From positions 59,712,862 to 59,776,861 of the forward strand of contig CM074511.1 in NCBI GenBank assembly GCA_037379345.1: a stretch of 64,000 nt of DNA, in the 5' to 3' direction. A model generated the notes under the pieces. The model searched no databases, had not been told where the DNA came from, and saw only the letters and a list, made by a program, of their open reading frames with translations. This document shows positions 1 through 64,000 of the stretch, one piece after another. The stretch is from Perna viridis. Lineage: Eukaryota. A program made the position numbers and the translations under genes. Within the stretch, counting starts at the first letter, position 1. The number at the start of each line of letters is the position of its first letter.

Positions 1-3000
1 ACTTTTAATATACAATCAAATTTCTTGAAAAACATAACCCGTGATTTCGTTGTGATAAGAAAACTTTTACTACATTTTTTTTTCAGTCAATGCAGCTTCG
101 AATAATCGCAATAAACGTAGACTGTTAGTACCAGACACAAAGGAAGACGTTTTGATTTTAAAGAAATACAAAAAATAATCTTTCTCCTATAAGGAAGTTG
201 TACAGGATTATATTTTGTATACAAAATCAAAGGTCAGACATAGTCTCTACTTTCAAAAACTAAAGCGAAAATGAACTTGGATACAACAACTATTACATAT
301 CAGAACAGTAAAATGATATGAATGGCTTTGTTCTTACGGAATAATTACGATAATTAAAAGCTTTATTTTCAGACGAACCGGATAACCATATTCAGTGCAA
401 CTTACTTAAAAATAATTTAGCCGTCATTGTTAAGACTGGCTCGCAGTTTAGTGGACGGAAAGAAGAAGTTCTGAAACAATAAAATTGTCAAAGACTGGTG
501 TGATAACAGACTCGCACATTACATCGATAACCAAAAATAGAAAGGACATATAGTGAATGCACCAGATCGCGAGAGGTTTAGTTTTCATATAATGTCGAAA
601 ACTTGAAGAAAAATGACCATATTTGGGCTAAACTGAATTACTAAACATATCTTTACAAGAGACACGTGTGAACGATTAATAAGTGAAACAAGTCCTTGAA
701 CTTGACGTTTATAAGTTACCAAATCGAAGTGTCCTGGCCAAGCTTATTCATTGTTTAAGACAGACGGATTGAATTTCTGGACTGATATCATAGAATGATC
801 ATCGTTGAAACCTTAGCTATTTTGCAATTACTATACCCACTCTTTCTACTCAAGTCTACGCCGTATTAAATTTTCATTTGCCCCACTTTGCTAAAGTATT
901 TATTGTATGTTTGAAGTGTCAAATATCTCTCGGTATGTGGAAGCTCATACCCTAATGAATTCTAAGTGTGTATTATCTGTCAATTTTCAGTAAAATCGAC
1001 ACATTTTCTTATGATTTATACCATGGCAGTGAACCTTGTACGTACGTAAAGAAAACTATCCTAACCAATAACCGGCCATTTTCTAAAACAATTGTCTCAT
1101 GTTCTTATTAACCCTAAAGGGTATATTTATAAGATTGTATCACAAACAACGCCTTTGTAAAGAATCAATAAATTGTTTTACAATGACAGGGCTAGAGATA
1201 GGCACGACTCCTAGAGTCTTAAACAACGTACTGTGTCGTATCAGAAGTCAATTGATCTTCATGTTTATTATTTTACCCTACGTTTACCCAAAAACGTAAA
1301 CAGCCTACCTACTTGTACAATAAATTTGTTCATCAAAAGTTAACGATGTGCATATTTGTTACACTAAACTTGAAGTACGAACAATACATTGCCTTATACA
1401 CTTGAGTTGTAATATTGTCAGTGACCTTGTTACACATGATACTGAGATGAATTTGATAACTTAAACAAAGCTAACAAGTTATATACATGTATATTTTTTA
1501 AAAAATGCTTAAAAAGAAGCGAAGTCATTTTGCACACATGAAAGCATGCTCGCTCAAATATTTAAAGCAAATTCATATGATTATGTGTAAAATAAGTCTT
1601 TTTTTTTTGGGGGGGGGCATTTGATTTATAATGCCAAGAACAACAAACGCTTTAAAGGTCATGCATAAAATAAAAAATACAATGAAAAGCTTCTTTATTT
1701 CGGTTGTAAATTTTAATCAAACAGCAATATATTTGGAAGAAACGAGTCTCTGTATAAAATTTAAAATTTAATGATTTCCTTTTCTATTGCATTAAAGTAA
1801 GTATCGTATGCACAAATGTATTATTGTAATGACAATATATTTTATTTAATTTCCCGAGGATTTCCGTATTATACAGGCTATTCTACTACGTATATTTCAC
1901 AAAGTTTTAATAATTGATCTATTCGTGACTGAGAAGGGCGGCGATGCCTCTAATCTTTTAGTAATACGTATAATTCGTGGAGAAAGAGACTACTTTACGG
2001 TCACATTTCTACACTTAAATTTCTTTTTTATAGTAAAATATGTGCTGATAGAAAAAGGAATGAATATGGTGATACGCAACAAATGTCAATTTAATGTGGC
2101 CGTCGGAGGGATACTACATGAAAAGGTTAAGTTCATCCCTTTTTCCAATAATTTTTAAGCAAAGTTGTCGTCTCTGTATGACCGAAACCTAACTGAACCA
2201 CATTTATTCGGAAATGCTTAGCATCATAAGTATTTTTTTCAACTTTGGAATTTGGGGATTTGTGTCCACATCTTGTAATTTTTAAAGTTCCTATAGAGAA
2301 ACCTGGATTTTTGTACATTAGTCGGTAAGATATTGTGGAAACTATAGTATTTCTATCCCCAATATATTACAATATAAACACAAGGACGTCTCTGATATTC
2401 TCAAATTACAACGGAACACTAAAATGGGCCGATTTGCCAAATGTACATCTTCCTTAGCTTTTGAGCACGAAAACATAGACCCCTGATATTGTTAATTGTC
2501 GTAAAATTAAAGGCATCTTCAGACGAATTGTGTTAATAGGTTCGACTTCTGATCGACTGCAAAGATAACATTATTTCTGTGTACTTTCTCTAAAAGCAAC
2601 ACTAGATATAGAAACAAACAAATCTTATGAATGAACAAATTGCACTTTTAAGAAAAAAATATCGTTAAATGAAAGAAGCCCTGTCCAGGGTACACTATGA
2701 AAGAGGGCTTTGAAAAAAATACATTTTGAGAATAATTAGTCAGATTGAGTGATATCGATACTTTCGATTTGATAATCTCTAAACACGAGAATTCGATTGT
2801 GTGGTTTAAAACTTAATACCCCATAAGTCCATTTACCATTTTCTTTAGCCAAAAAAGGAAAGTGCTGAGTAAGCTTTCGTTAACAAGTCAGTTGTACTTT
2901 TAAAGGCTTTAGAAACTGGTCAGCCCTAGAGGCAAATCCCTCATCTTTTTATTATAAAAGGTGTTATAATCGCATAGCCTAGTATCATTTCTTAACATTG

Positions 3001-3485
3001 ATATGATATATTGTGCCGACCAGATTGGAATAAAAGATTGGCAACCAGCTAATGAAAAAACACATCGATTTTACATAGAAATCATACACAACCCTCCAGT
3101 TTGCCCCGGGACCATAAAATATAACAATAGTCAAGTATTAAGAATATAGAACAATAGTCAAGTATTAGAAAATTCATAACAAACCTCCAAAATTTTCTAA
3201 GAGGTGTATATTATTCGAACAAAGAGTATACCAAGTTTCCTTCATTCATCGGCATATATTTTCTATTACCTTTTAAAAGAGTTCTTTTATCGTTAACGAA
3301 ATGGTATCATACATCAAAGAATCATGAAATAATTTGAATCTTGTGGGTTTAATCCAATGTATTAGACTTTTTATGACATTCAGTTCCATAAAATCAGTGT
3401 AAATAAACTTAAATGTAACAAATGAAAACTATTCCATCTGTTAAATTGATAATTTGTTTTTAAACCAATGTTTATCTTTTCATCG

Positions 3486-4000
3486 ACACGTGCATGTCCG
3501 GGTGTCAAAAGAATAGGTCTGCAGCAGCGCTAAGCTTGTCGTAAAAGGCGACTAAATAGAGCTCAGAACCCTAGCCGGGGACTAGGGCTCTTTGCCCACA
3601 GAGCAACTGGGTGGGTGCCCCAGGTGGTGGAATGGGGTACCCCTGGTGTGTTACATGCTGGGGTTGTCAGGCTATAATACGGAAAACCTGACCGCAAACC
3701 CTAGTGGTGCACCGTGTTGGGAAAGATGCCACGTTCCTCGCACGTTAAAAACACCTACTGTGGTATTCTCCCAGAGTAGGAACCATAGGGCTCCACCACA
3801 GGAGGCTAAATTGCCCGACCCTACCCACCTCTCCCTTTTTCCAGTGGCAATCAAAATTTCTCGATCCCATTGTCCTTGTGTCCCGTCCCATTTTTCATTT
3901 CATCATCATTTCATGTTCATTTTATCATCCACTTCATGTCATCGCCTGAATATAGCTGCAATATTGCTGCTCGGGCGTTAAACACCAACAAACAACAAAA
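3486..4000 (+). mobile_element. Full-length structured SINE-like / non-autonomous retroelement with non-tRNA head, Deu/Nin-like central motif and simple-repeat tail
   Basis: GC-rich island in AT-rich DNA. The first ~175 bp recur at 32189-32360. Contains gcacgttaaaaacacc (resembles the Deu/Nin SINE core GCACGTTAAAGAACC, from memory). Ends ...gaatatagctgcaatattgctgctcgggcgttaaacaccaacaaacaacaaaa, a LINE-derived-type tail with (aac/aaac) repeats. Many stems: ccctag/ctaggg, gggtgcccca/tggggtaccc, gtcagg/cctgac, cctact/agtagg. Confidence 0.8.
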
Positions 4001-7000
4001 CATATCTCATCTATTTTCCCGTAACTGTTACGTATACGATACCCATGAAGTGAAAATGTGTACAAAAACATTGAAATGTCATCAACCTCGAGAATATAAC
4101 CCGATGTCATGACTTTGATTACGATAAACTATAATTTACCGGAGTGTAAACAATGAAAAATGCTTGTCCTTATAAAAGGGAACTGTTTCTTTAAAACGAC
4201 GCCGTTACAAGCTTCAAACGCGATAAGATTTGTAAATATATAAATCAGTTTTCTCATAATTAAAAAAGATATTGTTTTATGTTAAAATCTCCAAACTCTG
4301 TATAGAAATGCCTAAAATAAATAAACTTAAATCGAAAACAAACGAAGTATTAAAGTTATAGTACATGCATACCTGCATGGTGTAGCCGTAGATTGGGTAT
4401 GAACTGGTATGATCAGAATACAAAAATATTTTAACCACATGATTATGTATATTCGTGCACTGTATAAAAATAAAAGAAACTAAAATTCCAACCCGAGATC
4501 GTTTTTTACCGGTCCTGTCGCGAAACATAATTCTTCCAACTACATTTTTCGTCATTTCAATGACGTCATCATTGCAATATGAGTAGACATTTTCTACCAT
4601 ACTTACATTTGTAGTTTTACAACGCGTGTACCATTTATCTAGTGGATATAGAAATAGTTTAGTTGTTTTTTTCTCTTAAGCCAAAAATGCAAATGTTTCG
4701 AATTCTTGACCTAATTCAGACATGGCCGACCTCGATGTGAGGCAACCACCAACGAGTTGAAAGAAAAAAATCCAGCTTTTGTCGTGGTATATTAATTTTT
4801 ATTCTGCATTCCTCAAATTATTTTCCATAATCTTTGTCCATGTCCACTAGGTTTTCTATTGTTCAGAACCTCTACAGAATACCTTGTTGTTAGGTATAAA
4901 ATTCTATGGTAAGTTACATGCAGAGATTGCTATTGTCTTGCGACTCCCTGCTGTGGATTATCAAAAATTGAAGAGACTCAAGTGAAAATCACAAAATAGC
5001 TGTATCATCTTGTATTAATAAAAAGTGTAGAAAATAACGAAGTTTTATAACCGTGTCAGATTAGTGACTACAATACCATTAGATAGACAGAACTCCTACT
5101 TATACTTGCTCTGGGCACACGCATATTGCCAAGATTTAATCTCAAAGACCAACGTATTTGGTAGTCGAACAAGTTGACGGAGATATGCACTGATACATTA
5201 TTAAATCGGAAAATCATTTTATGATTTGCATGTTTTTTTTTCTTCAAAGGGAACGTTAGTGGGATATTTATGCAATACAAAATAATATCCCTCTAGTCAA
5301 TTTTTGTAGGGTATGCTAACGATGTCGCGAGCTGGTCATAAACATACCGATTTTCTTTGAACTTTTACAAAATCATTATCAAATCAATTCATAATCCTAA
5401 AATTTTGTAAAAATGACCTTGGCAAATTTCCCTTTTAGTAAATGTCTATTCTGTTAACTTTCAAACAAGAATATTCACTTCGAACGACTCATTTTGCTTA
5501 TCATTGTGTCGTAAGAACTAGTGCAACACCTACCGAGTAGTGTACAAATTAAGCTGAAAATATTAAAGATAATTGACATAATAATGGGAAGGAAAATATT
5601 GATTATTACTTTGTAAGTGAACTAAGTTGAATTACAGTATTGCTAAGCTTCCAATCCCACTCAGCACTAAACCCCGTCCCTATATGTAGATAAATTCGCA
5701 GTCTTAATGGTTGTTCTCACGTCTGTGAATGTTTTCCTATTCGTAATAGCAAATGTAATTTATGGAGTGAATCGATGCTGATTTCCACGCCTTAAACATT
5801 CCAAGCAATAGTGTCAAATACAAATCTTTCGACAGAACAAAGTTTTTTATCCTTCAAATTGTCTATTATTGTTTTGTATAAGGGCATTTGTTTATCTGTG
5901 GAGCGACTTCCATGTGGCGAGATCAACTTAGAAGTTGGTCTCCGAATTAGTTGCCAACATGGTGGAGTGTGCAATAAAACAGCATTCAAATTACATGTAT
6001 GTGTTAAAGCGTACCTTACTCGTTTATGACATGTATTTAAAGCGTATTAATATATTCTTCCAGACTATTAAGATTTAGATTCATACATACGGATGTAGTC
6101 TCGTTTTTTATTCATAAACAACATTTTAACATGTCTTCACACAAATTTCAAATCAAATGAAAGAAAGCACACACAGGAAATATTTAAAATTGTTAGACAA
6201 GAAACTGTGGGTTTTGATAGTGACCATGTGGATGAGGATGCAGGATATTCACAATATAAAACGATGTTGTCCACGGTATGTTTCACTTTACCCCTGGGTC
6301 TTTTTTTATTCTTTTGGCAATGTTTGTCTATAATTCGCGTCCATATGGCATTTTTTAATTTTGTATAGAAAGCTAACAAGCACGAGGCATTTATAAAAAA
6401 AAACGATTCGAAGTCGTTATCATACATGTATAAGTTTGGGGTGACTTAGTATCTCCTGTGGTATATATTTACATACATATATGTTAATCTATAGGCGTTC
6501 AATTTATGTTTCACGAGGAAAACCTTGAGCAGTTAATGTTTTATGATGATCTATGTTATATTGCATAATAACAGCATTTTGATCATCAATATAAAATTCA
6601 TAGCTCTATTAGAATGTTTGTATTCGGTCTTAATAAGTGACGTACGCGGTTTCCTTACGCAATGTATAGAACATTATCACAGAGTTTTATCGGCTGGGTC
6701 ATCAACTCTTCTGATAGTCTAAGAACAGCTCTCTCTCTAAAGGACATGCATCACTGAAATATGCTTATCAAGAACGAAAAGTTTGTAATACTCTATTATT
6801 ATATTCATTTTTATCATGGTAAATGTGTAATAAATAAAATTATCTGCTCAATATATAAGTTACATATTAAACCAAATTAAGAACCACGTGGGGTATTTTG
6901 TTTCCCACGATTCCTAGAAATGGTTATATTTTGTGTTTTAATGGTATATTTCAGCCTTTTCATAAGATTCCGTAGACTTCGATACAATTATCTCCTTAAA

Positions 7001-9033
7001 AGTACAGCTCTAACTTATATTGTTACTTATAGCCTTGATCGTCGCTGCTGTTGTCTTTTCAGTTAGGAGAGTTGGGATTCTTCCCGATCTACAAAGACGT
7101 TTTATTTTAAACTGTTCGTCGTCAAAACGTCTATTATTGAGTGCGCAGTTAAATTGTGAATACTATAAAATTTTGTCCATTCGTCTGGTAAATAATACTA
7201 GACAACCAAGTAAAAAAACATCTGAAACATATCATATATAACGATAAAGAGGTAAAAAAAAACGAACAAAAGTTGAAGAACAAATTGAGTCAACTGCTTT
7301 AATCGTATAATACTATTGAAATCATACAGACTTAAATGTCTTTATATTCCATTGATTCACTGCTTACTTAAGAATAATAGAATATCCCTCTTCTCCAACT
7401 ATTATGTGTGTACTCTAAACTGAATTAACACGGAAACGCATCCATTATACAACAGTCCATCATTATAGTATTCCAGTCGTCCAGTTTGAACATGGAGCAT
7501 CCAGTGATAGTATATAAACAAGTCATGCGGTAGGTTTAGGAATGCCATTTTGTCTATTAATACGCTACACTCGTAGTAAGAGTAATTGACTGTCTATGAA
7601 ATGAACTAGATTACATTTAATTCCGTGTTAAAAATTCGCGTGACTGTCTTGTTCGATATAAAACCCAAAACATGGAAGAAATATCACTAAAACGTTTTAA
7701 ATATCTGTCCAATTACAGATTTTTGTAACAAGAACGACAAAACAGACCACCACGAAGAGATAATGGTAGGTAGATAATTGTATGACTTGTGTTTCAGATT
7801 CTATCATTTTTACAATAAAAAGTGCATCTTAGACTCGGGTTTAAAATGATCATGTGTAATAATTGAATGAACAGGTATTTGCCATACATGCGAAACTGAT
7901 ATCTTCTTGATATGACTGAAAACCTATATCAAAATACACTCAAACTGATAAATGTTTTTGTATTGTAGATCTGTCCGTTATGACCGAATACTAATTGAAA
8001 AAAAAGATAGAAAATATTTTCTGTTGTGTTTCGAGACATCACACATTCAGCTAACAAACAATGAAATTTTAGGTTAATACAGCGAATACTATGTGAGTTC
8101 TATCAGATATTCACAATTAAATCGACACTTAAAAAATGTTAACCGTTCGTTTATTATAATATTTGACCACTTATATTGTAGAATACCACGATACTACCAT
8201 GTTAACATGTGTTATATCCCAAGGTACAACTTCATCTGTCTGTTATCAATATGGCTGATAAGTGGTTGTCTTGTATCTTTTATGTCAAACTGTTCATTTA
8301 AGGTTAATATGTCTTTCTCAGATATCTCGGTATACGGAAAATGAATTGGGATTTCCTCGTATTTTGATTTGAAGCTTGTTGTAAATTGACATTCTAACTG
8401 TGTCCCAATTTTGCTGTGTCAAAATTAAGGTGTTAATTATGTCGGGGTCATTGTCTTATGAAATTTCGTACCTTTTATAATAAAGTCCCAATCACATCAT
8501 TCCCATCTACATATACGATATCAACGGATTACAGAGAAGTAGTTTCAGTTTACCTTTAAAACAAATCAATTAACTCCAGGCATTCATGTAGCAGCAATAT
8601 ATTCATCGTAGATTCTAACGGGAACAATCTTTGCATCAACATGTTATAGATATATATGCATGAATGCAAGGTCGTAGAATTTTAATATTGTTTTGTTTGT
8701 TACATTGTTCTAAGAAGCGTGTGAGAAAAAAATAAATGAGTCATGCATGCATTGAATTAGCACCATCGGGCCATCCAATTCATTGAACCATAAATACTTT
8801 TATACTTGGCCCATCAAAAGAACATTGATATGATATAATAGTCCTATGAAGTCCAGATCTACAATAGTATTTTTGATACCCAATAACATTGCACAGAACT
8901 TGTTACAAAGAAATGCTTTTTAACTCTTTGTTTTCGATATAGCCTTACACTTATAATATGTGTTTCTCTTCTCATTGTCATAGTTTGTCTTCGTTTCCAC
9001 TCATTACATGAGAAACTCAGCCAATGTACGATT

Positions 9034-9229
9034 TCAGGGCTAATAGTGTTCAGTGGATTCAGAGTTACACTCAATCAGGGCTGAAAGTGTTAGCTGGAAT
9101 CAGAGTTACACTCAATCAGGGCTGAAAGTGTTAGCTGGAATCAGAGTTACACTCAATCAGGACTGAAAGTGTTTGTTGGAATCAAAGTTACTTTCGATCA
9201 GGGCTGAAAGTGTTTGCTTGAACCAGAGT
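9034..9229. repeat. 41-bp tandem minisatellite, ~4.7 copies
   Basis: Unit cagagttacactcaatcagggctgaaagtgttagctggaat. Central copies are near-identical and the outer copies diverged. Confidence 0.95.
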
Positions 9230-10278
9230 GGCTGTTTCTGTGTTTTATTTCTATTGTTGTGGGCATTCGGCAAAGTGTTCTCGACTCAGCCTTTTAAGGT
9301 TTTGTTGCTTTGATACAGATAAATTTGTGGTCTAATTTTGAATCCGGGATGATTATAAATTTGATATATTCCAATTGTTTCGTGTAATGTACTTGAAAAA
9401 TAAAACAAAGAATACTCTGGGAATTTCACATTTAACTGAAATGGGTGGTTTCGTATTAAACCATGCACCTGGAAAAAATTTGCCATTTACAACGGAGCGA
9501 GTTTTACAAACCACTTTGGTATCTTAAAGCATGGGAATAATAGATATTGGCTGACCTGAGAGATTCCGAGGGATTTTAATATTGTACCTCCCAGTTAGAA
9601 TGCCATAATCACAGATAAAGAGACTATAGCTCTAAGTATATCACTTCAATTTACCTACTGTTGATAGTACAAACGTGCACAATTTCTGTAATTTTATGTC
9701 ATAATATTGTGTGATGACTGGAATGTTTTGATGGGACACCGAATTAATTTACATTTTATCTATTTAAGGTATCCCAAGTGCAAAGTTTTTGACTATTCCA
9801 GAAGCTTTTAAAATGGGACGTTGAAATACGGTTTTATTTGAAAACACTTTTATTGTGATGTTGGAAACAGGTACTTTACACCATCTCTAGTCATATACAT
9901 AATTTGACCTGGAGTGATAGATCTAGAAATTCTGTAAAAAGTTTTAGTATACTGCAGGTAGATAGTATATACTTTTGTTTTCGTTCTATCTGGAACCTTT
10001 TAACATTCTGATCTCCGATGAACATATTGCACCGTTACCGACACTTCCACCAACTTCTACACATTAGAATTAATCCTTAATTGGAGCTTTGCGGCAATAG
10101 CTTGCTACACTGCAGTTAAAAGGTTGTAGGCATCTTTTCTGCATACAATCTTACCACAAAGACAAGGAAACTTTATTATAAAAAATGTGTATATTTGAAT
10201 AGGACTTTTTTCAAACATTTTTAAGACATTTCAAAGGCCTTAATTTTGATAATATCTAATCTTCCAGAACATTGCTGT

Positions 10279-10358
10279 TGTGTGTGTGTGTGTGCTTTTT
10301 ATTTTGTTTTTTTTGTTTTGTTTTTGTTTTTGTTTTTGTTTTTGTTTTTTGTTTTTTG
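10279..10358. repeat. Compound microsatellite (TG)n plus (GTTTTT)n
   Basis: Directly visible (tg)8 followed by gtttt/gttttt runs. Confidence 0.9.
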
Positions 10359-13300
10359 TAGTTTCTAACAACCAAGTTGATCTGATAGAAAGTCCATCCC
10401 CGATTCCGTTTATGGAAGTATGAAAACGGTCAATTTATGAAATTAATTTACAAATTACTTTTCCCATTCATCTTTATTACTTAAAGATGTCGCCTTTCTG
10501 GCTAGACGTTCAGACTAACACATTTTATTTCAAAAGAACGCCGAAAAAATCAAGCCGCTTTCTCTCTCATGAATTTGTCTTTCATTTAAAAAAATACTGA
10601 GAATTTCTAGGTGTGATTTTCATTGCGTAAAGTTACATTATCAGGAATAAAACTATTAATCGCCGTAATTCGTTCACTATTTGGTCTGAAATGCGGAACA
10701 AAAATTACTATTTTCTTTGGCAAGGTCATATAATTAAACCTCACGTCGGTAAGGTTACACGTAGTGCCCTAATGAGGAATTTTTATAGTCGATTATGTGC
10801 ACGGTATCCGTAGCAATTCGTACACATTTGTAAATCTCTGAAATGACAGAATGACAGTTTTTGCTTTAAGTGTGGACAGAGATTAACTAGTCTTTACTTT
10901 GTGATAATTTTCAAACTTTTCTTACATACAAAACTACTTACGCGTTCACCTCTACCAAAGCTAAAATGTAAAAGTACATTGAACTTATCTAAAATTTAGA
11001 TTTGGTAAAAACATGAAGAATATGGATTTTACCATCTGATACAGCCTAGGTAATACGTAATGTTGTATCATCAATGTACATGTATAATGTAACACTACTT
11101 TGATGAATAAACAAGTACTATCTTTAAAAAAAGATAGCCGACGCAGTAAAATTTGTTCTTTTTACTTATAATTTTCATAAGGAAATAACGCATGGCACGC
11201 AATTTCAATTTCCTTTTTCGAACCCCACTAAGTCATAAGTATTTGGCCAATCTGGAAACATAATTTTGATCAGGTGACTCGCGTTTCCATGGAAGAGCTT
11301 CTTTAAGGTCAAAGGGTAAAAAGCGAAACTATACCGACTGCGTCGGAAAAAGAATGCAAGAAATTCCCGTGTAATTGACGTGTGACGTATAGGCATACCC
11401 AATCTCATTATTTACTCATTGTTTGCAAATCAATTGTCTTGCTTTTTTTTGCGAGTATGTTGATTCAGATAAATTTATTACGCACAATTACGTGTGAAAA
11501 CACATTGATGTGTTCCAAAGTTTGGATCTGGTTCAGGAGACTTTGTTTATAAGTATTAATCTATTTAATGATCAATTCCATGACTGACGTTTAATCAAAC
11601 AAACAACTGTCAAATTAGAAAATATGTAGATAAAGAGGACCTAAGTGCGCAAAGCCATGTTGATTTTTAACTCTAGAGTAAATTTTTATGAATTCGTTTT
11701 CGAAACTCATGCTGAGAAAATAGAAATTAGTGTGAAATAAGTCTTAAATCTTTGCAGTGATGTACTTGGTTTAGACATATAATCAATTAATTCAATGATA
11801 AGTGAATTACATAGTGTATTTCGTTTTGCTCGATTATCAGTTTTCCTTATAAGATTTTCAGCCATGATCACACTTTGACAGAGATATAAATTAAATTCAG
11901 CTTATTAAGTTCTCATTGACCAACAGCTTTATATATATTATGGTTAATTAATTACATTGATTTGTATAACTTTGATAGATAACAGTGCTTCGTAAGCCTT
12001 TGAAGACTGGCCGATGGTTTTGTTTATTATTTAGATTTGTATGATGACTTGTTATCTTGGGTTGCACTTAAAAAATAAACTATATATATTTATTTAGTTG
12101 ACCTCCCTTTTAATAAAAAATAAAATATACACTGTCAGAAAAAAACATTCAAAGGACCCGATTTCTTATATCGAAGTGGTGCATACGCAGTTGTAACAGC
12201 CCAACATGGAGCGTTTGTGTGTGATCTCTTGTGTACGTATGACTTATTTCAAGCTCTGAAAAATGCGGTTAATTTATTTATTACCTAAGACCGTCATGGC
12301 CTTATTATAAACACACGATTCCATGCATTGGTGGAGACTTCAACCTCCGACTGCCGATGATTTCCTGTAGCTAACCTCAACACAAATTAGGATTTTAATT
12401 ACGTAGCCCTTTCATCTTTTCAGGAAAATAAACAAAATATGCGTAATACATGTACTTACGTACCTTGTGGTATACATTAAATAAGTTAAATTTCAATTAG
12501 AGATTGTTGACTAACCTTTTATTAGTGACAAACATTTGATAAAACAATGAAAGTATTTCTACTATCTCAGGCATCTCAGAATATAGAGATGTGTCACTGA
12601 ATTTAATTATCATAATTTGGAGAAAGATGTCCTCGTTGGTGTATTTTAAAAGAGATTCTATGTTCCCTTGTGCATATTGGGAAATTCCCAGTCATTCAAT
12701 AAATGAGAAAGGTTAAGTTGTACTGTAGTAAATCTGGTAATGAATGAACTTAGTTATTAAAGTAACTTTTAACTTGCATCGTGTTTACTTTTGCAGATGT
12801 TCTATTTTTCCTTCAATTTTGCAAGTGCATTTATAGATGAAGTAGACATAACTGGTGAACCCATGGGACAGTATCCTAGACACTGCACTCCCCAAACTGC
12901 CAAGACTTCCTTGTAATTATTGTTAACTTTTTCCTGAGTAATAATTTTACGTCACGACATTGACTTACATCTCTGAATCATAGAAAGTATTATACAGCTA
13001 ACTGTCTCTTACTACCAGGATAAAGAGTATTTAGGGAATGACCTTGTCTATATCAACTGGAGGGATAGTATACAGAAATACAGGTCGTGCATGCACATTA
13101 ATGTGATGGGGCTCAACAGATAAATGAACTTGAGTTTTTCCTGTAAGTGGCGAAAATTGATAAGGACATACAGAAGCAATAGTCGTTTGTCTAAACTAAT
13201 TGTATTTTAATTTTAGGTTGAACGTTTTAACTGTACATGCGAAATGATGCAAACTTTCATGTCTAGTTCCGTTATCTGTTTTTTAAATTATGTTTTTTCA

Positions 13301-16300
13301 ACTTCAAATAACCACGTGGATGTCTTTTTTTCAAATCTATTTCAGTTAGGACATACAAAGCAATGCCTCGACAGCGAGAGATTTTTATAAGTAGGAAATG
13401 ACATTGCAGAGACGTCAATGATATAATAGAACTGAATATTTAATTTTATATCTTTAAAAAATATAAATTATACGGATAATATAAATTATACTAATATATA
13501 TTATACCGAAAAACACAAGTACACACATACTCGTGTTAGGAATAAAAGCCTATTTATTCGGAGTTTCATCAACCCAGCAACCGATCAGGAATTATATAAA
13601 TGAACATACTTAAATTCAAATGGAATTGACATATACTACATTTTGAATTGAAACCATTAGTAGATTGTTATGACTAAAATACACTGTTTTACATGCAGTG
13701 TTTGTTTCGGTGCAAAACAGTTGTTTTGAAGAGCACACGTATTGTCCAAAAGAGTAAACTTTTGTTTCATGGCTTTGACAAATCGTGTGAAGAGCAGACA
13801 TGTTCTTTTAGTCTAAAACCTTCATTTCATTAGTTCTTATTTATCATGAGTATGATCTCCTCACAAGACGTTCAATATCTGACGTCATTTTTGTGCTTCA
13901 AACATATCTCCTGCAACGCTTTAGACTGCCGTTGTATTGGGTAAAAGTATATTTACCACTCATCTCTTGCTTTTCATCTTCTTGTATTTGAGTGTAACGA
14001 CAAAAGCTTAAGCACGGCTCTACTATTTAGACACCTGTTAACATTTATTTTCGACATAATGTTTTTGAAAATACTTAAAATTTTCTCGCAAATCATGAAA
14101 ATCATTCTTTAAGTTAATCTACCTATGACAGTTGAAAAGAAACCCAAGAATTTTTTGCCTGTAAGTGTTGAAATATGTTAACCTAGGTTTCGTCCTTATA
14201 GAGTCTATGTACACAATCAATCGGTGCTTTCATCTTCAAAAGAAATTTTTGGCATAACTTTTATATAAAGGAAAAAATCGAGACCTTGGACCAGCCAACA
14301 TGATACAAAAAACCGTTGCAATATGTACGTAATCGGGCATATAGAGTACTCAAATATGAATTCACAAAGCTGCTCTCTAAAAGTAGGGGTTGAAAGTTTA
14401 ATAAAGATCGACTGTTCAATGTAAATATAAGAACGATACAAATACGACAGTGGTATTTTATTTGGTTAAAATTTGAACATAAGCGTAAGCATTAATTAGC
14501 CGTGGTGATTGTTTGCACCACATAATGAAATTCCATACAATAAAACCATAAAGTTATATAATGATATTTTATACTTGAGACCTCTATTTACATATGTGCA
14601 CGGATTAACTTCTCGAACCATCGATATGGATGGTCGTGAGATTTTGTGGAGTATATACTAAATCATCAACTACTAGTCAATGAAGAAATCGGGTAAGCAT
14701 TGTGGACTTTACGATAAAATTGAAGGAAAAGACAGAAAAAAAAACAATTTGTGTCAAGGTAACCGGTGTAATAAATTACAGATAACTTTTATGTACGAAT
14801 AAAATGTATGTTTTCAACAAGCCTACTTCTGAATTTGAAATGTATTGGAAATGCAAGAAAATTGCAATGATATTGTAATGTCGAAGATTACTTTAGCAAC
14901 GGTAGTGGTGGGTCAAGAGAAAGATTCCAGGCTTCTATTTTTTAATTTTTATTGGAAGTTTATTTCCATTTCTGCTTTTGTGTCAGGATGTTATTTGCAT
15001 GTAAGTACTTCAGTTAGCATTTTCAGTCATGTAAAAAAAAACTTTCAGACTGTCAAAAATTGTTGGAAAATGGAACATTTTAATTCCGCCACCCAACTCT
15101 TAGATAAAGCTAGAGGTTCAACGTTAACATGCAAGATCGCGTTTCACCGATAACACAGTCTGACAAAGAAAGCCTACGTAGAGGTCTAGTGTGAAGGGTG
15201 TTGTTGTACGAATGTCAGAGTAAAATACAAACAATTGTGATTCTCCTTGACGTTTGTGGCTGAATATTCAAATCTGCAAGTTAACTTTTAGTATATAGAC
15301 AGATATAGCCGGATCCTCTGGTTACTACAACAAGCAGATTTAACTTGAAATTAAGACTAGGCTAATATGGTTGTCAAGTACAGTCATCAAAGAATTGAAA
15401 AGACTAAAATTATGTTGTTAGCACTTAACTTAGACATCAACTACCAAAATAGTCTGCATTCAGTTCGCACAGGTTTGGACCCAATAGCCTGTATATTTTA
15501 AGAGGGCATTTGGCGTCAGAGAGTCTTTTATTGTGACGAAATATCGGCTCTTTTCGCATTCTTGTCACTGATTTGAAAGACATATGCACTCCATAAATCT
15601 AACTCCAGACACAGTCCCTTAAACATACCGATAACATTCCCATAGTTTTAAAGAAGTTACCTTTAAATATATAATATACCGACTTCTGTAGTACTCACTG
15701 CAATATCTAAGCACTGTTTGGAAAACAACCGACATCAAAGTCAACATGACAAGTAGAATGTTTAACTGATTTCGACAAACAAACATTACCTTTTTATTTG
15801 ATTAGTCAGTAAAAACGTTCAAAGTATAAGGTGACTGTGTCAATTCTAAACAAAACTTCAGAGGCCATAGTGATCTTACCAAAATCCAGAAAAGAACAAA
15901 TTGATCTAACATAAGACTAAAATCGCGGTCAAGTATCCATAAATAGGATATCTTTATGCTATTAAATATATGGAATTTAAATTGCATTAATATTGGGTGC
16001 CAAGTAGAACGTTTGCTTCATTACATTCCTTTTACTGCAATGTAGCCTACTGACAGTATTTACTTTCGACCTAAAGCCATTTGTTTACTAGTTTAAGGAG
16101 AACATCAGTCATCAAAGTTTTATATCACATTCTGTTGACTTTAACATGATACGATTATTAAGTATGGTCAGTTCAGGACAGATTTCTATTGTGTTGGTGT
16201 GAACGACCGTTTAGATCGCTGTATAATTATATGTTTCCAGATGCATTGTATCGAAATTTTAAATCTCTCGCATGGTTCATACTGATGAATTTTCAATTAA

Positions 16301-19300
16301 AGTCATATTTCAACACTGATGAAAAATGAGCGATTTTGATAGCACACCCGCAGGGTATATAGAATTTGTTTACCATTGAATTTTATCGCTTTGGTATTTA
16401 TTTCCATTTCAAGCAGTCACTTTTGTATGACCGGCAAAAGATATAAGAATTTGAATATCGTTCTCAAATTTATATGAATACTTGAGACACAAAATTCAAA
16501 GTTAAAACTCAAGTGCTGTGTATTTTTATATATATTTTGAAATATATTTTGTGTATTGACATTTTAAGAAAAAAGTTTTCAGTAAGCATGACTATTATTT
16601 GTACTGTAACTAGAACAAGGTGACTATACAATTAAACAATCGGCTTCTTCGTTCTGCAATTCAATCGAAGAAGTGATCGAACGGTGCTAAACGTTCAACA
16701 TTTTTAAACAATGTCCAATGCCCTAATATAGATAACTAAAAATTGCCAAAAAGGAAGTTTTTCCAGTGTCCAATCAAAACAATTGTGTTTTTTAGTTTTA
16801 TCTTGCATTAAACTTCAATATCATTGAATGCAACTTTCCCAGTTTAAAAAAAAACTATTAAATCAAAGACTATAATTACACTAGTTTTCTTTCAAATGTA
16901 TCATGTGCTCATGTAAACTAAAATGGGAAGTTGATGGAAATTGTTTTAAATTATCCTTTCAGTACTTTATTTCTTCGTATTCGATGTAGAACTACAATGT
17001 AGGTTTGTCATATAATGACCTCACATTGTTTTCCGGCAAACGTTACTGAACATGTAGTTCGCTCAATGCTTTTAGAGGGTATGTAGAAATAATATAGTTA
17101 ATCAATTATTTGTAATACCATTTAACTAGTAATTGTAATCCACCTCGTAACAAATAAATGTTAATTAATCAATCAAATGTAAAACAACGGAGGGGTTAAT
17201 GTGTTACACCTTTGAGTAGGTTCCAATCTTGGTTGGTAGTGAAAATATTTTGTCAAATTGTTAGCATAGTGTTGAAAGTTAAGTGTTTAGACAAGTGGTG
17301 ACAAACGTATCGATCAGTGTAAAATAACATATTTAAAAGCAAAACTGTCAAACGTTTTCAAATCTCAAGAAATGTAAAGTTGATGTTGTCCTTGAATAAC
17401 AAATAAATGACAAATATTTTTACTCTAATTTTTTTCTTGTAATTTTACTATTGAAGCAAAAAACTCAAGGCTATAAAAGACTCATGATATAAAGAAGAAA
17501 TATTTTAGTGAAATTTGAATTAAGCGTTCCAATAACTATTTCAAACTTCTAATAAGACGTCATTTTATTACTAGTATATTTTTTAGTGAAGTCGTAATTA
17601 GCTTATAATGTATGTTATTTCGCTAAACTGCAATCGATTAATGGAAGTCTATTAAAATCTACACAATGAACTATTCATTCTGATAATATACCGACCATAC
17701 AAGAAAGTATCTAAACTTTTCATGGAATTCTGGCATACTTAGATGCAATCGTGTCAGAATGTGTAATGCCTTGTCTTTGCCATTGAAAAAGAATGCACTA
17801 TCTCAAGAATGCAAGGTTAAATCATATGCATTAGTTACATAATCTGATCTCTAACAAACTAGATAATAAGCAGATGCTCGATGCATTCCATGGTTCAAAG
17901 GCCGCCCTTCGAATTGTTCAGGGTCACTGCTACCACACCCAAAGGCCTATTGTAGTGGAGGCCATTGATCGTGTCATCTTATTTGAATATATACCTCGTA
18001 TAAATGCATCTGACAACTATGCATTCATATTGAAGCCATGTTTATACTAAAGGGTGGTGCTACTACCATACTCTCATATTAAATAGTTCTATCTCGTAAT
18101 CATTAGATGTTATTACATACAATGGAACATGTGCGTTTAAAAGACATTTTCAAACCGGTAACGAGAGCTTACATGAAAGCATATAATTTTATGATGTGCA
18201 CTTTTTTTTGGTGTAAATACAGTATTTACCCTAATCTATTATTTTAAGGCGTTAACCTGCTGTATACATATCTATTTATATATCTTTTAATCATGCAGCA
18301 AGTCTTTTCTCATTCATCTCAGGAATTTTAATAACCAAAATAGACAAAGATTGCCTGTGTGTAGTAATTTGTATGCCCAATTTTTCCCTCTGGTTCAAAG
18401 CAGTGGAAATAATTGTTCTCTGTCTGCTTTGCAAAAAAGCTTAAAAAGCTTGCTCATGCAGTCCAGAAAGGGTACAATGTTGAACTGTATACCGGCTCTG
18501 GTGGGTCAGGGGTTGGATAGGTGCCTACTAATTAAACAAGATGGCATACCTAAGCACTTTAAAACCATTAACTTTTTTTTAATATCATTTCATTTACTTG
18601 GGAGAGACGATTTTACTCAAAGTGACGGATATTGCCGAAGTTTGTCTTTATGCAAGAATCGTGGTAGTATCAGCCAAAGGTTAGATGTAATAAAGGCGAT
18701 GAAGATCTACCATTAAGGCGAGAGAAAAAAAAAACTTTGAGATAGATACAAACAGAATACTAGCGCTTGTTCAAATGAGTAGTCATACAAAATTAACTGA
18801 TTCGACGCAAACCATTTTTCTCTGATAGCGGAAAAAAATCTACTTAAACAACGATTCCCTTGAAACTATTGAAAGTGTGTTTATAAGAAACACAGAAACA
18901 AATTCTCCTAAAAGAAATCTAGTAAACGAACTACATAAAAATAATAACATTAAATATTGATAGTAAAATTAACAGTTTCGAATTATGTAAAGCTAAGATG
19001 ACTTAGTGTGCGGTATTTTCGCACGTTACAGCTATCAGTTAATCTAAGGTTGAGGATATGTTTCGAGTATAATAAATACGTTTTATAAATTGTTTAAATA
19101 CTTACGATCGATAGAAGGGTATCTGACGGTAAATACAAACCCTTTGTAATTTCTGTTGACAAAATGCACGGAATTTTAACGGCGTGAACAACTTAAATTG
19201 CAATTTCAACAAACTAATTGGCGCGAACAACGAAAGTATACAATCGAATGCACAAATCATCATTGCAGGACTAATATGAACAGTTTGTCTGTGTTAAATT

Positions 19301-22300
19301 TGCGCTTGTGTCTGGGGATATTTTGTACTGATTATATTTAATTTTTTGTTCCAACAGTGCGATCATTTTACGTATTAAATTTTGCGTAAAGCTAGAATAT
19401 GTTATCGATCTAATTTATAGCCAAATCATGCTTCTCAATAGTCAGAATTAAATCAGAAACGGTCATTAAAATATTATAGGAAAATACACCTTTCTTTTTT
19501 GAAGTCAGTTATAAATTTAGTTTAAATATTTGAACTACATTTAAAATGGATCGCAATTGCACTCTAGATCTGCATTTAGAGCCGTAATGATATTAACTTT
19601 TTAATGTACATTCTAATAGCACCTTCTTACTTTTACTTGAGAACAATCATTGGTATTTAGACGAAGCAGAATGACTCGGGGGAATTATATTGAATTATAA
19701 CTCTGAGACACCTGTATATATATTTTGGTGTCATACTATCTTATCGGGATACTTAAATGTAGCACAACTGGAAACAGATTTTAGTTTGAATCTGTGGTAT
19801 ACTATGACTAACCAATTATATAATGTCAATGCATCACATGTAGTCGGTAATGATCTTTCAATATTGGTCAGCTGAACCAATAAGTGGGATCTTGAAATGT
19901 TTGAAAACAAAAGTGTCCAAGTATTCTACCAAAAAAAAAAAACTAGCCATATTAAACCTATAGAAACAGAACGGAATGATCAACAAACGGGAAGTCCATC
20001 CAGCAATAAAATACAGAAGCCGTAGTCATTGAAAATAAAGATTAATGTTTCGCCTGACACGGACCATTTTCACATGAAATGTAACCCTGATGTATTAATA
20101 CACATCGCATCCATTTGATTATTGCAACCCATACATTACTTCGGAAGGTATTTATCTTCTTTATTAAATAAAGACGCCCGAAATGAATATGAGAAAATTC
20201 ACACCATAACTTGTTTAATTTTGTAATACCGTTATATCATTTTCTTTGTAAATCTTTCCAGGCCTCTTTGATGTTGGTTTTACATGATGGTACACGTATA
20301 GTGTAAACAAACCCTGGTAAATAAAGACGATGTCTTTTTGAACAAAAGTTATCCTACAGTTTTTACCTGCTATGTAATATATAATTCTTAGTGCAATCTA
20401 TTTTGAAGACACCATTCTCAATCAGAATGCAATCAGTAATACTCAGAACATGGAGATCTTTAGTCGCTGATTTCATACTAAGCCTCTCGAATCACTTGAA
20501 AATGGTCCTTATAACAAGATGATATAATTACAAGTCGTCGAGAACTACCGTCTGACCGATGGTATGTACTAGTAGGCATATGTAATTTCTTTTAAAGTTT
20601 TTAAAACGATGTCTGGTTTCAAATGCACCAATTCAAAATTTCCTTTTAAATTTCTGGTGATAATTTTTTCTTGTGTTTTTTTTTTTCAGTTTTTTGGTTT
20701 GAAATTAATACCATTTGAAATATTAATTTGTACTGCCTTCACCTCGATCAATTCTATTTTTCAAGACCTATTTTTTTCTATAAATATTTTCCACATTAAG
20801 TTCATTATCAAAAGATGTACCTTAGGTAAGTCATAAGTATACTTCAAAATCTTGTTAAAATCTACTTAAATTTGTTTAAAAAGTCAGACGCCGCTTCGTG
20901 CTTTAACTCTTGATTAATAAAATCTTTAAGCGACGGATTGTATTGTACTATGAACAGTGAAGTTTCTAAATGCTACAAGTATCATCGTATCACTAAGTAT
21001 AAGAACTATTGTGTTTGCTTTCAATTAATTTTAATACCAAAACCTTTTAATTTAAATGTATTTTCCAATATTATTGGTTAATTGACATTTATGGATGTAT
21101 ATGCATGCTTATTCTCCTCGTATGGGGATATGAATGCTCCTGAGTGTGGAAAAGCCAAGTAGTATACACAGAAAAATATCCTGATTTAGATTATTAAGTT
21201 AAGACAGCCATATTTGTTTTGTCTCTATTCTTTCGAGTTAAGTGAAAGAGTTCATACTTTTAGAGAGATATTTACATTTCATTTAACATTAATAGTTAGC
21301 TAGATTTAGTGTAAAATCCTAAGATTGTATCGCACAGATTAAATCGCCAATGATACTATCAAATATTCGAACCAACCATGTGCATCTATTCGAAACTATT
21401 TTAAAGTAAAGTCGAGCATATGACAATATTTGCTCCTCTTCCAAATTCTACGAACGCCTCAGTGCTTAAACAAAAAGATACCATGCTTACTTTAAATAAT
21501 TATTCTAACTTTTCATCTCTATATGGTACTTTATTTCTTTGCGGAATTATATTTATGGTTATGTGGCATTCACCTCACGAAACATAATGAGAATATGAAA
21601 AGAAAGATTTAAGTTGCAAAAATATTATGTCATGAGGACCAGTCTTGATATGATTAAATTCCTGCATAAATTACAGCAAGATTTCTTTTTGCGATATGCA
21701 ACATAAAATAGGCATATTTTGTAAGTAAAAGGCTTGTCCATATATAGCTATCGATCAAGAGGAACACATGAGAAGAAAATGTGAAAATTACCTTTAAAAC
21801 CTGTTTAAAATCTTCAGATCTGTCTCTATATGCACTTAAGGTAGAAGTCTGTGAACACATGGAGTGCATATGTATTCCAATTAAGAAATTATATCCAATT
21901 AATTATAATTGCAATGTACGAAACACTGATAAATCCAGATATCATAACACTAACTTATCTCGCTGTTGACACAGCGGGGAAAAATTCGTTCCGTACTTTT
22001 ACTTATATCCCTTTTATAAGTAGCATCCTTTTGACTTTCGACTTATTTTTTAGCCTTTTTACCTATCGTTAGTTAAACATTATAAGTTTTTGGATATTTA
22101 ATTTTTTGAACAGGTGATCATAGCCTGTTTTCACTTTAGGCTACGTACCAATCGGTTGTATATTTTAGTTTGATTGGCAGGGCAAGCTACCTGTGACTCT
22201 GTGGTGAAATTTGTCTGTTCATGTGACTATATACACCCTTAACTGTAAATTTGATAAGATGCTTTTACCATATTTATACTGTGCTATGAATGTGCGCATT

Positions 22301-23919
22301 TTAAGGATTTTTGAAATTCCTTCTATTTTTATGCAAAAGTTCTGATGACGTATAAACGATGGCACGATTATCGAAAACCGGAAGTGATACATTCTACATC
22401 TATGTAGATGGAATCTCGGCTTGCCTCTGCAAGCTCTCGGTATAATAGTATTTATGATAAGAAATATGTTATTAAACGTTATAGCACCTTTGCCAATATT
22501 TCATAAAACATTGTCGTAAAAATGTGAAAGTGTGTTATATCATTAATATTTTAGCAGACTGGTTTCCACCAGAAAAAAAGACAATAATTCCGAGAATATT
22601 TCTTCGTCCTGTTTACGTTTCAATCCGACAATGAGGATTCAGCACATAAGTCTATTTTCATTCATGAGAATAGAACTTTGAAATATGGTAGCGGGCGGAA
22701 TCTCCAGAATATATATTTCATTTTAATAATAGATAATTCATTTGTCATAAAAGTAATTAGTGATTAAAGGTCTCGACACACTTTTTACCACATATGTTAT
22801 TGGTTAGCAGTACATTTTAGCCTAATGACTGACTTTCTTGAGAAATTTCTGGGCAAAGGCCAGGGTCACAACACACATACTTGACATTTGCTTAAGTCCT
22901 AGTCAGTCTTTAACTTAATCCCATGAGACGATTTGTCGTATTCGCTCCCGTCCGGAATAAGTCATAGTTTATTTAGTTGAAACACGAACGGTTAGCTTAC
23001 TAATTCTTATCAAAGTGCTGCACATTTTTGCGATATTAAGAGATTACGATATTATGGTTTTATAAACAGAGAGAAATTTATTTCATATTAATGCAGAATA
23101 CATACCGATTTGTGTATCTTGACACTAGATCAAAAGATATGGTTGTCAAGACTTTTATATGGAATTTTTCCTTAGACCCTTGTATACATGCATTTTAAAT
23201 TTCTGGCGTGAGAGTCAATTTTTTCCGTCGATGCACTCCGCCTTATCTACTTGGAATACCTGAGGAATTCGCTTGGTGATAATATTACTGGTATACATTG
23301 CAATGTGTGTACATAATAGTTAGATTGGGTGTAATATATTACTTATATTAATTCCGCTCTAGTGATATATGCCTTGTATAGGTGCGAACGCGTTATTTAG
23401 TAGATTACCATTACTTATAAATGTAGACTCCGAGATAAAATCCGTTTACTTCAAGTTAGCAAACCTTCTATAAGTCATAACACTAAGATAAATTTAAGGT
23501 AATAAGAATCAAACAAGACCATTAACAATATAAAGTTTTCGTCACTCGAATAAATCATTCGTATAAATATTTTTCAATGAATTCTCATAAATCATTTATA
23601 AAGAGAGTTATATCAAATGAAGTTCAACAAACATTAAACGTACTATCATCTTTACTATCTTTTAATAAGTTTTATTCCTTTAAAGAGATATTTTCTTGGA
23701 ACATGATTGCAAGTTTTATTGGTTTTCCTATACAAGCTATGCATTGGAATAAAGACGCTAACGATAACAGAATGAAGTAGCAACATCATCTCTAAGAGTT
23801 GAATGGCTGAAACCAAATCAGAACATCAACTAGTTATACCCTACCACATAGTGAAAAATTATAATGTCTCGTAAAACAAACAGTCACCTAAATTACTTAC
23901 ATGGTACGCCCTATCTATA

Positions 23920-24065
23920 TAAAACCACATACCAATTTTGAAATTAATCCATCTGTTGGGAGTTGAGAATATTGCGAATTCCATGCGACGGAATTCGGAC
24001 GGACGGACAATGTGATTCCAGTATATTCCAATACTCCAAACTCATTGAGTGTGGAGATGAAATAA
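23920..24065 (+). mobile_element. Degenerate 3' end of a Helitron/HINE-type non-autonomous element with (GACG)n microsatellite
   Basis: ataccaattttgaaattaatccatc ... cggacggacggacaatgtgattccagtata followed by a short stem (ctcca...tggag). This layout is typical of bivalve Helentron-associated elements, from memory. Confidence 0.5.
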
Positions 24066-24930
24066 AAAGGATTACTTACATAACACATTGGTACTTAATT
24101 GATACATGACAGCCTGCTACTATTCTTCTTAATCTCGCGCGTTTATTTATGATATATTTTTTGTTGGTTACTTTTATGGTGAAAATGTGGGCATCTCATG
24201 AAAGCATGTACAGTAGCTGGCTAAGCTTTTAACAAACCAGGAGGCGTGTTTTATTGGTGCTGCAAGAAGTTCTGCAACCACGTTTATCAATTAATAAACA
24301 AATAGCTTCGTATTTGTAATATATTTTCATAAATACCCTGCCTCGGTATTATAAATGACAGAAAAAAATCATGCAAACGGCTAGTTAGATTATTCTATAA
24401 ATATCCCAAAACCTAAAAATATTTTAATCGGTCGGATTCTAAGCAAATAACACTTCCGAAATGTCAATAATTCGAGGAAGGTTTCATGCAGTATCTTTTA
24501 AAAGTCAAATCATTTAAAAAACCATCCTAGCGTTTCTATGTACTGTTAGGTTATCATCACACATGCTTTAAGCCTATAGAAACAAACCACCTTAAGTGTA
24601 ATCCTCGTGTACATGTATTATCAACACCAGTATTTAAGAAAACTAAGTTAACTTAAGACGGTCGTTTGATTTTACCCTCGCCCATGTAACTGCATATCCG
24701 TTGTGTAAAACTTTGTGTTGCTTTTAACATTTTTACCTACGCCTTTCTGAGTGAATCATTTAAAGTCAAAATGTTTTAGAAGAAACAACAATAGAACATG
24801 ACTGCTAAAACGTTGAAGTCTATGCGAGCTTTATGCGAGTTCTTACCGATACTTAGGTCATCTCCTTGGAATTTATTCATATTTAACATACCACCAGAAG
24901 TAAAAGAAATAATAAAAATTACCATTATAT

Positions 24931-25048
24931 TTTAAGAAGCACATACTAATACTAAAACAACGCATTATTCCAATCAAGGGTTATCTTCATCATGACCCTG
25001 GGGGCCTTTGGTTGGAATAATGTGTTGTTGTAGTATATGCTTCTTAAA
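24931..25048. repeat. Long inverted repeat / hairpin (MITE-like)
   Basis: 24957-24980 pairs with 25005-25028 (24 bp, three G-T wobbles, no mismatch). Outer tttaagaagca/tgcttcttaaa also pair. Confidence 0.9.
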
Positions 25049-25939
25049 ACTCTTAATAAATCTAATATAATGAAGATTTTTCAATTCTTTTTTTTTCATC
25101 TCCTGATTTTTGTACTTCTGGTAGGTTAAAGGGAAAAAGAGAAAGATTGATAAACGACAAACCTTGTAGGTTTATGACTGCCCATTCCTACTTGAAATCA
25201 GTTTCCTTTGTGATTCAGCAAGGGTTGTATGTTGTGAATATCCAAATTTATGTATACATTTATAAGAGATTTTTTATTGGTTCTTGGTTTATTTTTTCAA
25301 ACAAAACAAAACAAAAAACCCATTCTGAATACCATTCCCGATAACACTCTCCTTATATGTATTTGGTATTATCATTGTGTCATGATAGGGACACTGCAAA
25401 GACATTAAACACGGAAAAATAACAAAGGGCTGTGGGAGCAATATCACTGAAAATAAACAGGACAGGAGGTTGCCCCATACAGAATTTCTCCTTCATTTAT
25501 ATCACATCGAGATTCGCCGTGGGCAATTAGCAGTATCTTTCTTTGTACTTGTATGTACTGTTGATATCTCAGTAAGTCGTCTCCATGCCTAAAATTAAAT
25601 AAACTATAATGCAACGAAAGCCTATACTTAAATCAGATAATCCTACTGTCGTGGAGTTTTTAAAACTGTGGTCTTAAATCTACACATTTTGTGGAATGGC
25701 GCTTCCTTGCGGAACATTTTAAAATTAATGAACCCCACACAATATATACCCTGGGCTTCAATCGTATTAGGTCGATGACTTTGCAAATTGACCAAATTGA
25801 ATTTCATACAAAACTTACATTTTTATCGTATAATGCCTCAAACGATACTAATTAACTTACATCTATCACTGATTCAACATTGATGAAGTACTAGTACACA
25901 TAGAGTTATGATATAAGAGGTATCATTTACCATACTCTA

Positions 25940-26092
25940 TTGCGAAGTGGTATGTATGAGACTACGTATAATATACAAATCAGAAAGGTGTCCGATAGTG
26001 GAATGCTAGACGTGAGTTGTGACAGACGGACGGACGTTCAAACCACCCACAGAAACTTGAATATTCCTAACGGTGTTGGTTTGCATGGCTAA
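25940..26092 (+). mobile_element. Second degenerate (GACG/GACA)n-containing HINE-like 3' end
   Basis: gagttgtgacagacggacggacg microsatellite core like 23920-24065. Boundaries approximate. Confidence 0.35.
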
Positions 26093-29000
26093 GTTGTACC
26101 TGAAGTTATACAATATTACTTCTTGTAGTGTGTATGCTACAAATCACTGCTTGATTTTCATCATATTTTGCCATTTACGACCTAAGTTATTATCCAATTA
26201 ACAGCATTATTTTTTTTTAATAAAGCAAATATTTTAACTTTTATTGAATTCAAACATGCAAATACTAGTTAAATAATGAAGTTATCGAAAAATCCGAGTA
26301 TTTATAGCGTTACCTCAGGCTTTTTATAAAACACAAAACTTTACACAAAATCTAGAATATCTAGAGTAACATATCACTTAAAGCATTCCTCCTGCAGAAC
26401 CAACTAACATCATTACAGCGCGTTAAACGGTTAACTTCATGGGTATAGTTGGTCTTGAAAGGAAATTAAAACATTCCATTAGTCAATGTGTAATTGAATC
26501 TATGTCTGATTTTTTTGTCAATTATCCACCCAGTTAACGATCATTCTATCAAGAACTCGTTGTAAGTTGAATTTACATGAAATGAACTGATTCAGAACAT
26601 GTAATATGCACTAATGTGCAGGTGACTACTCGTAGAAAAAAATTAAAAGAAGACCTGTTCAGAATATAAACATTCTAATCATACTTTTAAACTGCGAACA
26701 GCTCTTGATTTTGGAAATTGGTTCGTTCAAAAGTAGAAACGTGTTAATAAATGCTTCGGAAATGTGATTTAACAGTTTCTTTACAGTTGTTCAGGCTAGA
26801 TACTTCATTCAATTCCAATAATCTTCCTTCTACAAATGAACCATGTTCATACATTCCACGTGTAGGTTTTATTATCAGTCCTTCTATAAAAAAAGAGATG
26901 CAAAATGTATGAGAGTGTCCTTATCTGCGATTAAGGGACACATTTGTTTCGTTCTATCTGAAAAAAAAAATAAGTAAAAGTTCTTAATTAGTGTGTCAAG
27001 TAACTGCCTTTTTTAGAATAATCCCTCATGTTAGAATAGTACTATCGTTTGCAACAAAGGTGAAAAATATCAGACTAAAACTTCTAAATGGTAAACAACG
27101 CTTTGTGGGACATACACTGATAATAACGAATATACATTTATTTAACAAGCATGCCAAAGTAGCTGTCGAGTGTTTAGAGGTCTGACATGGAAGTAAAAAT
27201 TCATGTCATCTTGGATTGCTATTTACCTATCAATCTCTTTGAACTTTTTTTACGTCTCTTTGTAGATGATACGTTTTCCTCCTCTAATCACTTGACATTG
27301 TAACCCGTAAGAGCGTGGTAATTGTGATCTAAACGGGTGGCGTTTCGCATGACGTTTAATACGTGTTACATAAGCCTTGATGTTTTTGATATCAACTGCA
27401 AAATGTTTATTCTGTAGTCTGAGACCATCAACTTTAAAATAGTTTCATAATATAGATAACACTTAATGTTGGATATTGTTTTCGTGTTATTTAATATTTG
27501 CAATAAATTAAAATTGTTGGAAGGATTTAAAGGTTTGTACAAATACGGTATGTCCTCTAGGCTACGATATGTCCTTACTAGGTATCGTGATACAGCAGAT
27601 ATTTTAATTGCATTGGGCTGAAAAAGATAATGACAATATAGATGGTCAAGTTTTGATGAAGCAGTTTTAACGACTATAAAAATATTTACTTCAATGAATA
27701 TAATGATAGGGCAATTGTCTATTTGGCCCTGTTCTTTACTTTTTAATATAAGAAACCCCTCCAGTAATCTTTCAAGGTCTTGAAAATGGTGTTATATCTG
27801 ACCAAAGGATAACCCGATTGTCTTTAATGTAACAATAATGATCTTTTAAGCTGATTATATAAAATCTTGTGGTCAGCCTTCTTGTGGCTTTAGAATACAA
27901 AAAACTCAACTACACTTTATAATGTCGAGCTTTTGATCCCTTTTGACATTTAAAATGTCATTCTTCTAGTCTTTGATACCGATTTTAAAGACTTCGACTT
28001 CCCCTTTGCAAGTTAAGGGGCTTCCTCGTATAATCTTGATAAATGAATGTGTCTGTGGCATTTTTTACAGTAATCTTTAACTCGTATATGGAGTACTTTT
28101 ACTGATTAGAATGATCGAGGTCATTCTATAGTGAAAAGGACCGAAAGCAAATTAAAAGGGATTAAAAATTTCAAATACACGTCACCATACAAACCTGCAA
28201 TGGAGATACCAATAGACTGTAGCTGAATATTAAATATATTGGGTAAGTTAATGAGTGTCATGGTAAGCAAAAATCGGAAACTGTCGTTATGTTTTATAGG
28301 CAAGGCAGGATGCAGGAATTGAAAAACGGGACGTCACGCTGACTGATCAAAAAGGGGTCGCGCCATGCTCCAGTGGTTTCATTTCATTCCAGCCATTTAT
28401 TACCCGATAAACGAACGAGCGCGCGTCCGGTGTCTGATAGGATAAACTTAGAAACATTTCTAGAAAGTTAGTAGTACCATGTCACAATGCTCCGAGCAAT
28501 GGTCTATGAAATGGTAAACTATGAATTAAGTGATTTGCTTTAGCAAAAACCCATATTAACAGGGCGGAAACAATCGCGAAAGAATTGTTCTACGTTGAAT
28601 TGTGAACCGGAAAATAGTCTGGCAGGCTCTTCCATTATGCTGGTTGGACGAGACAATTCTTACAGTTTTATAACGAATGACTTAACAATTTCTAAGAGTA
28701 CTACATTGACGTTCAAGGTTAAAACTAACCCTACAGTGTCTTTCGTATCATTTGAAATGTATAAATCTTTACCGAATAGTCATTGAGATACTCTGCTGGG
28801 TTTAAATGTACTCCATGTTGCTTTAAATAATAACTAGGGACATGTCTCATAAAAAGTTCCGTAATTACCATATCAATACAAAACAAAATCGACGATGGCA
28901 TGTATTGTACAGACAGTCAGACCGACAGCTCTTTATTAAAAGATCACATCTTATAAAGATATACGTGTACAGCAATATACATATTTGAATCGACACATTG

Positions 29001-30330
29001 GATTTTGGTTGAAGACATCGATATTTTAGATACTTGCATGTTATATGTTACTTTCTGATTGGAAAGAAAAACGAAAAGTAAAGAAGCCCTACTGCTCATA
29101 TACAAACAATGATAAACATTATCAAAGTTAGATTTTATCTTAACTACTTGTCACAGAACGATGTAAACTTCTCCGCCTCAACCCACCTGAAAATTAAATA
29201 AAAAGGGTTCTTCAGATACATTAATATAGATATCTCACCACATCAGCGGGTACTTAACAAAGTTTGGAATTTGCTTATTCACTTAAAGTGGCTCACGGGT
29301 AGCGGTCAAGAGGGACTATCTAAAACCGCTGAGACTAAACATCAGTTATTATCATATTTACTTGAAACCTGTTTGAAGGACAAAGCTGGTAAAGGAATGT
29401 ATGCTTCACTCGTATGTAAATGTTTGTTACCCTTCACAATGGCGATAGACAACTCAATACAAAATCTCGACATCCAGCTGCTGAAAGAATTTGATAAGTG
29501 GTTATTTAAAGTAGAGTGTATTACTATTTGTATGAGTAAACGTACGTCACTTAGTAAAACTCGTCCTTCAAATGACCAAAAAGTATGCAATGTCATTTTT
29601 CATCTAAATTTTGCAGGATTAGAGGCTTAGATAGAAACGCAAAAGTAAATACATTGAACATATCTGTGGTCTATATACATGAAGTCGAAACATTACCATA
29701 TAGACCATGAAAATGATCTCTTGAATACCTTGCAAAAAACTCTCAACAAGTGATCAATAAGTGCTTAACATTATTTATATTTAGACTTAAAGACTTAATT
29801 TGTTCATTTATTCCTTATCCTTGCGTTACATAATCGAGAAGAAATGACTTACTGGTTAGTTTGGTTTGCATAAAAAAAGAAAAAAATTCCAGCGTTGCTC
29901 ATTTCTTAAGAAAAATGAATCTGGTATAGTCTGGGCCAGTTTTCGGTAGACACTTTCCTTCTTTTAGAGTCCCACAACATGTAATTAAAATTGTTTTGTA
30001 ACTTTGAGTATCATCGAATGTATTGAGCAAGCCGTAATATGATAGCCCTATCAGCATGTGTAGTTGTTATACTTTGAATACATTTTATATGTCTACAGTG
30101 TACTTTTATATCAAACGTGTTTTTAAAGGAAGGACTGAAACCATTCTTCAAACATCCATTGGATGTGTTTCCTGAAGTAGCCGAAGTTCTGTCAGATATT
30201 GCCTTTCTTTAAAGTGAGTTAAAATGAGAAGAACAAAACAGAACCAGGAATGGAAGAAATACAACAGACGTTGAAGAGAAGATATCTGTATACAAAATAG
30301 ACCAAGAAAAAAAAAGACGAAAAATGATGA

Positions 30331-31015
30331 GAAATCTAGGGATAAAACAGAACCGGGAATACCAAACAGACAACAGGCGTCAAATGAGGAGAAATTTATG
30401 AACAAAACAGAACCAGCCACATCAAACAGACAACATACGTCAAATGAGGAGAAACCTGCGGACAAAACAGAATCAGGAACACCAAACAGAAAACAGATGT
30501 CAAATGAGGAGAAATCTATGAAAAAATATTACCAGCCACACCAAACAGACAACATACCTCAAATGAGAAATCTATGGAAATACAGAATTAGGAACACCAA
30601 ACAAACAACAGACGTTAAATGAGGAAACATCTACGGACAAAACAGAACCGTAAACACCAAACAAACAACAAACGTCAAATAAGGAGAAACATATTAACAA
30701 AACAGAACCAGCCACACCGAACAGACCACAGATGTCAATGAGGAGAAACATATTAACAAAACAGAACCAGCCACACCGAACAGACCACAGATGTCAATGA
30801 GGAGAAATCTATGGACAAAACAGAATCAGGAACATCAACAAGACAATAAACGTCAAGTGAGAAGAAATCTATGAACAAAACAAAACCAGCCACACCAAAC
30901 AAACCACAGACGTCAAATGATGAGAAATCTATAAACAAAATAGAGTAGGGTACAACAAACAGACAACGGACGTCAAATGAGTGGAAATCTAGAGACAAAA
31001 CAGAACCAGCTAATC
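30331..31015. repeat. 60-bp tandem repeat, ~12 copies, with two alternating variants
   Basis: Unit approx gaaatctatggacaaaacagaa(ccagcc/tcagga)acaccaaacagacaacagacgtcaaatgagga. Copies at 30331, 30391, 30451, 30511 and onward. An exact 59-bp duplication lies near 30686-30803. Confidence 0.95.
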
Positions 31016-31053
31016 AAAACAACTTGGTATTTTTCAGCAATATTACACAAAGT

Positions 31054-31315
31054 TCAGTGCTCACCGACAATTTCATCTTTTAATTTAAACTTCCCGCTCA
31101 AATACAAATAAAAAAACATACGTAGATCACATGTACACGTATGATATTTAAGAGGTACATTTTGATCTCGTATGAAGATAGAATTAACGGTTCTACGGCA
31201 CCGATCCGCAGCATAAGGTGGTGTATTAATATTATAATTATGCAAATCATATGCGAATGCATAGTACTGAAACAACGAGTGCAAGAAGTTGCCAACAATA
31301 TTAGCGACTTAAAAA
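31054..31315 (-). mobile_element. 5' part of HINE/Helentron-like family A (intact 5' end)
   Basis: Homologous to 44520-44743 and to the reverse complement of 40251-40480. On the minus strand it begins ttttt-aagtcgctaa-tattg-ttggcaactt, i.e. T-run, subTIR and its nearby inverted copy. Confidence 0.75.
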
Positions 31316-32188
31316 GACGTGTCAACTTAACCCTATAACCTTATTGCCAGTTTAAGGTATCAATTTACGTTATTCATCACCTTCATGGAATCTCGTCATA
31401 AATTTCATGTACCTTTGCCTTCAAGTTACTATTTCAAATATGATTCTTTTTTTTTAAATATAAAATCCAATATATAATTTATACACAGTTAAGGTCTTTG
31501 TTAGTTGGGTACTATTAAGTAGACCATCTTTCACAGAATATAATCGAAGTCTTTAATATAGTTAATCTGTTAATGAAAGGGTCATACGTCAAGATAAATC
31601 GTATATTCAACATTTCTATTACATACTTATCTCTTACAACCTAATGATTTTGTTTGGAATTCTGAATATGAAAGCCCTTGCTGATCTTCGACACAAAGAA
31701 TAAAGGATCATATGCATGCTTCAATGACATTAAAGAGGGGAGTATAATTACAGAGGAAAAACATCTTTATAAGTTAAATTCTACCAGGATTGTATGGCTA
31801 ACATTTTTTTTTAAATAAGCTTCATACCTATTTTTATGTTCAAGGTTAAGCAGGAGCAACAAGGACGGAAAGGAGAATATTTGCACCGCAAAGGGGACTT
31901 TAAAACGACAACAAAATTAACAAAGTTTGCTTCTTGAAGGTTTTCAGCCTACCAACATACATAAACCTGAATCACAAATAAAGGAAACGTGGTGTATAGA
32001 GACATATAATTGATATATTAAATTTATGTCTCTTTATTCTGTATTATAGGTGAAACATAAGACTTCCGGTCTGTGTTCTCCGTCTAATGTCTTTTAAGCA
32101 GACCAAATTATTATCAGTATTTTGTATTTACTTTTTGACTGCACGAAATTATATTCAGTGTTTTTTTGGTTTTTTTTAAATATATCAG

Positions 32189-32360
32189 CCCCGTGGGGGT
32201 CCGGGTGTCAAAAGAATAGACGCGCAGCAGCACTTAGCTTGTCGTGAAAGGCGACTAAATAGTGCTCAGAACCCTGGCCTGGGGCTAGGGCGCTCTGCCC
32301 ACAGAGAAACTGGGTTGTGTGCCCCAGGTGGTGGAATGGGACACCACTGGGATGTTTCAT
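32189..32360 (+). mobile_element. 3'-truncated second copy of the structured SINE-like element (head only)
   Basis: Colinear with 3486-3657. Shared blocks include gtccgggtgtcaaaagaatag, gcttgtcgtRaaaggcgactaaatag, gctcagaaccct, gcccacagag and gtgccccaggtggtggaatggg. Confidence 0.9.
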
Positions 32361-35300
32361 CCATACTAAGTTTGACTGTTCTAGATCCTACACAATGCAT
32401 GAATTGTCCGATCACTTGACTCGATTTTTTAGTACATTTCGAAATAAACTTGTAAATATAAGTACATGTATCTAACATATCGGGTGAAACCCACACAGAT
32501 GCCGAATCATTTAAAAATGGTATGAAATATTATGCTAATGTGATGCAATATAAATTCTTCCGTGTTGAACATATATGGAGATAGTACATTTCGTGGCAGA
32601 TCTTAACATTTTGTTTGATAGTTATCATGCAGAAACGTTAATATTTAACACCTGTTTCTACAGCTTACAAATTACCATTTTAATGGGTATTGGATAATCA
32701 CAATATACATAAATGTTCGGGCTTTATTTCCATCTATTTACAATTCTACATACAGAAAAATAAAACTGAATTAAATTTACATTTTTCAAATTTTTAGAGG
32801 TGTTTGTCGACAAAAATGCAATATAATTCCGCACCAGTGTTATACAACAGATACGCCTCATACATGTACATTAAAAAATACATGTATGGAATATATCACT
32901 TGACATGGTTCCTTATGTTAAGCTGTACCATTCTTAAAATACTTTCACTTATTCCTAAATTCGGATTTCTGACTACTTGGACTATATCTTGTTTGATTAC
33001 TTGGTAAGTTGTTGATATTGACTGACAAACTGACGAGGTTCATATCACTGTATAGTTATATATACTATATTTAAGTTTTTTATGTGGATATCACACATAT
33101 CAAACAAAGAAAAAGAGGAAATCATACGTTTAGATAAAAATAACAGATTTAATTACTTTTATGTTTTCCTTAAAATATTTTTTATGATCCCTAAATATAT
33201 ACATACATGCTTATACAGGGAACGAAAAAAATGTGTGTTACATGAAAAACATATTCATGGGCTGTTGTTTTGTAAGAGGTTGCATATAAAAAAACAACCT
33301 TCGTACTGGTATTTTCCAAGTTTCTGTAGCACTTATTGATTTCAAATGAATATGTGGATATTGTTGTTCCGAATACCCCGATAAATTTTTTTTCAAAATT
33401 ACGTAGCTTATCCATTTTGAACACAAAGCCTCAGGATTGTTGCATCCTTAAATAAAAAATGTCTGTGACTATATCCTTATTCTTAATTCGTTGCACATTC
33501 CGACTTACGGTCGATAAAGATAAATATCGAGACAGTTAGTGTCAATGTGTGGACATTAAATTTCTATAGCAAAAATAAAATTAAAACATTTTTATTACAT
33601 TAAACTTGATAATTTAATCAATAGAAAATGCTTCAGTTAGATGACTAAACTAGAAAACAAACTTAAAACAAAGTGACCAAGAACACAAACTACAAACATA
33701 ACCGGAAACAAATTTCAAACAAGACTGAGAAAATTAAAGGGCCGATGGCATTGAACCTCGGAAGTCATGAGATATTTCATTAGTTTTTTAAAGACTTCAA
33801 TCGGTAATTTGTTCTGTCTGTATTTCACAAAGACTTATTATTAACAACGGAAACAGCGCTTTCACCACTACTAAAGAATCCATACAATTTAAAATTTCGT
33901 TTTCCTCCTTTTTTTTTGTTTCGTTTCATTTCGTTTTTATTTTGTTGTTCAATGTGTAATCTAGATAACTTAATTTTAGGTTTAAATGTAGCCAGTTACC
34001 TGGAATCCATACATGTATATGGATATCAAAGGCTTTAATAAAATATAGTTCAAATTTCTAAATATGTATTTGAATTTTTCTTTGACAATCAATTATGGAA
34101 AATATAATTTCAATCGTATACTGTAATTTAAACAGGCATGCATCTATACAGAAGATTCCATTTGATACATTTTAATATTCATCCGCCAGATCTCTTTCGC
34201 GGTGGAAGTACTTTTAAGGCGGTTATCAACCGGATGTTCTTTCGGTCGACTTCAGGTATTAAGTCTTGTATTGCATATTCCTGAGCAAAACAAGGAGGCA
34301 AAAAATATGTTGCGCTTCCTTTTCGCCTTTTCTTGTATTTTGTTTTTCGCAAATTATCATTTTTCATTAAAAAAATATACAGGTTTAATACCAGCTATAA
34401 TACATTGAACCTTTTTTTTTAGGAAAAACAGTATTTTCATGAAAAATAATTCTTCAGAAAAGAGGTCTATTTTATGAACTCAAAATAAAAGTGAAAGTAG
34501 AAGTCTATTTTAGTTCGACCTGTTCTGGTGTACCAAATCTCGTGCTTTTTCTTTCTAAAATGGACCCAAAAATTATTTTTGATATTCCCTTAATAGAAAA
34601 AACATGGTCAAAAGTTAGATTGAAACTCCTTGTCTATTTAAAAAAGATCATGAAAAATTAAAGTTTACTAGAAAAGCATAGGGGAAAAGTCTACAAGGCT
34701 GAGACCATCAGATGGTTATAAGACTCAAAAGTCACATGACTCCCGAGAAAAAGAGAAAAAAAATGAGTGCATGGGCACTGTCACTCATTTAGAATTAATA
34801 TGAATTGTCAACCTCCGTACTGTCACAAGTAATGACAAATTAAGCATATTAATTCATACTTTCATTCCAATGTCTCGTGTTTTCACATCACTTGCTGTCA
34901 GTAGACTATGCATGTATCTTTTAACAATAGGTATATAATCTTACAGGACTGTGTTAGTAGTAGGGTAATGCCAAAGGAGGGTAGACATCATATTTCTCGT
35001 TAACAGATGGCTCGATTTTGTTATTTGAATATAGGTATTCTCCTATTTATATTACAAAAATAAATATATTTTGAGATTCTTGGCAATTGTCATAAATTTT
35101 GGACAAGGTTACATCGTGTTTTAAGATGCCCTTTATACCAAACACAGGTTCAATACAGAAGGGTAAATGTAACTGTGATTGATATCACCTCTTAGTTGCG
35201 ACTACGAGTCTCTAATTTTTAAGCACATAAAAAAAATGGTTTATGTTGCATATGTTCGATTATTTTTGTTTTGTTTTCATATTTTACAATCAATTCAAAA

Positions 35301-37210
35301 ATAAATTAATTTGAGATAAATACTGTAATCTGATTGGTTAAAATAATTTTGTTATATCGCAATGGATACAAAAAATATTGACTCGCCCCTATTCAGTTAA
35401 ATTCAGAGCTACTTTTCTCATGTTTAAAGATAAAAATATGTTTTAAAATTAATTTGTAAGAATTTGGAATGATAAAAATTTTTCCATTGAAAAATAATAT
35501 AAATTTTCCATGTGTATTTTATTATTATTATTATTGCCAATTCTTAATTAGACCTACCAGTTTTTCAGTTAATGCATGAATGTTACTGAATGGAACAACT
35601 AGTATGTCTTTTCCAAGAGTAAATTTTATATCTATAATATATATGAACACGAAAGTGTCTAGTGTCTCTCCTATGAACTTCCGCGTTTATATATTTTTCC
35701 CAAACGACTCTAAATAAACTTTACAAATCTTGCAGGTCTGCGCAAATTTACAATGTTTTGAATTCTTAATTACGACCTACGTCCAATCTTCAGAAATCAG
35801 AGTGACATATGGTTTAAGATTTTTGTCTTTACGATCAGTTTGCATGCAATATCCGTTGCATAATACTCTTTCTATCTATTTATTAATTGATTTATTCGAG
35901 CCCGGTTTCTTTCTTGTAGGTCTTCCCTCTCGTGTGGACCCTGTGCTGCCGTGCGGGGGTCGGACAATGAAGGATCATTTTGCAAGTGCTTGATTACACG
36001 ACTAACCACTACAAATGAATGTAACTGAACAAATTGCATAATTCTTGCTTGAACATTCGTTGATGCGTTAAATCACAATTGACAGTTGTATACGTAAGAT
36101 ATTTAATACGAAGGCCTCTTTAAAGGTGTAATTATTGCTTAGTAATTAATAGTTAATTGAAATGTTGACAGGTATGTTTATCTATTTACATGAATTTGAG
36201 AAATTGACAAGAAGATAATGTGAGAAGCATTCCTGAAATGGTTCTTTTAGATGGGGTTAAAAAGAAAGGGCGTATCACTCACAAGAAAGAAAGATGGAGA
36301 TAGTTAATCTTCAAATACAACTCTTTACAAGAAAGATGCCGTGAGTTAAGGTACATGACTGGAATAGTGATGATAAATGATACGTCTACTATTTAGTAGC
36401 ATACAATGTTACATTACTGGTCAATGCCTCCCACCCTGATATACTGGTATAGAATACTTGCTAGCACATAGGCTTAAAGACAACAGTGCTTATCATTAGA
36501 TGCGGAAAAATACAATATAATACAAATAATGCACATGTAGACAACTTATCTAATTTAGTTATACTGCATGTTGTTTAATTAGAGCTAGGACGTGTTTGTG
36601 TAATGATGGATAAATACTCTCACTAAACAGTTATGTAGTCCTCCTTAGACCAGCTCTGTGTGATGTTTGTTAAGACGGTTACTTAAAAAAAGATGGTATT
36701 ACTTAACCTTAGGACTATATTAATTTTCTTACCTTTATAAAATATATTTTAATTTTTGAAATACGTGATAGATTTCAGCAAAACCTACTTGAAGCAAATC
36801 TGGTTGTTACGAAGACACCTACATACATATGTGTACTACTTTCTCTATTGTCCTTTGAATAACAAGTTGAAAGGCCTTGAAGTAAATATTCTGCTGAAAA
36901 GCTCTATAATTCTAAATAAATTTAACTCGTAGTAGAAACATAACAGTTGTATTTGAGAATCGTCAAATGTACTATAGGGATTTGGTGGCATTTTGGTAAC
37001 ACAGCCAGCCTTCTGCTATATACCAGTAAGTCACGCAGTTTTCGAAGTTTTTGCAGTATTATATGAATGGATATTTATTCGTATAAAGGCGACTTGATAA
37101 ATATAACGTACGGCCTGGAATTACATACAAAAGTCGACCAAAGTTATAACCAACATATGTTGGGTCGTTAAAGGTAATATATACAATATAGGTACATTGT
37201 CGAAAATTAT

Positions 37211-37310
37211 TGAAGATATGTGATGAGGCGACGGAACGGGTAGGAAATGCGAGGCTCCGCCGAGCTATTTCCCCCATTCCAACACGAAAACACACCATAT
37301 AATCCGTCAA
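37211..37310. repeat. Imperfect hairpin with CGAGGC-NNN-GCCGAG apex (Crypton-like non-autonomous element end)
   Basis: ggaacgggtaggaaatgcgaggc-tcc-gccgagctatttcccccattcc arms are visible. The Crypton assignment is from memory of mollusc and cnidarian repeats. Confidence 0.5.
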
Positions 37311-39822
37311 AGCTGTTTGAAGAAAATAAACAATGTATCAAAATGTATTTAATTCCAAGAGACAAATAAGTAAAATGAACAATAAATACAAATATTTTGA
37401 ATGTTGTAAAGTCGATGATTTTAAGAACATTAAAGTTTTGAATTTCGCCAGGAAGGTGGTAGCTGACTTGTTTCTGTTTGGTATATGGCAGTAGAATTCA
37501 GGGGTGAAATTTGTGCACTAGTTTCTTTGGGATTTGAAATATTTGTTTGAGATTTTTGAAGAAGAGGAGGCAGTTGTATGGGCAGATCTATAATGTAGTG
37601 TTCCTCTGATTCATTATCTTGGGGTTTAGGCTGTAATAAATCCAAGACCATAACAGTTTCCTGGTCATTTGTCTCTTTTATCATATTGTAACGATTCAAT
37701 GTCTTTAAGTGGGAACCAGTTTATGTTAAATTGTGACGGACACTCTGGCTCCGAGTCCGACATGACTAAAATGACAGGGGAAGTCGTCTGCAAACTGATA
37801 ATGAATCAAATCTGAACGAGATTTGGGATTTGCCATATATATGACCGTGAAAAAAAATAAAAACAAAATCATTATTTAGTTTACATAAAATCTTTTATTT
37901 CATTCAGATGAAAACGAAGCAAAACGGCAAAAAGAAAGATTAACCGGATACGCAATCGCAATTTGTTTATATCGTATCTATGGTGGCGGCCATGATTAAT
38001 TTACGCATACCAGAAAAAAAGTAGTTCCGCCGATCATGTGAGTAGTGGGAGGAGCCAGAAAGTCGATAACCTGCTAATGTACGGATACAGCAAAAAAAAT
38101 AATCGTATACCTTTATTCGTTTAACAAATAACCTCATTAACCTCATTGCAGGATAAAATAATGTAAAATCAATATTTGTCGTCGTATAAACCTAATGCAT
38201 GACATTTCTTTGTTTTCTGCTATACAAACAGTGCCTGCCATGCGACAGCAAAGACAGTATTTTAGATAATCCTTTTTTTTCCTGGAAAATTTTATATATT
38301 AACTGTAAAATTCAATAAAATAACTCTCAAGGAATAGTAAATGAGCGTACACGAATACAAAAAAAGATATCACAAACACGATTATGAAACAGATTTGCGG
38401 GAATAGAACCACACATGTCGAGGAAGTTCGAATTGGACAGAACATTTAAACAATTTATTGCTTTCATGCAGAAGTCTTTGAAAGTATAAAAATAAGGAAA
38501 CTTTAACTAAATCCTGAAATATCCTGTCTCTTAACCCATTTGATTACCATGCCCATTGTAAAGCATTTTGAACTAGAAAAAAAATCATGCATCTACCTAA
38601 AACCGAACAAAATCTAAGGCCATGGGGAATTTGCTTTATATAGCTTTTACTTTATTGGAAAATAATAGATCTTGTGAATCATCGCATAGAGTGACACTCC
38701 TGTTTTCCCGTTATAATTCGATATAAAGTCTCTTCTATGATAGCCACGATGATTCAATGGTGTAAATTTGTAAGACATGAATACTATAGCAACATAAATT
38801 TCTTTAATGGACTCGGTTATAATGAAATCTAAAATCAATGTTGACACAATACTTTCCGGTCCCACTTAGTGCTACAATGAGAATCTATAATATTGTTAAC
38901 ATTACCAATGCAGTCATACATGTCAGACATGCGAAGTAAATAGGAACGGATTAGCACTCATACGATAGGAAAGACGGCCCAAAGATTTGGTGCTGAAATG
39001 GGGTTCGGGTTCGGTAAGAATAAATAACTGAAATAGTTTAGATGCGGTTTGTACGTTTTAGGGTGAAATAATTGTGAAAAGAGAGGAAAACATTAGGTCT
39101 CGTTCCAAATTCGGCACACGTGAATAATTGAAATATTTTGGAAAGAATTAGGTATTAGTGGAAAAAGAAAGTAAAAAGGTCGTGTTTACATTTGTCTTAT
39201 ATTTAAATTTATTTCCCGTTGCTGTGACGGAATTGTTTCCTTTTTTTGTAATACTGCCTACAGATTTTGTGATAAACACGACGGTCTTAGGGAATTCCAA
39301 GTCCTAAAATTTGGCTCAAACTTCGTAACATAATAATAAGTTTATCAATTAAGTTCAGTACTTTTTCTCTTTAACAGTTGAATAAATTTGTGACATGACA
39401 TCAGATGATTATTTCTTTATTTGATGGCCTAATATATCAGGGTTTTACGGTCTAGTATGTGCTTTGGAAACTACCAAGTTAGTTGGTCTCGTTTCGGTTT
39501 TACAACCCGAAAAACAAACTGTAGTTTTATGGTACTGACAGTATTTCTGGTGTAACTTGATAATTATAATGGATATTCTAATGTTCTTTATTTTACTTCA
39601 TCATACATTAATTGTAGTTATGAAATTATGGATATTGTTTAATAATTTCATTTCAGAAATAACATGAAAATGTTTATCCATCATCTGATAGACCAAATTT
39701 TGCAATATGTCTATGACGCCATCGACCTTTTTAAGACGCTATTACTAACCAACTACCAAAAACACGTTAAAATATGTCAAAAACTGACCAATTGATATGA
39801 ATTCAAACCGGGCATCTATGCG

Positions 39823-40244
39823 GGGCCAATATGAATTAAACCAGGGCCAATACGACATCATAACTTCCGGTCGTTTTGAGGCCATTTTGAGGTAGAATTG
39901 GATTTCTTGAACTTTGATTACCAGGACTAAAAGCTGCAGAAACACACAAAAAATATTCCATTTTATACAAAAAGGATATTTAAGACTGATTAATGCAAAT
40001 GAACCTACTTGTCTTTGGTAAAAACCGAAAACAACTGTTCTACAAATCATCTAGTAGAGTTGGTTAATAAAATTGTCAATAAATATGTAATTTCATATTG
40101 GCCCTGTTATAGGTTTCGGTCAATCATATTGGCCTCGGCAGCCGTATTGGCCCTCGGCGATGCCTCGGGACCAATACCACCGCCTCGACCAATATGACAG
40201 ACCTCAAACCTATAACAGAGCCAATATGAAATTACATATTTATT
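39823..40244. mobile_element. Crypton/MITE-like element: 167-bp terminal palindrome plus an upstream partial arm copy
   Basis: 40078-40116 pairs with 40206-40244 (39 bp, 1 mismatch), with further inner arms and apex ctcggc-gat-gcctcgg. gggccaatatgaatt at 39823 repeats the arm motif. Confidence 0.7.
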
Positions 40245-40250
40245 AACATA

Positions 40251-41053
40251 TAATATTGTTAGCGACTTCTTGTATATTCGCTTATGATTTGCAAAAATAT
40301 GTAATCATACGTCAAGTAATGCTGCAGATCCTCGCCGTTTTTACCGCCATAGCGTCATAGTTTTAACTTAATACGAGATAAAAGTGTACCTCTTGAGTAT
40401 CATACACGTGTGCTCTGCGTGTGTTTCTTGCTTGTACGAGAACGGGAAATTAACATGAAATGATCGGTTAGCTTTGAACATTACTTAGTTTCCGATTCAG
40501 GCACTAGGGTTCGTTACAAGACTATATTGGTGATTTACATTAGGACGCCCCGATATATATGAATATTTATTGCCAGTTGTTTAATCTGGTTCCTAATATG
40601 GTTCACTGGTCAATATCATAAGCGACCCAAAGATCGTTACAAGGTACCTCTTTTAAAAACATATCATACACACGTCTATGCGTGGTTTTTTTTTTTTTTT
40701 TTTTTTTGCTTGTATGAGAACTGGAAGTTTACATTAAAAGTGATAAAAGTGATCGTTTAGCATTGACTTTATGTAATATTACCCAGTTTCCGATTCAAAC
40801 ACAGGCGTTCGTTACGATTGACTATATAAAGGGCATGTATATTATCAGGACCCCGATATTTATAAATAGCCATTGCCAGTTGTGTAATCAAACGAAAGAG
40901 TACGCAATCATATCAAGGGAACCAAGATTTTAGCGGAAATCACCTGGTTTTAGAGCACATCGCATTCGTACCATTTCGGATGTTGAAAGGGAAGCCAAAA
41001 TCAGTGACAGTGAATATTTGACGATTAGCGACTTTGAGGACTTCAGCCTTTGA
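40251..41053 (+). mobile_element. HINE/Helentron-like family A, near-complete copy with internal ~270-bp tandem units
   Basis: ttagcgactt at 40259 and 41025, the latter followed by a small stem-loop (gaggac-ttca-gccttt). Internal unit starts gcttgtaYgagaac at 40430 and 40708. Reverse-complement homologous to 43837-44743. Confidence 0.75.
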
Positions 41054-41096
41054 TTTAGTGGTTTACTCATTGAATTATGATGCTAAAATTAAATTA

Positions 41097-41252
41097 TAAG
41101 GAATGACTGTTATATTCTTTTGGTCTGTTTGAAATAATCTCAATGCCCGTGGTGCACACTTGAAAATAACCTACTGCTCATGTTATTTAGTGTGCAACAC
41201 GTGATTGAGGTTATTTCTTCGTACAGCGAAAACATATAATAGTCATTCTTTT
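41097..41252. repeat. ~155-bp imperfect palindrome (MITE/Crypton-like)
   Basis: Nested arms: gaatgactgttatat/atataatagtcattc, gaaataatctcaat/attgaggttatttc, cgtggtgcacact/agtgtgcaacacg, aaataac/gttattt. Confidence 0.85.
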
Positions 41253-43836
41253 AATGCATAGAATAGTACACGTGTCCATTCCCTTGCATTGCAATTTTGT
41301 ACTCGACAACGATTTAAAGATTCGATAGTACTAACCTAGTGTATGTATGTTTCTGTGCCTGTTGGCGAACGGTGCATTGTCTATGGAATGTTTAAAGCAC
41401 AAGTCCTAGGAAGTTGGTACACGTGTACACGAAATTAGTAGCGTACAACTTTTTCAAGCCGTTTTCGTAATAAAAATGAATACACATTCTTGGGAATTGA
41501 ATAGAATAAAAAAAAACAACAAGCTACAGCAAGGTCATTGAGAATACGTCAACGAACCTTGAAAAAGAACAACAATGATATCGAACAACTATGGTAGATA
41601 TATAAACGGTTAACACTAGAACACTAGGGTTCAAATTTACTTATTGACATAGGGTTAGATCTATTAGTTATCTGGAACCCAGCCTGACGTTTTACGACCC
41701 ACTAAATGTGTAAAAATGGTGTAACAACTCCGGTTTGTGATGAGTATCTTATTAAATCTTGACGATAGGATCGCGCTGGTAATGGACCAGTTAATCGGCA
41801 GGAGGCTTCCAAAACTATGGACTTGATAGATAAATTTGTGAATTTAAATTAAACGATACTATCGAAAAAGACATTGTTATTATATATTTTTGTTATTAAA
41901 TATGTGTTTGAAATATTATCTGGAAACACCCATTCGTGTGAACTTAACTTTGGTATTTCCTGATATTAATGGTATATATAGTTTGTAACGAACCACTCAA
42001 AGACGAACCAATAATTTTAAACACATACATGGAAGCGAAAAGGGTACTTGTTAGTGAATTTTTTACTCTTGAATGGACGAACATTAAGAAGAGGAAATTA
42101 TCGAACATATTTATAATAATGTAATACAATGTGTGACCTACAAAACACAAATCAATATGACCATTGAAAAAAAAAAACGAAACAAAAATAATTTCTTTAG
42201 TAAATGTATTATTATCCGATCAAATATTTGCGAACCTTACTTGTACAGCGAAGAGATAAAAAGGATGAGTGAATAATTTTGAAGAATAGTGTATCTTCTT
42301 TATGAATAAGAACCAACGCAATTGAAGTAATCTTTGAACACGTTTTATTATTTGTTCAGTAGATGCCCTAATTTATCCAATACAACAGCATACTCTTCCT
42401 AAATCATCCCGTCTATATTGACTAAGCAATATATCACAGACGTCCTTGGAGTAAATACTCTATTAGTATGGACCACCACTTCAGATCTACACGATGCTAT
42501 TGTCTCAAACACGCGACTGTTGAAAAGTTAACAAGATAGTTTAAATCAGATAAAATGATTGCATTCCTCGCCCAATGTAATAATTAATTGTAAAGACGTC
42601 AATACACAAAACTAGTAAATTGTAGTATCATGATGATTAGCGCCAGCCATAGTTCATGAATTGGCTCTTTAAATTAATACAGACTAGTTGCTTGTCTTGG
42701 CGACATCAATATGTCTTCCAGTAGAGTTCCTATCTACAGCAATAATAAGCAACAAACAGATAGTTTCAAATGGTATTTTAAGATCTTTATCACCTTTGAA
42801 ATTAAGGTTGAAGGGGTTGTCGGGAAGTTCTAAGAAAGGTTATTTCTCTTTTTACTTCATGGCAGACATCCATAAATGAGGGTTTTCTTTTTGGACAACT
42901 CATAAACATGCCTGTCAACTGCAGTATCGATGATTATCAACACGGGGTGCTGGAGTACGCATTAAAGAAGGTCAAAATGGGTACGGCAATGTCACTTTAC
43001 TAAGGTTATTTTTATGTTATTTGTCAAATACCTGTTAAATTAATAAACGACATCATAGTATTCATTGTCCGAATATAAGGACGCTTAGAACTTTACTTCG
43101 CCGGTGATAATTTTATTAAACATACGGAGATATGAAAAGCAGTAACCGAAAATTTTGTAGATAAAGCCGATGAGAGACAGAGAAACATATTCTGTTTGTT
43201 TGTTTTGTTTGTTTATTTCCTTCGTAGTTTGCATTTCTTACTTAGCCGCTCCACTACTTATTTCAGAATGTGACCTTTATTTTGAAATATCTAATTTTTG
43301 TTGTTTTTTTTTGTTTTGCTTTGTTTGAGAAAGTGTTACATATTCGTTTTTACCTACTACATGTTATTGAAAGCCCCTGGTTAACACTATTATTAACAGG
43401 AAGTCTCTATGTGTAAACGATGACCTTACAACGCTTTAATACTGCACTGGTCAAGGGCTAGTCTCCTTTGAACTTTGGAGACTCATAACACCAAAAGGAA
43501 TATGTCAGAAAAGAGACTTTAATGCAAAATAACCAAGAGTAACGTAAGCTATTTCTGTCTCCATTGATAAAAATCTTTTAATGTGACACTAAAATCACTT
43601 ATCAAATAGTAATAGACAACCTTGAGGTCCATGTCGATTATTTAGGGAGGAAATTATTATCTCTGTTACCTCTGTTGACACCATCCTATGTTGAAGATTT
43701 ATACTACTCATACTGTAGGTCGTACATTGCTTGCAAACTGTCAAACATTATTAACCGTGTATGTATGCTTTGATGATGTTGAAAGTATTCAAGTTTTATG
43801 ACCGAAGTAACTCCCAGGCATTTAAGTGAAGTCTTC

Positions 43837-44743
43837 AAAGATACTGAAGTCTTCAAAGTCGCTAAACGTCAAATTATCTCGGTCACTCTTTTTGGCTTCA
43901 AAGCAATTCTCAACAGTAAATTAAACCTACATGTTCTAAACAAACACTGTCTTAAAACTCGAATATCAACTTTGATTTTAAATTAACTTTTTAGTCACTT
44001 GTTACTATTCTCTGGTCTCTGGTCATTCATTTTGGCTTACTTTCAACATCCGAAATGGCACGAATGCGATATGCTCTAAAATCGGGTGACTTCCGCTATT
44101 ACCTTGATTCCCTTTATGTCCCGAATGTTTTCAAATACCCGGAACCAGATAAAACAACTGGGAATGGTTATTTATAGATATCGATGTCTATGACCTATAT
44201 ATGGTCAATTGTAAAGAGCCTGTGTTTTAATCGGAAACTGGGTAATATAACATAAATTCAATGTTAACCGATCGTTTATCTTTTAAAGAAAACCTCCCTT
44301 TCTCATACAAGCAAAAAAAACACACACATAGACATGTGTATGATATTTAAAAAAAAAGAGGTACATTGTAGCGATCTTCGGGTCGCAATTGATATTGACC
44401 AGGGAACCAGATTAAACAACTGGCAATGAGTATTCATAGATACCGGTGATGATCTATATAGTCTTGTAAACGAGCCCCTGTGCCTGAATCGGAAACTGGG
44501 AAATTTCAATGTCAATTTTAACCGATCATTTCATATAAACTTCCCGTTCTCATGCAAGCAATAATCACACGTAGATCACACGTGTTTGATCTTTAAGAGG
44601 TATATTTTTATCTCGTATTAAGCTAGAACTATCACGCAATGGCGTTAAACACGGCATAGATCTGCAGCATGACGTGGAGTATAAGTATATAATTATGCAA
44701 ATCATATGCGAATATAAAGTACTGAAATTACGAGTGCAAGAAG
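43837..44743 (-). mobile_element. HINE/Helentron-like family A copy, inverted relative to 40251-41053
   Basis: subTIR aagtcgctaa at 43856. 44030-44115 is the reverse complement of 40913-41000, and 44141-44743 is the reverse complement of 40261-40889. It has one extra ~140-bp internal duplication (ggtcaYtcWttttggctt at 43881 and 44021). Confidence 0.8.
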
Positions 44744-45060
44744 AACGGGAAGTTTACACAAAATGATCGGATTGCATTGAACATTACCCAGTTTCCGATT
44801 CAGGCACAGGGGCTCGTTCCAAGACTACATAGGTCATTTACATTATCACGGCCCCGATATCTATGAACATTCATTGCCAGTTGTTTAATCTGGTTCCTAA
44901 TCCGGTTCACTGGTCAATATCATAAGCGACCCAAAGATCGCTGCAACGTACCTCTTTTAAAAATATCATACACATGTCTGTGTTTGTTTTTCTCACTTGT
45001 ATGAGAACGGGAAGTTTACATTAACGATAAAATGATCGGTTAGCAGTGAATTAATGTAGT
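44742..45060 (+). mobile_element. Partial family A internal unit fused head-to-head to the previous copy
   Basis: agaacgggaagtttaca...cccagtttccgattcaggcacagggg... matches 40437-40780 directly and is the inverse of 44250-44550. Confidence 0.85.
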
Positions 45061-47050
45061 AAAAAAGTAGACAATAAATTATGTTTTTACTGAGTTTTCT
45101 CGGTTGTTTTATAAGCTCTCGTGCAGATTAATAGCTTTGATTTTCCCGCTAATTATATCTCCTTATTTATCTACTTCCTATCGAGAATAAAAACAAACCT
45201 ACGAGTTTTTTTAACTCTTATTTTTTTACAGGAACTGTTTTTATTCTTTCCAAAATATGTTTTGACTTTATCATCGCTAGGCAGTATCAATTTGTTTCCA
45301 AACTATCAAAAAACTTAAACATGATTTTATTGAAGTGGTGAAAATTATGCAGCCATTTTCGATCGATCGTCTTTGTCTAGTAACTAGAAACAGACATAAT
45401 CCGTTACTTTTATTTTAAAAGGTAGTAGTTAAAATTTTGTACTTGCCATTTTTTTAGTTAGTGGCAGTAAAAAAAATAACTGGAAAATGAAATTCCAATT
45501 TTATTTTTTTTTTCTCCAAGCTGGAAAAATCGGATCGGCGGATCCGTTAACCAACAAATTAAAAAAGTGTGGCCTTACGATAGTTTTTCGATGGATTTAC
45601 GGATAAGCACGAATTTGCACTTTGCGAATATATACGAATACGCCATGATGAAGAAGGTTAGGTTGTCGTGCCAGTAAGAGAAGCAACTCGAAAGGATTTT
45701 TGATGTAACATTTGACTTATTTCCGTCGTAAAACATGCAAAAAGTTCAGTTGAAGAATGTATGAGGTGGATGGCTTGAATTCATATGACAAAATGCATTA
45801 CACCATTGAATATGTATTACCGCTCTTAAAATACTGGTAACTAAACAACAAGTATTCGTAAAAACTCGTTGGGTTATCGTATTTATCCATTCGTCAACTG
45901 TCCGTAAAGCTTGGATCAAATCATAACAATACGCATTGCACTCACAATTATTTCTAACAATATTGTATGCATTCGAAAATTGCTCGTATTTTGCCGGAAT
46001 GAACCGTGATCTGTTATCGTATATGCTTTGCATTCATAAGGCTTGTAACCAATCATATCTAAGCACCCGCATATCACTCGTAAAGACTAGCTTCATTCGC
46101 AAGGATTCGTTAGAAAAGTTCATATATGGGAAGGGGGTAAAACCCTGATCAGGAGGGGTTGTGTATGAAATGCTTTTTTGTGAGGCATAATCTTTTGATT
46201 CGTTAAATTGAGATCTGGAGCTGGCATGTCATTAAATACTATGCACGGGTTGGGTCGGGCCCCCAAACTTTTTTTTCAATCTTATACATCTTCTGCGTCT
46301 TGCATGATTTTGATTCCGCATCGTTAAAGGCACATAGACTGGCTTAGGCAATTTGCGTCAGTCTAGTAGTATTGTGTCTTTTACACATTCCTGTATTCAC
46401 TTCTCTTTTTTTAGCTCATGTTTATCGAACCTAAAACGTTCTGCGATTTTAGCATTACAAGCAGTTTCCCATTTAATCAAACTACCTCTGTGTCCTGGCT
46501 GTGATGTTCTATCATAATGGTTTCACAATTTAAACGTGGCGTTCATTTTCAAATCTGATAAGAAATATTAATTTTGTAATTTGTTAAGTTTTGTTGAGAT
46601 TAGTTTTAAGTTTATTTATCTATGAACTGGTGAAAACTGATAAATCATTGAATCTATTTCACGATCCAAGTGCCTTTTAAGTCAATGGGTTGTCGTTCAT
46701 GGACATTTGCTGGATTCAAAGTAAGTAAAACTCAATTGACAGAGACAACCACTACAAAGGCTCCGAAACCCTGAGTGTTTATTTTGTAAATTTATTTTTC
46801 CTATCGTAATAAACCGAATTTGTATGAACTGTCTTGTGTTTGGTATGACATGGCAAAATTGGATTTCAATAGGTTGCTTAAAACACAGACCAAATCTAGG
46901 TATACATGTGTATACTTGAAGCTCGCATTAATCAGAAGAATGTCACATTATCCAGATTGAAATTCATTTTAACTTTCTGGCTGTGAAAACAAAGGAAACA
47001 AAGTGTCAGGTTCCAACATTTTAAATACTCATATTCGGGAGCATTAGATT

Positions 47051-48082
47051 GGCGAACTTTTTGCAATTAAGGACTGTTACATTTGCGAACTTTTGCTACT
47101 ACGTTTTCGAACTTTTTTTTCATTACATTTGCGAACAATTTGTAAAATTAATATTTGCGAACCAAATGATATATACTATTACATTTTGTATAGACTTTAT
47201 ATAAATTTATATAACAATTCAGATGTGTGGTGTGATCTGTTTTGAAGTTCGCTCACTAATCACTCTTTCACATTTCATTGGCTATATGTTTTTTTCCTTT
47301 GTTTTCGTCTTCCATATTAAGTTATAATTCTAATCAACTGGTCACTTTGCTACAACTAGGTACGATCTTACTGAACAATGATTTTACAATCATTGAGACA
47401 AATAGGAGTAACCAATGTTTATAACTTGACGGCTATACATTTCGGTTCCGCGAAATGCAGAAAATGAAAAACTAGACTTTCTCCTGAAACAGTTTGAACA
47501 GTTCACGGCGGGTGTTATTGGCAGAATTTCTTTCCTGAAACCCCTTGGTTTTAATCATTCTGTACACAATTGTACAATTCTTTTTTATTTCTGTTTTTAA
47601 TTAATGAATTTTATTTTTTTATATTTCCAGGAAAGGACTTCCTTCTTTCAGCCGGTGGTGACAACAAGATTCTACTATTCGGAACTCCTGACAACTTCAA
47701 CACCTCATCCAAGTCGACACAAATGTGACCAGCTTCAACGACTACAGGACAGAACAGTGGGTTGACAGAGAACCAGACTGTTGGAACCACTGAGGGACAC
47801 AGGACCACAAGTTACCTTGAAAAAATGGCATCACAGACCCAACAACCAACTCAACAAGGCTCACCCAAACTATTACCTGATTATTCAGAAACTTCACAAC
47901 ACGCAGGCTTCGACAAAGATCCGACTGAAACAGTCGGCTACGGGGGTAAACGCAAGACCAGGAAACTCAAGTACGGGACCATCGACAACCGACTCACTCA
48001 GCTGAAAGACAGACCACAACAAGGGCAGATCGACGTGTACCACTACACTGACACAGTCTCCCACCTGTTGAAACTTGGTTGA
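47051..48082 (+). mobile_element. Decayed Mutator-like (MULE) DNA transposon: subterminal repeats, FLYWCH-like start and frameshifted transposase pieces
   Basis: Repeated ttacatttgcgaac at 47077-47162. DFTIIETNRSNQCL*LDGYTFR near 47380 is FLYWCH-like. After the ttccag acceptor at 47630: KDFLLSAGGDNKILLFGTPDNF/QHLIQVDT-NVTSFNDYRTEQWV..WNH/TEGHRTTSYLE/WHHRPNNQLNKAHPNYYLIIQKL..KLKYGTIDNRL..*. This matches the MULE RTNNxxEgWH and HPN motifs. Confidence 0.8.
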
Positions 48083-49871
48083 ACATTGTATTAAATTTTA
48101 TGTCAATGTATAGTGCTGATAATGTTTAATATTTTTGTGTTTAAGATGTTTTGTATTTTGTTATTTTCATGTTATATGATGATCAATATGATACAATAAA
48201 CTTATAGATAATATATTTGTTTTTTTGAAGCCCAAAACAATTTGTTTCTTTCATGTGCCACACTTTATAAACATTCTTCCAGATTCTTAGACGGAGAAGT
48301 ACTTAAAAGTACAAACAAATCTGAGAAAAGAAACAAAATCACACTCGATGGTTAGTTACTTCATGTATTAAAAAGTACAGGAAAAATATCCTGAAAAATG
48401 TCCAGGCTTTATTGAAGAGTAATCAAATTTAAAAAGCCATCTAAACCCAAGCTCTAATTAAGAATCCTTTGTTCTTAATTACCTTTGATCTCATTTATCC
48501 AACTTTAATTTTTTACCTGTATTACCTGAAATTTCAAAAAGTTGGATAAATGGGAAAGAACCAACCAGATTTATCATCGAATGAAACTCAAAGAAGGCAC
48601 AAGTCAAAGCAATATAATTTTTATCGTGTAAAAATAGCATGTTGAAAAGTCATTAAAATTCTATATTTCAGTTCCATTAAAAAAGAACCATTCCAAAAAA
48701 AAATATGCAGTGTTAGTTGCTTGTAAAAGTATAAGTAATTTTAGTCCTGACTGCATGGAATAAGGTGCACCGGTCAAAATGTTTTGGTCTTACGTGTAAT
48801 ATCTCTAGAAATATTACCATTTTACATAGTAAAATGGAAATGAATGCAACGTTTGCTATTATTTACAGCAAGGATTTTTGCTGACTTTGTTTTATCACTT
48901 AAAACTAAATATTTCATTTCTATTTTGTACTTATACACGAATTTAAAAGCACCATTTAAATGTTTTAAATATTGCCCGAAGACGAATTCTCCTCACAACA
49001 ATAGAGTTTATTGGGTACTAAATAACTATTTATAGTAAGTGTGGATAAAAATAGAATGATAGATTATTGATATAATGTATCCATCTACCCTTCAAACCGT
49101 AAAAGACAGTTCAATTTTCAAAGACCGTTCAATCAACATAACAACTATAAATACTTAATTTACATGTAAATAATGATAATAACACAAGACGTGTGCTGGT
49201 TGTCTCGGGGATATTTGTTTTCCTCAGGACACAGACTAAAAAGATTTCATCTTTCATCGGAGACAGATAAAGTGTAAATTTGGACATTATAATTATTATC
49301 TTTTCTTTGTTGTGATTTATTAACTTTAAAGATTACAACAAGTATGTACAATACATTTGGCCAGGAGATGTTTTGTTTCACCCAGCTGGGGTCATTTATT
49401 TCGACCTCTATTAATCAAGCAGACCTTTGAGATCTTAAGTTCAAAATTCCTGAAGCCTGATCATTTATCATTTAACCACAAACTATGACAAATAATTAGA
49501 CCAGAGAATAATTAAATATTAATTTAACACCTTGTCAAAAATAAATGTGACTCAAAACAAAAATTAAATTATTTTAAATGGTTTTACCTGTCATTAAAGT
49601 GGTAGTTTATAGCTCTGAAAAGTACAGAGAGTAACACCTTTACTGAAATACTATACTGTGATTTAAAAAATAAACCAAAACATTGTACGTATAAAAAGTA
49701 GATGGATTGATGGAGGTCTCGTGGATATAATCATGGCCATGTTGTAGACTAAGCAGAACAGTAATTGTTCTCTTTCTTTCGTTTTTTTTTTTGCAGACTT
49801 ATCATTGCTACTATCGCAATTCCAGGTGTTGAATATTCACTAGAGTCTATATATATTTTTCTTTTTTTTTC

Positions 49872-50016
49872 AAATAGACCCTTTTGTGGTAAGTTGGTGA
49901 GCACGCTCAATATACACTTCCGCGAGGTAGGGCTTGGGTAGAACAAAAGAATTTTCCTCGCGGAAGTGTATATTAATCATGCTCATACCCTACAGTTAGC
50001 ACAAAAGGGTCTATTT
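49872..50016. repeat. Long inverted repeat (MITE-like hairpin)
   Basis: aaatagacccttttgtg (49872-49888) pairs with cacaaaagggtctattt (50000-50016). aatatacacttccgcgagg (49909-49927) pairs with cctcgcggaagtgtatatt (49956-49974). Both are perfect. Confidence 0.9.
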
Positions 50017-51844
50017 TGATTTTTCATTTAATGTTCCAGTTCTGTTTATTGCTCACCAAGTCATTGTATTCCCTGTGTATTCCCCAACTTCCGGTTTTTC
50101 AAAGTAACCTCCAAACTTGATGATGGGTGCACGCATTCTCTTTACCAGACGGGTGATAATTTTAGATTCTGAAATGTTACCAGTAGAGGAAACCAGTAGT
50201 GGAGTACATGTACTCCCCAAAAAATGGCAGTGTTCCCATTAAATACTTCTAAGGTCAATTAGTCACTGACTGAAATGTAATTAATTAACTTGTGACATGA
50301 CAGTGTCGAGAAATATTCGTGATGAAATGTTAGCAATTTTAGGAACAAACTTGTTTCGTATGAATGTAGTCTGTCTTATAACTATGCGCACATTTGCATT
50401 GCGACTATTATCAGCCAAACCACGACCATAAATATGAATCGTGATACATGTATACAAGTTTAAAACCAGTAAAATATTCATACATGTACTTGAAAACAGA
50501 CCACAAAAATACACAAGCATACACACGCTAGAACTAAAGGGATAATTATCATGAATAAATTGGCGGTTGATTTAGATATAATCTACGAAAGTGATGGTAG
50601 AAACAACATATTCCGACAATCTTTTAACTTCCCTTGACTTGACAAAGTATCTTACACATTATTGTCAAATAGCACCAATTATAGAAGTAAAAATTTTACA
50701 TGGACCATATATGTGTCAAAACAATGATTTTTGAAGTGTCATCCACTGAATATTTATGTCGAGTTGCATGAACATGAAACTCTCTTAAAAAGTGTTTATT
50801 TATTAGGAGGAGGACGTGTATAGTGCAGTGTTGTTCGCACCCGTTTAACTAGTTCAAGATTAACCTTTAAAGGATAATAAAGCAGCCCTAAATGTTTGTG
50901 CTTCGATGCCGTCCTTTGATATGATACATTAAAAGATTAAGAAGCAGGGTATTTTAAAAATTCAGGTCAATTAACTTCACACCCGATGTGTTGAAGTCGC
51001 ATGTTCTTTGCCTTGTAATGTATTTGTATCATTTATAAGCAAGAGAATGTTGAATAGAATTGACAATGAGGAAAGGATTATTGCGTGCTGATAAAAAAAA
51101 AACGCCATGGAATAGCAAAATACTTAATTCTGTTTAACTTGTACAAGTGGTGAATGTCTAAGTTATCTTTTCGTAATATTTACCACAATTTCATACCAGT
51201 GTTATTCCCTGCTAAGTGAAACGACGTTGAATCGGCTGGTTTCGTTGTCACATACAGGTTACAATGTCGGCTCATATCTGTTTGTTATAGTTTGTTTAAA
51301 ACCCCAATTGTTGTAGTCAATCAAAGGGATAGGGAGTGTATTTTATAAAGTTGAGTACTTACTTTTTTTCTCACAATACAAGGTGGAATCTTACTCCTGA
51401 TTCTGTTTTGATTATAGAACGGGTATTGAAATCAAAGACTTGCTCATTTCAGAATTATGCATTTTTGTATAGATTCCATTTATACATATATGTCGATAAG
51501 ATTTACAGCAAAAATATTTTAGCAAAAATGAATTTGGCATTTGAAAAGCTTAAACTGTTATCGAAGGTCGAATTTTAATTTGATCGTAAAATTAACATAA
51601 TTTTTACATCAATTTACTTTAACATATGACTTCGTATTTTTTGGTGAATATTTTCATCATATATATTACAACAGTGCTCTTTTCGTGTTATGAAATTATA
51701 ACTTGAGCTTATCAAATACTATTTGTAATTGCAAATTCACATGTCCAATATCGACAAATGGTTGTAAAAATTTCAATGACATCTTTTAATACTGACTTAG
51801 TCTATTTTAAAACTTTTTCATTCTCTTGCCTAAGCGGTAAATTG

Positions 51845-52010
51845 AATCGTTTCTTTTCGGTGGTAGATGTTTCGTGCATTTCAGAACGAGAGCGTTTGAA
51901 CAATCGAACAGAACATGCTTTGTACTAGTCCGACGCTAGTCGGAGGGGATCGGAGCCGCGACCTCCTGCACTCGAGGCAAGCATGTCACCACGATACCGC
52001 TGAAGCGGCT
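51845..52010 (-). mobile_element. tRNA-derived SINE remnant, internally deleted
   Basis: Minus strand reads gccgcttcagcggtatcgtggtgacatgcttgcctcgagtgcaggaggtcgcggctccgatcccc, a decayed A-box/B-box tRNA head. It is joined to ctagtacaaagca..., recalled as a bivalve SINE body/tail. Confidence 0.6.
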
Positions 52011-54904
52011 CGTTAATGTTTAAAAGGCTTGAGTTTTGTTCTGCTTTCTCGAACACTACCCTTTAATGTTCTAAAAGTCGTGAAAGAAGCGAACTATAGA
52101 AACAAAGGAAACAAAAAATGTGAAAAATATCATTGTCATATCGAAATCATAACGATGGATCAAAAGAAAAGTACTTTGCAGATGTTTTATCACTGATAGA
52201 GAGAAAGCACTGTACACGTATCTCCGATGGTGTTTATTGACAGTAGATAGACAAGCAACATAAAGTGGACCGTGGACCTGTAAACCTTTAGGTGAATAGC
52301 CGGTAGGTTATTTACGTCTTAATACTGTTCCCAGTTAGGTGACTCAATATGAAGGTAACCCAGTATGATAGATCGTAAAATTTCAAATTTGTAAAAACAG
52401 CGATGTGTTTTTATCAGATTCTGTGATTTATTGTACATTTTTTAAATCGATACTTCGAAGCACTGATAATGACGTTGACAAAGACCGGATAAAGCCCTTT
52501 TGGTTATCAGTATTTTGTAACTTTACTTTGCAGATGCTATTCTTCTCAGAGCTCAATAGGGTTTAGCCTAATCCGTAAATTTGTCAATGAAGTAACACCT
52601 TTATGTTAAAGAGTTTACTTAAAGATTACATTGTGTTAATAAATGTAATAAACATTGCGAATTCACTTGGTATAGTTGATAAATTGACATTTTCGTAGAT
52701 ATGAAATTTTTAAGGTGCACTCAGTGGTGTAGGAAATATCGACTGGTCTCTCTTTTCTGCTCTGTCATGGGTAATGTAAAGAGAAAATGATGAAAGCTCG
52801 TCAATCGAACCCTCTCGCCATTGAAAGTTACTAGTAATAGTAACACGCGCGGGAGATTGACGTTTTTACATGTGCACAAGAAAACTCGTGTCATCTAACT
52901 ACAATGAACTTTTTTTTTAAAGAAAAAGCAGTTATATTTGCGACGAGATTTACTTTTTAACAACCGGAAGTTGGAGATTTTCTTTTGTCAGCAAGCTTCC
53001 CTTTTCAATAAACTGATAGCTACAGCAAAGCAAAGTATAATTAAATCAGCTTTATTTACACACTTCTATAACGACATGTACTTTAATCTTATCAAACTTA
53101 AAACAGCACACGTAGCCGACAGTTATCCCCAATATTAATTATTTTGACTTAAATGACGTCTTAAATCTATATCTACTTGTATTTTACATAATATTTACAA
53201 ACATCAACACAAGCACTTTTTTTTCATTAAAGACGAAAGGCAAAGGACTTTACCCTTTTCACCGAAAAGCGTGTTAAAATGCTGAATTAATCTTTCTGAC
53301 GGAGCAAATAAAGACTATTGGCAAACGAATATCAAAAGATATCTACTTTGTAGGTATTCGGACCTCCAAAGCAGTGATACGTCTTTCTGTATTGATGTAA
53401 CTGTCCCAGAGGGTACAACAGGTGATTTTCGCATTGTTGATTTTCCTTTAATCGGTTTCAAATGATCACAGCAAGTGTTTGCACACCTTAATACTAATTT
53501 ATTAAACTTTTTGTCTAGCCATAGTTCGTTCTTTCATATTCTATTAAAAGCCATGTTTTATTTTTGCAAAATCACTTTTTATCTCTTTAAAAAGCATAAA
53601 CTTCCTAGGGCTATATTCTTAAATATCAGAAAATAATCCTATATTATATGTCGATAATAGCTTCATTGATCCAAAGCTGTATGAAAAAATCGCTTATAAA
53701 TAAGATGATAGATGCTTATATTTTTATTTCCATACCAAAATTGAGTAAATTTGACCTAATCTCTTAGATAATCAGGTTTTGAGCTGCAATTTCATTGCCA
53801 TAAATAAAACCAATAAAGAAGCCAGGGTAGTAACTTCTTTTTATGATTTTTTTTTTATTACAATGTGTAAAGACGATCGGTATGTCAGAGCTCTTCTATC
53901 TCATAAATCCAAAAGCTATCTCATTCTTACTACGTCACTTTACGAGATGGATGAGAATTTTTAGAATACAACCCTCGTTCTTTTTCATGATTTATTTGCA
54001 ATCGGTCATGATCTGAGTTATATTTGTACAGGAAATACGTTAGTCAATCTCTACATATTTTGTATATTAAACCAATACATACATGTACACATAATGGAAA
54101 CATATCTGATTAGAAATTCTTTCATAAGTTTTTTTATTCAATCACAGTAATACTTCTAATTTTCACCTAAATTTCCGAATAATTGTATAAGACGCTACTA
54201 TTTGGCCATATCCTCACAATATGCCTTATTTATACTCGATATCAAAGTACAGAAGTACCGAGTCAACTATAATATGTGATTTGATGAAAACAAAATGTAT
54301 AAATTATCACAAAATAGAGTAATAAAAGGAACAGAAAATAAACGTAACGGAAATGATTAACTAATGATTTGGTTGAACAAAAACACAAATAAAAATTGGG
54401 AATTTTCCGACTGTCTTTGGAAATTTGAAAATGGTGATCATTGTGGGTTATGTTACGGACCAAATTTACCTTTATCTATTCATTGTTAAACATTACATCT
54501 TAAGAAGCATGCTATTGACATGAGTTGCATATTTTATTTATATCCTTGCAAAACTTCACTGTTTGTTTTGTTTTATTTGTTGTTTTGTTTGTTTTGTTTT
54601 TGTTTTTTTTTACGAATAGAAGCATTCTTTGACACTTATAATTCCCTTTCGTTATTTTGTTGCATTCTTTTTAGCACCAATGAAAATCAATATTCAAAGG
54701 AGTTGACTAAAAGCGTAACTGACTACCTCAGAGTTAAAGATGAGATTTTCAATTTCAGAGATGTCAGCCAACAACAATTCTGTCCTATATAATTTAAAAA
54801 GGTATAATGTTCATTGAATGTGTAAAATAGATAAATTGAGAATGCACATAATTATCTTTTGCTATGTAGGAAATAGTGTAATATATGACAATCCCAAATT
54901 GTTT

Positions 54905-57160
54905 GTTACAGTACTGGTGGAATTACTGCAAATACCATCAATGTCATCAGCCTAGGCCATCCATCATCATGTGTTTCGACCCCTAGCTCGGTACACTTTC
55001 AGGATGGGGGTCCACAGTGGTCTCTCTTCATCCATATCCAGCAAGACGCTTTCTCTGCAGCTTGGCCCAGTTTCTGAATCTCTGCTTTTCTTTGCCGGCC
55101 AATCACTCCTACTGCATAAAACAACCCTCCACATCGACTGTGCAGGGAAGCCTCTACAGCCACCCTCAACAGGAAAGTTCCATGTTTGCCATCCTCTACA
55201 GTTCAACATACTTTGCCCTCTTTCTGTCATATGTTTCGCCACATCTCTGTCACAGGAAACAGTCAGCTCTATAATTACAACCTTTACAGCCGGAAGACCA
55301 GAGAACCATGTCTGGTCTAAGGTTAGTTGGTACAATATCAGGAAATTGCAGCTTTTTGCCTAGATCTACTTCTAACAGCCAGTCTCTTACCTGATTTGAC
55401 ATTCCTGATTTGTTCTCATTACTTTTCTGACATATTTCCCCCTCCTTCACAAACAGGATCTTGATAAGTTTGTTTCTAGTGTGTTTTGCATCTTTCCTCT
55501 GTATCTCTATCACTTCAGCAAGTTCCCGAAGTACTTGGTTGTGTCGCCATGTATATCTCCCCTCTGTGTATCCTGAAAGTACATGTTGTCATATTCCTCT
55601 GTTTCCGCACAACGGACAATCTGGTGTTTCTGAATGTTTCCACCTGTGCAGATTTTTAGGTAATGGTGACACGTCATATACTGATCTTAGAAGGAATTGT
55701 AGTTGGTATTGAGGATATCGCCATATTTCTGACCATGTAAGGGATCGTTGTTCTACTTCCCATTTCGACCAAGCACCTTGGCTCCCTAATTCTACTATCT
55801 TTGCTTGTCTGTTTTCTTCCTCTCTAGATTTCATCTCTCTTTGAACTAGACTTCGTCTCTCTTTGGTATTTTTCAAGCAGCAACTTTTCGATGTTCAAAT
55901 GCCCTGTCTTCCCACTGCCACTGTTCTTACAATATCTTTATGCCCTGATCTACTCTCTGCCTCTGAAACTGCTTTGGAGGCTGACCACTTCCGTCCTGTT
56001 CTTACTTGGACATCTGCTGTTCTTACTTTGTCATCTCTAGATTATATCTGTATCATTACAAGGCGAGTTTTGCTTACTTTGAATTCTTCAATTATTGATG
56101 TTAATGGTAGCTGCAACTTTGCTGATCTGTTGTACAGTCCTACAGATATAAAACTTGGATAGATACCTAACCATTTCCTTAGATGTCGGTTGATGGTTCT
56201 TTCAAGCTTCTCAAATTTTGTTAATGTAATTTCGTACAACATAAGTGGCCTTGATATTCTTGGCAGGAGTCCATGTTGGTATATCCATGCCTTTAATTTT
56301 CCTGGTAGACCTGTCTTGTCGATGTTCCTCATTCCTTCTGAAACCTGTTGTTCGATTCTCATGATATTGTTCTTGTCATTTAATGAGTCATCAAACCACT
56401 TTCTTAAGCACTTGATGTGATTATCAATTATTGATGGAATGACTTCTCCTTACACCTTCAATTCAACTTGGTGTGTGCTCTTCCCTTTTCTCATAATTAG
56501 AGCTCTAGATTTCTTTGGCTTAAAAGCCATCCTTACCCATGTTACTGTCTCTTCCAAAGCCACATCTAGCCTGGACATGGGTATCAGTAGTGATGGTAAA
56601 ATCGTCCATGAACCCTCTAGTTGGTGGTTGCCTAATGTTGGTTGATGTTTTTGGGTCTCTCTCTCGATTTAACTAGCATATTCATTAACATGACAAACAA
56701 GGTAACTGAGATGGTACATCCAGTAACTACTCCTTTTTGTAGTTTCTGCCATGTTGTTGTAATTGTGCTTGTTGTAAAACGCAGCTCGATTCCACTAAGA
56801 TAACTTCTTATTACTCTCTTAAAGTGGTCTGGAATATGGTAATGATCTAGTGACTCCTGTGTCAGCATGTGAGGAATAATGCCATAGGCGTCGGCCAAAT
56901 CTAACCATACTACTGTAAAATCTTTCTTGTTCACTTTGGCCTCTTGAATCAGTTGTGAAATGATGCTTGTATGTTCAATGCATCCTGAGAATCCTGGTAC
57001 CCCGCATTTCTGTACTGAAGTGTCTACATAGTTGTTATCTGTCATATATGATGTAATCCTTCTGGCCATGATAGAAAAAAAAAATTGTTTCTTATCTCCC
57101 TCAGTATTGATCTTAGCTCATTTAAACCTTCTTTATCCTCCTCCTTTGCTCTTCTGTATT
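54905..57160 (-). mobile_element. Decayed R2-group non-LTR retrotransposon, HERO-like (RT, zinc knuckle, restriction-like endonuclease)
   Basis: RT: VQKCGVPGFSGCIEH, VVWLDLADAYG, GVVTGCTISVTLF and FMDD at 56601-56612. Then GLPGKLKAWIYQHGLLPRI, CPLC..QHVLS and RYTWRHNQVL, and the endonuclease RPDMVLWS..IIELTV..FPVEGGCRGF. Many frameshifts and stops. Confidence 0.92.
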
Positions 57161-57473
57161 ATTTGAGACATCATTTATGTGGTAGCTAGATTTAAAACAG
57201 TAAATAAATTGTCTGGTCATTGGCAGAACCAAGAGCGGCGAACCACCCGGGCCTATCTCCCTTACATTCCAAAAGTTGAAAAATCACTTATAGACCCTTT
57301 TGAGACAACCCCTTTTAGAATTTTCTGGATCCACCATTCCTGGTCTTATTATGGACATAGAAACAAATTAAACAGAATGATGACAAAGACAATAATTGAC
57401 AATACGACCATCTTTGGTCCTACTTCAGGTCCCATATCATGATAAATCAGCCTGTCACTCTATGTTGGAGTGC

Positions 57474-58405
57474 TCAAGGGAACCAAGATTCTAGCGGAAA
57501 TCATAAGAATGTAATCCAGGAAAGAAGACCAGACATGGGAAACAGACACACACAACAAAGAACATAAAATAACCAAAATAACACATACAAAGTAACAAGA
57601 GTAAATGAGCAACTCGGACTTCACCAAAAACTGGGAGCATGGACCAGGTACACCGGTAGGGAAACCGTCCTCTGCATTTCTAGAAACACCCACCGAGTTG
57701 CTCATAAAAAAGTCAAGTCCAGGGTAGATGAAAGAAGAGAGTATAACTATAATACGCTAAACAAACCAGTTTTAAGGTGCAGATGGATACATCGTATCGA
57801 CCCATGAGTTCATGATGAAGCCCATAAAACTTCTTCCGTAGTGATGACTTAAAATTTGTAGCAACATAATCCTGTTCCAGTAGACTAGCGCGATACAAAA
57901 ACTCTGCGTAGTTACGACAAGCTCTGGCATAACGCACGGATTGTGATATAAAAACTCCATACGCAGGTGCTGACTAAAGAAAAGTTGACAATACGGAATG
58001 AAAAGTCATCGCGTTTGTCGTATAATTTGGTTAATCGTTTTCCTTTACCATCGATCTTTAATTGTAGATCCAGATATGAGGCTGACTCCACAGTGTCTAT
58101 AGTATCCTTTATCTTAAGTTCTTTGAGGGGTAGATGCGATGTATCAAATTCCCTAAACTAGGATTGTTTAACGATAATACGTTATCAATATAGCGGAAAC
58201 TGAGATTAAAGGATCAAGCTAAACGATGTTCCTTCTTTTGGACTAGATCAGCTATAAAATCAGTCTCATAAGAGTGAATGAATTGGTCAGCAAGTAGAGG
58301 AGCACAATTTGTGCCTATTGGTAATGCCAACCGTTTGTTGTTGAAAACACATTCACTACACTGGGCAAATATGTTGTTGATAAAAATTGCATTTTGAAAT
58401 CATCT
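57474..58405 (-). mobile_element. 5'-truncated Penelope-like element RT C-terminal half plus 3' terminal region (no C-terminal GIY-YIG; Naiad-type arrangement)
   Basis: PIGTNCAPLLADQFIHSYE, FRYIDN (58181-58198), ASYLDL, KLYDKRDDFSFRIVNF and RYARACRNYAEFLYRA..KFYGLHHELMGRYD. Coding ends without an endonuclease and is followed by a structured 3' region ending aatcttggttcccttga. Confidence 0.88.
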
Positions 58406-61400
58406 TATGTGAGTGTTTGTATTTACTTAGTGTAAATGCATGGTTTGTTTGTACATCAATGTTGGGTTTACCTTTTTATCCTGTGTACTAACTTTGTGTA
58501 ACGACTGGAATGTACTACCAAGATAGTCGATTTGACAGCAACACCACAAATATTTATTTTGTTCAAATTTCATTGAATTTCATGGTATTATATTTATGGT
58601 ACATGTGTATCGAGTTTATTGGTAAAGGGAGTAACATTATTATGTTTGTACACCAAAGGAAAACTAGTACTAAATAACCCAAGATGACATAAACAAAATT
58701 GCAATATACATGAAAACTAATAAATTATATTTTATATTCACAAAAATGCAATTCTTAGCATACTTCACTGTATATTGTATTACTTTCATATTAATTTTTT
58801 GAGATTTGCTGAGCATATTTTCTCCTTGACTTACAGATAATTATAATACAATGTTAAACGATGCTAAATAAATTAATTCATCTTTTCTCAGTTTTAACAA
58901 AAGGTATGTATGCGAGGATCATTTTAATGACCCTTAACTCTGAATATTTAGGGATTTTTTCACTGTCGAATGCATAAAGTATTCACCTGGTACATCGCCT
59001 TTCTAGGCGTAAGTTTACTTTATAAAAATTTCAGTGCAAACGATGGAAGGGATTAGACTTCACTCACATAAATCTAGTATAGAAGCAGTATATTACATAA
59101 CAATCGTTTTATCGTTACTCCCACCATAGACACATGTGCAATTACATACAAAAAGGTCACTAGTAGCCCTGACTTTTTGAGAGTAAATGCGAGCAGACGC
59201 AGTGCTACAACAATGATTTTTATTGTATTTTATTTACTAGATATATATCACGGCACCAAAATCTTAATCGATGCTTTTTCCCATTCTGAACTTTTCATTT
59301 CGGAACGAAACAAATTGACTATGAATAGTTTTCTTCTACGATGGATGCTGAATAAGGAAATTCAAAACAGACCACTTCGTAAAACAAGCTACAGTTGTTA
59401 TTCACATGTAATAGTATAACGGTGAAAATAGTGAGGTCTGACAACGACGGTAACTGTCATGTAGTTTTGTTTTTACCTCGCAACCTTTGTTTGCTAGGAG
59501 ATATATATCTGCTACTAAAATAACAAGCTCCAATTTTCTAGCCAGCACATGACATAACAACGACAGATGAAAAGCCACATTTGATACCTATCTTATATTC
59601 ATATATACATAAGACGCATGTAGCTTCCGGTTTCAGCCACGAGAAATACGGTGAAACTTTTACTGAAGGAACAACTCCGTCACGGCTGTACGGGTTACTG
59701 CTAGTCTAAATAAGAAGAGAATACTGGGCCATAGATGATCCGGACTGTGTAATTTGATTGTGGATTGGCAACTATAACGATGACTATCGTTAATGTGTTC
59801 AAAGATGACTATCGAATGCATTTAATTGTACTATATTCAAGGCTGCTTGTTATCCAGGACAGTCAACTTTAAGGTCTGTAGTTAATAGGTATGAAGCTGG
59901 TGCGTTTGGGAGTTATCCTCAGGGCAATGTCAGTCCTGACGGTACTTTAGGAAGGGAGGGTGGATGGTGCATTAATTACAAACAAAATCACTTTGTTCGT
60001 AATTGAAAGACTGTCGAAGGAGTTGTTGGTTGCGTAACGTAATTTAAGAACTTTCCTACGGTTTTGACAGCATCAATTTATACAATTAGATTATCAACAT
60101 AATGAATACTTTTTAAGGGTGTAACGTAATGAGAATTCGGTGCATTCACTGGAATGCATAACGCTTACTGATTTAAAAGGACCAAGTTATCGTCTTGTTT
60201 TTTCACTTCTGTGGCTAAGCATTCATTAATCCTTGTCAAACCATGGTTTTGTTTTCTTTTGTTTTGGTGCTTTTTTCACACTTGCTGAACTTCACGGCGT
60301 GCATGTAAAGGTGATTGTAAGTGCATACCTGCATTCTGTAATTACTTATAACTTGTTTTTGTACTTATTTGGAGAAAACAATCCACTGCACTGATTTATG
60401 TTCGACATAAATTTAACCACAATAAACTAACAGATTAAAAAAAAAGGCAACCTCGTGGTCCTGAAAATTGAACTTCTTTTACACACATTCATATGAACTA
60501 TGAACAGTAAAATGTTAACCCACAATCGTCTTAGTTATGATTTATTGGTCTATTTTTTTTTTTTTCGCCTAGACAAATTCTGCCGACTGAGGAGATGTGC
60601 CAAATGTGTGGAATGATAATTACATCGTGTAACAAAAGTACATATTAAATATATTTTTTTATTTGTTTCTATCATTATTATATATGATATTTTTGAGACT
60701 GTCAATTACTCGAGAATTTTTATTTTTTTCTATATCAAAAATTGATGTTTTAATATATCTAATTAACTAATTTATGAACAGATTAAAAACTTATTTCCCT
60801 TTATTTTAAAATATGTTATTTATTTTATACTTACCATGAACCTCGGTGAAATACAAACCAAAATTCAATGTTAGAAAAAAGAGTATGTGATCTCTGAAAG
60901 ATAAAAATACTTTGGAAGCAAAATTTGGCATGAACCACCCATGGACACCTTGGAGAATTTTCAAAGAAAAACAAATAGAAAAAAAGCAGTGTTTATTTAA
61001 AAGTGACCAATGTCACCCCCCTTTTTTTTAACAAAAAGGTACGAGTATAATTATCATGATGACAAGGCTGCATTGATAAGCATAGACTTGTACCATTGTA
61101 AACGTATATCATCAGGAAAAAAAATAATAATTAAGCTCGATGTCCACATTTCAATAACCCTAAAAACAAAAATTGCAAAATCTAACCCAAAACTATTGGA
61201 CTAAGTATTTTTTCACATTATCAAAAAAGATGGTTCTTTGTGATTATCGGACAGTCTAGCTGAGAACTTAATTCTATATTATTTTTTTGAATTGTTGATA
61301 ATAATACGCCCCCGAAGCGAGCGTTTATGGTTGTATTATCAACTTGGTTCTGTATACTTATGGCATGGAAAAGCATCAATATCCGGTTTGTACCTGCATT

Positions 61401-62884
61401 TTCAGGAGCTGAAAAACAGCATAATGGCAGCTTCGTTTGCGTATACTTGTGTATGTGCGATTGAGCGCCAAACCAGTCTCTTAAAATATTTGCTAGTTTC
61501 GATAAATAAATACAAATCGAATCATAGTTTTTCCAAGATAGGGTTGGCCTTATAGTCTGCAGTATGACCCCCGGATGTTTACGAAAATTACGTCATCAAT
61601 ATTACCCATAATTATTGGGTCATAAAAATTGCGAAACGAAAATGATCGATAAAAGAAAGAATTGAAACGAAACTATTCGATAAAATGAATCAAATTGTAA
61701 TAAAAACATAATTAAACTATACTAAATGAAACAGAATGCAGCGAAACTAAATACAACAAAAGAAATCTTTTAAGACGTCTCGCAAATTTTAAGAACCATA
61801 ATGTTAACCAGTGCCGGACAATTCGACCCAAAGACATTTCGGAATACGAAAACCAATCATTCTTTATTAATGCCGGACATTTCGGCCAATAGACATATCA
61901 GACCATGACAACCAGTCTAATGCTTTAGGGCATATATATATCCTTACAAAATTTACCATACTTGAAGGTATAACATATCAAATAAGAGCTGACAAAAAAT
62001 TTGTTTTTATTAATGCTTCTTCGGGAGCGTTAAAAGGTTTCACCTTCATCATATTAAATACGATTTGTTTTTTTTTAGTTAATAATGACAAAAAAAATTA
62101 AAATATAACGTCTTACACAGCAAACTTAAGACACTGATCAACTTTCATGCAGTTGCACCTTACACTTGCGGATGTTCACTACAACAAATCTATCTACACT
62201 TTGTCTCTCTCATGGCATTAACTATTAAATCACTTTTAAAAATGTTTAAATGATAATGGATGACTTGCTATCTAAACACTTCTAAGTTAGACATTTATTT
62301 CTTAAAACAAGTTAATTTGGAGAAAAACGGTTTCCTTTTTTTCAAGATACATTTTCATAACGATGCTATTAATGCAGTTGTGAAACGCATGACGAAGTGA
62401 ATAATGGCATTATAAATGCTGAATCATTGTATGATTCTTGTTCATTCCGAAATTTGATCTGTTATAATGAGATAGTGAAACAATTTCACTTACTTGTGTT
62501 CTTCTTTGGTTATTTCAACCGGAAATGTTATCTTTGATAATCCAACCAGCCAATTGTATTTTAAATCTTTATTGTCAACTGTGTAATAGATAGAAATTTA
62601 TTTCATAATTTTAAAGTTAACACCCACCTCCATGTTCTGTGCTCGTCGGGTGTATTAAATGAAATCCATTTTTTTAGTAATTTTGGCCACAACAAACTTG
62701 TGTTTTTGTAGAGTGTTTGCACATGTTTTTTTCTACCGTTATGTGTGATTTTAAAATAGATTCTAGCTTTGGTTCTTCCTTTGTATTGTTTCAATTCATA
62801 ATTTGTCAATTAGAGATGGTGCATGCTTGCCACGTCTTCGCCCAAATCAGCAATTCTGTTCTGTATCGCACGAGTATGGATATG

Positions 62885-63200
62885 GCTAATATGTCAAAGA
62901 GACAAAAAAAAACACTAGGATAAAAATGTCACCCATGGGTCTTCAATGAACGACGAGGAAAGCTTAATACCACAGAGCAGACTGTAACTGGATCCAAAAC
63001 AAACATAAGACACTGGTACAGCGAAATAGTTCCCCTATAGACTCCAGCAACAGCAACATAAAAGTCAACAAGTGAAAGTGAAAAGGAAACAAGTTATACA
63101 GAGGCAGAAACTCCTTACTTGGGACAGGCGCAAAAAAAATACGGCGGGGTTAAAGTACTTGGGCGTAACAACACCCCCTTTTAAGTCTGGCCACTTTGGG
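62885..63200. repeat. Probable interspersed repeat of mussel type (PLE-associated non-coding repeat)
   Basis: Motifs atgggtcttcaatg and ctccttacttgggacaggcgcaaaaaaaatacggcggggttaaa resemble abundant mytilid repeats. From memory only, and single-copy in this window. Confidence 0.4.
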
Positions 63201-63505
63201 AAACATATTACACAACAATACACACCTAAAAGATCAGAGTACCGTCTTAAAACAGAAATTAAAAAAATGATTATAAATTACACAAATTCACAAATAAAAG
63301 ACTAATAATAGTTATCTGACACACCGGCTCTAGACCAGCCTAAATTTACAAAAGGTTATGTCCTCATCGTATGAAATATCAATCCAAATTCTTCTCATGC
63401 GGGTTTGAGAACTACGGTACACAATAAATCATACAAAAAGGACACAACCCATGCCATTCGTAAACTACGGAAGCCCATTAGTGCAAGCTGTTCACTTATT
63501 TTTAT

Positions 63506-63752
63506 GTCGTTATAACGACTTAGTATCTCGTTTAAACGACTTAGCTATCTCTTTTAAACGACCTTGCATCTCCTCGTTTAAACAACTTAGTATCTCGTCG
63601 AACAGCATAGCTAACTCGTTCAAACGACTTCGTACCTCGTTTAAACGACATAGCTAACTCGTTTAAACGACATAGTATCTCGTTATAACGACATAACTGG
63701 CGTTGTTAGTTATATCGTTTAAACAAGTTAGCTGTGTTGTTAAAACCAGATA
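63506..63752. repeat. 21-22-bp tandem array of a palindromic core (tcgtttaaacga / tcgttataacga) that flips orientation
   Basis: About 9 forward units such as ctcgtttaaacgacatagctaa, then 2-3 inverted units (gttagttatatcgtttaaac) after ~63700. Confidence 0.85.
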
Positions 63753-64000
63753 CAACGTGTTGTGTGAAGAATAGTACCATAAAATATAGGATGGGAGATA
63801 CCCGCATGTTTTAATCTTGGTTCCTTTGATTACTCTTTTAATCGTTTACAAGTACAATCTACGTTGAACTTTCTCAAATGTATGCGTATGTACTTCCTCA
63901 ATTATTACATTGGCTGCAAAAATTACAAAGTTTTGCAAAAGAGACATCGTTTACAGCAAAGTATTCCTAATTGAGTTTCTTAGTAGTTAGAGCATCTTTT

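Follow-up and report, generated by a model that had tools for sequence, protein, structure and literature searches.

An LP-type SINE in the Perna viridis window

The window, that is, the whole stretch of 64,000 nucleotides of Perna viridis DNA that was analyzed, contains two copies of one short retroposon on its forward strand. The first, a full-length, decayed LP-type SINE of ~515 bp consisting of head, body and a tail with CAAA-type repeats, extends over positions 3485-4002, and the sequences at 3474-3484 and ~4002-4011 suggest a degraded target-site duplication (TSD) around it. The second, at 32188-32360, is of an older G-C subfamily type and its body stops after ~170 bp; its head (32188-32266) carries the same module of pseudoknot and hairpin. 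The two copies are 86% identical (3489-3612 versus 32192-32315). Both had been recognized in an earlier sequence-only reading of the window, but the first element starts at 3485 and not at 3486 as stated there.

The family comprises at least 8,300 copies in the Perna viridis genome; exact matches to the hairpin motif of the head numbered 8,326 in the 723-Mb genome, as compared with 0 for the reversed control. When the window copy was compared with its own genome, 40 of the 40 scored candidates, which are part of 5,696 first-look candidates, matched it at 93-100% over ~515 bp. The copies terminate in CAAA-type repeats and carry TSDs. In places (G000:C1, 3.33-3.55 Mb; L324, L326) this SINE is densely nested, copy within copy, and lies beside LINEs. 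A tRNA-derived (SINE2) identity was rejected, since the 64-kb window yielded no tRNA gene and the SINE copy L005 no site resembling a B box when up to 2 mismatches were tolerated, in agreement with the earlier statement that tRNA A and B boxes are absent.

The element shares the traits of the LP SINEs described by Matetovici (2016, PMC4758252): it is short (~515 bp), has variable TSDs of 9-15 bp (30 of 45 copies) and a tandem-repeat tail, lacks a tRNA head, and carries, in the same position, a head of the same length (~70 bp) that is homologous to Nimb-17_LMi. The head sequence can be found in the "Nimb-17 homology" rows of Suppl. Fig. S2 of that work, as compared by eye. According to the same source, such a ~70-bp head is common to mollusc "LP" SINEs, scallop MESC SINEs, Nimb-17_LMi, I-3_DR and RTE-9_CPB. 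The bivalve SINEs covered in the consulted part of PMC11481361 are tRNA-headed only. Like Sgl_LP, the Perna viridis SINE contains a probable Nin-like body motif: GCACGTTAAA, at 3739-3748 on the forward strand, also occurs in the Lottia Nin-domain row of PMC4758252, a short match that can be taken only as a hint of a link to the Nin domain. The family is thus an ordinary new LP-SINE family whose head module was already known as sequence. The head had been presented as unclassified in the sequence-only reading; this holds insofar as no Rfam match exists, but not for the sequence itself, which was published as the LP head.

Predicted fold of the LP head

The LP head (3485-3563, forward strand, as are all parts given below) is supported by covariation, by searches with a model of the head and by comparison with Suppl. 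Fig. S2 of PMC4758252. In the predicted fold, an H-type pseudoknot precedes a hairpin domain. The 5' strand of stem S1 (3487-3490), which reads CCCG in most of the family but has decayed to CACG in this copy, pairs with CGGG at 3499-3502. A single hinge U at 3491 forms loop 1 and is followed by the 5' strand of stem S2 (3492-3498), which pairs with 3516-3522 over 7 bp, every one of which covaries. Loop 3 (3503-3515) consists of a variable 5' part, of up to ~140 nt in other families, and of the conserved AGAAUA at 3510-3515. The second domain (3526-3563) is composed of stem P3 (3526-3532/3557-3563), a GCNU/UAAA internal loop and the hairpin GUCG-UAAAAGG-CGAC at 3538-3552. The same order was observed across lineages: S1 of 3-6 bp, one U, S2 of 7 bp, 0-2 nt, the 3' strand of S1, a variable stretch with AGAAU(A/U) and the 3' strand of S2, followed by a linker, the variable P3, an internal loop of GCNU/UAAA type and the hairpin GUCG-URARAGG-CGAC.

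Several elements of this fold had been noticed before. Stem A of the sequence-only reading is S2, and it is perfect in the family majority (TGCAGGTC/GGCCTGCA); the GTCG..CGAC hairpin is also real. The loop of stem A had been considered invariant and devoid of a pseudoknot partner, which proved incorrect, because its CGGG pairs with the 5'-terminal CCCG. Stem B, corresponding to P3, is present but variable, with at least 5 bp in only 11 of 19 lineages; in a fixed register it is 56% paired (swap control 110/2,000), and it is reduced to at most 2 bp in three of six viruses. Single-sequence folding, performed without pseudoknots, was unremarkable (z -0.6 to -2.2).

Covariation and conservation

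Among 233 distinct hairpin matches, which include many related copies, AGAAUW was found upstream in 182, and the knot could be fitted to 122 of these 182 as compared with 333 of 3,640 shuffles. With one row per lineage, S2 was paired in 110 of 133 cells, as compared with 75 on average and at most 95 for swapped strands; in this test the anchors were set by sequence, and 19 of 20 lineages were anchored, two of them wrongly. When 19 sequences were aligned with MAFFT, pairing reached 93% in S2, where double changes occur at 7 of 7 pairs, so that all seven S2 pairs covary, and 89% in S1, of which one pair covaries. For these 19 sequences the covariation score was 0.456 versus 0.182 for shuffles, and 0 of 500 shuffles reached it. 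These comparisons of aligned sequences show the LP head to be an RNA fold under selection. The earlier proposal of a structured, deeply conserved 5' module that is not derived from a tRNA is supported.

That the hairpin is invariant follows in large part from the way the sequences were collected, with a hairpin search pattern, and a scallop family in Suppl. Fig. S2 of PMC4758252 has a bulged hairpin variant together with a 7-bp S2. The earlier impression that stems change while loops stay unchanged turned out to be weak within the genome: among 47 copies chosen without regard to the hairpin, mostly best BLAST matches and hence young, 72 of 2,066 stem positions (3.5%) and 24 of 1,081 conserved loop positions (2.2%) differ from the majority. 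In the window copies, 6 of 12 changes not attributable to the subfamily break a pair, and each copy has several pair-breaking changes relative to the family majority. The A-T to G-C swap between the two copies, also noted before, marks a real older subfamily, with 27 G-C copies as compared with ~0.8 expected under independence; genome-wide counts at this pair are 5,778 A-T, 27 G-C, 54 A.C and 30 G.T, where CpG decay can also convert G-C to A-T and thereby link the two states.

Occurrence in retroposons and LINEs

In animal-associated metagenome contigs, at least 122 stretches contain the motif at the head of many SINE families, some of which have a tRNA-like part behind it; in one SINE family (L117, L169, L182, L187) the module stands immediately before a tRNA-like head. 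The LP head also starts a full-length LINE, L282/L413, with ORF1 and an ORF2 that bears an APE domain. The sequence-only reading had mentioned a GTCGTAAGAGGCGACTAA motif at retroelement 5' ends of other invertebrates, and this is borne out by the metagenome SINEs, by LINE L282/L413 and by rows of Suppl. Fig. S2 of PMC4758252. One of the two LINE loci (L413, 509-6630 of G001:C4) is a full-length animal-type element within an assembly that is labelled as the genome of a bivalve gill symbiont, and is probably host DNA. Seven loci in MAG or symbiont assemblies are apparent animal retroposons, being either short and repeat-tailed or, in one case, an entire LINE, and no bacterial occurrence is therefore claimed. 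Short, ~190-bp retroposons that consist of the module and a short tail (L278 93-290, L283 60-236, L173 and L281) were found in bacterial MAG contigs and a metagenome contig; the TTAAC-like sites at which several of them lie hint at a target preference and at MAG contamination. Two tandem heads joined right after P3 occur in L135 (1370-1520) and in one scallop row of Suppl. Fig. S2 of PMC4758252. This junction suggests template switching onto a short head-only RNA; no TSD was found around the tandem heads of L135.

Three variant patterns used to search the Perna viridis genome for an LP-headed LINE gave the SINE family only (70 loci examined). With ORF1 of the LP-headed LINE as query, the same genome yielded an intact LINE family that encodes APE, RT and RNase H domains, and its ORF2 is 51% identical to that of L282/L413 over 1,226 amino acids. 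The head of this family fits an HDV-like descriptor cleanly (P1 of 7 bp, P2 of 8 bp, P3, L3 and a CUAA strand), and 24 of 25 copies begin 6 nt before a U. This intact, young family (L325, ~802-960; also L294-L324 and L326) has an ORF1 of 485 amino acids, an ORF2 of 1,225 amino acids (APE, RT, RNase H) and a 5' end that fits the complete HDV-like fold. We take this family to combine an I/Nimb-type protein set with an RTE/Baggins-type head. Since related LINEs carry either the LP head or the HDV-like fold at the same offset, the two heads are alternatives at one position. Neither the head nor the tail of the HDV-like-headed LINE matches that of the SINE, so it was not taken as the mobilising partner of the SINE.

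Occurrence in viruses

In viral contigs, nine stretches match the hairpin and seven of them hold the whole module, representing six distinct viruses; the remaining two (L095 and L099), in which neither AGAAU nor the knot is present, were regarded as chance matches. In all five distinct RNA-virus contigs, the module lies on the sense strand 4, 9, 22, 72 or 99 nt after the last stop codon, and 27-119 nt separate it from the contig end. The Pfam domains encoded upstream are RdRP_4, RdRP_3, Peptidase_A21 and Capsid-VNN; the fifth ORF has no Pfam match and, by eye only, looks polymerase-like. In a DNA virus of 212,482 bp the module is intergenic (L093, 1454-1529), ~120 nt after one stop codon and ~150 nt before the next ATG. 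Its presence in the 3' UTR of five unrelated RNA viruses, in addition to a large DNA virus, argues that the module acts as RNA.

The viral S2 was paired in 41 of 42 cells, a value reached only by the true order among 720 strand permutations, and a model built from 13 non-viral heads scored the six viral loci at 37-71 bits, as compared with at most 26 for controls. One virus (L091) has a second, cut-off copy of the module downstream, with compensatory changes. Relaxed viral patterns gave no new knot-bearing member, the extra matches being due to chance; no relatives of two of the viral polymerases were found, and blastn against a phage collection gave three chance pieces only.

The 5' end follows the knot

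TSDs were mapped in the 45 own-genome copies that passed strict head and tail patterns, out of 102 motif matches, the other 57 being set aside. Of the 45, 30 have a TSD of at least 9 bp. Position 1 of the SINE lies 6 nt before the hinge U; the TSD abuts it in 21 of these 30 copies and falls within 1 nt of it in 27. The same flank boundary was observed in 37 copies of other families, in which the first base is mostly A or G and loop 3 has 4-140 nt, the classes with a long loop 3 being represented by only 4 and 2 copies. With a loop 3 of 4-140 nt and a constant boundary, the conserved motifs stand at no fixed distance from the start. The bases around the boundary also vary across lineages. Because the boundary is constant despite changes of the first base and insertions in loop 3, the start follows the knot and not the conserved sequence motifs, and we infer that the LP head defines the 5' end after transcription. 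Position 1 is G in 33 of 45 SINE copies and looks untemplated in 6 of 21 flush junctions; a G added in this way may stem from a cap, in which case position 1 would be a genuine transcription start.

Comparison with ribozymes and nuclease-resistant RNAs

A comparison with Rfam 15 gave nothing relevant: no ribozyme family matched the window at the gathering threshold or 20 loci at E values of up to 10 or 1, in a comparison that would miss novel permutations. Hammerhead, twister, twister sister, hatchet and hairpin ribozymes were rejected, as none of these families is among the Rfam 15 matches, in line with the earlier exclusion of hammerhead and twister. An HDV-like ribozyme, with its nested double pseudoknot (P1-P2-P3-L3-P1.1-P4) and its catalytic C in J4/2, was rejected as well; even a loose descriptor, to which the other LINE head conforms cleanly, failed in 5 of 12 lineages and fitted the other 7 in unrelated, inconsistent registers, with no Rfam match. 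The absence of a consistent HDV fit in these 12 lineages agrees with the earlier view that the head is not an HDV nested double pseudoknot. The LP head resembles the HDV-like ribozymes of LINEs (R2, RTE, Baggins/LOA, L1Tc) in its 5' position, in the strand order of P1/P2, which equals that of S1/S2, and in UGUCGU and GACUAA, which look like the L3 and J4/2 strands. In contrast to these ribozymes, it has no P3-L3 domain between S2 and S1, no P1.1 and no C in the strand before the 3' strand of S2, and the look-alike strands are paired in the downstream hairpin.

In the pistol ribozyme, the loop of a hairpin pairs with a downstream strand to form a pseudoknot, and the junction reads UAAAUAG. A hairpin followed by UAAAUAG is also present in this one SINE family, and the head had been compared with a circularly permuted pistol ribozyme. 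The comparison fails, as the hairpin loop has no shared pseudoknot partner in 16 lineages, TAAATAG occurs in this SINE family only, the UAG being variable elsewhere, and no GU cut site is conserved.

Viral xrRNAs (flavivirus class 1; dianthovirus, polerovirus and ST9a; coremin) are similar to the LP head in being compact, pseudoknotted, located at the start of viral 3' UTRs and sometimes tandem, and they would set a sharp 5' end, as is proposed here for the LP head. The location agrees: the module is at the start of the viral 3' UTR in five of five RNA-virus contigs and intergenic in the DNA virus. As for a ring of backbone around the 5' end, a pseudoknot is present, but loop 3 is expandable. 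The LP head further differs from these xrRNAs in lacking a three-way junction and the coremin sequence, from ST9a, as described in the consulted part of PMC12397905, in lacking a T-loop and a long apical pseudoknot, and from all of them in residing in cellular retroposons, where none had been characterised as of PMC8374639, according to its consulted sections. A described xrRNA class was rejected on the basis of the absence of an Rfam match, the differences from ST9a and the absence of the motif strings from the survey text on coremin (PMC10520033).

The main text of PMC4758252 contains neither the word "pseudoknot" nor the occurrence in viruses; the fold, the covariation and the viral copies are absent from its consulted parts. 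That paper proposes a Pol II promoter role for the LP head and asks for experiments, and in its consulted parts a ribozyme is raised only by analogy to L1Tc. PMC5786205 provides background on bipartite elements and 5' ribozymes. The motif strings are absent from the text and supplement of PMC10085705, motif drawings apart, and the openly available text consulted on xrRNAs, ribozymes and LP SINEs (outside Repbase, subscription journals and figures) makes no mention of the fold or of viral copies. In the literature thus searched, the LP head is known as sequence and is undescribed as a structured RNA shared with viruses.

Possible function of the LP head

We tentatively favor the explanation that the LP head is a putative roadblock to 5'-to-3' exoribonucleases of the Xrn1/Xrn2 type, an xrRNA-like action proposed by inference only. 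SINE and LINE copies would be transcribed within host Pol II transcripts. Once such a transcript had been decapped or cut, the nuclease would degrade its leader of host sequence and come to a halt 6 nt before the hinge U. The remainder would be a SINE or LINE RNA, promoter-independent and exact at its 5' end, which a LINE ORF2 protein could then copy back. In viruses, the stall would leave a non-coding 3' RNA of 90-190 nt, similar to flavivirus sfRNA. The hairpin domain may dock on the knot or bind a protein, and so stiffen the knot.

A roadblock is favored because a single action would explain both settings, tolerates tandem copies and needs no conserved boundary bases. Consistent with it are the 5' end tied to the knot, the position in viral 3' UTRs, the second copy in L091 and the tandem heads in L135; xrRNAs are typically found in the 3' UTR and in tandem arrays, according to the consulted parts of PMC8374639. 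Given the position in RNA-virus 3' UTRs, a roadblock also fits better than self-cleavage, ribozymes of linear RNA viruses being reported in UTRs before ORFs or as tandem pairs, not singly after the last ORF (PMC13725137, in the sections consulted). On the other hand, plain frameshift-type pseudoknots fail to stall Xrn1 (PMC10321173, consulted in part), so the putative resistance would need tertiary contacts, and a loop 3 that takes insertions of ~140 nt cannot form a tight ring by itself. Only 0-2 unpaired bases lie 5' of S1, no known xrRNA architecture is matched, and only six distinct viruses were found, with none of their relatives. The swap with an HDV-like fold, at the same place and with the same 6-nt offset, fits self-cleavage equally well. 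The first base, which is not always G and looks untemplated at some junctions, likewise counts against a roadblock.

The first alternative, albeit an unlikely one, is a self-cleaving ribozyme of an undescribed class with a putative cut just before G1, by which the element would be released from read-through transcripts in the manner of the HDV-like ribozymes of R2, RTE and L1Tc. The LP-headed LINE L282/L413 and the HDV-like-headed LINE, with ORF2 proteins 51% identical, both start 6 nt before position 7, UGUCGU and GACUAA read like the L3 and J4/2 strands of an HDV-like head, and the SINE copies have sharp 5' ends. However, a cut at the module would sever the 3' end of five RNA-virus genomes, tandem modules are retained in L091 and L135, the bases of the would-be cut site are unconserved across lineages, and there is neither a consistent HDV fit, nor a pistol pseudoknot, nor an Rfam match. 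UTR ribozymes can occur in linear RNA viruses, as reported in the consulted sections of PMC13725137. We consider somewhat less probable still a protein-binding element that recruits translation or tailing factors, with the 5' end set by a separate start signal; in viral 3' UTRs it would serve as a stabiliser or as an enhancer that works without a cap, and in LINE and SINE RNA as a translation device or for the capture of ORF2 protein at ribosomes. Such binding could account for a hairpin and flanking loop that are identical from animals to viruses among the matches, for the failure of three relaxed patterns to give a variant viral member with the knot, and for the presence of the module in 3' as well as 5' UTRs and between genes of a DNA virus. 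Yet the invariance is partly built in by the search pattern, the scallop family of PMC4758252 has its bulged variant, and 5' ends that track the knot across 140-nt insertions are left unexplained.

The remaining two explanations have much less in their favor. According to the published LP hypothesis, the head would act as DNA, as a putative internal Pol II promoter with a secondary role for the fold, and we regard this as improbable: the module is present in RNA viruses without a DNA stage, its stems covary, and the distance that separates its conserved motifs from the start differs by more than 130 nt. What speaks for a promoter is the head position, where the module replaces or precedes tRNA heads (PMC4758252; the L117 family), and the G at +1, which may be untemplated; the head could also combine two roles, as Pr77 of L1Tc is both promoter and ribozyme (PMC8256844, consulted in part). 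Very improbable, in our estimate, is that the knot marks the end of reverse transcription in retroposons, or is an ORF2-protein site for second-strand synthesis, with an unrelated use in viruses. Such a mark would equally yield sharp 5' junctions, and probable RNA contigs that cross the boundary weakly indicate that read-through RNA exists, but two separate functions would be required for one conserved fold, and the head is common to different LINE clades (Nimb, I and RTE; PMC4758252).

Wider reading and other features of the window

On balance, we lean towards regarding the LP head as an undescribed mobile RNA device, the first cellular xrRNA or a new ribozyme class, that is swapped with HDV-like ribozymes, would spare SINEs a Pol III promoter by trimming from host transcripts, and has passed more than once between retroposons of animals and RNA and DNA viruses that are unrelated to one another. 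Retroposons of shellfish and of other invertebrates, a LINE, a large DNA virus and five unrelated RNA viruses share the fold; if the reading is true, they would offer a rare example of transposons and viruses exchanging a non-coding module. The fold bears on the origin of 5' ends without a tRNA promoter in LP SINEs and some Nimb, I and RTE LINEs, a question left by the consulted text of PMC4758252 in 2016, and on nuclease-resistant RNAs in cellular genomes, posed as a question in that of PMC8374639. Both questions become testable with a fold of 80 nt whose boundary is predicted.

Other repeats were observed in the window. Large nested inverted and direct repeats, with arms of up to 205 nt that are ~4 kb apart, occupy 40074-45057 and are transposon- or foldback-like. 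A 60-bp A-rich tandem repeat at 30231-31051 could encode a 20-amino-acid repeat, and two open frames on the reverse strand at 56042-57117 look, by eye, like reverse-transcriptase fragments of a decayed non-LTR element. A MITE-like palindromic repeat is located at 63502-63698 and a 41-bp minisatellite at 9034-9238.
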